Notes: generated from the sequence alone by a model not told the origin. 64,000 bases of DNA from Nitrososphaerales archaeon (GCA_965197925.1 CBDAOC010000020.1:448001-512000); one strand, 5' to 3'. Numbered from the stretch's first letter, positions 1 to 64,000 are shown. Translations and numbers: made by a program.

Positions 1-2
1 AG

Positions 3-809
3 ACTTATGAAGTTGTTGTGCTTGACATGATGGCATCGGGCGAAGCATTGCGCTATCTGTACTTTCCAAAACTAATAGGCAGTTTGAATAAACGACTCAT
101 GAATTTGGCGGGGTTGTTTAGTGGTGTAGGTAGGATATTCGAGTCAATTGCAAGAATACCAGCCCCAAGTTCTGCAATACTTAAGCTAGAAGTTGAACTT
201 GTCGAAAAGCTTGAGAGGCTAGCTGACATCATAAAGGACCATAAGGTAACAACGATTAGGTTAGTTGCAAACCCAGACACTTTTAGCATAGAGAACGCAA
301 AGCGTGCATTCATGTCAGCAAATCTATTTGGAATTAATGTTGATATGGCAGTAATAAACAGAATAATGCCCAAGGTTGACAATCCTTATTTTTCCAAATG
401 GGCAGATTTCCAAGCAGAAAAGGTAAGGGAAGCAGAAGCAAACTTTTATCCACTTCCTGTGAAGAAACTTAGGCTATTTGAAAGTGAGTTGAAGGGAATT
501 GAGATGCTAGAAAGATATAGCGATGAACTGTTTGAAAGTGAAGAACCTACACATATTTTCTATAAAGGTGAACCATTTAACTTCGAAGTAGTGGACCAAA
601 CTTTCAAAATGAAAGTGAAAGTACCATTTACGGAAAAGGATGATTTTGATATAGAGCGATTTGGCGATCAAATAACAATAAAGGTTAGAAATGAGGTGGG
701 TCAGCTGGTTAATATAATTCCCCTTCCCGCTGCCACTATGGGAATGAAGATATCTAAAGCAAAGCTCATGGGAGATCAACTGAATATACTGTTTGAGAAA
801 GCAGTATGA
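3..809 (+). CDS. ArsA/GET3-family ATPase with C-terminal HSP20-like domain (5' partial)
   Basis: Frame open from window start: YEVVVLDMMASGEALRYL (switch II region), RLVANPD...IENAKRA, AVINRI, and a beta-rich C-terminal tail typical of ArsA-HSP20 proteins. Confidence 0.8.
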   Translation, partial: TYEVVVLDMMASGEALRYLYFPKLIGSLNKRLMNLAGLFSGVGRIFESIARIPAPSSAILKLEVELVEKLERLADIIKDHKVTTIRLVANPDTFSIENAKRAFMSANLFGINVDMAVINRIMPKVDNPYFSKWADFQAEKVREAEANFYPLPVKKLRLFESELKGIEMLERYSDELFESEEPTHIFYKGEPFNFEVVDQTFKMKVKVPFTEKDDFDIERFGDQITIKVRNEVGQLVNIIPLPAATMGMKISKAKLMGDQLNILFEKAV

Positions 810-887
810 TCACTCGACCTTTATTTTTTCTTTGTTAATTTTAATCTCCCTTTCCATAAGCTCTACATATTTTTCTACGTAATTATC

Positions 888-1980
888 TGAGGCTTGGGCG
901 TAATTTAGTTCGAAACGATAAGATCAGGTTCCATTTTTCATTGTTGATATGTTTAGCTCAGACTCGATACTCCTTCGTATATTATTTTTGATTGACGTGA
1001 TTCCTTGGTCAAAACCTAATAGGAAAAGGGTAGACCATTCTACTATTCTCCTACAGTAATGGTGAGATGCTTCATCGTTAGAGTATGGATAAGAATACCA
1101 AGCAACAATGCTTTGCATGAATACTTTTCGATAGACATGCCATACAACAGGAAGGTAATGAAGGCATGTGGTCTTGATAGGTTTCCAGATAAAAGAACAT
1201 TCGACAGAAGGTCAAGGCCATATCAATTGACATAAGATCAAGGATAGGTGCTATGGGTATGCTCTTCATAAAAGATGGGTTGGTAGACCCAGCCATAGTA
1301 TCCGTTGACAGTTCCTTGTTGAAGGCAAAGGGACATGTATGGCACAAATCTAGCATGAAGAAGAATGAAGTGCCACGCTCCGGTATAGATACAGATGCTC
1401 GATGGGAATTCAGCAGAACCAAGGGATGGATATTCGGATACAAGATGCATCTAGCATGTAGCACAGGTTCGTTGATAGTTCCATTATCAGCTGATTTCAC
1501 AACAGCTAACATTACTGATAACAAGATGTATGAAAGTATGACATCTTCATTGCCTACAGGAATGGTAAGGTATGTTGTAGGAGATGAAGGATATGATGAT
1601 CACAAGTTATGTGATTTCAGCAGGTATAGAGGGCATCCAGTATTCCCATTGGAAAGGTACAAGCATACTACAGATAATAGACTGGCATTGCTGCAGTTCT
1701 ATCAATCTGAATATGGACAGCATGTATATTCTCGGAGGAGCATAAGCGTTGAGCCATTGATAGAGCAGATAAAGGATGTATTTACCATAGATCCATTGCC
1801 AGTTAGAGGGTTCGATAAAGCTAGGAGCATCGTTCTGATTTCTATATTGCTATACCAGCTGATGGTATACTACAACTACTTGACAGGAAGACCATTAAGG
1901 GCATTGAAGTATATGTTGGGAAGCTAATCAATCAGAGGCATCAAGTTATTTTTGTTATATGGAATAATGCCCATGCCTCA
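888..1980 (+). mobile_element. IS4/IS5-superfamily IS (DDE_Tnp_1-type transposase, frameshifted), family A copy 1
   Basis: Imperfect TIRs TGAGGCTTGGGCGTAATT / AATAATGCCCATGCCTCA; transposase runs from ATG 949 through several frameshifts to 1927 (VDSS, DTDARW, FGYKMH, GDEGYD, RSISVEP). Confidence 0.85.
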
Positions 1981-1981
1981 A

Positions 1982-3367
1982 CTAGTTACTGACTTCACAG
2001 CGGAATAGCGCCTCGCCGTTCTGGCAAAAGTCTTCCCCAACATCATTCTCACCGCCATCTAACCTACTCTACCTACACCACCAAACAGGTTATCATCTCC
2101 ATCCTGTCCGTTAAGGGTGTCATCGCCTTCACCACCGCCTAAGTTATCGTTACCATCCCCACCAAATATTTTATCATCTCCATCTCCACCACATAATAGA
2201 TCATTACCACCCAGTCCAATTATGGTATCATTTCCTCCCAGACCGTGAATCACGTCAACCTATCCCGTTCCTACGATAAAGTCATTGCCCGCAGTGCCCA
2301 CAATGGTAGGTTCTAGTAAGTTGCAGTTGAGTGCCCCTGTTGTTTCCCTTAATGATAGATCTCCAGTTAATTTGGTGATGAAGATGTCAAAAATATCATA
2401 ATGGGTTTCATCAAAAGCCCCAGTGGTTGTTGGATAATTGCTTGATCGGGTGTCACCGGTCACGAACACATTGTCTGAGCTATCGAGGGCTATAGTAACA
2501 TCAAATACCTCAAGAAAAATCCCACCATCAGTACTACTCCCACCAATGAATGTGGATGCTAGAAGAGGATCAATAACTAAAGGAAAATGAGGGTCATAAT
2601 CACCCACTGCAAAACCATATGTGTTACCATCTACAAGATACGACGCTTCCACATCTTTCTGCAGCCCATCTATATCTTGAAATGCTACGGGCTTTGTCAT
2701 AGCAAGATCTCCAAGCTTTGTCTCTAGAATGAGTTCACCCTCTTCATCAACATTAAAACCCAGGACTCCATCCAATGAAAGTCTGATATCCTCAACACTC
2801 CCCCCTGGATACACCTTGAAGATCTTCTCTATATTGGCTCCATAAGCCTTTAACTCAACATCAACCGATGGCCAGAGTTCGCCCAAAGAGACAGCATTAT
2901 ACGTTGGTACATTGGAACGCCAGTTTTCCTCATCACCAACAAAATAATTTATTTACTATTGAATCGCTTCTATCCAAACCTGTAGGATGCAAAGCTTCAT
3001 CGGTGAGAAAACTTTCCTTGAGAGCTACACCTTGTATTTGATTTTCTATGTCTTCTTCCTTTGGAGAGCTTTTCATTAATGAGTAAGTTATATCATCTTC
3101 AGTAACAAAGGCAGTACCTACAAAAGTGCTGGCATAATACTTTACATCCTCATGTGTTTGTCCATTATTTTCTATGAATGGTAGATTGACCTTGGCAAGC
3201 ATTTTAGTATCTACTTGAGTATCAGTTGTGGATAGTTCCAGTTTTTTAATATCATTGTTATCAGAACCTTGCATATATGACGATGGCATAGTCACAGCTA
3301 TAATGGAACCTAACACTACCGTCATCATAAAAATTGACAATATAGTTGCTGACCAACGCCCCCACAT
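1982..3367 (-). pseudogene. Secreted SBBP/beta-propeller protein with C-terminal RTX-type Ca-binding repeats, frameshifted
   Basis: ORF pieces 2933-3445, 2260-2886 and 2059-2253 join up: signal/TM segment, FIENNGQ, YDPHFPLVIDP, ASTFIGG, VFVTGDTRSSNYPTT, GGxGND repeats. Confidence 0.8.
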
Positions 3368-3889
3368 CGTGAATACATATTTCTGATAGGTTATAAGTAA
3401 AGTGTAATGGATAAACCGGTAAATATGGCATAATTGTCTAAACATATTATCTATGTATCAGTATCTTATATTATCAGTAAGAAAAGTTACGTGGCAAAAC
3501 ATTATAGAACAAATTTGTTACATTAACTTTTGGTAATCACACAGACTATATTTGAAGTTCGTGATATTAACAATTAGTTGGCAGGTATTCGGCTACAAAT
3601 TTAGAGCGCACCAAATGCTATCTTTCTCCTCGAAAGAAAATATCTTCCAAACTTTTGATATAATAACGTACTAGATTCTATATAGTTCTATATAGATTCT
3701 ATAGAACATTTTTCCTAAGACCATTACCTTCTATTAACGCCCCATTCATTTATTCGTCTTCATAGATCTCTTTCTTAAGACGTTTTTTTTCATGACATTC
3801 CCTATGTCCCCATCCACTCTCTTTACAAAACTTCAAGATCTTTTTTCCCATGGGGTCATTAGGTTTCACTATGGCATCTCTTAAACTTA

Positions 3890-4933
3890 GAGCTTATCCG
3901 AAAATTAACATCACGGCCTGATTGTTTATACCGAAACAGATCTAGATCTGTTCTCTCTAGCTAAATTTGTGATAAAAGCTAAGAAAAAGAGCATGCCGAC
4001 CATATGGCATATACCAGACGATCTATGGGAAGAGTTCGAACTAGTGCTGCCGCCAAGGAAACCAGCAAGAACAGTTGGAAGGCCAGCTGTGCCATTTAGA
4101 AAAGTGTTGAATGGAATACTGTACGTATTAAGAACTGGATGCCAGCGGAAGAAGGTGCCGAAAGAATTTGGTTCTGGCTCAACTTGCCATGCAAGATTTC
4201 AGGAATGGATTGGGATAGGAGTATTCGAGAAGGTATGGAAGAGGCTGCTGGAAATATATGATGAATTGAAGAGCATGGGATGGGACTGGCAATCCATGGA
4301 TAGCGTACCGAAGGCCCCATTAGGGGGAAAACGACCGGAGCAAACCCAACGGATAGAGACAAGCTAGGTACCAAACGTCACATGCTGGTTGATAGAAGAA
4401 GTATTCCTCTCTCATCTGTAATTACTGGAGCAAACAAGCACGATATGAAATCAGCCTTTCCTACAATAGATAGCATTGTTGTTGATAGGCCCAAAGTTAA
4501 ACAGAACATATGCATGAATAGGATATGATATGATTTCCCTGAGATAGAGTATGGAGTTAGGAAGGGGATATGTGGATCACATTCGTCGTAAGGGTGAAGT
4601 GTTGAAAAAGAATTTGTACAAAGCAAAGAGATGGGTTGTAGAAAGAACCGCATCTTGGCATAACAGGTTCAGAAAGTTATTGGTAAGGTTCGAGAAGAAG
4701 GAAAATTATCAGGCGCTAGTAGAATTTGCTAACTGCCTAATAGTGTATAGAGCGATATATTGGTAGTGTCATAAACACGTTAATGCAACTGTTTCTAGTA
4801 TCTACTATCTACAATACTAATAAAATCAATAGTAAGAAAACTAAACCCGACAGTATGAACTAATATTCTTGCATTCTAAATGATATCATTTCTACCAATC
4901 ATTAACTATCAGCTAGAATTTTAGGATAGGCTC
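3890..4933 (+). mobile_element. IS5-family element, family B copy 1
   Basis: TIRs GAGCTTATCCGAAAATT / AATTTTAGGATAGGCTC; TTA duplicated on both sides; orfA (ILYVLRTGCQ) and orfB (RWVVER..SWHNRFR). Confidence 0.92.
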
Positions 4934-5029
4934 TTAATTGCATGACTTGCTAGATCAATGATAGATCAAATGAATTTCGTAGAGAACAGTTATATTGAAT
5001 CGAAGTGTCGCAAAAGCTAGATCTTAAGT

Positions 5030-5335
5030 ATGGGAAAAAGAAAAGTTCTCAGCGAATCAGAACTAAAGGAAAAGGTGCTACCCAAGGAGGGAGAGTTATT
5101 GGGTAGGGTTGTAAAATTGCCTGGGGGTGACCACGTAATTGTTAGATGTACAGACGGGAAGGTAAGGGTCTGCAGGATAAGAGGGAAAATGAAAAGGAGG
5201 ATGTGGGTTAGAGAAAATGATGTTGTTCTTGTTGTCCCGTGGGACTTTCAGGATAATAAGGCGGATATTGTTTGGCGATATATCGGTGCCCACGCACAGT
5301 GGCTTGTAAACAACAAGTACATCACGAAGGAATGA
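5030..5335 (+). CDS. eif1a: Translation initiation factor aIF-1A
   Basis: GRVVKLPGGDHVIVRCTDGKVRVCRIRGKMKRRMWVRENDVVLV..W..KADIVWRY. Confidence 0.96.
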   Translation: MGKRKVLSESELKEKVLPKEGELLGRVVKLPGGDHVIVRCTDGKVRVCRIRGKMKRRMWVRENDVVLVVPWDFQDNKADIVWRYIGAHAQWLVNNKYITKE

Positions 5336-5665
5336 TATCAGTAATTATCTATAGATTATCGTTTTTCATAATCTTGATCCAAATAGTAGATCGCGCGATT
5401 TCATTGTTTTTGGAACTTGTGAACACGGTTTGTGGGCAACGAAATTCTTTTGCGTACATCTAGTAGTTTGGGAGTCTTTAGGGAAGACCTAAATTTCTAT
5501 CCATGGCTTGAGTCCTCTTGCCTTTAGGTGCAAGATGGGTAGTAGTTTTCCGTCGGCATACTTGTTTTTACCTATCTATCATCATGGCAAAACAACGATG
5601 AGTCATCTTGTAAATCCTGTCTTAAAAAATGCTTTTTCCATAACCTATATTGCATAATAAGAAGA

Positions 5666-5767
5666 TGCGGGAGGTGGGATTTGAACCCACGAACCCCTAA
5701 GAGACAGGGTCCTAAGCTTCGCACTCAAAAGAGACCTGCGCCGTTGGCCAGGCTTGGCAACTCCCGC
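5666..5767 (-). tRNA. tRNA-Leu(TAG) with 17-nt intron at 30/31 (intron 5718-5734)
   Basis: Cloverleaf GCGGGAG/CTCCCGC, long variable arm, TTCAAAT T-loop; removing TCTCTTTTGAGTGCGAA restores CAGGG-CTTAGGA-CCCTG. Confidence 0.92.
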
Positions 5768-5924
5768 ATATCAATTGGCAATATGATCATGAATTTATCA
5801 TTATTGATTGTGGGAATGCAATATCGTCAAATAGAATTTTTTGTAGAAAAAACCCTTCATATCTTACTGTCATCGTACTATTGGGTGGGTTAAAATTTAA
5901 TAAAGATGGGGTAAAAAGGAATAG

Positions 5925-6401
5925 ATGAAAATCGTCGAACATGTGATTTCAGTAATATTTTCAGTCTGGGGAACGGAGGAGGGCCTCTTCAAGCATGGTA
6001 AGGAAGGGATGCTTATCTTGACTAAAAAGAGAGTGGCATTTATCTTAAAAACGACGATGAGTTTGATCTGGTGGCAGAATGAAGTAGAAAGACAATTGAA
6101 GGTGTTCAAACAATCAAATAATACAATAAGGGTATCGGAGGAATACACTGCTGAACGTTTGGAAAAGGATTTGGAAATAGAAAGTAATATGAATATTCCG
6201 CTAAATCTTGTTATAAGTGTAGAAGCAAAAAGAAGGGGTTGGGGTTCTGAGCTCAAGTTAAAATTCAGGCAAAATAAACAGGTAAGGGCATACACGTTCG
6301 CTATTGTGAAAGGATGGACTACTTATCCCTTGAAAGATCCAATTGCCTTCCTGAATGTTGACTGGTGTCCATGGGTCAATGCTATTAGAACGAACGTTTA
6401 A
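5925..6401 (+). CDS. Hypothetical protein, possibly PH-like fold
   Basis: Intact 158-aa ORF; GMLILTKKRVAF..IPL..VISVE pattern. Confidence 0.6.
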   Translation: MKIVEHVISVIFSVWGTEEGLFKHGKEGMLILTKKRVAFILKTTMSLIWWQNEVERQLKVFKQSNNTIRVSEEYTAERLEKDLEIESNMNIPLNLVISVEAKRRGWGSELKLKFRQNKQVRAYTFAIVKGWTTYPLKDPIAFLNVDWCPWVNAIRTNV

Positions 6402-6436
6402 TACATTTTTAAATCCTATGAAATCTTTGTAAGTTA

Positions 6437-7090
6437 ATGGGAAAAGTCTATTGTGTTGGTGTCGGACCGGGATCTCAAGAATATATTACAGTAAAAGCTG
6501 AAAATGTTATAGAAAAGTCTGATATTATAATTGGGTACAAGCATAGTTTAGACGTTATAAGGAATTTACTTGACGGCAAGGATGTTAGGCAGATATCTTT
6601 AATGACGCAGGAAGGGGTTTATATGGATATTGCTGATAGTTTAGGTGAAAAAACTTGTACGGTGACTTTTACGGGTGATCCTAATTTTTCTGAATCTGAA
6701 GTGGTTGATCGCCTGATAGAGATCTTTGATGATGTGGAAATTATACCAGGAATAAGTTCCATACAGGTGGCTGCTTCGAAATCTAGAATACCTATTGATA
6801 AGAGTGAGTTGATAACATTTCACAAGACAGGTAGTATAGAGAAGGAAAAGGAAGCGCTATTATATGCTTTAAAAAACTACAGAAATGCAATTATCCTCCC
6901 ACGACCTTGGGACTTTATGCCTCAACATGTAGTACAATTTTTGGAAGAAAATAGGGTTGATACCAATAGATTGAATGTTGACATATATGAATTCCTCACG
7001 CTGAGATCTGAGAGAATTAGTAAAGGCTTCTTAGGTAAAATTGAAGATAGAAATTACAGCGACCTCTGTGTGATGGTAATTTACTTGTAA
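6437..7090 (+). CDS. cbiE: Precorrin-6Y/cobalt-precorrin-7 C5-methyltransferase (CbiE)
   Basis: VYCVGVGPG, TGDPNF, IIPGISSIQVAA, YEFLT..SERI tetrapyrrole methylase motifs. Confidence 0.85.
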   Translation: MGKVYCVGVGPGSQEYITVKAENVIEKSDIIIGYKHSLDVIRNLLDGKDVRQISLMTQEGVYMDIADSLGEKTCTVTFTGDPNFSESEVVDRLIEIFDDVEIIPGISSIQVAASKSRIPIDKSELITFHKTGSIEKEKEALLYALKNYRNAIILPRPWDFMPQHVVQFLEENRVDTNRLNVDIYEFLTLRSERISKGFLGKIEDRNYSDLCVMVIYL

Positions 7091-7326
7091 TTTAAGGAAT
7101 TGAATCTGGGGAAGCCAACATGAGAATTTTATGATACATTTTTATGATAATTAGACGCGTCCCACGTTGGTTGAAATCTTTGCCAAGTAAGTAACAGAAA
7201 TACGAATCGAGACGAATGTTAGGGTCTCTAATTATGGGTCTTATATGTGGATTAGTTTCCTTAAAGAGTGAAATTTGGAAACTCTATCTCTGGATCACGA
7301 CAATGAATTTGATGAAAATGCTAATT

Positions 7327-8061
7327 TTATGCTATGCCGGCTTGATTGCTTTGTTCTATAGCCTTTTCTGGATAAGAAAATTGATCCTTTAGGATGTTCT
7401 TTTTCTCCTCCTCTTCATCGAGCTCGCTCATGCTAAATGGCTTTATTCCAAGCATATCTAATAATACCTTTAGAATACTTTGAACGGTTTTTGGTTGAAT
7501 GAAGTTGGGGTTATCTATCTCCCCAAGTATACAAGCTGCATCCAAACCACGCTCCTTTGCTATACCAAGAATGAGGCCATTGAAACCTGTTATTTGGCCT
7601 TCGCCTTCTAGCATTGATATGCCTTTGTTCTTCATTTGTTCTACTAGAGCTTCGCTGTTAACAGCACCTAAGACTTTAGGTTCTGCGCCAGTCTCTTGCC
7701 TTAGCGCCGCCCCAATGGAATAGAGTCGTTTGGCATTCATGCGTTGTGCCATTTGTACGACTTCATAACATATCTCATACAACCTCTTGGGATCTATTGG
7801 ATTGAATTCACCAGAAAAAATTAATAGATTCTCCCTTTCTAGATAATAGAACTTATAACTTGATTGACTATAATCGATCAGACCATTCTTGTAGAAAACA
7901 AATGGAGGCCAGTAGGAATAGATTTCTGCGAATAGTTGTGCGTTCAGCTTCTCTATCATGTACCTAACTCCAATGCCAGCAACATTGCCCATGTCAGGAA
8001 GTGCTGCAAGCATATTAGGTGACTTAAGCTTTGGAAAGCTATGAATTTTTATTCCTAACAT
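7327..8061 (-). CDS. PAC2-family proteasome assembly chaperone
   Basis: ALPDMGNVAG, ITGFNGLILG, CILGE motifs. Confidence 0.85.
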   Translation of the reverse strand: MLGIKIHSFPKLKSPNMLAALPDMGNVAGIGVRYMIEKLNAQLFAEIYSYWPPFVFYKNGLIDYSQSSYKFYYLERENLLIFSGEFNPIDPKRLYEICYEVVQMAQRMNAKRLYSIGAALRQETGAEPKVLGAVNSEALVEQMKNKGISMLEGEGQITGFNGLILGIAKERGLDAACILGEIDNPNFIQPKTVQSILKVLLDMLGIKPFSMSELDEEEEKKNILKDQFSYPEKAIEQSNQAGIA

Positions 8062-8119
8062 CTAAGGGGGGGAAAGGTAAAACTTCGATAAAAACCCTTA
8101 GCTTTCAACTAGTGCAAGT

Positions 8120-8665
8120 TTAGTCTTGGCTATTGAATGCTTCAATCATGTAGAACTCAACGAATGCGCTAGCGAAAAGAATGGTGGCAACTATAACAAA
8201 CTCGATCATAAAAGTAGTAAGCAATGAGACTATTAGGCGCTGGTTACGGGCAATTGGATTTTTGAATATTCTAATAATTGAATTTGTCAATATTGCACTT
8301 CTTGACATAGCTATTCCATATGAACAGATTTCCATGACGCCGAAAGGAGTTGCGAGCAAAGCTAGGGGGGAGATGTTTGTTAGCTCCGGAGTGGTCTGAA
8401 CGAGGGCGTTGAACATTATTCCTGTGGAGAACGCGGCTGTGACTCCTACCAGAATTCCAAGCGCAGGTACAAACATAAGGATTGCGATTCTAAAATTGTG
8501 CAGGAAAATATCTATAGCATTTATCATTTCTACCATTTCTGAAAATTCGTCCTTTAGTTTCGTTGCTGTGTCGTAGGTCAATTCGGAAGCGGCTCCTACT
8601 AAATAAGCAATAACAAAAACAGCAACTGCGATTGTTACAAAAAGCAGTCTTTTATTCATGGTCAT
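8120..8665 (-). CDS. SpoIIM-family membrane protein
   Basis: IFLHNFRIA..FVP, TPFGVME, SAFVE; multiple TM helices. Confidence 0.8.
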   Translation of the reverse strand: MTMNKRLLFVTIAVAVFVIAYLVGAASELTYDTATKLKDEFSEMVEMINAIDIFLHNFRIAILMFVPALGILVGVTAAFSTGIMFNALVQTTPELTNISPLALLATPFGVMEICSYGIAMSRSAILTNSIIRIFKNPIARNQRLIVSLLTTFMIEFVIVATILFASAFVEFYMIEAFNSQD

Positions 8666-8703
8666 ATAAGCAAGTATGAAGAGTTTCTATTTCTATCTTC
8701 AGA

Positions 8704-9903
8704 CTAAAGTAATGTAGTTGTGATAGCATCTTCTTTGAAAACATTCTTAACAATCGATGGTGAAATTGCCAAGGAAAGTTTTTTTGTTCTACCATATCTT
8801 CCATGACTGATCACTGGAGCTGAAATTAGACCAAGAGTATCTAGAGAGCTGATGATCATGCTAGTACGGCGTTGGGTGACAGGTTGTAATCCGAGTTTCT
8901 TACAGAGTTCAAGATATTGTTCAAAGACGTCTCCGGTAGATAATTTTTTAGAAAGCATTACGCTATATACTATAAGTTTTTCGTGTATTGATAAAGAACG
9001 TAAAGCCTCACTCGAAGTATCTTGTTCAATCTTTTGGGCAGCAATTCTAACATGTTTTTCATCTACGAAAAGATCGCCTTGTCGTTCCGCGACATCTCCT
9101 GATACACGTAGTAAATCTACGGCTCTTCTAGCATCACCATGTTCTGAACCTGCCATTGCTGCACAAAGATTTATCGCTGATTCGTTTACTATATTTTCAT
9201 GAAACCCAAATAATGTTCTTTCTTTCAAGATTCCACGCAACTCATCAACTTTGTAAGGAGGAAAGACTATTTCTTCTTCGCTCAAACTACTAAGCACCCT
9301 GGGATCAAGAAAGTCCTTGAAGTTAAGGTCGTTTGATATCCCTATCAAGCTCAAAGATCCTTTGGTTAATCTAGAATTTGATCTGGTCATTTCATATAAT
9401 ATCTTGTCGCCATGTTTTTTCACAAGTTCATCTATTTCATCAAGAATGAATACTGTGTTTATACCTAGATCATCTATGTATGATAATACTTTTGTGAATA
9501 AATCGCCAGACGCGAGCCCTGTTGGAGGAAGTTCCAGACCTATTTGGTTTCCAATTTGTACCAGAGCTGTATACTCTCTACTACTTTTGGTGTTTGTATA
9601 TGCTATTGCTATTTTTAGTTTTACTTTTTTTGCATGGTCTTTTAATCTCTTTAATACATATGAGACTACTGCTGTTTTGCCTGTACCAGGTTTACCATAT
9701 AGGAAAATGTTAGATGCTCTTACACCCTTTAGTAATGGAGAAAGAATTTCACCTACTTCCTTAATCTCTTTAGTTCTAAATAACAAACGGTCTGGAACAT
9801 AATCCGCCGTCAAAACTGTTCTATCCCTTATCAAAGGTTTTCGAGAAACGGCCTTCCTAAATACATCATTTAAAATATCCTCAGTCAACTTTGACACCCA
9901 CAC
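8704..9903 (-). CDS. cdc6: Orc1/Cdc6 replication initiator
   Basis: Walker A GKPGTGKT, Walker B ILDEID, HGDARRAVDLLR, C-terminal wHTH with GRYGRT. Confidence 0.97.
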   Translation of the reverse strand: MWVSKLTEDILNDVFRKAVSRKPLIRDRTVLTADYVPDRLLFRTKEIKEVGEILSPLLKGVRASNIFLYGKPGTGKTAVVSYVLKRLKDHAKKVKLKIAIAYTNTKSSREYTALVQIGNQIGLELPPTGLASGDLFTKVLSYIDDLGINTVFILDEIDELVKKHGDKILYEMTRSNSRLTKGSLSLIGISNDLNFKDFLDPRVLSSLSEEEIVFPPYKVDELRGILKERTLFGFHENIVNESAINLCAAMAGSEHGDARRAVDLLRVSGDVAERQGDLFVDEKHVRIAAQKIEQDTSSEALRSLSIHEKLIVYSVMLSKKLSTGDVFEQYLELCKKLGLQPVTQRRTSMIISSLDTLGLISAPVISHGRYGRTKKLSLAISPSIVKNVFKEDAITTTLL

Positions 9904-10432
9904 ACCATACCTTCTTATGCAAAATATTAATCTTAATAATTATTTTTTTTATATACTCTTATCCTAATATCTTTTAACAAATAAAGTCAATTATTATTAT
10001 AATTTCAGTCATTAGTTTATCATGTTATTTGATATTTAAAATCTAAAAGGCGTATAAATGATATTTGCTGATTCCATTAGATCATATGGTGTGTGAGGGT
10101 ATATTTATCTAAGAATTTCTTGTAGAAGAGAATATCACCTGATATACGTGTTAAGGAAGTGTTATCCCAGTGATAGAAAGGATTAGAATGGACTCTATTG
10201 CGGTATTGTAATGTTAACTTGGTTGTTAATTCTGTTAAGTAACTGCCTGACACCTCCATTTCCACTGGAAATACATTTTACACCTGATTATAACACCTCC
10301 ATTTCCACTGGATGTTAACTTGTTAACAAGTTCCATATTACCTCATAATGATCAATAAGTTCGATGGATCAAGTTAACACATTCTGGCGTATCTAGCTTA
10401 AGTGTTAACATGTTTAGGATCTGAGAACAACA
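9904..10432. promoter_or_regulatory. Probable replication origin oriC (AT-rich tract ~9920-10050; ORB boxes at 10250-10270 and 10293-10312)
   Basis: Two direct copies of ACACCTCCATTTCCACTGGA (reverse strand TCCAGTGGAAATGGAGGTGT, matching the ORB core plus G-string) upstream of cdc6. Confidence 0.85.
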
Positions 10433-10813
10433 TTGCGCAAGAAGATTAGGATTGAACTAGATGATGGGCAAGGCGGGAAGTACTCCCTGTCCCTAGAGGG
10501 TAATGTAACCCGGGAAAAAATTCTTAATGTTTTTGAGCTTATGCAATTACTAGACATGGAACAAACCTCAAAAGAGACAACACCTAACTCTAACTCAGTA
10601 GGTTCTAAAATCTGGACACTCGTAGACAATAAATTTAACTTTGGAGACTTTAATTCTTCTACATTACTGGAATCCTATGAAGACGAATATAGAGAACCCG
10701 TCAAACTAAGCATAATTTCTACATACCTTTCCAGATTTGCAGATAAGGGTATGCTGACTAGAAGTAAGAGTGGGAAGGAATGGTTATACCGAAAAGTAGT
10801 ACTCAAGCATTAG
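10433..10813 (+). CDS. Small predicted winged-helix DNA-binding protein next to oriC
   Basis: C-terminal LSIISTYLSRFADKGMLTRSKSGKEWLYR has a recognition-helix plus wing pattern. Confidence 0.7.
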   Translation: MRKKIRIELDDGQGGKYSLSLEGNVTREKILNVFELMQLLDMEQTSKETTPNSNSVGSKIWTLVDNKFNFGDFNSSTLLESYEDEYREPVKLSIISTYLSRFADKGMLTRSKSGKEWLYRKVVLKH

Positions 10814-11342
10814 TATCTACACCAGCTACTTCAAACAACACATTCTTTCCGTCCTCTGTAATTGCATAGCTATAAGGCTTATCTGCCATGTCTCTACTAA
10901 CATATCCAAGTTCGAAGAGCTTCTTCATCAATCTTGCTGTATGTTCCCTAGACCTACCTATTACATTTTTAATTTGCCTAGAAGTTCTTGGACCTTCAAT
11001 TAAAATTTTGAGCACATACTCTACTAATCCTTTACCCTCCTGTTCTAAATTTCTTCTCATCATCTTTGGCATGTGATTAGAAGTATTACCATCACACTCA
11101 TCACGAATTTCATATGATGACCGTGATGAGCCATAACCAGACGACCGCAACTCTAAAAGATCAAGTTTAATACGAACGTCTGTCATAAAATCTTCATATC
11201 TGCCTAACCTTTCATCTAAACTTGTAAGAGAAAACAATGCTGAGCCCCTATATTTGTAGAATAACATTACGCTTGCCAAGCCTGTGATGTATACTATCAC
11301 AAACATCAATACACTCTCAAGCTCAACTAACATCACAATCAC
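10803..11342 (-). CDS. Membrane-anchored winged-helix protein
   Basis: Hydrophobic N-terminal helix, coiled segment, C-terminal GPRTSRQIKNVIGRSREHTARLMKKLFELGYVSR..PYSYAITEDG. Confidence 0.75.
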   Translation of the reverse strand: MIVMLVELESVLMFVIVYITGLASVMLFYKYRGSALFSLTSLDERLGRYEDFMTDVRIKLDLLELRSSGYGSSRSSYEIRDECDGNTSNHMPKMMRRNLEQEGKGLVEYVLKILIEGPRTSRQIKNVIGRSREHTARLMKKLFELGYVSRDMADKPYSYAITEDGKNVLFEVAGVDTNA

Positions 11343-11425
11343 AAAACCTCTACTAATATATCACCATAGAGGATAATGTTCGTTGATAATTTACTCGTAT
11401 AACGCTTGGTTCTCATAGGAACACC

Positions 11426-11785
11426 TCACACTTTTGACAACCTTTTGACTAATTCATCCATCACATCAATCACATCACGCGCTGATCCTTCGTCAACATC
11501 ACTTTCTTTTGTCACGTTTATCTGTTGAGCCACCCGTTTAATAACCTCCTTCGTATTAATATCCCATAAGCCTATTAATTCAATTAACACAAGGCTATAG
11601 ATGACAGCTCTGATCTTTGCTCTACTCTGCTTCAATAGTCTATAATAAGCCCCTTTGCTCCTCCCGCGTACACTTAACTCTCCCTTAAGCCTCTTACAAA
11701 TTATGTCTAATTGACTGTGTGTTATTAAAGAATTTTCAATTATGAATTGCAATATATCAGTATTTTTTATTCCACCACTATCCAT
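11426..11785 (-). CDS. Hypothetical protein, helical and possibly HTH-like
   Basis: Intact 119-aa ORF co-oriented with the wHTH gene; RSKGAYYRLLKQSR. Confidence 0.65.
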   Translation of the reverse strand: MDSGGIKNTDILQFIIENSLITHSQLDIICKRLKGELSVRGRSKGAYYRLLKQSRAKIRAVIYSLVLIELIGLWDINTKEVIKRVAQQINVTKESDVDEGSARDVIDVMDELVKRLSKV

Positions 11786-11855
11786 TTAGTCTACCATATT
11801 TGTATAGCTCATATAGACAATAAAGATATATCTTAAAGGGAATTCAAATTCCACA

Positions 11856-12602
11856 ATGGGACCTATAGAGAAGAAGCTCTGCCGACAAGCTAAAACTAAC
11901 ACATTGTGCTTTGTGCTAATTGATTCTGAATCACTCTCAATCAGCAGGGCGTGCAGTATGGCAGAAAAAGCGGAGAATGCAGGTGCCGCTGCTATACTTG
12001 TTGGCGGCTCTTCAACAATGGATCAGATAGAGCTAAACAGTGTAGTTACATCGGTAAAAAAAACCGTTAGTATCCCGGTCATACTCTTTCCAGGAAACGT
12101 TACAGGAATATCGTCTTATGCAGACGCAATACTTTTCAGCTCTTTATTAAATTCTGATAATACATACTTTATAACCCAGGCCCAAGCCCTTGGTGCAGTC
12201 GCCGTAAAAAAACACAATATCGAGGCAATACCCATGGCCTATATCATAATAGGAGAGGGAAGTTCAGTCTGGTTTGTAGGCAGAGCAAGGGGAATACCTT
12301 TCGATAAACCGAAACTAGCGGTAATGTACGCTCTTGCCGCTCAATATATGGGCATGAGATCTCTATATTTAGAGGCTGGTTCGGGCGCATCGTCTCATGT
12401 AAGTCCTCAGATGGTTAATGCCGTAAGGCAAAACTATGATGGATTGCTCATAGTTGGAGGAGGTATAAGGGAAGTGAAAACAGCTAGAGACCTGGCAAAA
12501 GCGGGTGCAGATGTGATAGTAATAGGAACGATATTTGAGAAAAGGGGCTCCGAAAAATTATTGAGAGATATAGCAAATGCCACCAAGTCTGTTAAAAAAT
12601 AA
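11856..12602 (+). CDS. Geranylgeranylglyceryl phosphate synthase
   Basis: LVGGS, ILFPG, SLLNS, YLEAGSGA, IVGGGIR. Confidence 0.95.
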   Translation: MGPIEKKLCRQAKTNTLCFVLIDSESLSISRACSMAEKAENAGAAAILVGGSSTMDQIELNSVVTSVKKTVSIPVILFPGNVTGISSYADAILFSSLLNSDNTYFITQAQALGAVAVKKHNIEAIPMAYIIIGEGSSVWFVGRARGIPFDKPKLAVMYALAAQYMGMRSLYLEAGSGASSHVSPQMVNAVRQNYDGLLIVGGGIREVKTARDLAKAGADVIVIGTIFEKRGSEKLLRDIANATKSVKK

Positions 12603-13068
12603 TTTGATTGTATTCTAAATATTAAGAGCTGTTTGGTGTGTGGCATTTTCCAGCTTATCTAGCTAATCATTACTTTCGCCTCAATCACCCCCCATTAGAG
12701 GGATAATATATCGAATGTTGATGCCCTACTCCATATCTTTACAGTCGAGATAATTCCGTTCAAATATCATTTTAAATCATTTTAAATACCAATTTAAAGC
12801 AAATAGAATATCATCTTAATTTATAATCTGAAATAATCAATAACTTCCCTCATGAATTTGTTACCATAATTGCAACACATCTATTACAGGGAGAATAAAC
12901 TAGGTTTAGTTCAATACTTGATTCGTATGTTTTACTTTATAGATCATGGTGCAATACTAAATTTAATGATACTAACTACTAACCAACAGAAGTATTACCA
13001 CATTAATGGAGCTCTCGATTGACTGCCAATTCTTATTAACTACTATTTCTTCACAAAGATAGTTTAAA

Positions 13069-13251
13069 ATGCGCTGCCTCATATGTGGAGCCCCATTTGC
13101 CTTTGACAAGGGAAAGGGTATAAGTTACAGGAACAAGCCGATCTGTGATGAATGTCTACTGAGCTTGATGATGGTATGCTTGGATAAGCATAAGGAAGGA
13201 GTCAAGAGGTATATTAAACAAGAGATAAAGCTAGAACACTACAGCGATTGA
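13069..13251 (+). CDS. Small zinc-finger protein
   Basis: CLICG...ICDEC in a 60-aa ORF. Confidence 0.55.
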   Translation: MRCLICGAPFAFDKGKGISYRNKPICDECLLSLMMVCLDKHKEGVKRYIKQEIKLEHYSD

Positions 13252-14571
13252 TTATTTAACTAGATGAATATAGTCGTGTGCCCCAATACCCCCGTCAAAA
13301 GCATAATGTACCTTTTGGAACGATTGTCGAAATTCAGCAACATCATTGCTCACCTTACTTACCTCTTCTCCGCAAATAACAACACGCTTCATCAAGGAAG
13401 CTATCTCACTGACCTCACTTTCCTTCATTCCCAACCGTGTTATCTCTGAAGTGCCTAACCTTATACCACCAGGGTGCATGTAATGCCTTCTTGCCTTTAT
13501 GTCGCCAGGCAATAACTGCCTATTGCATATAACACCAGCTTTTTCTAAACTCTGCTCTATAGTACCACCATCACCATATTTGCTTACATCAACCACAATC
13601 TGATGTGATTTCGTAAACCCATTCTTTTCCCCTAGTATATCGAAACCGCTATTGTAAAGGGCTTGAGCAAGCGCCTTGGCATTTTTTATGACTTGCCAAG
13701 CATATTCTCTCCCGAATTCCAACATCTCAGCAAGCGCAATCGCCTTTCCTGCTACATGATGTAAGTGATGATTGCTAGTGTTACCCGGAAATGTCGCCTT
13801 CTTTATTGCTTCCCCATATTGTTCAAAACCAAGAATCATTCCTCCTTGAGGACCGAACAATGTTTTGTGCGTACTCATAGTCATCACTTCTGCTCCCTCT
13901 CTTAATGGATCCTGAAAATGCTTTCCAGCTATCAACCCAGCTACATGTGCAGCATCGTAGCAGATAAAAATGCCATTACTTTTCAGATAATCCGCCAGCT
14001 CTCCTATAGGATGCGGGAAGAGGAATAAACTTGCCCCGAACATCACAATTGTAGGTTTTTTTTGAGCTCCCATCAAACTTTCTATCTTTTTTTTGCTTGC
14101 ATCTACGTCAATATTCATCTCTTCCTTGTCAAACGCAAATGTCTCTACCGATAAACCCCTCACGAAACCAGCTGTACCAGCATTCTCTCTTTTACCATGT
14201 GAAATATGTCCTCCACTTGGGATTGATAACGCTAACATTGTATCAGAAGGTTGCGCGAACGCAGAATAAATTGCAAGATTGGCACACACACCTGAAACTG
14301 GTCTCACATCAGCAAACTCTGCTTCAAACAACCGTTTTGCAAGATCCATGCAAATCAATTCTACCTTGTCGATGTATATGCACCCTGCATACACTCTTTC
14401 GCCAGGCCAGCCCTCCGCATACCTGTTGCCAAAATCACTCAACATTGTTTCCCTGACGGCCGGGCTTGGGACATTTTCGCTAGCAACAAGAGGTATTGAC
14501 CGCTTGAACCAGTTATGGTGGTCCTCGATAAATTTACGCACATCTCGGTAAGAATCCTGTGCGTTACCCAT
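13252..14571 (-). CDS. glyA: Serine hydroxymethyltransferase
   Basis: LVASEN, RYAEG, DAAHVAGLIA, STHKTLFGPQGG, GIRLGT. Confidence 0.97.
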   Translation of the reverse strand: MGNAQDSYRDVRKFIEDHHNWFKRSIPLVASENVPSPAVRETMLSDFGNRYAEGWPGERVYAGCIYIDKVELICMDLAKRLFEAEFADVRPVSGVCANLAIYSAFAQPSDTMLALSIPSGGHISHGKRENAGTAGFVRGLSVETFAFDKEEMNIDVDASKKKIESLMGAQKKPTIVMFGASLFLFPHPIGELADYLKSNGIFICYDAAHVAGLIAGKHFQDPLREGAEVMTMSTHKTLFGPQGGMILGFEQYGEAIKKATFPGNTSNHHLHHVAGKAIALAEMLEFGREYAWQVIKNAKALAQALYNSGFDILGEKNGFTKSHQIVVDVSKYGDGGTIEQSLEKAGVICNRQLLPGDIKARRHYMHPGGIRLGTSEITRLGMKESEVSEIASLMKRVVICGEEVSKVSNDVAEFRQSFQKVHYAFDGGIGAHDYIHLVK

Positions 14572-14828
14572 ACAACCTATGATAAGTGCCTTAATTTAAA
14601 ATATCTCCTCAATTCTGTAACTATAATTCAGTAATACAAACAGGTAAAGATTCATTGTAGGTAATTTATGGAAGATAAAAAGATATTATTTTGGTAGAGC
14701 CAGGGATTATAAGGTCTTGCATGACCCATTGACCTTAAAAGTAACTTGTTAAATCCGTAGTAATAAATCATTACCTAGAACCCATTTTTGGGTGCAGTGA
14801 TTGTGGATAGCTAATAATCGAATGTGAT

Positions 14829-15127
14829 GGGCTCTGTAGAAACCATAGATTTTATCCTGTTGTCACGGAATTTCACCATAAGAACAATGTATCACATGTG
14901 ACTCCTGCCTAATCATGAAATAGTCAAAGTCTGTCAAACTTGCTAGAACGAAGTTTCATGTTTTGTAAAGGGCTAGAGTAACACTCAACATACATGAGAA
15001 GAACAATCATATCCACACTGTATGACAGCAAACGATCCCTCTAATATTCACGCAGTATGAAGGGAAAGAGCTATAGGAGGTTTGTGGAATGGTTGCATAA
15101 GCATACTGCCTGAGAATGTTCCTCCAG
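14829..15127 (+). mobile_element. Degenerate IS5-like remnant, family D
   Basis: Left end GGCTCTGTAGAAACCATAGATTTT plus decayed coding sequence (QYEGKSYRRFVEWL-like) homologous to 35153-35617. Confidence 0.65.
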
Positions 15128-15167
15128 TTAGATATAATCAAAAAAGGTAAGATCTAATCATACCATA

Positions 15168-15383
15168 CTATTTTCGTTCAAGTTCAGACTTTACCACTTC
15201 TTTTACCCACAAACCCGTTTCATTAGCCTTTAACAGCTTTCTTAAATATTGATTCCAGGTAAGTTTGCCATAAGCGTAACACCAATTATCATAATTTTGC
15301 TTCAACACTTGATGTGCCAATAGATGGTATTTGCAAAAATCTTTGGACTCTACATTTCTATTACAAACTTGACATATTACCAT
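15168..15383 (-). CDS. Small Cys/His protein (CQVC..FCKYH)
   Basis: Intact 71-aa ORF. Confidence 0.65.
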   Translation of the reverse strand: MVICQVCNRNVESKDFCKYHLLAHQVLKQNYDNWCYAYGKLTWNQYLRKLLKANETGLWVKEVVKSELERK

Positions 15384-15581
15384 GGAACGTATAGATTATA
15401 ATAAAATCAATTTAGTAAATCTTGTGTTTGTGAATAACATCTATGTTTAGTAGATTTGGAGTACAATAAAACTACTTTTTGAGTCTGGTAGTTACTAATA
15501 ACCAAGTAAGCGAATGACTTTTTTCATTATCTACATTAATGACCTCAAATTATATTAATAGATCTTTTACTAATTAAGTGC

Positions 15582-15911
15582 GTGCAACTGAGCAGGGCAG
15601 TTTCGATAGTTAGCATAATATACTTAATATTGATATTTGCATTGGCATCTGGGTTGATGCATGCGCTAATAGAAGGAGGCAGCTCACAACAACAATTTCT
15701 GTTAATTCCAGATAGATCAACACAGACACTCACGGAGGCTGTGTTAAGCACAATGATCTTTTTCTTTGGATTAGCAGGAGTTTACTTCATACACACTTCG
15801 ACCAAACCACAAATGGCAAAGACACAGAAGACATTTTTTATTGCGGGCTTCGCAATAATGGCAATTGCTCTCCTGGCAGGCTTCTTGATACTCCAATTCA
15901 AGGTGTCATAG
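15582..15911 (+). CDS. Small 3-TM membrane protein
   Basis: Three hydrophobic helices; QTLTE loop. Confidence 0.7.
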   Translation: MQLSRAVSIVSIIYLILIFALASGLMHALIEGGSSQQQFLLIPDRSTQTLTEAVLSTMIFFFGLAGVYFIHTSTKPQMAKTQKTFFIAGFAIMAIALLAGFLILQFKVS

Positions 15912-16105
15912 GCCAGTTGGTTTACTTTTAATAACAATTTCCGAGTAGTTCTCAATTCTCTTATAATCAAATAATCATAATACATAATTCACAATTTAAT
16001 TGGGCTACTTTTAACATTGTCGTTAGATTCTATATAGGTTGTTCAAAAACCGATTTGGTCGAGACTCTTAAATGGCATACCCTCTAGCTTTAAGGGGATA
16101 TAATT

Positions 16106-17272
16106 ATGGATATTGACATCAACCTGTTGAGGCAAGATTTTCCAATTATGAATAAAGTAGCATACATGAATAATGCCTCATACACTCCAATGCCATCCCA
16201 TACCATCAAGGCAATGACAGACTTTTTAGTGGAATGTTCTACCTACGGACCAGATTCAACCATAATTATGAATAATTTAGAGAGAAAAACAAAAGAATTT
16301 CGGAACGAGATATCCAAATTGCTCAACTGTAACGCCAGTGAGGCGGTATTAACACAAAGTACCACTGAAGGGCTTAATTTTGTTGCCAATGGTTTAGAAT
16401 GGAAGGAGGGAGACACTGTAATCATAAGGGATGGTAATCATGAACATCCTGCAAACTATATACCTTGGATTTTATTGAAAAAGAAAGGCGTTAACATAAA
16501 GGAATTGAAAATTAATCACGATGGCTTCTTTAATATAAAAGACCTTGAGGAAGCAATAGATAATGAAAGAAACCCGAGACTTGTAGTTGTCAGCCACGCA
16601 TTATTCAACACTGGCTCAATTCTCCCGGTAGAAGAGATAGGAAATATAACTGCAAAAAAGAAAATCATGTTTTGCCTCGATGCAGCTCAGACTATTGGAT
16701 GTCTGCCTTTTGATGTTAGGAAGATCAGATGCGACTTTGCAGCGTTTCCAGGCTCCAAGTGGCTATGCGGTCCACTAGGTAGCGGAGTATTCTATTGTAA
16801 CAAGAAGGCATCTGAAAAGCTCTCTCCCCTGAGGAGCGGAGGAGAGTCGACCTTCATACTTGATGATGATAGGATAATCTACAGAGACATGCCTGCTAGA
16901 ATGGAGGCAGGTTTCAGAAATTGGGTGGGAATGGTTGGGCTGATGGCTTCCATACGTTACATCACGAGTTTGGGTATAAAGAATATAAGGAAAATGAACA
17001 TGAACTTATCTAGCATATTGACAGATGAGCTGAAAAAGATGAGACATGTCAATATCTTTGGACCGGAGAAAGAAAAAGACCGTACTAGCATAGTATCGTT
17101 TAATGTAAGAAAAGTACAAGCTGGAGATGTTGTTCACAAATTGGAAAAGAATGGAATTATATTTGCCAAAAGGGATTTATCGAAAAAAACTATAGTCAGA
17201 GCATCTCCACACTTTTTCAACCAAGAGAGGGAAATTAAAAGGGCATTGGAAGTTATCAAGAGCTTAGAGTGA
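16106..17272 (+). CDS. Class V PLP aminotransferase (cysteine desulfurase-like fold)
   Basis: YMNNAS, STTEGLN, EHPAN, DAAQ, SKWLCGPLG, RASPHFFN. Confidence 0.88.
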   Translation: MDIDINLLRQDFPIMNKVAYMNNASYTPMPSHTIKAMTDFLVECSTYGPDSTIIMNNLERKTKEFRNEISKLLNCNASEAVLTQSTTEGLNFVANGLEWKEGDTVIIRDGNHEHPANYIPWILLKKKGVNIKELKINHDGFFNIKDLEEAIDNERNPRLVVVSHALFNTGSILPVEEIGNITAKKKIMFCLDAAQTIGCLPFDVRKIRCDFAAFPGSKWLCGPLGSGVFYCNKKASEKLSPLRSGGESTFILDDDRIIYRDMPARMEAGFRNWVGMVGLMASIRYITSLGIKNIRKMNMNLSSILTDELKKMRHVNIFGPEKEKDRTSIVSFNVRKVQAGDVVHKLEKNGIIFAKRDLSKKTIVRASPHFFNQEREIKRALEVIKSLE

Positions 17273-17282
17273 TTTGGTTTAC

Positions 17283-17516
17283 TTAACCCTCTATAACTAA
17301 CATAGTCAATGTTGATCTAACTTTTCCTATCTTTCGGAGCTTCCACGTAATAGTTTCCCTCAGCTTATCCATCGAATCTGCCTGAAGTCTCACTATAATG
17401 TCATATACTCCATAAACACCACTGACCTCAACCACATTTGGTAGCTTTTTTATTTCGTTTATTATCCCTTCTTCAGAGCCTAGGTCACAGTTTATCAAGA
17501 CGTACGCCGTGGGCAT
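17283..17516 (-). CDS. Stand-alone Lrp/AsnC ligand-binding domain protein
   Basis: AYVLINC..G.E...VYGVYDIIV...LRKI..VRSTLT. Confidence 0.9.
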   Translation of the reverse strand: MPTAYVLINCDLGSEEGIINEIKKLPNVVEVSGVYGVYDIIVRLQADSMDKLRETITWKLRKIGKVRSTLTMLVIEG

Positions 17517-17620
17517 GATTCTATGGATGACAGTTCTATATTTAACTTCTTCCTCCGTTGCTACATTATCTTATCTTATATGTTTAATGAAAGTTATTGA
17601 TTTAATGCAAACAATACGGT

Positions 17621-18489
17621 CAACTCATCTCAAAACTAACCATTTAGACAATTTTTAGCGGCCATTTAGATCTATGAATAGCGACATCTAAAATTATTTT
17701 ATGAAATTCCAAGAATTATCAGACAAACAGTGGAGTATGATGGAATCACACATACCACCACATGCAAAAACTGGCAGGCCTAGGGATGATGATAGAAAAA
17801 TCATTAACGGAATAATCCATGTTCTAACTACTGGATGCCGATGGGACGATATGCCAAAAAGATATGGTGATGATTCTACTGCAAACAGAAGGTTAAACAA
17901 ATGGCAACAAAAAGGAATCTGGAAAAAGATTCTATCACGTACTATTCACTCAGCACATAAATCTGGCAAAATTAGTCTACAAATATCAGTTGACTCCATC
18001 CATTCCTAATAAAAAAGGGGCAATGTAACTGGATATAATGGATTCAAGAGAATAACAGGTACAAAAATACATGCCGCAGTAGAGAGTAACGGATTTCCAA
18101 TATCCATACTGTTGAGTCCAGCAAATGAACATGACAGTACAAAATGCATGGATGTTACAGGATCAATTTCAGACTATCTTGATGATGATTCAATACAACA
18201 GATAGAATCAGTTTATGCAGACAAAATGATGCAAAATACATCAGAATGTATTTGTGGGATAGAAATATTGCATGTTGCATCCCATACAAAATAAATTCCA
18301 AGTTCATCTTGCAAAATAACGATTACAAACATTACAGCAAGACAAGATTTGTAGTTGAGAGATTCCTTGCATGGCTCAAGAATGGATTTCACAGAACAAG
18401 AATCAGATATGAAAGAACGGCAGAAAACTACCTGGCATTTGTTAATCTCGCATCATTTTTGATGTATTGTAGGGTTTTGAGATGAGTTG
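17621..18489 (+). mobile_element. IS5-family element, family C copy 1 (defective)
   Basis: Perfect TIR CAACTCATCTCAAAAC / GTTTTGAGATGAGTTG; VLTTGCRWDDMP, GTKIH and RFVVER lie in different frames. Confidence 0.92.
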
Positions 18490-19387
18490 GATATCTCCAG
18501 TTCCAATTCTTTTATCATATCTTTTGTCGAGTCATAATATGTTCTCCAAACATTCTCTTGAATGATGAGAACACGGATTCCATAATCAATCACTGTCCAT
18601 AGATTACGTTATCCTTCCAGTAATTGTAATTGGTCAGCTGCGATATCACAGATATCTTTCTTGGATAACAGCCTCTTGCCTTACCAGTTGAATTCTTTCC
18701 CAATGTAGTACTGGAATTATTCCCTTGTGATACAGACATGAGAAATTATTCTTGGAATCATATGCGCCGTCTTCCAGTACCTTTGTAATCTTGGACTTAT
18801 TGGCAGCTTGTTCCGCAAGAGAAGATTTTGGGCATCATGAGATGCTCATCTGTACTTTTGTACGATATCATCTTCTTGGATTTGATGCCAGCACCCACAT
18901 GTATCTTGAGAAATCCTCCTCTTGCTTTCCATTTATGTCTCATCTACTCTCCATGGTTAGCTATGATATCTGTAGAATCAATGGTAATGACAATATCCCT
19001 TCCTATATTTGGATTGACCTTGATGTCCAGTTTATTGATTCTACGGTTGATGGAGCTGTAGTTTGTTACCTTGGGAATACGTTTGGAATAATGTGCCTGC
19101 ACCATTCCTTGGGTTTATCTGTATGGCAATCCAAAATATGCACGTGTGTATTCCAGTAATTTCATGAAGGATTCTAGATATTGGTATTGTCTTCCTTCCT
19201 TTCCCTTGTTCATCTTATCTAGTTTTGTCTTCCAGGAATCTATCACGTCAAATGATATGATAATCTCACCTCTTCTTACTAGCGAATGATTGTATGTTTT
19301 CCAATTCATGAAATGACAGAAAATGTTATGATCTAAAGCTGGATTGGTAGAACAATCTAGATCAATTGGTTAATTAGGCAACAAGGC
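18490..19387 (-). mobile_element. IS5-family (IS903-like) remnant, truncated at the family C insertion
   Basis: MNWKTYNHSLVRRGEI..GKEGRQYQY..FGLPYR start; decayed downstream DDE (DSTDIK, LEDGAYDSK); end GCCTTGTTGC at 19378-19387. Confidence 0.75.
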
Positions 19388-19481
19388 AAAATTCTGAATT
19401 AATCTACTAAAATACACCATGAAAACTCTTATGTAAGTTGAAAACCATAATTTTAACAAAAATTTTCCATATTTACTTATT

Positions 19482-20967
19482 ATGTTCGAGTTTTCAAATA
19501 ACGGATTTTCAAATAACGGAATGAATAACAAAAAACTGGGTTCGATAGTGATGGGTTTAGTTTTAGTTCTGTCATTGACTTCTATTTCCAAGCCTTCAGA
19601 AGCGGGTGTTTTCTCCTTCGAAGAAGGAGATCTTGTTGTAGGTGTGGCAAGTGGATTATTCAACGTGTATGACCAAACTGGATTCCTTAAATTAAGCATC
19701 GACTGCGGCGATGGTTTTACTACTGGTGGAGCGTTTGATGATGATGGCAATTTTTATGGGACCATGTTTACCAGCTCTACTTTGTGCAAAGTTGATACAG
19801 ATGGCGTAGTTCTAGATAGTTCCTTCGGAGGTCCATATAGTTCTCAACCCGAGTCAATAGTGTTTGATGGAGCAGGTAATTACTATGTAGGACACGCTAC
19901 AGGTGATCGGGATATTAAGATGTATGATGCTGACGGAAACTTTACTGAGTCGTTTGATGTAGCTACTGAAAGAATTAGCTCAGACTGGATTGACTTGGAT
20001 ACCGATCAATGCACAATGTACTACACCTCGGAAGGATTCCTTGTGATGAGGTATGATGTATGTGATGATACACAGTTAGCAGATTTTGCGACCCTTGACC
20101 ACACAGATGCTTTTGCCCTACGTCTACTCCCTGGAGGAGAACTGCTGGTTGCCGATAGTGTTGATATACACAGACTGGCTGTTAATAGTAGCATAATTAA
20201 GACATATGATGCGGATGGAGAGAACCGCTGGTTTTCCTTGAACCTTGATCCCGACGGGACATCGTTCTGGAGTGGGGACTTTATTACATCAAACATTTAC
20301 AAGTTTGACATAGAAAGCGGAGATGAACTTACAGACTTCAACACTGGAACAGGCACCAACACAGTATTCGGAATTACTATTGCGGGCGAAATTACTGTAG
20401 CAAGAGAGATCTGTGGTGACGGGATTGACAATGACAAAGACGGTGAAATTGACGAGGGTTGTGACGTAGGAGGAGATGTCAACTGTAACTTGTTAGAACC
20501 AACAATCGTAGGTACTAGTGGCAATGACATTATAAATGGAACTAGTGCGGCTGACATAATTCATGGATTGGGAGGTAACGACACTACGTGGCTTTGGTGG
20601 TGACGACACAATCTGCGGTGGAGATGGAGATGATAAATTATTTGGCGGTGATGGTAACGATAAAGCAATTGGTGGACAGGGAAACGACTTCATAAGCTTG
20701 GGTAAAGGAGACGACATAGCATTTGGAAATGAAGACAGGGATAGGATATTCGGTGGTGTAGGTAATGATAACCTAGGCGGTGGTGAAGGTGATGACAGTT
20801 TATTTGGGCAGGATGGCGATGACAACCTATCAGGTGGTGAAGGCCGGGACTTTCTAAGTAGCGGAGAGAATGATGCGAGAGGAGACTTCTGTGCAGACGG
20901 TGAAATAACGATACTATGCGAAGCTACCAATGGACCAATTTCACTTACTAGTCCAGCTAGCAATTAG
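19482..20967 (+). pseudogene. Secreted beta-propeller protein with CGDGIDND metal-binding motif and RTX repeats; one frameshift near 20585
   Basis: Signal peptide, propeller repeats, ICGDGIDNDKDGEIDEGC, GGDGND repeats continuing in another frame (20563-20967). Confidence 0.8.
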
Positions 20968-22098
20968 GAAACCCTAATCTAAACATACAAGCACAAAACT
21001 CTCTTTCTTTTTTGTTTTTTTCCTAATTTAGACACGGTCATCCAAAATAATTCTACATTTTCCATGAGCTAGAGATATGAAATATATGGGAATTCAATGC
21101 CTCATAATTTGGGGTCCGGATTCATCCTTGTATAGAGTATTGTCTATACCGAGCATACGGCCCCCCGAGCTCAGGTGGGTCTGGATCCCTTTTATAAAAA
21201 TTATTTTAACTTAGTTTTGTTAGTTGCCAAAGAAATGAAGTATGTGAAGGAATTTGTAACTGAAGAAGAAAGATACTTTTCTAAATCCCACGAGAGGAAA
21301 GAGCTGCCTATGGGTGTGGTATTCTATCCTAACGGCTACAAGGAATGGATGCAAGGAAAGGCAAGTGGAGAATGCGCTATTATGAAGCTTCACCATTTAT
21401 GCAAGTAGTATTATTGTGAGTATAGGTGTCATAAAACAAGAGTAACTATTGATGACAAGCTGAAGGATGGAGCTTATAGCTAGTGATAAGCAATGCCAGC
21501 TGGAACTGCATAAGTTGTTATCATACAAACTTCTCTGTCAACCTACAACAAAAGAAAATGAAGAGATGTGTTCTCCCTTATGTACTTGCTTAGGAAATTG
21601 TCTAGCGTTGGGCATGCCCAAAAAAACCAAGATTAGATCCACACTGAAAGTGAATGCGCTATTCTCCTATGAGGCTCTAATTGTGCTTTCCGCACGTGTA
21701 GCTTGTCGCGTAAAGGCCAACAATTGGAAAGGGAGGATGTATTAACCTATTTGGAGTGGAGGATACGGAGAGACTTCGGTGGTCCTCATGATACTAGAGG
21801 AGGCTTTTCAGAATGGAGAGATATTGGTGAATTGTGAAGCTAACTATTAACCGTGAAAAACAAAGCCTACTTTTTATTAGACAATTAATGGTAATCTTTA
21901 ACGTCGGTTATGATATAAGTAAGATAAAAGAGAATAATAATGTCAAGGCAATGAAGATACCAATCTAAAGAAATACAATTAATAGTTATTTTTTATTTTA
22001 CAAAGTCATACTAAATTTTAAATTAGGTCGAACAATTTGAAGTGTTGTCTGCGTGTTATACCAATGAACATCGAAAAATTGTTGTAATACGTAGCAGT

Positions 22099-22170
22099 GG
22101 CCTTCGTAGTATAGCGGCAGTATAGGGGACTGTGGATCCCTTGGCCGGGGTTCGATTCCCCGCGGAGGCC
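22099..22170 (+). tRNA. tRNA-His(GTG), intronless, with encoded G-1
   Basis: G-GCCTTCG...GGGGA CTGTGGA TCCCT...CGGGG TTCGATT CCCCG CGGAGGC C. Confidence 0.93.
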
Positions 22171-22175
22171 CTCCC

Positions 22176-22296
22176 CCATGGGGTTGGACTCCCTCTAAGA
22201 TCACTTTGCCGTTTGGTAACGCTCCGATAAACTTCCAACCTTGCACGATAAGTTCTTCTGTCTCTTCGTTCGTTGCTACTCTCTGAATTAGGTATT
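22176..22296 (-). pseudogene. C-terminal tail remnant of an archaeal tyrosine integrase
   Basis: QRVATNEETEELIVQGWKFIGALPNGKVILE resembles the tail of archaeal tRNA-targeting integrases; abuts the tRNA-His 3' end. Confidence 0.55.
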
Positions 22297-22610
22297 GCCG
22301 ATGCCCAAACAATCCCCATTCCCAAAACTACATAATGGTTACCGGTTGCATAAAATGGAATACCAAAAAATATTGTCTCCTCAAATGGTCCTGCACTTAG
22401 AGCTTCAGCTAACGTGAGCGGGATAAGAGGCGCTTTATACTCTGGAATAATCTGTTGAGCTATAACTGCTCCAATGAGGGCAAGAATGTAACCAAGACCA
22501 TGACAGAAAAGTGCCATTTTTATCAGGTAACGGATAGAAGTTTGACGGTATTTTGATAACCATGACCTAGGGTTTAGATCTGCCTTTTCGTCAGCATATT
22601 TACCTGACAC
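22297..22610 (-). pseudogene. N-terminal half of a CPBP (CAAX protease-like) membrane protein, truncated
   Basis: AGPFEETIFFGIPFY motif, then an abrupt switch to unrelated sequence. Confidence 0.65.
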
Positions 22611-22657
22611 TTGATTTCTAGTTGGGCCGCACGCTTATATCCCTTCATACACCAGTG

Positions 22658-22740
22658 ACTCTAGAAACCATAGCTTTTAGCCAATTGTGTATAGAATTGC
22701 ACCATGAGATCATTGTACAACATACCATGCATCATGGATG
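22658..22740 (+). mobile_element. Short decayed left end of IS family D
   Basis: CTCTAGAAACCATAGCTTTTA..TTGTGTATAGAATTGC resembles the family D left ends at 14829 and 35617. Confidence 0.45.
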
Positions 22741-23028
22741 CAATATTATCAGATAATATTTTGGAGAATTGTCATTATCTGTTTGGCAAAATCAACTTGG
22801 TATGGGCTCCCTGAAATGTTAGACAGTATTAATGATTAGAAAAGGATAACCGTAGACAGTGTTGCCGTACTTGGTTTCATCAGGACCTGAAAAGTTCCTA
22901 TATCGAATTAAAGAAAGTTGCTGACCATTTTCCTTTCGCTAATATTTAATATATTACCAGGAAAAAAAGATTGGACAAAGACCTTACTTCCTCAGGCCTC
23001 TGCTACTGTTCAGTTTTGGTTTCTTCAG

Positions 23029-24684
23029 TTACCTATTTGTAGTTACTAACTGGTTCTGTAGAAGGTGGTGCATTAGGCCAACCACTGTGTATAGACGGAG
23101 ACATGAAGATATTCTGTTCAATTCCAAAACCTGTATCCCTACTATCGTAAAAGATCGGGCAAGTTGGGTGAGACTTGCGGTCGCATCATAGTCACCAACA
23201 AAAATTCCAGCAAAGTCAGCAGTCACAGTTGAATCCTCGATCGATATCTGTTGATCCCCATCGAAGCTTATTATTGGCCTTATACTATCAGAGTGATCGC
23301 CAAACGTCGTACATACAGCATCAGGACCATTGCGCTCGTCAAACCAAATGACGAATACCGTTCCTTCTTCAGGAGTTCCTCCTCCGTTATCACTTACAGC
23401 TGCTCCTGGCATGAACATTGATGTCAAACTACTTGCAACCTCATCACTCATCTGGAATGGAACAGTCCATGTTCCAGTGTTGCCACTAAAGGACCGTGTA
23501 GCCATTATTTCTGCATCACCATCTCCATTGAAGAAGCTAGACCAGACTATGACCCAGTTTCCTGAAGATGGAGCTCTTGTGGTTACAAGAACAGGATATG
23601 TGGATGCTCTTGGAGTGCTACCACAGGCAGGAAGGAAGGTAGAATAAGCACCTATTCCATCTGTAGGGGTTGCTCTTGACAGAGGTCCAAAGGTACTTAC
23701 AGAAGTGAAGGCAGGCCTAATAGTCTTCCTGAACATGATCGCATCGTTGGCGAAGTCTGTCCATGCTACACCTACATTACCATTTTGCTTAGTATTGATA
23801 CTGCAGCCCTGGTTAGAATCAGACGCACTCAGTTTTGTTGCCGGTCCACTACCATCAAGCCCTCCTAAACCGAGAGGTGAGAAATCCGTTATACGTTTGA
23901 ACATTATATCTAAGCTAGTTGCAGTGAAGTGAGTCCAGCAGACGTATACAGTATCACGGAAAGGACTGCGTGTATTCGTATCTACGGTCATCTATGGTTT
24001 ATCATTAAAGTCAATGATGCTTGTACCTGATGCAACAGTTGTAAACTGAGCCCACGTCGCACCTCCATTTATAGTCTTAAAGACCGCTATTGCACTCGTT
24101 TGAGGTTCAGTTCTGTCAAAGTAGTGACAGCTATAGTAGAAGACTCCTGGTCCTCGACCGGACCTAACCACTGGGTTCCCAGCTGTATCAAATGTTGTAT
24201 CATTAGAACCATTGTTATCCGTATCTACGAATAGTGAGAAAGTACCACGGTTTGTCCAAGTATGACCGTGATCTATACTTGAATAAATCCCACATCTGCT
24301 ATCTCCGGTTCTATAATCATTTGCACTTGCGACCATCTGCTGCTGGTCCATAGCGTTTACTGCAATAGTAGGGTTGTTGTGGGGGGGAATTGTTTCCTAT
24401 TCTATCAACATGAGGTCGAAAGGTAGACCAGAAAGTAGACCTGCCGGAGTAGCTTCTATCGATACCGCAACAGCCTCATTGTTTGGTGGGCTTACCACAA
24501 TACCAGAACCCAACTTTGCAAATAAGGGTGATATATCCTCTGGAGCAGCCATCGCAGCTTTAAGATTCATCATTCTTTCATAGTCACTTAGTTCAGTATC
24601 TTCAGGTGCAAAAACCGTTGGCATCATTCCTAGCGATAACAGCAATATTGGAAGTATAGTTACGGCAATTATTTTCTTATTCAA
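23029..24684 (-). pseudogene. Secreted BNR/Asp-box (sialidase-like) protein, disrupted
   Basis: Signal peptide; ASANDYR, YSSIDHGHTW, KTINGGATW, GDYD; frameshift near 24390 and in-frame TAG at 23992-23994 where DKPW is expected. Confidence 0.8.
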
Positions 24685-25031
24685 AATTATTCAGTCTTGA
24701 GAGGATATACTTTTAGAACTATAAAGGCGATCTTTAATGAATATTATGGGAAAAATTGAAGATTATGCTAGTACCTTGGTTTATCATAACGGAGTCTACT
24801 TGGGAATAGCAATTTTGCAGAGTAGAACCAATTATTTTAAAAAGCGAAATAATTTCATAGAATTAAAAAGGTAACTTGTTATGGAATAAAAAGCTTAGAT
24901 GTTACATTGAATTGTTACAGAATTAAAAATTTATGGTCAGCGTTCGTCAATCCATTTAACATACTAATATTATATTTTTCATGTTAGATGATTTAAATTC
25001 ATAAAATTTCAATAAAATCAATTTCGCCTTA

Positions 25032-26073
25032 GAGCCTATCCTAAAATTAACATCATAGCCTAATTGTTTATACCGAAACAGATCTAGATCTGTCCTCTCT
25101 AGCTAAATTTGTGAGAAAATCAAAGAAAAAGAGCATGCCGACCATATGGCATATACCAGACAATCTATGGGTAGAGTTCAAACTAGTGTTGCCACCAGAG
25201 AAACCAGCAAGAACAGTTGGAAGGCCAGCTGTACCATTTAGAAAAGTGTTGAATGGAATACTGTACGTATTAAGAACTGGATGCCAGTGGAAGAAGGTAT
25301 CTAAAGAATTTGGTTCTGGCTCAACTTGCCATGCAAGATTTCAGGAATGGATTGGGATAGGAGTATTCAAGAAGGTATGGAAGAGGCTGCTGGAAATATA
25401 TGATGAATTGAAGGGTATAGGATGGGACTGGCAATCCATGGATAGCGTACCGAAGGCCCCATTAGGGGGAAAACGGCCGGAGCAAACCCAACGGATAGAG
25501 GCAAGCTAGGTACCAAACGTCACATGCTGGTTGATAGAAGAAGTATTCCTCTCTCATCTGTAATTACTGGAGCAAACAAGCACGATATGAAATCAGCCTT
25601 TCCTACAATAGATAGCATTGTTGTTGATAGGCCCAAAGTTAAACAGAACATATGCATGAATAGGATATGATTTCCCTGAGATAGAGTATGGAGTTAGGAA
25701 GGGGATATGTGGATCACATTCGTCATAAGGGTGAAGTGTTGAAAAAGAATTTGTACAAAGCAAAGAGATGGGTTGTAGAAAGAACCGCATCTTGGCATAA
25801 CAGGTTCAGAAAGTTATTGGTAAGGTTCGAGAAGAGAGAGGAAAATTATCAGGCGCTAGTAGAATTTGCTAACTGCCTAATAGTGTATAGAGCGATATAT
25901 TGGTAGTGTCATAAACACGTTAATGCAACTGTTTCTAGTATCTACTATCTACAATACTAATTATATCAATAGTAAGAAAACTAAACCTGACAGTATGAAC
26001 TAATATTCTTGCATTCTAAATGTTATCATTTCTACCAATCATTAACTATCAGCTAGAATTTTAGGATAGGCTC
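25032..26073 (+). mobile_element. IS5-family element, family B copy 2
   Basis: TIRs GAGCCTATCCTAAAATT / AATTTTAGGATAGGCTC; TTA duplicated on both sides; near-identical to 3890-4933. Confidence 0.92.
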
Positions 26074-26189
26074 TTAGTACAATTTAGATCACTAGAATTT
26101 TAATGAGTAGATAGAAATACAACTATGACAGGCGGATTCTTTTTGGATTTTCCAAATGTAAAATCGGTAGAAGGCTCATAATAGGCAAG

Positions 26190-27113
26190 TTAGAGTTGAA
26201 CTGCTGTCTTTAAACCCTTGACTCTATTCCTTATTGTAACCTCCGTGACTTTTGCAGCGTCGGCTACTTCTTTCTGTGTCTTACCCTCATCATTCATAAC
26301 GCATGCCACATACAGTGCAGTTGCAGCAAGACCCATTGGATTCTTGCCTGAAGATATAGTCATTTCATGAGCTTTTTTGAGAATTCCAATCGCCTTTCTT
26401 TTAGTCTTCTCACTCACACCAGCTTCGCTTGCTATCCTTGTGATACATTTCACCGAGTCTACAACAGGCATTTTCAGATCAAGTTCTCTTATCAACAATC
26501 TGTAGCACCTTGCTACATCCTTTTTCTTTATATCACTAGAACCAGCCATATCCTTTAAAGTTCGCGGGGTTTCGGTATCCCTGCATGCGGCGTACAAAGC
26601 TGCAACAATCAGTGCAGAGATCGATCTGCCTCTTACGAGACCCTTTTCAAGAGCCTTCCTGTAGATGTAAGCAGCTTTTTCTATTACGGCATCACCAACA
26701 GCCAACTTGTCCTTCAATCTATCCAGTTCGCTAAACGCTTGTCTGAAGTTTCTGTCAACTGGCTCATGAACTTGGCTTCTGCTATCCCAAGTTCGTAAAC
26801 GATCAATTGAGCTCTTCATCGAAGCCGATAATGGTTTACCCGAAGCATCTCGATCTACTGGGCCTATTATTGTTGCCAAGCCCATATCGTGCATTGCCAA
26901 GGAAGCTGGAATTCCAGCTCTACTTCGATCTTGGCCTTCATCGCTGGAGAATGCTCTCCATTCTGGACCAAGAGTCTCTACTTTATCTTTCAATACATAG
27001 CCACAGTTGCCACAGAACATCTCGCCAGTAGCATTGTCTGTAACCATGGATCCTTTCCCACACCTCGCACACCTATTCCGAAATGAATCATCCTTCATAA
27101 GCCCCATAACCAA
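26190..27113 (-). CDS. tfb: Transcription initiation factor B
   Basis: Zn ribbon CARCG..CGNCG, GPEWRAF, GLVRGRSI, VTEVTIRNR. Confidence 0.97.
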   Translation of the reverse strand: MVMGLMKDDSFRNRCARCGKGSMVTDNATGEMFCGNCGYVLKDKVETLGPEWRAFSSDEGQDRSRAGIPASLAMHDMGLATIIGPVDRDASGKPLSASMKSSIDRLRTWDSRSQVHEPVDRNFRQAFSELDRLKDKLAVGDAVIEKAAYIYRKALEKGLVRGRSISALIVAALYAACRDTETPRTLKDMAGSSDIKKKDVARCYRLLIRELDLKMPVVDSVKCITRIASEAGVSEKTKRKAIGILKKAHEMTISSGKNPMGLAATALYVACVMNDEGKTQKEVADAAKVTEVTIRNRVKGLKTAVQL

Positions 27114-27747
27114 AAAATGATAATTACAGATTCACAGTAAATCAGATATATAAATCAATGATTCTTGTTGTATAGTAATCACCCTCTTACGCACGGATTG
27201 TTTAATTGAATGAATTGAGATTTAGGATGGAGAAGGCCCTAGAGAGATACCTAAATACAATACTATGCTATTTGTTCACTCATCTAGATCAAGCCCGATC
27301 GATGGAACAAATTTGACTAGGAAGAAATTAGAAATCACAACATTCTCCATTGTAAATTACAGCAGACAGAATTCCAATCAATTTGATTGATGGTGAAAAT
27401 GTAAGAATGTAAGATTCCTCGTGGGATCGGAGACATAGCATCTAATGTTTGAATAAAGACTAGATCAAGGAACTATATGTGACCAAATTAGTGACCAATC
27501 TTCACACCCACTTACTTCATTTAAGATGGTTAAATCCAATTTTTCAAATTTTTTTAATTGTATCTTCTATAGTTCGTTGACCAATGTCTTATTACTATCA
27601 TTAATATCGAAGTTTTTTTTCATCCAGTTTCTAGTTATATCTAGGATATATCATGTAAATATCAATTCCAATCTATCTATCCCTTTATAGATGATAAAGC
27701 GCCAGTAAATTACCAAATCATTACCTATTTCTTAATCATCAGTTTTT

Positions 27748-28966
27748 CTATTTTTTAATATTTTTTCTTGGATATTGGATCCAGTTGATTTTTCTATGCT
27801 TCTCGATTAAAACCTCTCCTGAGGCTTTTCTCATTATAAATAAATATTTGAATCCACGCAAATAAAAATTAAAACGAATTGCTCTGTTATACCATATTCC
27901 TGTGTTTGAAGTTTGGCCTCTACGCACTACGCATATAATATCGACTGTATCAAAATATTTGCATAAGCTCTGGTATATTTTGAATCCTACAGGTGTAAAC
28001 TTTTTCCTGACCCATTGATCTCCTATTAACCACCCAATAACTTTTCCCGGCTTTAGGATTCGATGACCTTCTTCCATCACTTTCTCCAATTCATAATAGA
28101 AGGTTTCTGTTTCTGATGATATTTTTCCTATATCATCTGGATGCTCGTTATACCTTATGTTATCTCCATATGGAGAATCTATGAATATCATATCGACACT
28201 GTTGTCAGGAAGAGGTATTTTCCTTGCGTCGTTTTGAATTATATCTTTTCTAGTTGGCAATGTCGAAGACAGTGCTTCTCCGACCTTCTTCCCGGCATAC
28301 GTCAATGGTCGTACCACTTCCACCCATAGGATCAACCACCAGGTCACCTGGTTCTGTGTAACGGTTTACCATATTGTAGATTATGAAAGCCGGAGTGACG
28401 CCAGCGTATCTGTTATCGCCTTTTACAGTTCTTCCATAACTTTGCCTTGGATAATCCCATAAAGTAGTACCTATTAGTAATGGCTTCTCCACATTCGTCT
28501 CTGATTTAATATCCATGGATAAGTTTTTTCTAATTCCATTATTTACATTCAAAGATCCCCAATCAAATTCATTTGGATTTTGTAAATACCTCAATAACAA
28601 TTTGGTTCTTTGATAACCCAAATTACCTTTCCAACTGATATCCATTTTAGACAGTATCCTTTTTGCCTTCCCGACGGTCTTTAGTTTACCATCATTTTCT
28701 ACGCCGACCTGGTATGGGTATTTGCCTTCCCAAGCTTCAGGTATGATATTTTTCCTTCCATATGATTTTGCTCGAAAAACACCATAAAATGTATCAGTAT
28801 TCAAATTATACAAAAACAAAATATCGCCTTTTTTAACCTGTAAAACCTTTTGGGCATATACTTTATTCGTCGAGAAAAGCATTCTGTCAAAACATTCTCT
28901 TTCGGTCTTATCTGTACATGTAAATATTTGTGCTCTTTGCATTGAAATCTTTTGCACCCCTCCCAT
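27748..28966 (-). pseudogene. DCD-like domain fused to amino-(N4/N6-type) SAM methyltransferase; single frameshift near 28255
   Basis: IFTCTDKTERECFDRMLF..VKKGDILFLYN..YGVFRA..IIPEAW..KYPYQV; DPMGGSGTT (motif I); DSPYGD (motif IV) in the next frame. Confidence 0.75.
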
Positions 28967-29170
28967 TCTTACGTTTATAGATGGGTTATCTTATTAGGTT
29001 TAACAAATCGAAATGCATGTTTCTTATCTATAATGAATAAATTTATGTGACGATTGGTGCACCAAAGGGAGTGTGGTAATCTTGTCCTGGCGATAAACCA
29101 TATATCTAAAAAAATATGTGAAGGAATGTAGGACAAAAGTTTATCCAGAACATTATAGATCTTTATTTCC

Positions 29171-29305
29171 TTGCAACTCTACATTGGATGTTCAGGTTGG
29201 AGCTATTCGTCCTGGGAAGGACTATTCTACCCTGAGCATTTAGATAGCTCTGCTTGGTTGCATCATTATTCAAAGGTCTTCGATTATGTTGAGATTAACT
29301 CCTCC
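29171..29305 (+). pseudogene. DUF72-family protein, N-terminal fragment
   Basis: TTG start; QLYIGCSGWSYSSWEGLFYP..WLHHYSKVFDYVEINSS; not in the ORF track; cut by an IS remnant. Confidence 0.8.
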
Positions 29306-29447
29306 CCTTTTCCTATTAGGTTTTGACTAAGGAATCACGTCAATCAAAAATAATATACGAAGAAGTATGGAGTCTGAGCTAAACATATCAACAATAAAAA
29401 CTAGAACCTGATCTTATCGTTTCGAACTAAATTACGCCCAAGCCTCA
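29306..29447 (-). mobile_element. Left-end fragment of IS family A
   Basis: Reverse complement of ~888-1030 (AAATTACGCCCAAGCCTCA end). Confidence 0.85.
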
Positions 29448-29840
29448 GTTAACTAGTCTTTCCTTCCAATTTTGTTCAACTGCCAGATCATACAAAATGT
29501 TCAAAGCTTCCTCGCTAAACGACCCCCCAAGTGTTTCTTGATGTGATTTATCTTGGTCTATGGTTAACCCCAAGCATCCATACGTGTCAGCCAAAACTTC
29601 TGTACTCTCGTACATATCGAAGACCAGCTCCTCATTGAACCTCTCTATTCCTTCATGCCTATCTGTGTAGGGCAGATATAGCATCTGTTTTAATGGGCCG
29701 TACTTCGCTAGGATTGTGTATATGGATTCCGCCAGCTCAATTTTGATGTCCTTGAATTCATTTGAAAGAGAAATTCCATCTACAAGTGATTGACCATATT
29801 TTTTGAGAATGAGCCCTTCAAATCCTTGAAGCCTGTGCAA
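29445..29840 (-). pseudogene. Hypothetical protein fragment between two IS ends
   Basis: Open frame begins just beside the IS6-like TIR; its stop codon is supplied by the family A end. Confidence 0.5.
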
Positions 29841-29874
29841 GATCTGAAAAAGGGTTCTGTCGGGTTATCGGGAG

Positions 29875-31004
29875 CTAGATTGAAGCTTCCTTGTAGAGTG
29901 AAGCGTTTTGAATTAGGGTAATCCATTTATTTTTACCATCAACTTCTATCATAGCTTCTTCGGCTGGTGTCTTTCCTTTGAGTGATCCGTGCTTTTTTGT
30001 GAAATTATAATATGTTTCCATTCCGTCAATTATCGGAGTATCTATCCTTTTTAGACCTCTAAAGACTTTCTCTCTATCCCTGATTTCACTATTCAGCCTT
30101 TCCATTTTGTTGTTGTTATCACGATCTCTTTTTCCTGCAATGTGGATGTGCCTAATGTGATTGGTCTTTTTTCCGAAGACTTTCTTGCTTGACTTCATGT
30201 ATGCTGGTAATCCATCAGTAACAAAGTGTGTAAGAGATTTACCAATAGTTTTCTTGGTTAACTCTAACAAAGTATCGGCATTATGTTGAAATATTGTATG
30301 TGCTATATCCGAAGCTAACCAATATCTGGTATCATCATCCATACTTGCAAACAGATACTTTTGTTCACCGTTTACTTTAATCCAAACCTCATCAGCCCTT
30401 ACCATAGTTCTGTCATTGGTTCTTGGTACAATTTCGTTTAGATACTTGTTAACCATTGTGGAATATTTGCAAATCCAGTCATAGATGGAACTGTGATCAA
30501 CATCTATACCCAACATCTCAAAATTACATTCAATGTCTCTTCACTCATTCCTTGATAATACATTTGGATAGCTTGGGTTATGGTTCTTGAATCATGTCTC
30601 ATCTTTTCAAATCCAAAGTTTGCAGTAAATCTTTTTTTGCAGTCCAAACAGGCATAACGCTGAACCTTGCCAGTTTTGGTATTTCTAGTTCCAGATTTTT
30701 TAATTTTTCCTGAATCACAATACTTACACAGTTTTAGTTTTGAGCGTTCCATGATTCTAAATGTATTATTTCTGTAACATTTATTTTGTTTGATAATCTC
30801 TAATACTATCTTGATGTGCTTGCAGTCTGCTTTTCTTGTTTGATTATCTTTACACTCACATTTCAGTCCGTTTTCAGTTTTTGATACAGTGTAATAATTA
30901 TCTGGATTGGTTTGTGATCTAACGGAAAAAGTGTTAGAATCAAGTTGTGAACAATAACCTTTTGTTTCCATCATCTGTTTAGCTCTTTGTGTTCTTGGAT
31001 TCAT
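29875..31004 (-). pseudogene. IS6-type DDE transposase with N-terminal SWIM and zinc-ribbon domains; frameshift near 30530
   Basis: CECKD..CKHI; CKYC..CLDCKKRF; RADEVWIKV, MDDDTR, VTDG, NNKMER. Confidence 0.85.
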
Positions 31005-31078
31005 TGTATCATGTATGTATAACAACTATAATATAAGTTGTTATATTCATATAAAACAATAAAAAGAAGTAGTTAGAT

Positions 31079-31288
31079 TTGGTTTGTATGGGTTCAACTG
31101 CCATAAGAAAAGTCAAAGGCAATGATTATCTCTATTACATCCATTATGAAAACGGAATAAAGAAAACCGTTTATTGTGGGCTTGTCTCCAGACCAGAATC
31201 AAAAAGAAAAGCAAAAGAACTGGAGATCAAAGATCTTGAAAAGCAAAAAGAACAGATTATAATGAAATTAAAAAATCTGAAAAGTTGA
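31079..31288 (+). CDS. Small basic protein resembling the SSV1 integrase N-terminal (D-335-like) domain
   Basis: IRKVKGNDYLYYIHYENGIKKTVYCG followed by a coiled coil. Confidence 0.6.
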   Translation: MVCMGSTAIRKVKGNDYLYYIHYENGIKKTVYCGLVSRPESKRKAKELEIKDLEKQKEQIIMKLKNLKS

Positions 31289-31336
31289 TCGCAAAATTCC
31301 AAGAAAGTTTAATTGTATCTGATAATCAGCATTATC

Positions 31337-31447
31337 ATGATATGTGCCAAGTGTAAGAAATCAATTTCTAGTTATCCATGTCCTCATTGTGGACATGATG
31401 ACACAGTACAGAAAGACGCAGTAGAAGGCGGAGCTAGAGGCCGTTAA
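31337..31447 (+). CDS. 36-aa zinc-ribbon microprotein
   Basis: MICAKCKKSISSYPCPHCGHDD...; below the ORF-track cutoff. Confidence 0.55.
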   Translation: MICAKCKKSISSYPCPHCGHDDTVQKDAVEGGARGR

Positions 31448-31914
31448 ACCTTTTTGAATAATTTGTGCAGGAAAATATAATAATAATCACTGTCCTTTTT
31501 TTGGTATTTTTTGATTATTTCTTGCGCATACTCATTTTGTTTGATTGCACGTATTGTGTCTCGGTGCATTTGAATTATATGTTCTAATTTTAGGATCTTC
31601 TGATCTACAAACAAACCCAAATCCTCAAAATAGTTTAGAAATTTTATGATTTCTTGTCTTTGGTTCCATTCTGTATTGGCCTTAGGTGGTTCTATGCCAT
31701 CTAAAAAATCAGATGTAATACGAAAATCCTCTTGCTCCAGACGGTTTAGTCTGTCTAGTAAAATTTTTGCTGATGTGATGTTGTATTGTATGCGTCTATG
31801 ATATGCTGTAAAACCAATTCCAGCTCCAGCAATAATTATTCCTATAACAACAGCAAATTCTGATAATTCCAACAATGTCATGTTGAATATCGGACTAATT
31901 TGGGTTTCTAACAC
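31444..31914 (-). CDS. Membrane-anchored helical protein (DUF4760-like)
   Basis: N-terminal TM; FLNYFEDLGLFV..KIL. Confidence 0.65.
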   Translation of the reverse strand: MLETQISPIFNMTLLELSEFAVVIGIIIAGAGIGFTAYHRRIQYNITSAKILLDRLNRLEQEDFRITSDFLDGIEPPKANTEWNQRQEIIKFLNYFEDLGLFVDQKILKLEHIIQMHRDTIRAIKQNEYAQEIIKKYQKKDSDYYYIFLHKLFKKV

Positions 31915-32051
31915 GAATAATTAATCTTGTAATGAATAAAAGGAATTGTTTTCAATTCAGAGAGTAAGAAGATCTATATTCAGCTCCCGATAACCCGACA
32001 GAACCAAAAATAGCAAAGGATTTAAGTAAGATTAAATTTGCTGTACGATAA

Positions 32052-33299
32052 TTGTCAGCAATCAATCCTTATGAGAATGCCTTGAAGCAACTTGCCGATG
32101 CATCGAAGCTAATAAGATTAGATCCTGGTATGCATGAATTTCTAAAAACTCCGAAACGTATACTTACAGTGTCTGTGCCGGTCAAGATGGATAACGGGAG
32201 GGTAAAGATATTTGTTGGTCATAAGGTGCAGCATAATGATGCCAGAGGACCTTTCAAGGGAGGCATTAGGTATCATCCCGCTGTAACTTTGGATGAAGTC
32301 AAGGCTCTGGCTTCATGGATGACGTGGAAGTGTGCAATTGCCGACATTCCATATGGCGGAGGGAAGGGGGGTATAGTTTGTGATCCACACAAAATGTCTG
32401 TAGGTGAGATGGAAAGGATGACCAGAAGGTACGCCTTTGGCATTTCCGATATAATTGGTCCTTACGTTGATATTCCCGCTCCTGACATTTACACCACCCC
32501 AAGAGAAATGGGTTGGATTATGGATACGTATAGCGCTTTGAAGGGTCAGATTAACCCTGGTGTAATTACTGGAAAGCCGATACCAATTGGTGGCTCTGAA
32601 GGAAGGGGGGAAGCAACTGGAAAAGGTGTTGCATTTTGCATAAGGGAAGGTGCAAAGAAAGTTGGCATAAAGCTAAAGGGAGCTGATGTAGCGATTCAGG
32701 GTTTTGGAAATGCGGGAACGTTTGCGGCTCAGTTTATGGATGAAATGGGTGCCACTGTGATAGCTGCTAGTGATTCGAAGGGGGGAGTATTGAACAAGAA
32801 AGGCATTAATTCTAACAAGTTGATTGATTACAAGGCGAAGAGTAAAAAGGTAGCTGGATTTCCCGGCACCAAACAAATTACAAATGAAGAACTGCTAGAA
32901 CTGGATTGTGATATATTGGTCCCCGCAGCATATGAAAATCAAATAACAAAGGAGAATGCGCCCAATGTAAAGGCAAAGTTAATTGCTGAAGCGGCAAATG
33001 GTCCCACAACACCAGAAGCAGATGCAATCCTCTTCAAGAAAAATAAACTTGTGATACCAGATATTCTTGCAAACTCGGGTGGCGTTACCGTGAGTTATTA
33101 CGAATGGCTACAGAACTTATCAAGGGATTATTGGGATCATGATACTGTGAAAAACAGACTTGAGAAAAATATTGTTAGGTCATTTAATGATGTTTACAAG
33201 ACTGCGAAAGAGTATAAGGTTGACATGAGGAAGGGTAGCATGGTCCTAGCAGTAAACAGAGTTGTAGAGGCTGTAAAGTACAGAGGAATCTGGCCTTAG
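32052..33299 (+). CDS. gdhA: Glutamate dehydrogenase
   Basis: RGPFKGGIRYHP, MTWKCA, GGGKGG, DIPAPD, QGFGNAG, EAANGP. Confidence 0.96.
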   Translation: MSAINPYENALKQLADASKLIRLDPGMHEFLKTPKRILTVSVPVKMDNGRVKIFVGHKVQHNDARGPFKGGIRYHPAVTLDEVKALASWMTWKCAIADIPYGGGKGGIVCDPHKMSVGEMERMTRRYAFGISDIIGPYVDIPAPDIYTTPREMGWIMDTYSALKGQINPGVITGKPIPIGGSEGRGEATGKGVAFCIREGAKKVGIKLKGADVAIQGFGNAGTFAAQFMDEMGATVIAASDSKGGVLNKKGINSNKLIDYKAKSKKVAGFPGTKQITNEELLELDCDILVPAAYENQITKENAPNVKAKLIAEAANGPTTPEADAILFKKNKLVIPDILANSGGVTVSYYEWLQNLSRDYWDHDTVKNRLEKNIVRSFNDVYKTAKEYKVDMRKGSMVLAVNRVVEAVKYRGIWP

Positions 33300-33520
33300 A
33301 TGAAAGTTGATTCCATTTTATTCAGATAAAAATTTAATTCCTATCAGATAAAAAATGATTTTTTAACGAGGGAGTAGATCAAATTGTGTATGTTCCTACA
33401 ATAAATCCAATAACGATAATTTGATGTTGATTGCAGTAATTCTGTTTTTTAGGAAAGAAAATGAATTAGTATATTTGAACTCTTGTCTTCAAACTATAGT
33501 AAGACAATTATCAAACATAC

Positions 33521-34278
33521 CTAGTCTTCCTCCTTCCTCAACTTTTCCAACAGCTTATCAAAAGGCAGGTTTAATCTTTCCGTCTTAACCAACCAGAATA
33601 GCACACCACCTACAGCAAGTAGGACGAACAGGTAGGGGTAGCTGAGAAGCATGTCTTTTATTCCAGGTTGTGGGGGTTTAGGCGGATCTATCGTATCTAT
33701 CCTATTTGTAGTTGGTGGAGGTGGTGGAGGCGGATCCGACACAGCCTCCATATTCATCTGGACCGTGCTTGTCTTGTAACCGGGACCAGAAATCACCGCC
33801 CTTACAAGAAATTCCGATGGTTCATTCATAACGAATATTGCTTCGGCACTTCCAAGTTCATTGGTGAGTTCAGTGGCATCCAACAACTCTGCTTTGTTGT
33901 TGGACCATTTTACGTTTAAATCTCTCAATGGCATTTCCAAATATTTCGAATCGAGAGTAACGATAAATTCTTCATCAGGCTTGACAATTTCAATATCTGT
34001 TTCGAGTTCTACTGTTGGCGCTGGCGCTGTAACTTGAACGTTAACTTTGGTTGACTGGAAGTTGTTCGCAAGTGCAGTGATTTCTGTTGCACCATCATCC
34101 TTTGCCTCGATCAAGAGAGTAGTGTAGTACTGACCTTTGGGCAATAAGATCGTGTCTGGTGCAGAGATCACATTCCTTATCGAAGGAACTAACAAGATCT
34201 CAACATCGCTCAATGTCTTTATTGGAAAACCTTCCTTGTCAAGCACCTGCAGAGGAACAGTGTATTGTGCATTACCTA
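33521..34278 (-). pseudogene. C-terminal part of a large Ig-like surface protein with Pro linker and TM anchor; 5' part cut off at the IS
   Basis: Frame stays open up to the IS end at 34279; PPPPPPP linker, TM helix, basic tail. Confidence 0.7.
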
Positions 34279-35152
34279 CAACTCATCTCAAAACTAACCA
34301 TTTAGACAATTTTTAGCGGCCATTTAGATCCATGAATAGCGACATCTAAAATTATTTTATGAAATTCCAAGAATTATCAGACAAACAGTGGAGTATGATG
34401 GAATCACACATACCGCCACATGCAAAAACTGGCAGGCCTAGGGATTATGATAGAAAAATCATTAACGGAATAATCCATGTTCTAACTACTGGATGCCGAT
34501 GGGACGATATGCCAAAAAGATATGGTGATGATTCTACTGCAAACAGAAGGTTAAACAAATGGCAACAAAAAGGAATCTGGAAAAAGATTCTATCACGTAC
34601 TATTCACTCAGCACATAAATCTGGCAAAATTAATCTACAAAAAATATCAGTTGACTCTTCATCCATTCCTGATAAAAAAGGGGCAATGTAACTGGATATA
34701 ATGGATTCAAGAGAATAACAGGTACAAAAATACATGCCGCAGTAGAGAGTAACGGATTTCCAATATCCATACTGTTGAGTCCAGCAAATGAACATGACAG
34801 TACAAAATGCATGGATGTTACAGGATCAATTTCAGACTATCTTGATGATGATTCAATACAACAGATAGAATCAGTTTATGCAGACAAAATGATGCAAAAT
34901 ACATCAGAATGTATTTGTGGGATAGAAATATTGCATGTTGCATCCCATACAAAATAAATTCCAAGTTCATCTTGCAAAATAATGATTGCAAACATTACAG
35001 CAAGACAAGATTTGTAGTTGAGAGATTCCTTGCATGGCTCAAGAATGGATTTCACAGAACAAGAACCAGGTATGAAAGAACGGCAGAAAACTACCTGGCA
35101 TTTGTTAATCTTGCATCATTTTTGATGTATTGTAGGGTTTTGAGATGAGTTG
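34279..35152 (+). mobile_element. IS5-family element, family C copy 2
   Basis: Same TIRs and near-identical sequence to 17621-18489. Confidence 0.92.
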
Positions 35153-35617
35153 TCTATCCGTATAGTATGACAATGCATTGCTCGACCTGAATCCAGATGC
35201 ACCTATTGCTACGAACTATTTCCTAATCATGGTGAGCAGTATGTATGAAGAAATTATTCTGTAAAGTATGTTGCCATCTATCCTTGCAGCAAACTTCTGA
35301 AGCGTTGTATAATATGGGACACTAGATACATTCTAAGATAGAATCCTTCATGGAGCCATTCCACAAACCTTCTGCAGCTCTTCCCGTCATACTGTCTTAG
35401 CACTAGAAGGATCGTTTGCCGCCATACAGAATAGATGTGATTCTTTTTTCTGTGCATGTAGAGAGCCATTCACTCCTTCATTAACACATTCAACATAGTC
35501 TTGGCAAGTTTGACGTATCATGATTCTTTCATGCATGGGCATGAAAGGTATCTAACAGTTGATTTCACAGCGCAATTCTATATACAATGGATTAAAATCT
35601 ATGGGTTCTACAGAGCC
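35153..35617 (-). mobile_element. IS5-like family D remnant (5' part), truncated at the family C copy
   Basis: HIYSVW..ILLVLRQYDGKSCRRFVEWL; end GGCTCTGTAGAACCCATAG. Confidence 0.7.
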
Positions 35618-35667
35618 TGTCAAACGTTAACTTTTTTATTTATGGTAATCATTCTCTGATTTATTCG

Positions 35668-37128
35668 ATGGTCCAAGTTGATACTCCAAGCAATACTACC
35701 TCGTATTTGGGTGAAGGTGATGTCAGGCGGGAAAAAATAAAAAAATCTCTACAGATCTATGAGAGTGTTATTGTTTGGGGCCATTCTAAGAATCTAACTA
35801 TTAGGGAAGATTATTCATTTAATGAGCTGATTTATACCTCCTTGGAAGGACTTGACAGAACTATGGTGTGGCGCAAACGCCGGCCATTTAGCATGAAATT
35901 TGATCCTATAAGAGCCGTTCTGGGTTATCGGGTAAGTGATTTCTACAGGGTTTTTGACGAATTGCGGAAGCAGAAGATCATTGTTATAGCCACAGGACCT
36001 AATACAATACAACCATTCATGTATTTTGTTGACGCGATGAATTTTGTGGCCGCATTTGTTGATCCTAATTCACATACGATTTTCTATAGCCATGGGTTAT
36101 TAGAAACCTGGAGGGGAGACCCAAGAATTCTCCAGTTTGATGGAAAGGGAGTTACATCTTTTCAGACTTTGTTCTCATTAAGCTTAGTGAATTTGATCAC
36201 CAGTTACCTAGGGATGGGACTTGTTGCTTCCAGAAAAGTGCAAGACATATTTGACCTAAAAGGAATTTTGAAAACAAATCTAAGTGAATTGGTGGAACAA
36301 ACAGAATGCAAAACCTGGCCTGGGACCAAGGAAGCTCAAAGGAAAGCCGAAATCTCTTTACGGGGTTATCTTAATGCATGGTTTGATTTCATGGCGAAAT
36401 CTGGATGGTTAGAGATTCATCATACACTACAAGATAGCAAAGTAGCGGAAAAGGAACAAAGTTTCCTTGATACTGCAACTACTGAGATAAATGAAACTGC
36501 CCAAGAAATAATTGTTGACTATTCTCAGGAAGATGTAATCGATAATGTCGAAAAGAAGAGGGCTGAGAAGAAGAGGGGAGAGAAGCAGATGCAGTGGACG
36601 ATGATGCGTATTGCATTAGGAATTCTATATCCCAGAAAAAAGAATTTTCTACGTTCATGTTGGGAAAATAAGGAACGTGGAATAACATGGAACCAGCTTG
36701 AAGAAAGATATTATGAAGAGATTTGGGATCTCATTCGACTAGATCTTGCAGGAAAGGATATTGTTGCAGAGATCGAGGAGAAGGATATGTATACTTTGGG
36801 GAAGATGCATTTCATATTTGAGCTCAAACGTTCAGAGAGACCAAGGGAAAAGATCCGAACTCTTGAACAATTTACCATAGAGGAGCTCAGAGGAAGAAAG
36901 GAAAATTTGTTAACCAGACTTAAATGGGAAGGAAAGGTTCTTTCTTCAGATGCCGCGTGGGTCGATATAGTAACTAGATTTAGAAAACTTATAATTCGAT
37001 ATCACCCTGACAGAGTTGAGGTAACAGGTATAGAACCGGTAGAAGCAAAGAAAGTATCATCACAAGTAATACAGGATTTTCGAGAATTGGAGATCATACA
37101 CGACCTGCACCCAGAGATATTCAAGTAA
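35668..37128 (+). CDS. Hypothetical protein with C-terminal J-domain-like HPD motif
   Basis: IVTRFRKLIIRYHPDRV...SQVIQDFREL; intact 486 aa. Confidence 0.7.
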   Translation: MVQVDTPSNTTSYLGEGDVRREKIKKSLQIYESVIVWGHSKNLTIREDYSFNELIYTSLEGLDRTMVWRKRRPFSMKFDPIRAVLGYRVSDFYRVFDELRKQKIIVIATGPNTIQPFMYFVDAMNFVAAFVDPNSHTIFYSHGLLETWRGDPRILQFDGKGVTSFQTLFSLSLVNLITSYLGMGLVASRKVQDIFDLKGILKTNLSELVEQTECKTWPGTKEAQRKAEISLRGYLNAWFDFMAKSGWLEIHHTLQDSKVAEKEQSFLDTATTEINETAQEIIVDYSQEDVIDNVEKKRAEKKRGEKQMQWTMMRIALGILYPRKKNFLRSCWENKERGITWNQLEERYYEEIWDLIRLDLAGKDIVAEIEEKDMYTLGKMHFIFELKRSERPREKIRTLEQFTIEELRGRKENLLTRLKWEGKVLSSDAAWVDIVTRFRKLIIRYHPDRVEVTGIEPVEAKKVSSQVIQDFRELEIIHDLHPEIFK

Positions 37129-37181
37129 GGTCTTATTCCCTAAATATACATTTAATATATTGTGATAGGCTTGTAGATTTT

Positions 37182-38147
37182 ATGGTAACTGCATGTATTT
37201 CTCACAAGGAAGATGTTGACGGTATAGTCTCAGCCTCAATGATAAAATCTCTCTTCAAAGGGAATTCATTTTTGGTAGATTATTCGGAATTCATTTCTAT
37301 ACTAGAAGGTTTTGCAAAGATGCAGGATATTGAACGTCTGTTTATCTGCGATCTTGGTCTTAGCAAGTCAAATGAAAATAGATTTATTGAAATTCTTAAT
37401 AGTTTGAGAAGAAAAGGCGTTGAAGTTGTATACATAGATCACCATGATCTTGCCGATGAAGTTAAAAATACTTTGAGTAAAAATGGAATTATTGTTATAC
37501 ATACAGTAAATGAATGTACATCCGTGCAAATATACGATAGATTTGGTGATAAATTGCCAAGGCGATTCATGTTGTTGACTGTTTGTGCTGCGATTGCTGA
37601 TGTTATGGATGATAGATCTATAGCAAGTAAACTGTGCAAGGCACAAGATAGACAATTTTCATTCTTCGAAGCAACCTCCCTTTCATTTGCGATATACGCC
37701 AACCAACATAATCCTAATTTTCTTATGTCTTTAGTGAGTGCTCTTAATACGGCGATGCCCCACGAAGTAGAAGGTGTTCTCGATTCTGCAAAGAGTTATG
37801 CACAGAAAATAACTAGTAATCTAGCTGTTATTGAGAAGAATACAAAAAGGATGAAAAACTTGGTTCATGTACAAACATATGATTTGTCTACAAGCATAGC
37901 TGCAAACATTCTACTTGCTACGTATCAGGATGTTCAGACCGCAGTAGCATACAAAGAAAAGAATGGTAGCTACGTTCTATCAATACGGGGTTCAGATTCT
38001 TCTAGCCATCATTTGGGGAGGATTGTCAATAAACTTTCTGTAGAATTAGGTGGATCTGGTGGAGGACATGAGAAGGCCTGTGGTGCCTTGATCCCTAAAA
38101 CAAAGCTCGATGAATTTATGGAAAATGTTGATTCAATCTTGTCCTGA
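37182..38147 (+). CDS. DHH-family phosphoesterase with DHHA1 domain
   Basis: SHKEDVDG, ICDLG, YIDHH, GGGHEKACG. Confidence 0.9.
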   Translation: MVTACISHKEDVDGIVSASMIKSLFKGNSFLVDYSEFISILEGFAKMQDIERLFICDLGLSKSNENRFIEILNSLRRKGVEVVYIDHHDLADEVKNTLSKNGIIVIHTVNECTSVQIYDRFGDKLPRRFMLLTVCAAIADVMDDRSIASKLCKAQDRQFSFFEATSLSFAIYANQHNPNFLMSLVSALNTAMPHEVEGVLDSAKSYAQKITSNLAVIEKNTKRMKNLVHVQTYDLSTSIAANILLATYQDVQTAVAYKEKNGSYVLSIRGSDSSSHHLGRIVNKLSVELGGSGGGHEKACGALIPKTKLDEFMENVDSILS

Positions 38148-38689
38148 TCTATTTTATTAAGGCAATTAAATTCAAATATTTCTTCTTTTGCCATATCAAT
38201 TGATTTAGAACATTCTCAACTTGAAGGGCCGGGCTTTGCTGACATCTATTTGAATTATTGTAGAATCTGACTACGATTTATTTATGTTTGTAAGCCTTTG
38301 GGAAGAAAAGATATTATTTTAACCCAAAAACTTCACTATTTATTTTTTTTCTTGAACTTGATGAACTCATGTTTAAGATACTACCACGTTTTTACATTTA
38401 CCTAGAATCAATATTCTTCTTCATTGGAATATGACATGATTGTATTTGTTATTATTTTTACCATTCTTCTCTATAATCTCGAAATGATATAATTTTAATC
38501 ATTTAATTCTTTTCGAAAGGCTGTCCTGAGAATATCTTCTCTTTCATTTGATGACCCGGTCCTCCTCTTTCCATACCTATACGGTCTATGGGAACTTTTT
38601 GTAAGGATTTTCTTATCTTGAAATGCAGGTATCAATTATGGGAGTATGCTTCCAAAGATTTCAACACAGTATATTCAGCATTAAATTGT

Positions 38690-39220
38690 TTAATGTTTAC
38701 CCTTTAGTCTTCTATACAATAACAGGAATCCGAAAAGGGATGCAGGAAAGAGGACTCCAATAAGGACCAAAGAATAGAACATGTACCCAAAAGGATTGAG
38801 AGTACTAATGTTAAAGCTCTCAGTTATCACATTGCCTTCAAAAGTGTACAGATCTATCTCTACTATGTAAATACCAGGATCGATAAAGATATAGTCTATC
38901 TCTAAATGCCCATTACTCAAGATCCTTGGATGCCATTCTTTTAATAATATATCATTTTTGTATATTTTCATTCCAATTCTTGCATCGATCACATCAACGT
39001 AATCACGATCAGATATTTTAAATAGTATTTTGTTCAGGTTCCCAACAATTGGTATCTCTGGATCTGTGGCGATCTGCAGTATATAACCACCCACTCTCGA
39101 TTCTTCAGAATTGAACAATTGGTGGCCAAAGGATAATGGAATAATACTAATGACCAGTAGTGATAAAATTGAAAATAAACTGATTTCCGTAAAATACTTC
39201 AATGGACGAAGTCCAACCAT
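38690..39220 (-). CDS. Exported Ig-like protein with C-terminal TM
   Basis: Signal peptide ending FGH, PGIY, C-terminal TM. Confidence 0.65.
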   Translation of the reverse strand: MVGLRPLKYFTEISLFSILSLLVISIIPLSFGHQLFNSEESRVGGYILQIATDPEIPIVGNLNKILFKISDRDYVDVIDARIGMKIYKNDILLKEWHPRILSNGHLEIDYIFIDPGIYIVEIDLYTFEGNVITESFNISTLNPFGYMFYSLVLIGVLFPASLFGFLLLYRRLKGKH

Positions 39221-39569
39221 GTTCCTTATATTTTAATCGTGTTACAAAGATAAAACTATGAAACTCAATTTCTTAACCAAACAAGAAAATCAAGTAATCC
39301 TTCCAATGCTCGATGGAGATAATGAGGACGTATATAATACCCCAAAAATTAAGTTATATAATTGCAATATAAAAAAAATTCATAGCCCACTCTTAATCTC
39401 AAAATTGTTCAAAACTAACTTTTTTTAGACTTTCATGTTATAAGACTTTTTGGAACTTAATAATGATGCAACTGTAATAGACTTGGGTATTGTAAACTAG
39501 AAAGTCCAAATCAAATTACCAATACTATTTGGACTTTGCTATTCATAAAAAAACATATTCTCAATTGTA

Positions 39570-39662
39570 TGCCGGGGACGGGATTCGATCCCGCGACCTC
39601 CAGATTATGAGTATAACCCCTATAGGAGGACTGGCGCTCTAACCAGGCTGAGCTACCCCGGC
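39570..39662 (-). tRNA. tRNA-Met(CAT), probably elongator, with 18-nt intron at 30/31 (intron 39613-39630)
   Basis: GCCGGGG/CCCCGGC acceptor; removing TCCTCCTATAGGGGTTAT restores CCAGA-CTCATAA-TCTGG. Confidence 0.88.
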
Positions 39663-39712
39663 TCTGCCACCCGGCACACAAATCGCTATTTTATCAGCAT
39701 TAATTTACCTTC

Positions 39713-41035
39713 CTACTCAGGTGCAGAATTCTGTTCAGTCTTGGTAAATTCCTCTCTAATTCTTATGAGATTCTGTCCACCAGCCTTTTTTACCTCAACT
39801 AATTCTTCACGCTCCAGACGTTTAACGAGTCTCCATACCGTAGTTTTAGGGAGATCAAACCTCTCCCTAATCTCGCTTTCAAAAGCTTCTCCACTCCTCT
39901 CTGCGATGAAGTTTAGAGCTTCTTTATCATCGTCCCTAAGATATGGTTTTTCTGTAAATATCTTGGTCAGATCTATGGTCCGTCTTTCCTTAGCCAAAAG
40001 TTCTACAGGTACCCAGGGTGTTGATTTTTCTATCATACTTCTTCTGGACTGTATGTATAATGCAGACACAGCCACGACTGCAACAGAGACTACAATTACA
40101 CCTATTATTATATAAGTTTGGTCAAAAATATCCAATGGAACATTCCTTGCATCTAGTACAACCTTTTTAGCTTGCTGTGCCAAGCTGAATGCTTCATCAT
40201 AATTTCCATTTACATACTCTTCTGCCGCTTGATTGAAAATCTGTTCAGCACTAATAGTATTAAAGCCTTGAACATTACTATTCATTATTTCGATCTTAGC
40301 TTCGCCTAGCGCTGTGTTTGCAAGCATAGCATTGTGATTGGCATTATTGGCTAATGTCTTTGCATCGTTTGCAAGTATTTCTGCATCAGCATATTTTCTA
40401 TTATCAAAAGCCTGTTTAGATTCATTCAACTTAAGTTCAGCATCATCGACAACTATGTCCTTTATTTTATTGGTTGAGATCGCCTTCTCAGCTTCGCTTA
40501 TAGCAACGGTGGCATGTTCTTTTGTACCAAGAGCACCTATAACATAACTGATTTCATTATGACCTTTTGGCATTACCAGTGCATACCTGTTATCAGATAG
40601 CCTAATTGAGTTAGGTATTTGGCTTAAGCCAATTATCACACTATCTTCTGGTAATTTTATCGAAGTAACCATAGGTGCATTCAGGACAAAGGTCCAGAGC
40701 CTCCCTGTTTTATTCACAATATCTATATTGTATGTTATCAATAAGTGTGAAGCGCCAAAAGTATCTACAACCAATGAACCGTTCTCTATCCTGCTATCGA
40801 CAGGGGCATCATTCTCATCAATTATTATAAGCTGTTCAAAAACAGTGCCGAACAATGGTATTGTCATCGTAGGTATTGTAACATCCGCGCCCAACCTATA
40901 TTCTATTGCTGCTTTTCCATCAGAAAAGATCTCCACTACCAGGGATTCAGGTGTATACTCCTTCGCATATATGAAATTGAACATAAATGTCGTGATTAAA
41001 ACGTAATATAGTAGAATGAAAATAATATTTTTCAT
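39713..41035 (-). CDS. Membrane-associated transcriptional regulator (extracellular domain, TM, C-terminal wHTH)
   Basis: ESEIRERFDLPKTTVWRLVKRLEREELVEVKKAGGQNLI after a TM helix. Confidence 0.8.
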   Translation of the reverse strand: MKNIIFILLYYVLITTFMFNFIYAKEYTPESLVVEIFSDGKAAIEYRLGADVTIPTMTIPLFGTVFEQLIIIDENDAPVDSRIENGSLVVDTFGASHLLITYNIDIVNKTGRLWTFVLNAPMVTSIKLPEDSVIIGLSQIPNSIRLSDNRYALVMPKGHNEISYVIGALGTKEHATVAISEAEKAISTNKIKDIVVDDAELKLNESKQAFDNRKYADAEILANDAKTLANNANHNAMLANTALGEAKIEIMNSNVQGFNTISAEQIFNQAAEEYVNGNYDEAFSLAQQAKKVVLDARNVPLDIFDQTYIIIGVIVVSVAVVAVSALYIQSRRSMIEKSTPWVPVELLAKERRTIDLTKIFTEKPYLRDDDKEALNFIAERSGEAFESEIRERFDLPKTTVWRLVKRLEREELVEVKKAGGQNLIRIREEFTKTEQNSAPE

Positions 41036-41464
41036 AATTTATCACATTGCACAAAATAATACGGGTTTGTGTATAAAATAATATTATAATGTGACTGTAT
41101 GGACATAGCCGTGATTCGACCCAGAACTGATATAAGTTTTATTAAAAATAATAAACAATTTAGCCGTAATAAGAGAGGTGTCTACAATTGCTGTTGTATA
41201 ATCTTCTGCATTCAAATTATCGAAAGTCTCTAGAATCTTTTGCTGCTACCCAAATAGTATTCAAACTTACAAATAAGTACTTTTTCTTGTTTAGGTAAAA
41301 TTATTGTTGCGATATGAACCTAATCTACCGGTAAAGTAAACAATCATTAGTTGAACAAAATTTATAACAAAATTGAATTATGGTTCCTATCTCCATGATT
41401 CTTTATACTTCACACACGTTTTGGACACAACATTCCTTGCATTATTCCCACTCAACTAAATATC

Positions 41465-42504
41465 TGAGGCTTGGGCATAATTAAGCCGGTCGAAACGATA
41501 AGATCAGGTTCTAGTTTTTATTGTTGATATGTTTAGCTCAGACTCCATACTTCTTCGTATATTATTTTTGATTGACGTGATTCTAGTCAAAACCTAATAA
41601 GAAAAGGGGTAGACCATTCTACTATTCTCCTACAGTTATGGTGAGATGCTTCATCGTTAGAGTATGGATAAGAATACCAAGCAACAATGTGTTACATCAA
41701 TACTTTTCGATAGACATGCCATACAACAGGAAGGTAATGAAGGCATGTGGTCTTGATAGGTTGCCAGACAGAAGAACATTCGACAGAAGGTCAAGGCCAT
41801 ATCAATTGACATAAGATCAAGGATAGGTGCTATGGGTATGCTCTTCATAAAAGATGGGTGGTAGACTCATTCATAGTATCCGTTGACAGTTCCTTGTTGA
41901 AGGCAAAGGGACATGTATGGCACAAATCTAGCATGAAGAAGAATGAAGTGCCACGCTCCGGTATAGATACAGATGCTCGATGGGGCTACAGCAGAACCAA
42001 GGGATGGGTATTCGGATACAAGATGCATCTAGCATGTAGCACAGGTTCATTGATAGTTCCATTATCAGCTGATTTCACAACAGCTAACATTACTGATAAC
42101 AAGATGTATGAAAGCATAACATCTTCATTGCCTACAGGAATGGTAAGGTATGTTGTAGGAGATGAAGGATATGATGATCACAAGTTATGTGATTTCAGCA
42201 GGTATAGAGGGCATCCAGTATTCCCATTGGAAAGGTACAAGCATACTACAGATAATAATAGACTGGCATTGCTGCAGTTCTATCAATCGGAATTTGAGCA
42301 TGTATATTCTCGGAGGAGCATAAGCGTTGAACCATTGATAGAGCATATGAAGGATGTATTTGATATAGACCCACTACCTGTTAGAGGATTTGATAAAGCT
42401 AGGAGCATCGTTCTGATTTCTATATTGCTATACCAGCTGATGGTATACTACAACTACTTGACAGGAAGACCATTAAGGGCATTGAAGCACATGTTGGGAA
42501 GTTA
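41465..42504 (+). mobile_element. IS family A copy 2; right end lost at the family B insertion
   Basis: Left end TGAGGCTTGGGCATAATT; near-identical to 888-1927. Confidence 0.88.
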
Positions 42505-43546
42505 GAGCCTATCCTAAAATTCTAGCTGATAGTTAATGATTGGTAGAAATGATAACATTTAGAATGCAAGAATATTAGTTCATACTGTCAGGTTTAGTTT
42601 TCTTACTATTGATTTTATTAGTATTGTAGATAGTAGATACTAGAAACAGTTGCATTAACGTGTTTATGACACTACCAATATATCGCTCTATACACTATTA
42701 GGCAGTTAGCAAATTCTACTAGCGCCTGATAATTTTCCTCTCTCTTCTCGAACCTTACCAATAACTTTCTGAACCTGTTATGCCAAGATGCGGTTCTTTC
42801 TACAACCCATCTCTTTGCTTTGTACAAATTCTTTTTCAACACTTCACCCTTACGACGAATGTGATCCACATATCCCCTTCCTAACTCCATACTCTATCTC
42901 AGGGAAATCATATCCTATTCATGCATATGTTCTGTTTAACTTTGGGCCTATCAACAACAATGCTATCTATTGTAGGAAAGGCTGATTTCATATCGTGCTT
43001 GTTTGCTCCAGTAATTACAGATGAGAGAGGTACTCCTCTTCTATCAACCAGCATGTGACGTTTGGTACCTAGCTTGCCTCTATCCGTTGGGTTTGCTCCG
43101 GCCGTTTTCCCCCTAATGGGGCCTTCGGTACGCTATCCATGGATTGCCAGTCCCATCCTATACCCTTCAATTCATCATATATTTCCAGCAGCCTCTTCCA
43201 TACCTTCTTGAATACTCCTATCCCAATCCATTCCTGAAATCTTGCATGGCAAGTTGAGCCAGAACCAAATTCTTTAGATACCTTCTTCCACTGGCATCCA
43301 GTTCTTAATACGTACAGTATTCCATTCAATACTTTTCTAAATGGCACAGCTGGCCTTCCAACTGTTCTTGCTGGTTTCTCTGGTAGCAACACTAGTTTGA
43401 ACTCTTCCCATAGATTGTCTGGTATATGCCATATGGTCGGCATGCTCTTTTTCTTTGATTTTCTCACAAATTTAGCTAGAGAGGACAGATCTAGATCTGT
43501 TTCGGTATAAACAATTAGGCTATGATGTTAATTTTCGGATAAGCTC
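42505..43546 (-). mobile_element. IS5-family element, family B copy 3; no matching target duplication
   Basis: TIRs present; flanks TTA / CAA. Confidence 0.9.
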
Positions 43547-43548
43547 CA

Positions 43549-43623
43549 AGCGTTCTCGTAATAATGACGGCGGTTGTAGGTATGGGGATAGCTGCTGCCA
43601 GATTCAAGAACCCATTATTGTAG
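43549..43623 (+). pseudogene. Orphan PEFG-CTERM-like sorting tail of a deleted surface protein
   Basis: SVLVIMTAVVGMGIAAARFKNPLL* begins right at the IS end. Confidence 0.55.
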
Positions 43624-43761
43624 ACAAGTATTACGTTTGATGAGGAAACGAGTCATGTAGACTTGGCCTAGGGTAATTATAACATAACAGAAGCGAATCT
43701 TAAATGATAAGGAATTAGTAAAAAGAGGGGAGTTAAGAAGCCCAACGTCGGGATTCTTTCT

Positions 43762-44151
43762 TTATGCGTGGATGCCTATCTTCTGCTTCTCTTCCCTGTT
43801 AGCCAGGAATGAGGTCATCCAACCTAAGATGGCACCAAAGAGAGCATACTGTAGTAATGGCACAAGTAATTCTGTGTACGGCATTGATTCTGGCTTTGCT
43901 ATTACAGCGAAAGATACCAATCCAGTAATTACACCCAATGATACTGCATCTTTGGTTCTTACTGGTTTAACACTATCGTTGGATGTCAACACACCATATA
44001 TTGCACCTACGATTAGAGTGGTAGGCAATAGCACTTGAAGGTCCAGAGTGTTTGTACCAAACATAGTAACCGCTAACACCAGTCCTGCAATGAGTCCTGC
44101 AATCGCTCCATTTCGAATACCCTTCTTTATTTCGTACTTGTTGTTTGACAT
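43762..44151 (-). CDS. Small 4-TM membrane protein
   Basis: GAIAGLIAG.. and further hydrophobic helices. Confidence 0.7.
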   Translation of the reverse strand: MSNNKYEIKKGIRNGAIAGLIAGLVLAVTMFGTNTLDLQVLLPTTLIVGAIYGVLTSNDSVKPVRTKDAVSLGVITGLVSFAVIAKPESMPYTELLVPLLQYALFGAILGWMTSFLANREEKQKIGIHA

Positions 44152-44897
44152 ATTTGTCGATAGCCATAGATGCAATGTAATATCCTTAAGCTTAGATAGT
44201 ATAATGTTGATCTAGGAGTTGTCATATTATACACCATCGAAGGACAATATGCATGTCAACATTTGTTGCATGGATGCGATGGTTTTGTTCTTCCAATCTC
44301 ATATGATGTTGCATCTCATCATCAAGGATAATGAGAGGAATTGAAACTTTGATTTGATGTATTTAAAGATAAATGAATTCCAAGTTTGCACATGTTCATT
44401 TGTTCAGCTCGGTAAAAATAAATTTGGATTGCGGCTATGGAGGATAGCTGTCATACAAGCAGAAATTGAAAAGGAAGAGATAGTGCCTGTTTATTAGAAA
44501 TATATTTCAAATTGTGTAATTCTCTCTCCTTTTCTCTCGTGGTCAGCTGAGAACACAATTCCGAAGTAGATCAACTGTCAAAACGTGTAGATGAGGAATA
44601 TTGTGGAAAGAATGATCTCGATATAAGTTATCGCAGTAATAACGGTCTCAACTAGTGATATATCCTCAAAGAATATGGGATGTAAAACATCACTGGGATA
44701 ATCAGGAACTCTATCAGGGGTTTACTTTATGTCAGGTATCTATGCTAGGAAAGCTAACACTATAAGCTACTGGTTTGGTAAGGTAAAGGTAAGTATAACC
44801 ATAAGCATATTGGGTTCATCTCTTGGTCATCAGCTATACATAGGTTAGTTACTATACAAAGGGCAAACCTTATCTACCCCTATACTTCAGGTCAATC

Positions 44898-45689
44898 ATG
44901 TCGATACTTACCACGGGTAAAGGTAAGAAGGGGCAGATAGAAATGTTGCTTAAGGAAGGAAAATCTGACGATGAGATCGTAGAACAGCTTGGAACCACAA
45001 AGTCCTATGTGCAGAAAGTAAAGTCACAACGAAAGTCCACTTTAAACAGTAAGAATAGTGTATCTGATATTGAGGAAGACGAATCAGTTGATGTAAAAAG
45101 AGTTCTAGAAACAAACAAAGAAACAACCATCCTACCTGAACATAAACCGTCTTCTACATCAGAGGAAAAGGAGTTAACCAAGAACGAACGGCGAAAAATA
45201 TACAATCTCTTTTTCAAGGGTTGGAAACCATCAAAAATTGTTGCGAAGATGGGATACTCATATGAAGTGGTGGAAGCCGAGTATAGGAATTATAACAAGG
45301 ACATTGGATTGGATATGCAAACATTTCAGAAACAATTCATGAGCAAACACGGTGCAGATAACGAGGACATTGGTTCTGAAGGAAAAGCTCTCGTGAAAAG
45401 GTACAAGCGAGATGGTTATCTTTTGAATGAAGACTTTTCTGAACTGCTACAGCTCATATGGGATAATGATAAGGAAGATGCGATAAAAGATGTGCTTGAA
45501 GGGGAAGTATCACCTCCAGAGGGCTTGACTAGAATACCATGCGACGTCTGTGGAAAACCAATGAAAGGTGCCATAGTAAATCCAAGTAATAATATGGGAA
45601 CAGCTATCTTACAATTTTGTAGAGATGATGAGTGGGGACATGGTCCTTGTGTTGATAAATACGAGGCTAATGAAGACAAAGAAGGATAG
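44898..45689 (+). CDS. Hypothetical protein with two HTH-like segments and a C-terminal Cys/His motif
   Basis: EGKSDDEIVEQLGTTKSYV; KGWKPSKIVAKMGYSYEVV; CDVCG..HGPC. Confidence 0.65.
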   Translation: MSILTTGKGKKGQIEMLLKEGKSDDEIVEQLGTTKSYVQKVKSQRKSTLNSKNSVSDIEEDESVDVKRVLETNKETTILPEHKPSSTSEEKELTKNERRKIYNLFFKGWKPSKIVAKMGYSYEVVEAEYRNYNKDIGLDMQTFQKQFMSKHGADNEDIGSEGKALVKRYKRDGYLLNEDFSELLQLIWDNDKEDAIKDVLEGEVSPPEGLTRIPCDVCGKPMKGAIVNPSNNMGTAILQFCRDDEWGHGPCVDKYEANEDKEG

Positions 45690-46229
45690 ATTAATGAGTA
45701 ATTATTTGACTTTAATTATGGTCTAATAAACATATTCAATAGAATCCACTATGTTATTCTATCAAAAGTTTGTATAGACTTTCCCTTAGAAGGTAGTGGT
45801 CGACAGGCCTTGTCGAATATTGGACTAGCCTTCTTCATATCTATCCGAAGAAATTAAGTTTAATGAAATCCAATTAATCCAAATCCCGCTACGATAGGGA
45901 TCATAAATAGTCATATCATCATGATTATTTTCGGGCAAATATCTCATGAAGCTCTGAAAGGAAATCTCCACCCTATTCAGTTATGACATAGTATAAAGAA
46001 ATACCCTCTGGTCTTGATACAAGTTTTAGACCATTTAGAAAGGTGAAAAACTTTACGCCCCTAGATTGAGACCAGATTTGGATTTCAATTGTGATATCTT
46101 TAATGGTCCTTCAGTCAAGTCAGTTAGAATATCTCTAATTATAACAAGTCGTCGTTTTCGACATCTCATATAGACCACAAATTGAGCAAGTTAAGATTTC
46201 AATCCTATCAATTGTTAGTATGTATTTTC

Positions 46230-47302
46230 CTACTTTGTCGAATGATTATCCATTCTTAACACATCTATGCCTAACTTGGGTAATGTTGGGAATAATTGAT
46301 TACATAAGAGTACTACTCCAACATTGTCTTTTGGGATCATTCCAATAAAACTAGTGAATCCAGGAGTTCCTCCTGAATGATATAAGACTTCTGTATTGTT
46401 TTCAAGCCGCATTACAAACCAACCCAGAGCCATTTCATCAATTCCTAGGTGTAACCAAGACCTCAGCAAAATACGATGCACCAAAGATAAGTTGGCGCCT
46501 ATTCTTGTTGATTGGCAATACTTTAATGTTGGATTTATACTGGACTGATTTAAATTAAGACTAGCATTCAAGAATTTTATCATATCATTCATGGTGGAGC
46601 GCAAACCTGCCGCACTTTCTAAAGAAGGAGAAATGGAAGGGTCTATTTTTTTCCCATGTTTTGAATGGCCTACAGCTAAACTGCTTTTATGACTCTCAAA
46701 AAGATTAATTCCGGTATCTTTCATTCCTAGCGGTTTGCAAATTCGACTGTTGATGAGCTCCTCATAAGATGAATTGGTTAATCGTTCAAAGATCTGGCCT
46801 AGGAGTCCATAACCACTGTTTGAGTAGCTCCATTTTTCCCCTAGCTTACTCAATTTTGTTTTTGAAATATAAGAGAATAAATCTGACTTGCTGAAATTGT
46901 ACCAAGCGCCATGGGGCGGTCCCCTATTTGGGAATAATATGCTAGCAAGAGAAAGCATTGTGATTCTTAGTGGATGATTCGGCAATCCCGAGGTATGTGT
47001 TGCATGATGAAAAAGGGTGATCTTTTCCAATTTAGGATTTCCTGCAAATTCTGGAAGAAATTTGGTAATAGGATCATTTATGTTCAACAATCCTTCTTTT
47101 TGTAAATCTGCTAGCAAGATAGAAGTGAATGTTTTTGAAATGGAACCGATTTCGAAGTGTCTGCCGTTGGCGAAATTCCTTTGTTCTTTTCAATCTCTCC
47201 AAAGCTCATCACTCTTGTATCGGTCCCATCAATCAATCCAGCAATAATGCTTGCGGACCTGCTTGAACTAACTTGTTGCTGGATGGCATCTTCAGGTCTC
47301 AT
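46230..47302 (-). pseudogene. Serine hydrolase (class C beta-lactamase/PBP fold); frameshift at the SxxK region
   Basis: FEIGSISKTFT in an alternate frame; ATHTSGLP, YSNSGYGLLG, HSGGTPGF. Confidence 0.85.
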
Positions 47303-47461
47303 TTCGTCATCCCTATTTGGAAGTCATGATTATTGCTCAGATGATGTTTTGTTATCAAGTATATGGAAAAGGAGTTCCTCATCAATGTTTTGCGCATAGT
47401 TTTGTTCGAAATGGCGAGTATCATTCCGATGTTATCGTTGGCTAATTATCTATATAAAGCA

Positions 47462-47475
47462 ACCGACTGGTCGGT
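47462..47475. promoter_or_regulatory. Palindromic operator ACCGAC-TG-GTCGGT, likely TetR site
   Basis: Inverted repeat just downstream of TATATAAA, in the divergent region between the hydrolase and tetR. Confidence 0.55.
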
Positions 47476-47855
47476 CGGTAACTTTTTATTAGTGTCATCC
47501 TGTAAACCTTGATGATAGAACGTTCCATAGTTGCTAAGAGAAGATATAACTCTACAACTTGTAATTACAAAATAAGGGGTAATGGAGGGGCAGTTAGAAA
47601 AGCTCTGATAATCGCTTTGGTAATTGCATTGGTTCTCGCGGGCATTGGAATTCCGATGGCAGTAGAGGAAAGGATAACTCTTCCTCTGCCTATCAACTAG
47701 ATGAAATAATCATGTGGAACTCTATATTAACAGACGAATCTCTTGAGGGGACGAGATTCTTAGCATTCTCTTTTTCTAATGAAGGTGTTCAAGTGACATC
47801 AGACCAAGAACCACTATTCAATCAAAAACCACATATTTAGATAAGGTAAGATATA

Positions 47856-48476
47856 GTGGATATGAAGACAGAAGTGAATTCTAAGACCCACACGAAACTA
47901 CGAGTTAGGATAATGGTAGCTGCAAGAAAAAAGTTTTCCAAAAAAGGATATTCGAAAACTTCTATGGATGACATTGCAAATGCTGCTCATGTAAGTAAAG
48001 GTGGGCTATACCATCATTTTGAGAGCAAGGAGAAGCTATTCATAGAAATAATTAATCAAAATCAGGAGCCTATGGGAAAACTTGATCCAGGATTGTTTAA
48101 AAAGAGAGAGAACTTACTGGAAGACTTGGGCAAGTACTATGACAGTTTGAATATCCAACAAGAATTGATGAAGATTTGGCTTGAAGCGATGACTGAATCT
48201 GCCCATAATTCTAAGCTTAATCAGGCGGTAAGAGAAAGAAGAAGGCAGATGGAAGAACTTGCTACTAGACAATTAAAACATCTAAAATCCACTATTGGTT
48301 TGTTTCGGAACTCCGAAGATTCTGATTTATATTTCTTTGCGAAAGGAATTTTGGCGTTAATTAAAGGCTGTGCGTTGGATAGGTTTACCGGCGATGATCC
48401 GGATCTGGTGAGAAAGACATGGATGATGGCAATGTATGCAATTATTACTTCTACTAAAGGTATTCACATCTCATAA
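47856..48476 (+). CDS. TetR/AcrR-family regulator
   Basis: AARKKFSKKGYSKTSMDDIANAAHVSKGGLYHHFESKEKLF. Confidence 0.93.
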   Translation: MDMKTEVNSKTHTKLRVRIMVAARKKFSKKGYSKTSMDDIANAAHVSKGGLYHHFESKEKLFIEIINQNQEPMGKLDPGLFKKRENLLEDLGKYYDSLNIQQELMKIWLEAMTESAHNSKLNQAVRERRRQMEELATRQLKHLKSTIGLFRNSEDSDLYFFAKGILALIKGCALDRFTGDDPDLVRKTWMMAMYAIITSTKGIHIS

Positions 48477-48569
48477 CGTCCTTAGCTACCGGTGGGCAAT
48501 TGTTGGCTCTCCTTCATGGCTAGCTAGCAAGTGTAGATCTGGAAAGTGCGTGATGACTATCATAAGTGG

Positions 48570-48828
48570 AGCTAGAAATGGTTTCATAGGTTTAGGTAAT
48601 GGAGAAGATCAGGCGTTTGGTGGTCAAGGAAATGACAATATATTCGGTGGGGATGATAATGATGAGCTGAATGGAAGGCAAGGCGATGATGGTATTAACG
48701 GACAGGGAGGAGATGATCTCCTGTTTGGCGGAACAGATACTGATAGGCTTAACGGCGGTCCTCACGACGTTGGGGGAGACTTTTGTGGAGCCGGCGAGAC
48801 TCTAATAGACTGTGAAGTTTCCACTTAA
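48570..48828 (+). pseudogene. Orphan RTX-repeat C-terminal fragment
   Basis: GGQGND/GGDDND/GQGGDD repeats ending GDFC..GE....CE, like the genes at 1982 and 19482. Confidence 0.7.
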
Positions 48829-49456
48829 ATGGAAGGCAAAACCACCTTTTTTTACCAAGCATTGCAGACGCCTTGTAGTTCCTTACTTGCTTCTCCTTTC
48901 TTCTATACTGTGAATCATTGCTTCTAACAATGAGTTTTGGCCTCTTGTACGATAAGCCTAGATCCTTCAGCATGTTATGAACATGTTTGAAGCTTATGGG
49001 AATGCCTTCCTCGTTTAATGCGTCTGCTATGTCCCTAACAACCCATCTCCCCTTTAGATATCCGAATGCCTGCGGGTCCTGCTTCAACAGTCCTGGTATG
49101 ATCTTACTTGGGTTATCCTTAACTACTGGAGGCCTTCAGGATGATTTCCTACTCTTCAATCCATCCACACCATTCTTTCTGTACCTTCTACTCCATCTGA
49201 ATACTGCATCTATGCAGACATGCAGTGTAAGTGCTACCTTCTTTACTGTCATGCCTTCATACCTCATCAGTACTGCAAAGGCTCTTGTATGTTCAAGCTT
49301 ATTCTTTGTACCATGCAGGAAGTGTTGGAGCTCCTTAACCTGCTTATGCGTTAGTACGAACCTCATATGCTGCATATGCTGATGTGATCAAAGAAGATAT
49401 CCCCCAATAATGTTGATCATATTGTAAAATCATAGACAAAGTTCTTACACTTGACT
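48829..49456 (-). mobile_element. IS630-family remnant (HTH part only, frameshifted)
   Basis: AVFRWSRRYRKNGVDGL; PQAFGYLKGRWVVRDI..LGLSYKRPKL; DDE part missing. Confidence 0.8.
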
Positions 49457-49547
49457 TAAATTATGCCCAACCCTCGTCTAACTCTCTGTCCTGCCCTGAG
49501 CATTTACAATCAAATAGGAACTCCACCATATAAAATATAAAACCGTA

Positions 49548-51143
49548 TTGCATACGATCTCAAAGGGGAAAAAATTGCAGGGAATAAATAAAGGTAGTAA
49601 CATTGACAGCTTTCTGCTTGAGCATTTTCAGCGAGAGATATGGAACAAGGTTCCTCACCTAGAAGAAAAGCTAGGTGAAGTGAAGGTTATCAACGCAACA
49701 CCCCTGATAGACATTACTGAAGATTTGAGGGAGTGTGCAAGAAAAGAGTACGGCCTGGATCTTGCCGATATAGATCTGCGAGTTTTCGGCAAGTTCGAAT
49801 CGAACTTGCTGACAGGCTCGATCAAAGTAAGGCCAGCAGTCCAGATAATCCATGATGCTATTGTTACAGGGAAGCTTAGGTCTGGACAGACGATATTCGA
49901 AGCGACCTCGGGTAACTTTGGGATCGCTCTGGGGCAGATCGCTACGCTCGGCCTAGATGTCGTTGCCCTTGTCTCTAGAAAGCTTCAGGAAGGAGTGTTC
50001 GAGGAGTTGAGAAACGAGAGAATGCATACCATAAATCTTGACATGGACATCTGTCCTGCTCCAGGAATGAAGGTCAACTCGAATCTTTTGGCTGCCAAAG
50101 CTATCGCTTTGAATATTCGCTCACAGCTCTCTGAATTCGGGTTCGACCCTACCATTTTCGATAAATCGCGTTCTGAGGTAGAAGGACTTCTAGCGAGCCA
50201 GGATATAATAAACTTGGCAAAGCTTCTTGCGAAGATCTACGGCGGTTTCTGCACAGAACAATACGACAACGAGCTGAACATTGAGGTACACAGAACCGTG
50301 ACTGCCCGAGAGTTAGACCAGCAATTGCATGAACAAGGTCATTCGCTCGGTGACTTCAGAATTGTCTGCAACTTTGGTACCGGTAGCACTGCAGGTGGTT
50401 TGAGCAGATACTGGATGGAGAAATTTGGGAAGAAGTCGCTGCATGTAGTCTTTCCACTCGGTGATCAAGATGTTGCAGGAATAAGGACAAAACGCACGGC
50501 TCTGGGCTTGAAGTTCTACGAGCCTGAGCGGTATGCGGGACAACATGAAGTAGATTTTAGGCAGGCAAAACGTCTGCTGAAGTTTTTCGTAGACAAAGGT
50601 CACGACATAGGGGAAAGCAGTGCCCTTGCGCTTTACGCGGTCATGCAGATGGCGAACTTCGGTAGCTATGGAGGAAAGTTTGTCGTAATAATTGCTGATG
50701 GAATCCAAAAGTACAGAAGGAACATTGGAACGATAGAAGAGAAGCAGAGCCCTCTGCAGGTTACCCTACGTGAAATTGTCTCGAACATCGGAAACTACAA
50801 TAGAGTTCTATGGATTCACACAATGTATACTCCACGCAAGGAAGGAATAGAGCTAATCGCGAATTCGTTGGGCTGCAATGAAAGCAAGATCTCTGTCCCA
50901 AAGGCCAGCGACGTGGAGCGACTTCTAGCAACGCAAGAGATTCCTAAGGAACTGGATAAAGCGCTGGGAGGAGCCAATGGAAAGTCATTGCTCGTTTGCA
51001 TGATGGGAATTACTTCGTTCCAAGTTGCTCAAGTACTTGCGAAGAAGGGCATTGAAGCCGAAAGCTTGACTGGTGGGATATCAGCACTTTCTGAATCGAG
51101 AGGCAAGCAAATTTCGGAATTAGTTCAAATAGCTACCGAATAA
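49548..51143 (+). CDS. PLP-dependent cysteine synthase-like enzyme with C-terminal rhodanese-like domain
   Basis: TGSIKVR, EATSGNFG, FGTGST, GESSA; C-terminal LLVCMMGITS..VA..L..G..A.SL.GG. Confidence 0.8.
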   Translation: MHTISKGKKLQGINKGSNIDSFLLEHFQREIWNKVPHLEEKLGEVKVINATPLIDITEDLRECARKEYGLDLADIDLRVFGKFESNLLTGSIKVRPAVQIIHDAIVTGKLRSGQTIFEATSGNFGIALGQIATLGLDVVALVSRKLQEGVFEELRNERMHTINLDMDICPAPGMKVNSNLLAAKAIALNIRSQLSEFGFDPTIFDKSRSEVEGLLASQDIINLAKLLAKIYGGFCTEQYDNELNIEVHRTVTARELDQQLHEQGHSLGDFRIVCNFGTGSTAGGLSRYWMEKFGKKSLHVVFPLGDQDVAGIRTKRTALGLKFYEPERYAGQHEVDFRQAKRLLKFFVDKGHDIGESSALALYAVMQMANFGSYGGKFVVIIADGIQKYRRNIGTIEEKQSPLQVTLREIVSNIGNYNRVLWIHTMYTPRKEGIELIANSLGCNESKISVPKASDVERLLATQEIPKELDKALGGANGKSLLVCMMGITSFQVAQVLAKKGIEAESLTGGISALSESRGKQISELVQIATE

Positions 51144-51178
51144 TCGCTTCTTGCTGGCTGCACTAGGCGTGTTCATTA

Positions 51179-51370
51179 GACCTATTGCGTAATTAGGAAT
51201 CATAATCACCTTAACCTCAGCCAGATATTCGCTCTACAGATCATCATTCCTTTACTTCGTATTATTCTGAAGTTCACCAAACCAGAAACTAAATCGGAAG
51301 CATGATTGTAGCGTTTTAGCCTATTCCTGAACCTTGTTCCCATTATATTGAACTTTACATTCTTAGAGAG
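51179..51370 (-). mobile_element. IS5/ISL2-like transposase 3' remnant with terminal repeat
   Basis: VKFNIMGTRFRNRLKRYNHASDLVSGLVNFR; end GACCTATTGCGTAAT. Confidence 0.65.
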
Positions 51371-51586
51371 TGCACAGGAAGTACCTCCAGTAACCACTGA
51401 TGACAAGCTGAATGATGAACCCTACAACCTGTAGTAATCAATGCCCGACGGGCCCGTATAAAATTTTATCATAGAAGCCACATTCAAATTATGGATGAAT
51501 TAGTTTTTGAGTATTTAGTAATGTTAGCACTAGGTGAGTTTCCTCTACTAAAACATAAATAGTCGAAATCAATAGGCGATAAATCA

Positions 51587-53634
51587 GTGAACAAGGCGGT
51601 AATAGTCGGAATCACTTTGGGCTTGCTAATAGTTGGTATGATTATTGCTCCTCTATCAATTGAAAATATTGCTGAGGCTAAACGTCTCGAGAGAATGGTC
51701 TTTACCGAAACAGTGGAATCTACACAAGACCCAGGTCAAGGCCATGAAACTCATCAGATAGCTGTCCTGTTACCACCTGAAGATGGTGTCGTGTAAAGTG
51801 GACGGTTCAGTTATTCTGCCAGTGTTCCTGTAGAAGTTGTTGTTTTACATGACACAATGTTAGGAGAAAAACCAACTGCAATCTATACTATAGACGGAAA
51901 AAAGGAATGGGCTTTATCCCTAATATTCTCGGATGGTGATAAAGGTGCCAAATCAGCTTCAATGTCATTTGTGGGTTCTGCCTTAGCGTTACATACACTT
52001 GATGGAACAGAGTTTACTGCAACAGTATCAATACATGCACAAGCAAGAACCATAAAGCCTACAGAGGTAACTGTTGATAATATAAAAGAAATTACCTATC
52101 CAGATCAACCTCCAATACATCCTGAAATATTAGAGAAGAACGATTTTTGGTCACCTCCTGAGGTAGTCAAGGTAACAGATGGGGTTTGGGTAGCTGTTGG
52201 ATTTGATCTTACAAACAGTATCTTGATTGGAGGCGATGATGGAATAATCATTGTTGATACATTATCCATATATGAAAATGCAAAAAAAGTTATTGATGAA
52301 TTTAGAGACATTACGGACAAGCCCGTTAAAGCTATCATCTATACTCATGCTCATCTAGATCATGTAAGCGGTACAGGTGCTTTTGTTGAAGAAGGAGAGG
52401 ATGTGGAAATTTATGCTCATGAAAGCTCACTTGATTTTTACATCAATGAAAATAGTTTCTAGGTCCGATAGATTCAGTTCGAACTATTCATGCTTCTGGA
52501 GCATTGTTACCTAATGATGGACCTGACAGAGCCAATCTTGGTGTCTTTCCTCCTGCTGTACCAGATACGATAGCTTACCTCCCACCTACCCAAACATTTT
52601 CAGATGAATTGGATTTGGAAATTTCAGGTATCAAACTCAAGCTGGTATATGTTGCTGGAGAATCATCTGATCAAATTTTCGTTTGGTTGCCAGAAAAGAA
52701 AGTTTTGTTATCGGGAGACAATCTTTATGCCATTTTTCCTAATATCTACACTATTCGGGGAGTAGTCTATCGAGACCTAATGAATTATGTGAGTGCGATC
52801 GATATGATGATTCAGTTAGAACCTGAGTACATGGTACCAAGCCATGTAATGCCGGTAATTGGTAAAGATAAAGTCATGGATATTTTGATCACCACTAGAG
52901 ATGCTACTCAATATGTTTATGATCAAACTATTCGAGGAATGAATAATGGTTACACAGCAGACGAACTTTCACATATGATCAAAGTACCTGAACACCTTGC
53001 GTATCATCCATGGACAACCCAAACCAGAGGTCTAGTCCCCTGGTATGTAAAAAATATCTACTATGGTAATTTAGGTTGGTTTGAAGGAGACCCAGCGTTT
53101 TTGAATCCTATTAGCCTAGAGGAAAGATCAGAAAAAATTATTTCGTTGGCAGGTGGAGTAAACGGAGTAATTTCGGAGATCTATAAGGCAATTTAAGAAG
53201 GTGATTATGAATGGGCTGCTGAACTTGCAACCTACGCCATTCATACAGATCCCGATAATGTTGAAGCAAAACTGCTAAAAGCTCATGCATTGAGAGCGAT
53301 AGGACAGAGAATAACAGCTGTGGATGACAGACACTGGTATTTGACCACAGCGTTGGAGCTGGAAGGTAAAATCAAGATAGATCCTAACGCATTCACACAA
53401 ACCAGTTCAGAACAGCTGGCTGCATTACCTATTGAAAAGATTCTAAATACACTACCAACAAAGTTGGATCCAAAGAAGGCAGAAGGTGTAAACAAAATTT
53501 TGGGTGCTTACTTCAACGATGTCGATGAGGGATATACACTACATGTTAGAAATAATATATTGGCTGTAACGAAGGCATTTCCAGAAAAAGCAGATTTCTC
53601 ATTAACTATGAATTCTGATGTTTACAAATCTATT
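51587..53634 (+). pseudogene. Exported alkyl/aryl sulfatase (SdsA1-like MBL) with N-terminal extra domain, disrupted
   Basis: YTHAHLDH, PNIYTIRG, PSH, YDQTIR, GWFEGDP; in-frame TAA at 51794 and 53194, frameshift near 52460, IS at the 3' end. Confidence 0.85.
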
Positions 53635-54501
53635 CAACTCATCTCAAAACTAACCATTTAGACAATTTTTAGCGACCATTTAGATCCATGAATAGCGACA
53701 TCTAAAATTATTTTATGAAATTCCAAGAATTATCAGACAAACAGTGGAGTATGATGGAATCACACATACCACCACATGCAAAAACTGGCAGGCCTAGGGA
53801 TTATGATAGAAAAATCATTAACGGAATAATCCATGTTCTAACTACTGGATGCCGATGGGACGATATGCCAAAAAGATATGGTGATGATTCTACTGCAAAC
53901 AGAGGGTTAAACAAATGGCAACAAAAAGGAATCTGGAAAAAGATTCTATCACGTACTATTCACTCAGCACATAAATCTGGCAAATTAGTCTAAAAAAATC
54001 AGCTGACTCTTCATCCATTCCTGATAAAAAATGGGCAATGTAACTGGATATAATGGATTCAAGAGAATAACAGGTACAAAAATACATGCCGCAGTAGAGG
54101 GTAACGGATTTCCAATATCCATACTGCTGAGTCCAGCAAATGAACATGACAGTACAAAATGCATGGATGTTACAGGATCAATTTCAGACTATCTTGATGA
54201 TTCAATACAACAGATAGAACCAGTTTATGCAGACAAAATGATGCAAAATACATCAGAATGTATTTGTGGGATAGAAATATTGCATGTTGCATCCCATACA
54301 AAATAAATTCCAAGTTCATCTTGCAAAATAATGATTGCAAACATTACAACAAGACAAGATTTGTAGTTGAGAGATTCCTTGCATGGCTCAAGAATGGATT
54401 TCACAGAACAAGAATCAGGTATGAAAGAACGGCAGAAAACTACCTGGCATTTGTTAATCTTGCATCATTTTTGATGTATTGTAGGGTTTTGAGATGAGTT
54501 G
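53635..54501 (+). mobile_element. IS5-family element, family C copy 3
   Basis: Same TIRs as the copies at 17621 and 34279. Confidence 0.92.
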
Positions 54502-54940
54502 ATTATAGTATCATTAATGGTAAACTAGGTTTAGGTGATATCTAACACCAACACGCCCAGTTTGTTTAACTCATAAGAATTCAATTCCCTTGGAATATCA
54601 ACACTGGTTATCGGCAAGCAAGAACCCTAACGAGTATAGGCATCTTACGTGCTGGTGCAATAAAGGAAAACATTATTCGCTTTTGTAACGACAGGAGATA
54701 GATAATCCCAATCTTCCCACATCCATACGATGCCTAGTCTTAACACCTACGGGCAAAGCTGCCAAGGTGGTTGAAAGTAGGAAGTTTGGTTTGGGTAAAA
54801 GAAAAGCAAAGACAACTATTTGCTTGATCTTGGGATTGGTTAAGGTAAGTCCTGAACTAATATACCAAGGAAAATAATAAAAGTAAATTATAATACTTTT
54901 TCCATATGTAGGTAAATAGTATAATTCTCAAGTATATTTT

Positions 54941-55231
54941 ATGGGGGGAATAGAATCCGCAACTTTGATGGTAGTTATTTTAATACTTGGAAGCATTTCC
55001 ACAGTTTTCTTAGTGTTGGCATCATCTGGAGGAATTCTTAGTAATGAATCTAACATCTGGGCTCAGGCAATACCATCCGACGGGAGAGTAAAGTCTGCAC
55101 AGAAGATATCAGATTTTGAAGGTAACTTTGATGGGGTTCTCGATGATTTTGATATTCTTGGATGGGCGATGGAAGATATACCCGGAGCAAAGAACAAGAT
55201 AACTGAAGGCGAAATTGGGGAAAACACATAA
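54941..55231 (+). pseudogene. N-terminal fragment of an FG-GAP/integrin-like surface protein
   Basis: Signal/TM, then VKSAQKISDFEGNFDGVLDDFDILG; truncated. Confidence 0.5.
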
Positions 55232-55339
55232 TGGATACTCCTTTCACAAAAATCTAAAACTTTTTTTATAATTCATGGTTCAAGTATAGCTTTAACCGTT
55301 AAAGCAAAATATTTACTAGTAGTTCTAGTAATATACTGT

Positions 55340-56001
55340 ATGCGAACAATACATATCGCAACTTATGGCGAGGGTCAGGAGGGTATAGTTGCTGGAATTA
55401 GAAACTTTCCTGTTCATAAACTTGTACTCCTTTGTTATGAGGAGGAGAAGGCAAAAGCAGAAGAGTTCAGTAATAGGATCAGAAGCACCCTTGGTATACC
55501 TGTAAGTTGCATAGTGGTATCCGATAAAAACGTAATTCGTGAAGTTTTAGAAAGGATTGCACAAGTAATAAAGGACGAACGCGACTTTGAGCAGATATTG
55601 ATGAATGTAAGTGCCGGAGATAAGATGTAGGTTGTGCTGCGCTATCGGCCGCATTTGTTAATGAAATTAAGGCATTTGGTATGGATCAGGAAGGATGTCC
55701 CATGTTGCTACCCGTTCTGAAATTAAGCTATAGTGAGATTGTCTCTGACGCAAAGCTAGGAATACTACGTACCATAGACAAAGTTAGAGGTGAGGTCGGG
55801 AGTTTGGAGAAATTAACTGAAGTGTCAAGCTACGGTAAGCCATTGTTAAGCTACCATGTGCAGGGATCTGGGGACTCTAAAGGACTGACTGATTTGGGAT
55901 TGGTGGAAGTAAATAAGGTCGAACGAGGAAAGATAACCGTTAAGCTTACAACACTTGGCAAATTGATTATTGCAAGTGGTGATAGGCGCATAAATACATA
56001 G
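55340..56001 (+). pseudogene. CARF-like (DUF6293/Csa3-like) domain plus wHTH protein; frameshift at ~55628
   Basis: NVSAGDKM|GCAALSAAFVN..AFG across the shift; LLPVLK; GKPLLSYH..GL..LGLV..LTTLG. Confidence 0.75.
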
Positions 56002-56779
56002 ATTTCATTTTCTACAAATAAGAAATATTCAAAAACTTGGAAATTGATATCACTAATGCAAGATTACTATTTGTGAATTCAGTTATTGCATTTGTGGCGC
56101 TTCCTGAAGCGACACCAGTTTCATTGGCTATTTCGTCCCTTGGGTATTCTTACTTTATAACTTCTAGATTATCTGAAAATGAAATAAAAAATGGGTGGGC
56201 TTAGTGAGTTAATTTAGATATCTTTTCCTGTTTCGTTCTTAATCCTAGTATCACTGCCATAGATACAGCTGTGATTACTAGCGGATACATCATCTCTCCT
56301 GCACCAGTGACTACTCCATGCCAAGCCCGACATGACAATGAGTGTGCCATCGATGTACTTCTTCAACTTTGATATATGCTCATTCATGTTCGTATGTATT
56401 ATTACTAGGAGTTTTGATTTAAGGAACTCGTCGAACTGTTAGGAAATATGATATCAGAAATTCTTGAGATGTTTTTAGCAATCTCATTGTAGAACTTAGT
56501 CTGATTTAGGGACATATTTTATGAATATTTATTTGTTGGAACAACTGTTTCATAGAGTTCCTAAAAAGGTCATTCCACTCTAATTATAACATGGAAGAAA
56601 CTATCTATCTTCAATTTTGTCCAAACTGCCTTGAGATTATATCCTCCTTATCTTCTCGTAAGGAGATAGAAAGGTGTTCTTCATGTGATTCAAATATCAT
56701 AATACATAAACTTGGGTCTGATCTCAAAGGAATTTGCTTAAACCACTGACGGTGAAAGACATTTGTATATTTTGTTGAT

Positions 56780-57460
56780 CGAAAAGGCCATATAGCGACC
56801 TCAAGTGATAGGTAACTAGAATGCAACTGATGGATTGATGATTTAGTTGTCAGAAATAGTGGTAATTCAATGTGTTGCAAAGTGCTTGAATAATCCACCT
56901 TAGCTAGTAATAAGAAGAGAATAACATAGCAAAACATCAGTACTTTACGTTCTTGTCAAACACTGGAACAAATAAGTCCTATCATGTCTGAATGACAGAT
57001 TCGCAAGGGACGGGACGCTGAGAGGAGAATCAACAGTGATGGAATCTGATTCAGAATAGAACATATTGAGGTAACAATGCCTCTAGGATGTTCATGGCGA
57101 CATCAGATAGGGCGTATTATCAAAGAAAGGTTCTTACCAGGATTTCAATTGAGATCATACATATTACGAGCTTACCTAGACAGACAATTACCAATATAAA
57201 ATAACAGAGGTAAGATAGAACACGACTTTGGTATCCTTCATATGACATAAAGGAAGTATTGAAGACAGGTATGCAAAAAATAAAGTAATGTTCCCTGATT
57301 CATTGCTAAGGGAAATTCGTTATGTATTTAAGCGAAGTGAAGAGTTCCTTGATTTAGAAGTAAAACAGGCTGATAGTTTATAGAAACAAAAAGAGCAGCT
57401 TCATAAAGCAGTTGCTCACACACTAACGCTTTCCAGATATGCTATGAGGAGATTAGAATA
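56780..57460 (+). pseudogene. Heavily decayed archaeal tyrosine integrase
   Basis: Across frames: RPQVIGN..TDGL, KHQYFTFL, RSYILRAYLD, RGKIEHDF, HKGSIEDRY..NK, FKRSEEFLDLE. Confidence 0.7.
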
Positions 57461-57981
57461 AAATACCGATGATATATCTAAAATGAGGGAATAGGTAGTA
57501 TTTACAAATAAAGAACATATACAACATTGCGGTGCGAAATTGAGTAGAATAATTATGGTGTTCATGCAGGTGGCACCAATTGTAAGAAGAAATAATTTCG
57601 TGGGTCGAGCATAATTGAAATGAAGACAAGAGAGTAATGATACTGATTGCAGGAACATTAGATTGTTTTGAATTTGCTGAGCCTAGAGCAGATATACTTG
57701 AAAGATTTCAGTTTTGGGGAACTCTTTCCTTTTCCTGTAACTATAATAATCAAATTACATTGACAAACACCTCTATTATTTCATAGAATCATATTTTCTC
57801 GTTAATGGATGTGATATGCATTGGAGCTTCAAGCTCAGAACATTGAAAATTTCCTGAAGTCCATCTTTGAATTGTTTACAACTTACGGAAATCAGACAAG
57901 CATGTCAGAACCGTTAATATATTTTAATGAAAAGATCCACCACTTTATGAATTATTTGATTCTCTTGGGATTTCCCAACTG

Positions 57982-59211
57982 TTGCAATCTTTCTCACAGT
58001 CAGATTTAACAGCGCAAACGCTACTGCTTGCAGCAAGATTAGTAATCTTTCTTGGGGTAGCTGGAGAATCATTTTTCCGAAAAACTGGAATTCCTGACGT
58101 TACATTTCTCATGATATTTGGAGTAATTCTAGGTCCAGTATTTGGAATAGTAGATCATGAAGCAGTATTAAAAAGTGCCGTATTTTGCTGCGTTGGCTTT
58201 GATAATGATAATGTTTGATGGAGGGCTCAGTTTGGATATACGAAATGTTATAAGAACTGCACACTTCGCGGTATTGATTTCGATATTAGGTTTTGCAGTT
58301 TCTGTGCTAATGGTAACATTACTTGCAATTTATGGACTGGGCTGGCAATTGCTAGATAGCATATTGCTTGGATCAATTGTAGGAGGAAGCAGCTCGATCG
58401 TAGTTTTTGGTTTAATCAGAAAGTTACACGTTTCGGATGAGACAAAATCAATTTTAGGTTTGGAATCATCCATAACGGATATCTTGGCAACAATAGCAGC
58501 TTTTATACTGTTTGACATAGTGATAACAGGTCAGTTCGATCCTAACTTGGTTGGATTTATAGCCGCAAAGGCTATCGCTGTTGGTTTAGTCCTTGGTTTT
58601 GGGGTAGGAATACCTTGGATGTATGTAACCACGAGGCTTCCGAACGCTCAGCATTCCTACATGCTTACCATTGGTATTCTTTTTGTGCTTTTCTTCGTAG
58701 CAAACTCACTAGGAGAATCTGGAGCCCTTACGGCATTGATATTTGGTATGATGGTTGGAAATAGAAAACATCTATCCAGGTGTCTTAGATGCAACCTTCA
58801 AGAGATATCAATTGATAACTCTTTTCATGAACAGCTGACATTTTTAGTAAGAGTATTTTTCTTCGTATTTATTGGGTTGATAGCAAGCTTCGGACAAATA
58901 GAGTATTCATATTTGGAATAGTAGCAGCTGTTGTGATTTATTTAGGAAGAAGGGGAGTGATAAGGATCTCTCTAACGAGAAGATTCTCAATAGTTGAGAG
59001 GAAGATTTCGTCGGTTATGATTCCCAGAGGCTTAGCTGCCGCAGTATTGGCTACGTACCCCATTACGCTTGGGCTACCAAACGCAGAGGCTTATCCGGAA
59101 ATTGTATTCGTAATAATAATGGCAACATTGATAATAACTACAATAGGTCTTGGCAAGGCGAGAAAGATTTCAGACCATGTCAGTAATACCACAAAGATTG
59201 ACCCGGCCTAG
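57982..59211 (+). pseudogene. CPA1/NhaP-type cation:proton antiporter, two frameshifts
   Basis: GIPDV, MFDGGL, LESSITDI, FFFVFIG, PRGLAAAVLA. Confidence 0.85.
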
Positions 59212-59357
59212 ATGAATATGTGTCCGAATGTACATATCACCATCTAATCACTCTCTCGTTGAATTATTGGAAAAGTCCAAACCTATAGCAGGATTTTTGA
59301 TTATGAGTAATGTTCGTGATAATAAAAAGTCATTATTATTCCGCATGCCTTTTTGTA

Positions 59358-59761
59358 AAGGTTATCCAATTTAACCTCCCTAACCTATAACACCATTCTT
59401 TTGTGTTGTTACAACATTATTTTATATTATTGATCAAGGATTTAACACAGCAAACCTACCAAGGATTTTTCCCGCTTTCAAGTCTTCAAATGCCTCCGTT
59501 GCCTGTGATAAGCTTGAAGGTCTTTGCAACAATAGGATTAATTGCACTTGCTCTTTTTGGCAAGGTTATCCAATTTAACCTCCCTAACCTATAACACCAT
59601 TCTTTTGTGTTGTTACAACATTATTTTATATTATTGATCAAGGATTTAACACAGCCCTACCAAGGATTTTTCCCGCTTTCAAGTCTTCAAATGCCTCCGT
59701 TGCCTGTCTAAGCTTGAAGGTCTTTGCAACAATAGGATTAATTGCACTTCTCTTGGCAAGG
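59358..59761. repeat. Imperfect tandem duplication (~204-bp unit) of the ADH 3' end and downstream sequence
   Basis: Units begin AAGGTTATCCAATTTAACC at 59358 and 59562. Confidence 0.9.
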
Positions 59762-60692
59762 CCAACTAGATCATTGAGATCTACAAGTCTTCCAGTGTAG
59801 GAACCTATTATGTTATACGAACGGAGTGGAATTAATGGGAGGTTCAGCTCGATGGAACCACCAAACAAACCAACAAGCACAAGCTTTCCCCTCTTCCTGA
59901 GCATATTGATACCGGGTTCAACTGTTTTTGGGGCATTCACAAAATCAACAAACAGCTTCAACACCATGGCCGTTCGACAAATCCTTTACCTGTTTTACCG
60001 CATCACCAGATCTGGAATTTATGCTGTAATCGGCACCGAGCTTCTTTGCTTGTTGAAGTCTTTTATCATCAATATCGACCGCTATTATTGTTGGGTTGAG
60101 TAATGCCCTTGCTATCTGGACCGCCATCAAACCTAAACCGCCAATACCTATTATCACCATGGTCTGTTTGGGAGACGTATTCGCATTCTTAACAGCAGTG
60201 TATGATGTTAGACCAGAACATGCTAGAGATTAAACGGCATCTGCATCAAGATCGTCAATTCTCACCAGGTACTTTTCGTCTGGTACAAGTACCTCTTCGG
60301 CATAGCCTCCTTACTGGAAGATTCCCAGTGATTTGGGATTGTCGCATATATGTTCGTCTCCGACTTGGCATGCAGGACATGTACCATCTCCAATCCACGG
60401 ATAAACCAGAACACGTTCCCCCTTTTTGAATCCCTTGACATCCCTTCCAATATTTTCTATCTTCCCTGCAATTTCATGTCCAAGGGTTAACGGAAATTTA
60501 ACACCTCTTTCTTCAACATTCATGATTTCCCCCTTTTGCCCCCTCATATCCACCTTCCCAGATGTGGATATCGCTGTGACATACTCCATCAGATGTTATG
60601 TCTACAAGAACTTGTTTTCCTCGGGGTATTGGAGTCTTTAGATTTCTAACCTCCAAGAGTTGCTTTGGTCTTACTACCTGAGCAGCTTTCAT
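59638..60692 (-). pseudogene. Zn-dependent (MDR) alcohol dehydrogenase, multiple frameshifts
   Basis: MKAAQ start at 60692; LGHEIAG, C.ACQVGDEHIC, GIGGLG, GRAVL in different frames. Confidence 0.9.
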
Positions 60693-61201
60693 ACATTACT
60701 CTCCTTTTTTACAAGAACAACTTTTGCATCTTCCTCTCCTTGTTTTATCAATTGCTTTATCGTTACAATGTATTCGTTCAGAACATTCTTCAATGGTGTA
60801 ATGTCATAAAGGTAAGGCCACATGTGCGGAAAGAAATAATCTGGACTTGGTGTAAACCATTTTGGTGCAAAAGCGTTTGGGTTGCCCCACACAGCAGCAT
60901 ACATTGATGATACAACAGATCTCATGTTATCTGGTAATAATGATGGTGTGACTCTCTCCGACAGAGTAAGCCAAAAATCCTCCAGAGCCTTTGCTGGATC
61001 GTTATTTTCCGTACCAGCTATTATTGCTGCATTAATAGCTCCAATAGAAGTACCAGCAACCACATCAAACTTAATACCATGTTTGGCAAGAATCTTGTAT
61101 ACACCGCACTCATATGCCCCCAATGAACCACCGCCCTGCATTACAAGGACCGTTTCCAATTGCAGTTTATGATCACATTTCAATGATAATTCTTGCTTCA
61201 A
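60689..61201 (-). pseudogene. Patatin-like phospholipase with internal deletion (catalytic Asp region missing)
   Basis: GGGSLG and GTSIG, then a jump to the C-terminal tail TIKQLIKQGEEDA. Confidence 0.8.
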
Positions 61202-63521
61202 TCCAGGTTTAGAATGTATTAGATATATTAAAACCCATTCTTTAATTGTCGTAAATGTTTCTCAAGGGATAAAACATATCCTAATATGGTAGCGTTAGCT
61301 GGAGTTGTACGTGACAGTAAAATCAATCAACCCGGCAACTGAAGAGGTTATAGCAGAGTATGAAATAATGACGAAGGAGCAGGTAATAAGTACTGTAAAA
61401 AGAGCACGAACTGCTTTTGAAGAATGGAGAAAGACCATACGTGAAAGAGCTGGTTTTCTTTATACTTTTGCTAATGAATTAAGGAAGGATAGGGATCACC
61501 TTGCCAGAATTGCTACAAGTGAAATGGGTAAGCCAATAAACGAAGCTAGATCTGAAGTAGACAAGTGTGCATGGGCAATGGAATTCTTTGCCGACCACGG
61601 GTCTATTTTTACCAATGATGAGGTAATTAACACAGATGCTAGGAAGAGTTTCATAACTTTTGAACCTCTGGGTGTGATTGGGAGTATAATGCCATGGAAT
61701 TTCCCATATTGGCAGGCATTGAGGTTTGCTGCTCCTTCTTTAATGGTGGGCAATACCATCGTGCTGAAGCCTGCGAGCGCAACTCTACAATGTGGAATTG
61801 AGATGGCAAAGGCATTCCAAAATGTAGGTTTACCTGATGGAGTATTCCAATCGGTTATTGGAGATTCCAGTACCGCAGAAGGATTGATAGATTCTGATAT
61901 TAATGCTATAACCTTCACAGGCAGTGTTCCAGTTGGAGCTAAAGTAGCACAGAGAGCAACTTCTCAGTTAAAGAAATGCGTCCTTGAACTTGGCGGAAGT
62001 GATCCATTCATAGTTTGCGACGATGCCGACATCGAGAAGGCGTCCAGTGGTGCTGTGAAGGGACGTTTTATTAATTGTGGGCAGAGTTGTATTGCCTCGA
62101 AACGGTTTTTTGTTGTAAAAAAAGTCGCAAATGATTTCATTGAAAAATTCACTCAGAAAACGGAGAAACTTAAGGTTGGAGATCCTCTTTCTGATGATAC
62201 TGATATAGGTCCCATGGTGAATGCCAAAGGTTTACAGGGTATAGATGATTTGGTTAAAGATGCTATCGATAAAGGTGCTGAGGTTCTTACAGGAGGCAAA
62301 CGGACAGAGAGCAAAGGTTACTTTTACAGTCCAACTGTTCTAGACAAGGTCTCTCCAAAGATGCGGATAGCGTCTGAGGAAACCTTTGGTCCAGTTGCAC
62401 CGATAACTGTTGTCGAGGATGAAATGGAGGTAATTAGATTAGCGAATAATTCTAAATTCGGTCTTGGCGCAAGCATATGGACGCAAGATCTTGACAAGGC
62501 AGAAAAATTGTCAAGGTTGATAGAATCTGGCCTAGTAAGTGTTAACAACGTGGTGATTTCAGATCCAAGGATTCCATTCGGTGGTATTAAGAATAGTGGT
62601 TTTGGTAGAGAGCTTTCGAGATATGGTATGTTAGAGTTTGTTAACATCAAGTCGGTGAGGTTCTATGATCAATTAGTTCATCATCATTATGTGGAGTAGC
62701 TTTAATCTAACCGCTACTCTTTATAATCACCTATACGCTGGATTCACGAATATTATAATACCTCACACATCTGTGTAATTCTAGATGAAATTTTTAGTGG
62801 ATATGTTGAATGAAAAGATACAAGATGCGTGTTAATGGTACACCATTTTTCTCTGACAATTTATATTCCTCTTACTTATGAAGGGAAATAAGAATATTTA
62901 TGTGCTGTACGCTCTTTGTTGCATTGAAGCCCATAAGTTGTTTGTTTTAGGAATACTACCTTATGCACCATCACCTGTAGAATAAATTTCAATCTTAACT
63001 TTAATCCAATCCATCATATTTGTATAAGTTAATTCCCGAGAATAATTTACAACGGATAAAGTGCAAATTTTGATACTTGTATACATATTTAATTTGGGTT
63101 AAAGGAGGAAATATCTATGAAAAAAGAAGAATCATGCCCTGAAACGGTCCTTGTAATGCAGGGCGGTGGTTCATTGGGGGCATATGAGTGCGGTGTATAC
63201 AAGATTCTTGCCAAACATGGTATTAAGTTTGATGTGGTTGCTGGTACTTCTATTGGAGCTATTAATGCAGCAATAATAGCTGGTACGGAAAATAACGATC
63301 CAGCAAAGGCTCTGGAGGATTTTTGGCTTACTCTGTCGGAGAGAGTCACACCATCATTATTACCAGATAACATGAGATCTGTTGTATCATCAATGTATGC
63401 TGCTGTGTGGGGCAACCCAAACGCTTTTGCACCAAAATGGTTTACACCAAGTCCAGATTATTTCTTTCCGCACATGTGGCCTTACCTTTATGACATTACA
63501 CCATTGAAGAATGTTCTGAAC
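60776..63521. repeat. 381-bp inverted repeat (60776-61156 / 63141-63521)
   Basis: Arms appear identical by eye; antisense shadow ORFs are identical too. Confidence 0.9.
61305..62699 (+). CDS. NAD(P)-dependent aldehyde dehydrogenase (succinate-semialdehyde dehydrogenase-like)
   Basis: MPWNFP, FTGS, LELGGSDP, GQSCIA, EETFGP, PFGGIKNSGFGRE. Confidence 0.93.
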   Translation: MYVTVKSINPATEEVIAEYEIMTKEQVISTVKRARTAFEEWRKTIRERAGFLYTFANELRKDRDHLARIATSEMGKPINEARSEVDKCAWAMEFFADHGSIFTNDEVINTDARKSFITFEPLGVIGSIMPWNFPYWQALRFAAPSLMVGNTIVLKPASATLQCGIEMAKAFQNVGLPDGVFQSVIGDSSTAEGLIDSDINAITFTGSVPVGAKVAQRATSQLKKCVLELGGSDPFIVCDDADIEKASSGAVKGRFINCGQSCIASKRFFVVKKVANDFIEKFTQKTEKLKVGDPLSDDTDIGPMVNAKGLQGIDDLVKDAIDKGAEVLTGGKRTESKGYFYSPTVLDKVSPKMRIASEETFGPVAPITVVEDEMEVIRLANNSKFGLGASIWTQDLDKAEKLSRLIESGLVSVNNVVISDPRIPFGGIKNSGFGRELSRYGMLEFVNIKSVRFYDQLVHHHYVE

Positions 63522-64000
63522 AAGTATGTTGATTATACAAAACTCAAAAGCCCCGACAGACCTAGGCTCATTATAACTTCTACCGATATACAAGAAAGCA
63601 AAGCCGTTACCTTCGACAGTAAACATATGAACATAGATGCAGAACATGTACTGGCAAGTGCAGGTTATCCATTCTATGGCATAGCATGGGTAGAAAAGGA
63701 TGATAGATATCTCTGGGATGGAAGTTTGCTTAGTAACACCCCACTACGAGAAGTGATAAACGCCTCGCCAAAATGCGATAAAAAGGTATTCATCATTAGC
63801 TTATTTCCACGAATTCATCACAACCTTCCAGAAAACATGATGGATTCTTGGCACAGAGCCAGGGATATAATGCATACGGACAAGACAGAACACAATGTAA
63901 GAATGTCAAAGATAATTACACGATATTTAAAACTTTTAAAGGAAATGCATGAAATGTTAAACACTGCCAATCTTGACGAAAAGACCAAAGCAAGGTTTAA
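63117..64000 (+). CDS. Patatin-like phospholipase (3' partial)
   Basis: ATG 63117 after AAGGAGG; GGGSLG, GTSIG, WDGSLLSNTP; open to window end. Confidence 0.9.
   Translation, partial: MKKEESCPETVLVMQGGGSLGAYECGVYKILAKHGIKFDVVAGTSIGAINAAIIAGTENNDPAKALEDFWLTLSERVTPSLLPDNMRSVVSSMYAAVWGNPNAFAPKWFTPSPDYFFPHMWPYLYDITPLKNVLNKYVDYTKLKSPDRPRLIITSTDIQESKAVTFDSKHMNIDAEHVLASAGYPFYGIAWVEKDDRYLWDGSLLSNTPLREVINASPKCDKKVFIISLFPRIHHNLPENMMDSWHRARDIMHTDKTEHNVRMSKIITRYLKLLKEMHEMLNTANLDEKTKARF

Follow-up and report, generated by a model that had tools for sequence, protein, structure and literature searches.

A three-gene module with two short-motif arrays beside a candidate Orc1/Cdc6 replication origin, conserved from Nitrososphaerales to Bathyarchaeia

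What do three small, conserved genes do directly beside an archaeal replication origin, and which proteins read the two sets of short motifs that lie around them? The locus that raises this question belongs to a window of 64,000 nucleotides (the whole stretch of DNA analysed here), which is part of contig C20 in the 2.9-Mb genome of a Nitrososphaerales archaeon. The initiator gene orc1/cdc6, of the Orc1-1 type, occupies positions 8704..9903 on the minus strand (NCBIfam TIGR02928 at 373.6 bits against a cut-off of 181.3, together with Pfam Cdc6_C and Cdc6_lid), and a second, distant cdc6 lies on a different contig of the same genome. The likely core origin (9894..10100) is a degenerate, inward-facing pair of ORB-like boxes (9894-9922 and 10072-10100), recognized as an inverted repeat, that brackets a stretch of 83% A+T at 9920-10070, and the columns of this inner pair are conserved in seven family members. 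Two identical 20-bp accessory ORB boxes follow as a direct repeat at 10250-10269 and 10293-10312, and the 12-mer ORB core has no other occurrence in the genome. The features of an oriC1-type origin are present, namely an adjacent Orc1-1-type cdc6 and ORBs flanking an A+T-rich element (with a degenerate inner pair), and from the known ORB/Orc1 layout (PMC4010727) we infer that 9894-10100 and the ORBs form an active origin. GC skew along the contig gave no decisive signal for the start of replication. Genes for a PAC2 proteasome chaperone and a SpoIIM-like membrane protein are found downstream of cdc6 (7327-8665 in the window), as they are in several loci of the order (L074 and L085-L090).

A gap of 529 bp separates cdc6 from gene A (10433..10813, plus strand, 126 aa), which is followed by gene B (10803..11342, minus strand, 179 aa), gene C (11426..11785, minus strand, 119 aa) and a conserved outer neighbor, the gene for GGGP synthase (GGGPS; 11856..12602, plus strand, TIGR01769 above the cut-off). 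A preliminary description had placed three intact genes directly beyond the ORB boxes; all three reading frames are open over these coordinates, the identical boxes were confirmed, and each gene is single-copy in the genome. It had also set the intactness of these genes against a decay of accessory genes in the window, which was checked loosely and agrees with the transposase-like fragments seen. These fragmented ORFs, IS5-like by eye, lie at 3969-4766, 17701-18485 and 19115-19309, and a motif 1-like TGTGAATGTTAACA stretch is present in related copies elsewhere in the genome. In two RNA runs from one study, A, cdc6 and GGGPS are covered by short contigs and B and C by almost none, although the contigs are too thin for ranking genes and the coverage of gene A, by two short contigs, is weak.

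Among 301 Thermoproteota genomes, gene A was detected in 201 (E up to 0.001), gene B in 169 (E up to 1e-8) and gene C in 157 (E up to 1e-6), nearly always as one copy per genome; in this search none of them was found in families f22, f29, f36, f37, f40, f41, and f49, and a broader profile of A gave one weak match in f31. Gene B stood beside A in all 30 order-level loci compared, with cdc6 within 1.5 kb in 23. Besides, 60 longer loci were chosen for having A, 20 within the order and 40 outside. Of the loci inside the order, 20/20 had B and C no farther than 4.5 kb away and 15 of the 18 with a full flank had an adjacent cdc6, whereas outside the order B was linked in 23/40, C in 14/40 and cdc6 in 14/37. 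Of these 60 loci, 40 have an ORB no more than 450 bp upstream of A, whereas for control windows the count was 0 of 593; the 40 include 13 of the 23 non-order loci that lack an adjacent cdc6. Eighty named Bathyarchaeia loci picked by their likeness to B contained A in 73 cases and C in 78. Although the counted loci include kin and are not independent of one another, the synteny with cdc6 proposed in the preliminary description has held up, since both the origin linkage and the two motif arrays described below are conserved from Nitrososphaerales to Bathyarchaeia, and linkage of GGGPS to the module is conserved in relatives as well.

Where cdc6 has moved, a conserved HTH-like protein of about 100 aa occupies its usual place on the far side of the ORBs (L047:3648-3941, L048:6382-6678, L051:6179-6502, L054:5995-6294, L055:3646-3948, L059:3801-4103, and L060:6116-6478) and is possibly a further origin factor. 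Relocated copies of A in f28, f34, and f47 (L035, L036, L037) are one or two genes away from pcna, still in a replication neighborhood. Outside the order, an HTH_3-CBS regulator is found beside A or B in L032, L034, L043, L047, L048, L050, L062, L066, and L070, and hypF recurs beside A or B in several loci.

Some order-level assemblies seem to have lost A, B, and cdc6 together, but this was not used as evidence, because GGGPS was missing too in 18/18 genomes without A and present in 2/2 controls, which indicates an assembly or binning gap. The missing block comprises A and the essential GGGPS, as well as B and the Orc1-1-type cdc6 where tested, and affects G353, G361, G368, G375, G381, G385, G391, G393, G396, G025, and others, from families f9, f14, and f18. 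Since some of these assemblies are more than 90% complete, a systematic assembly or binning gap is the likely cause; in genus g167 the absence may be a true loss.

Protein A had been described as a soluble wHTH-like protein, and its structure model agrees, with a confident wHTH at residues ~50-122 preceded by a beta-beta-alpha part of low model confidence. The best structural match of the wHTH is Fur (VIA-align Z 11.2, rmsd 1.9, 70 aligned), and its structural matches are generic wHTHs; for the N-terminal part, which was barely tested, a known fold was not found. No family was assigned to protein A by Pfam or NCBIfam cut-offs or by PDB sequence search. Penicillinase_R reached 18.1 bits on the window's A against a cut-off of 22.6 and matched 17 of 35 relatives at E up to 0.01, but BlaI and CopY carry the wHTH at the N-terminus and dimerization helices at the C-terminus, whereas the wHTH of A, which we call Fur/BlaI-like, is C-terminal. 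The helix S96-T97-Y98-L99-x-R101 is invariant in 26 members of the order. An atlas search for A, B, and C returned only archaeal clusters labeled 'hypothetical' or HTH/MarR.

The likely sites of protein A are the boxes of motif 1, TGT(G/T)AA, which in the window appears as TGTTAA(C) and forms an array at 10149..10410. Five GTTAAC in 200 bp at the window origin make the densest cluster among the 600 such sites of the genome, and TGT(G/T)AA occurs there 11 times against 1.6 expected, a number that 0 of 100 shuffles reached. The cluster that the preliminary description had placed upstream of A is not merely upstream: the boxes are interleaved with the ORBs, which makes them part of the origin. 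They are kept in place in seven family members, start 0-1 bp from the ORB ends, and form direct repeats with a preferred spacing of 8-12 bp. Moreover, a de novo search upstream of A in 40 loci outside the order ranked TGTGAA first among 6-mers (83 against 11, present in 31 of the 40), and fresh loci confirmed the motif; as the background of the 6-mer search was mostly coding DNA, shuffles of origin regions were used for the array counts. In Bathyarchaeia, at least three sites were present in all 46 testable loci (of 73 with A), with 290 sites against 53.5. Counting at ORB clusters excluded 7 of 95 rows for having fewer than two ORBs (four cdc6 loci from f22, f31, and f40 and three others).

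The ORBs of f12 (L074, L076, L085-L089) have a variant TTCCACTCCAGG-like core that the standard pattern missed, and motif 1 boxes are still in place in these loci. The second-densest GTTAAC cluster of the genome (C14:58480-59000, four in 200 bp) lies beside three copies of a direct repeat of ~30 bp and is a possible origin for an element that is integrated or extrachromosomal. At C20:958080-958600 there is a long head-to-tail array of identical ~30-bp repeats, without spacers, that contains TTAACA.

Relocation of gene A separates the array from the gene. Where A lies about 2.5 kb off the ORBs, as in two f8 loci, the ORBs have the array and the promoter of A does not; in G332, where the distance is 256 kb, and in two f28 genomes, where it is about 500-580 kb, the array likewise stays at the ORBs. 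Taking together the f28 and f47 genomes in which A is 22 to ~580 kb away, the ORB clusters hold 4-6 sites against 0.6-1.4. We consequently rejected the idea that array 1 is the operator of A itself, since it remains with the ORBs when A relocates. Protein B was also rejected as the reader of array 1, given that f27, f38, f47, f50, and f62, which lack B, retain the array.

Gene loss gives complementary information. In f21, all 12 loci with B had been labeled as lacking A before a search for A found it in five; these five genomes have 3-6 TGTGAA at the ORB cluster, whereas the seven without A have none, keep cdc6 and ORBs, and in one case hold four TGTTAA against 1.9 (reached in 14 of 100 shuffles). 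All 12 retain B with 8-13 motif 2 sites. The distribution on the tree suggests that the absence of A from the seven f21 genomes reflects one or two losses and not twelve events, and as the array lies between the ORB and A, both could have been deleted together. Additionally, the ORB origins of f37, f45, f53, and f64, which also lack A, show no excess of motif 1 (f36 has 2 against 0.3). These observations bear on the view that Orc1 or an unlinked nucleoid protein reads array 1, the three genes being ancient passengers of a stable origin neighborhood, which we consider improbable. Such a view could draw on co-deletion for f21, on the haloarchaeal oapA precedent (PMC10927574), on the equally linked GGGPS, a lipid enzyme, and on about ten families that have A without array 1 at the ORBs (f26, f32, f43, f44, f55, f57, f63, f65, f66, f68, and partly f52); it is harder to reconcile with the retained cdc6 and ORBs of the f21 genomes that lost A and array together, with the A-less origins devoid of motif excess, and with the tight tracking of B by motif 2. 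Many of the families with A and no array, which also speak against A as the reader of array 1, have an altered start of the recognition helix, although f55, f66, and one f52 member are unaltered.

The same comparisons address protein C, which alone or with A might read array 1, or might help B to read array 2. Across families, the correlation of array 1 is stronger with C (p 3e-5) than with A (p 0.04, from a count in which f21 was still mislabeled), because the families that have A and lack the array also lack C, and C does carry a conserved helix, S-x-G-x-Y/F-x-R-x-x-x-Q. However, f27, in which A is present and both B and C are absent, keeps array 1 in 6/6 loci, the f21 genomes with C and without A have lost it, and in five C-only loci motif 2 is at background, so that we regard a reading role of C as very improbable. 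Overall, the occurrence of array 1 goes with that of gene A and its position with that of the ORBs, and protein A is the likely direct binder of the TGT(G/T)AA boxes, as judged from the genome comparisons. A possible covariation of its residue 94 with TGTGAA versus TGTTAA fits f1, f8, f12, f15, and f35, but not f11, f6, and one f30 member.

Protein B had been presented as a transmembrane, coiled and wHTH protein. An N-terminal hydrophobic helix is evident (Kyte-Doolittle 19-mer 2.5) and the C-terminal wHTH is represented by Pfam matches below threshold, the predicted TM helix coming from hydropathy only and the coiled coil from reading the sequence by eye; the linker between the coiled coil and the wHTH is variable. 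A hydrophobic segment occurs in 80/80 B proteins of the named Bathyarchaeia loci and the TM helix is absent in members of f25, f26, f32, f43, f54, f55, f65, and f68. In alignments of 25 members of the order, R132, E133, H134, and R137 are invariant (R132-E133-H134-x-x-R137, codons 10932-10949, minus strand). The model of protein C is all-helical, as the preliminary description had it, yet no motif of its own could be attributed to it. Of the three DNA-binding genes of that description, A and B have predicted wHTHs, and DNA binding by C is not supported: its possible sigma70-region-4/Tfx-like HTH (residues 18-65) has as best HTH-like match 8HNO (Z 6.2, rmsd 1.1, 47 aligned, 23% identity), within the chance range. 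8HNO is an archaeal transcription factor that we take to be Tfx-like. Neither B nor C matched a family above Pfam or NCBIfam cut-offs or in PDB sequence searches, and among 23 relatives of C a family match was absent as well. Protein C most likely partners B, and its gene would be co-transcribed upstream of B.

The second array, the likely sites of protein B, covers 11072..11517 and consists of (T/C)GTGA(T/C) half-sites. The preliminary description had pointed to ATCAC clusters over B and C, and indeed ten ATCAC on one strand within 420 bp are the genome maximum (the next cluster has six). That these are an artifact of codon usage was rejected, since GTGAT/ATCAC occurs 12 times in B and C against 4.2 under synonymous recoding (0/1500) and is enriched de novo in relatives, where the leading 6-mer near B is TGTGAT (193 occurrences against 45, with 39 of 43 loci having it). 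Motif 2 is (T/C)GTGAT, with a full site YGTGAYRTCACR in relatives; the window has only half-sites and no full palindrome, and they lie over the B linker, the 5' end of B and the 3' end of C. Genome-wide there is a single cluster, 11 in 500 bp against five in the next best, with two full palindromes elsewhere. Bathyarchaeia have at least four sites in 77 of 78 loci, and across 75 loci the density peaks 600-1000 bp before the B stop codon (the end of C and the B promoter) and then again in the linker.

Motif 2 accompanies relocated B (L033, L046, L172, L174, L175) and falls to background in 12 loci without B (12 against ~11). In f25, where K replaces R132, 0-1 sites remain; two f34 loci have few half-sites and one full palindrome each, and L038, L040, L045, L054, L192, and f45 have a canonical helix with only 0-2 sites. 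Array 2 tracks the presence and position of B, and protein B is likely its direct binder. The CRP site is TGTGA-N6-TCACA, and this N6 spacing is minor in array 2 (7) relative to the dominant GTGA-N2-TCAC (54, against 6). The base-reading triad of CRP is Arg180/Glu181/Arg185, whose spacing equals that of R132/E133/R137 in B (PMC2677863). Altogether, the losses and relocations of genes link either array to a single protein, a pairing that the preliminary description had cited from known partition and origin-control systems.

What such pairs are for is a separate matter, and B may simply be an autoregulated one-component membrane regulator, and A a regulator with a promoter gated by Orc1 at the ORB nearby; proximity to the origin would then couple expression to the cell cycle, and neither tethering nor control of firing would be involved. 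Array 2 is centered on the B promoter like an operator, travels with B and is the only cluster in the genome, the folds resemble those of ordinary repressors, and in G117 a single ORB lies ~200-290 bp upstream of A though the inward pair is ~2 kb off, all of which speak for this transcriptional explanation. It is at odds with array 1, which stays at the origin and leaves the promoter of A when the gene moves, with the other intergenic regions of the genome, where motif 1 is barely enriched and no regulon is visible, and with array 2 itself, which enters coding DNA and counts 8-15 sites, a number beyond the usual need of an operator. We consider regulation of this kind, taken as the whole explanation, a strong rival and yet less likely than not.

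The reading that we prefer, and for which we judge the arguments to be about evenly balanced, is an origin-side module in which A likely tunes Orc1/Cdc6 occupancy and B likely tethers origin-side DNA at the membrane. Protein A would bind the boxes among the ORBs, side by side with Orc1 along the accessory ORB arm, and could act as a non-essential brake or timer of the start of replication. As the boxes start so close to the ORB ends, competition with Orc1 is slightly likelier than help, and as several lineages with ORB origins lack A, the protein probably modulates the origin and does not belong to its core initiators. With its TM helix in the membrane and its head on 8-15 local sites, B would hold DNA about 1 kb from oriC, and the same sites would also repress the promoter of B. 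Because eight more distant families have a B without the TM helix, tethering cannot be the role of the protein family as a whole. After leaving the origin, B is found within 12-33 kb of it in four resolved f28 and f34 genomes, a small and related sample, and in f28 this holds though A is ~500 kb away.

Several known systems resemble parts of this module. UBP, a beta-hairpin saddle protein of Sulfolobales and Desulfurococcales, has one site in the unwinding element and more than 300 genomic sites, and its authors ask whether other lineages have analogous factors (PMC12141716). Like UBP with its ucm motif at Sulfolobus oriC1, protein A with motif 1 would be a second sequence-specific protein with its own motif at an Orc1-1/ORB origin. 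Unlike UBP, A is a wHTH protein encoded at the origin, and its motif, which differs from the ucm of the oligonucleotides in PMC12141716, forms an array on the ORB arm instead of a single site in the unwinding element. UBP is not among the listed PDB matches of A, for which the N-terminal part was barely tested.

For protein B, the closest parallels by description are RicO, RocS, and RacA, which, as described in the RicO preprint, also join a DNA-binding head, a coiled coil and a membrane anchor. In RicO of Staphylococcus aureus the DNA-binding domain is N-terminal and an amphipathic helix forms the C-terminal part, and its nine non-palindromic 18-bp sites are spread over 700 kb, one of them upstream of its own gene (bioRxiv 10.64898/2026.03.06.710092). 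In contrast, B has the reverse domain order and a predicted TM helix in place of the amphipathic helix, its palindromic half-sites are packed into a single dense local array, and no RicO-type match to B appeared in the Pfam, PDB, and atlas results. ParABS, SegAB, and AspA-ParB-ParA likewise use a DNA-binding protein that is site-specific, with palindromic sites beside its own gene, AspA being a wHTH protein too (PMC5120986); relatives of B have centromere-like palindromic sites beside the gene, predicted as YGTGAYRTCACR together with half-site arrays. The module differs in having neither a Walker ATPase nor ParB, with a predicted membrane anchor instead, and the genome search for ParA gave only partial PF13614 matches and no clear candidate.

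The analogies with parS and with WhiP made in the preliminary description do not fit, as there is no ParA or ParB, a normal Orc1 accompanies the ORBs, and several entire families do not have the module; WhiP defines an origin without ORBs and Orc1 (PMC4010727), whereas the window has ORBs and cdc6. CRP/FNR proteins share with B the R-E-x-x-x-R triad and a GTGA core (PMC2677863), but no Pfam or NCBIfam match to a cyclic-nucleotide-binding domain was obtained for B. The site of TrmBL1, the TGM, is TATCAC-N5-GTGATA, and the GTGATA half-site of the module is identical to its half-site (PMC4706686); a sugar-binding domain is absent from B. The haloarchaeal oapABC/ArvABC genes are, like the module, three conserved genes directly beside the main origin, and they encode a GTPase-based vesicle system (PMC10927574). 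Since they serve vesicle formation, neighbors of an origin can do other jobs; unlike them, the module encodes wHTH proteins with paired arrays, none of which is reported for oap in the available text of that paper (PMC10927574).

A description of these genes or motifs was not found in the main text of open papers, in agreement with the earlier claim that the system is undescribed. The module is, in our assessment from comparative sequence analysis, real, ancient and undescribed, and the comparisons support the pairing of proteins and sites well. The timing of initiation and the positioning of origins are largely open questions in archaea: UBP, which is restricted to two orders, had no description before 2025 (PMC12141716), and a review of the subject lists the segregation machinery outside SegAB and AspA as unknown (PMC5120986). 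The module offers two protein-site pairs with predicted base-reading residues, and gene A together with array 1 provides a practical marker of origins from which cdc6 has moved away. Ammonia oxidizers and Bathyarchaeia are among the most abundant archaea. It is possible, as a tentative extension of our preferred reading, that Nitrososphaeria and Bathyarchaeia share an ancient device in which A coats the boxes between the ORBs and so gates Orc1, as an archaeal counterpart of the origin brakes of bacteria, and B nails a centromere-like array next to oriC to the membrane; if this is true, archaea without ParA would gain a means of timing initiation and of placing their new origins.
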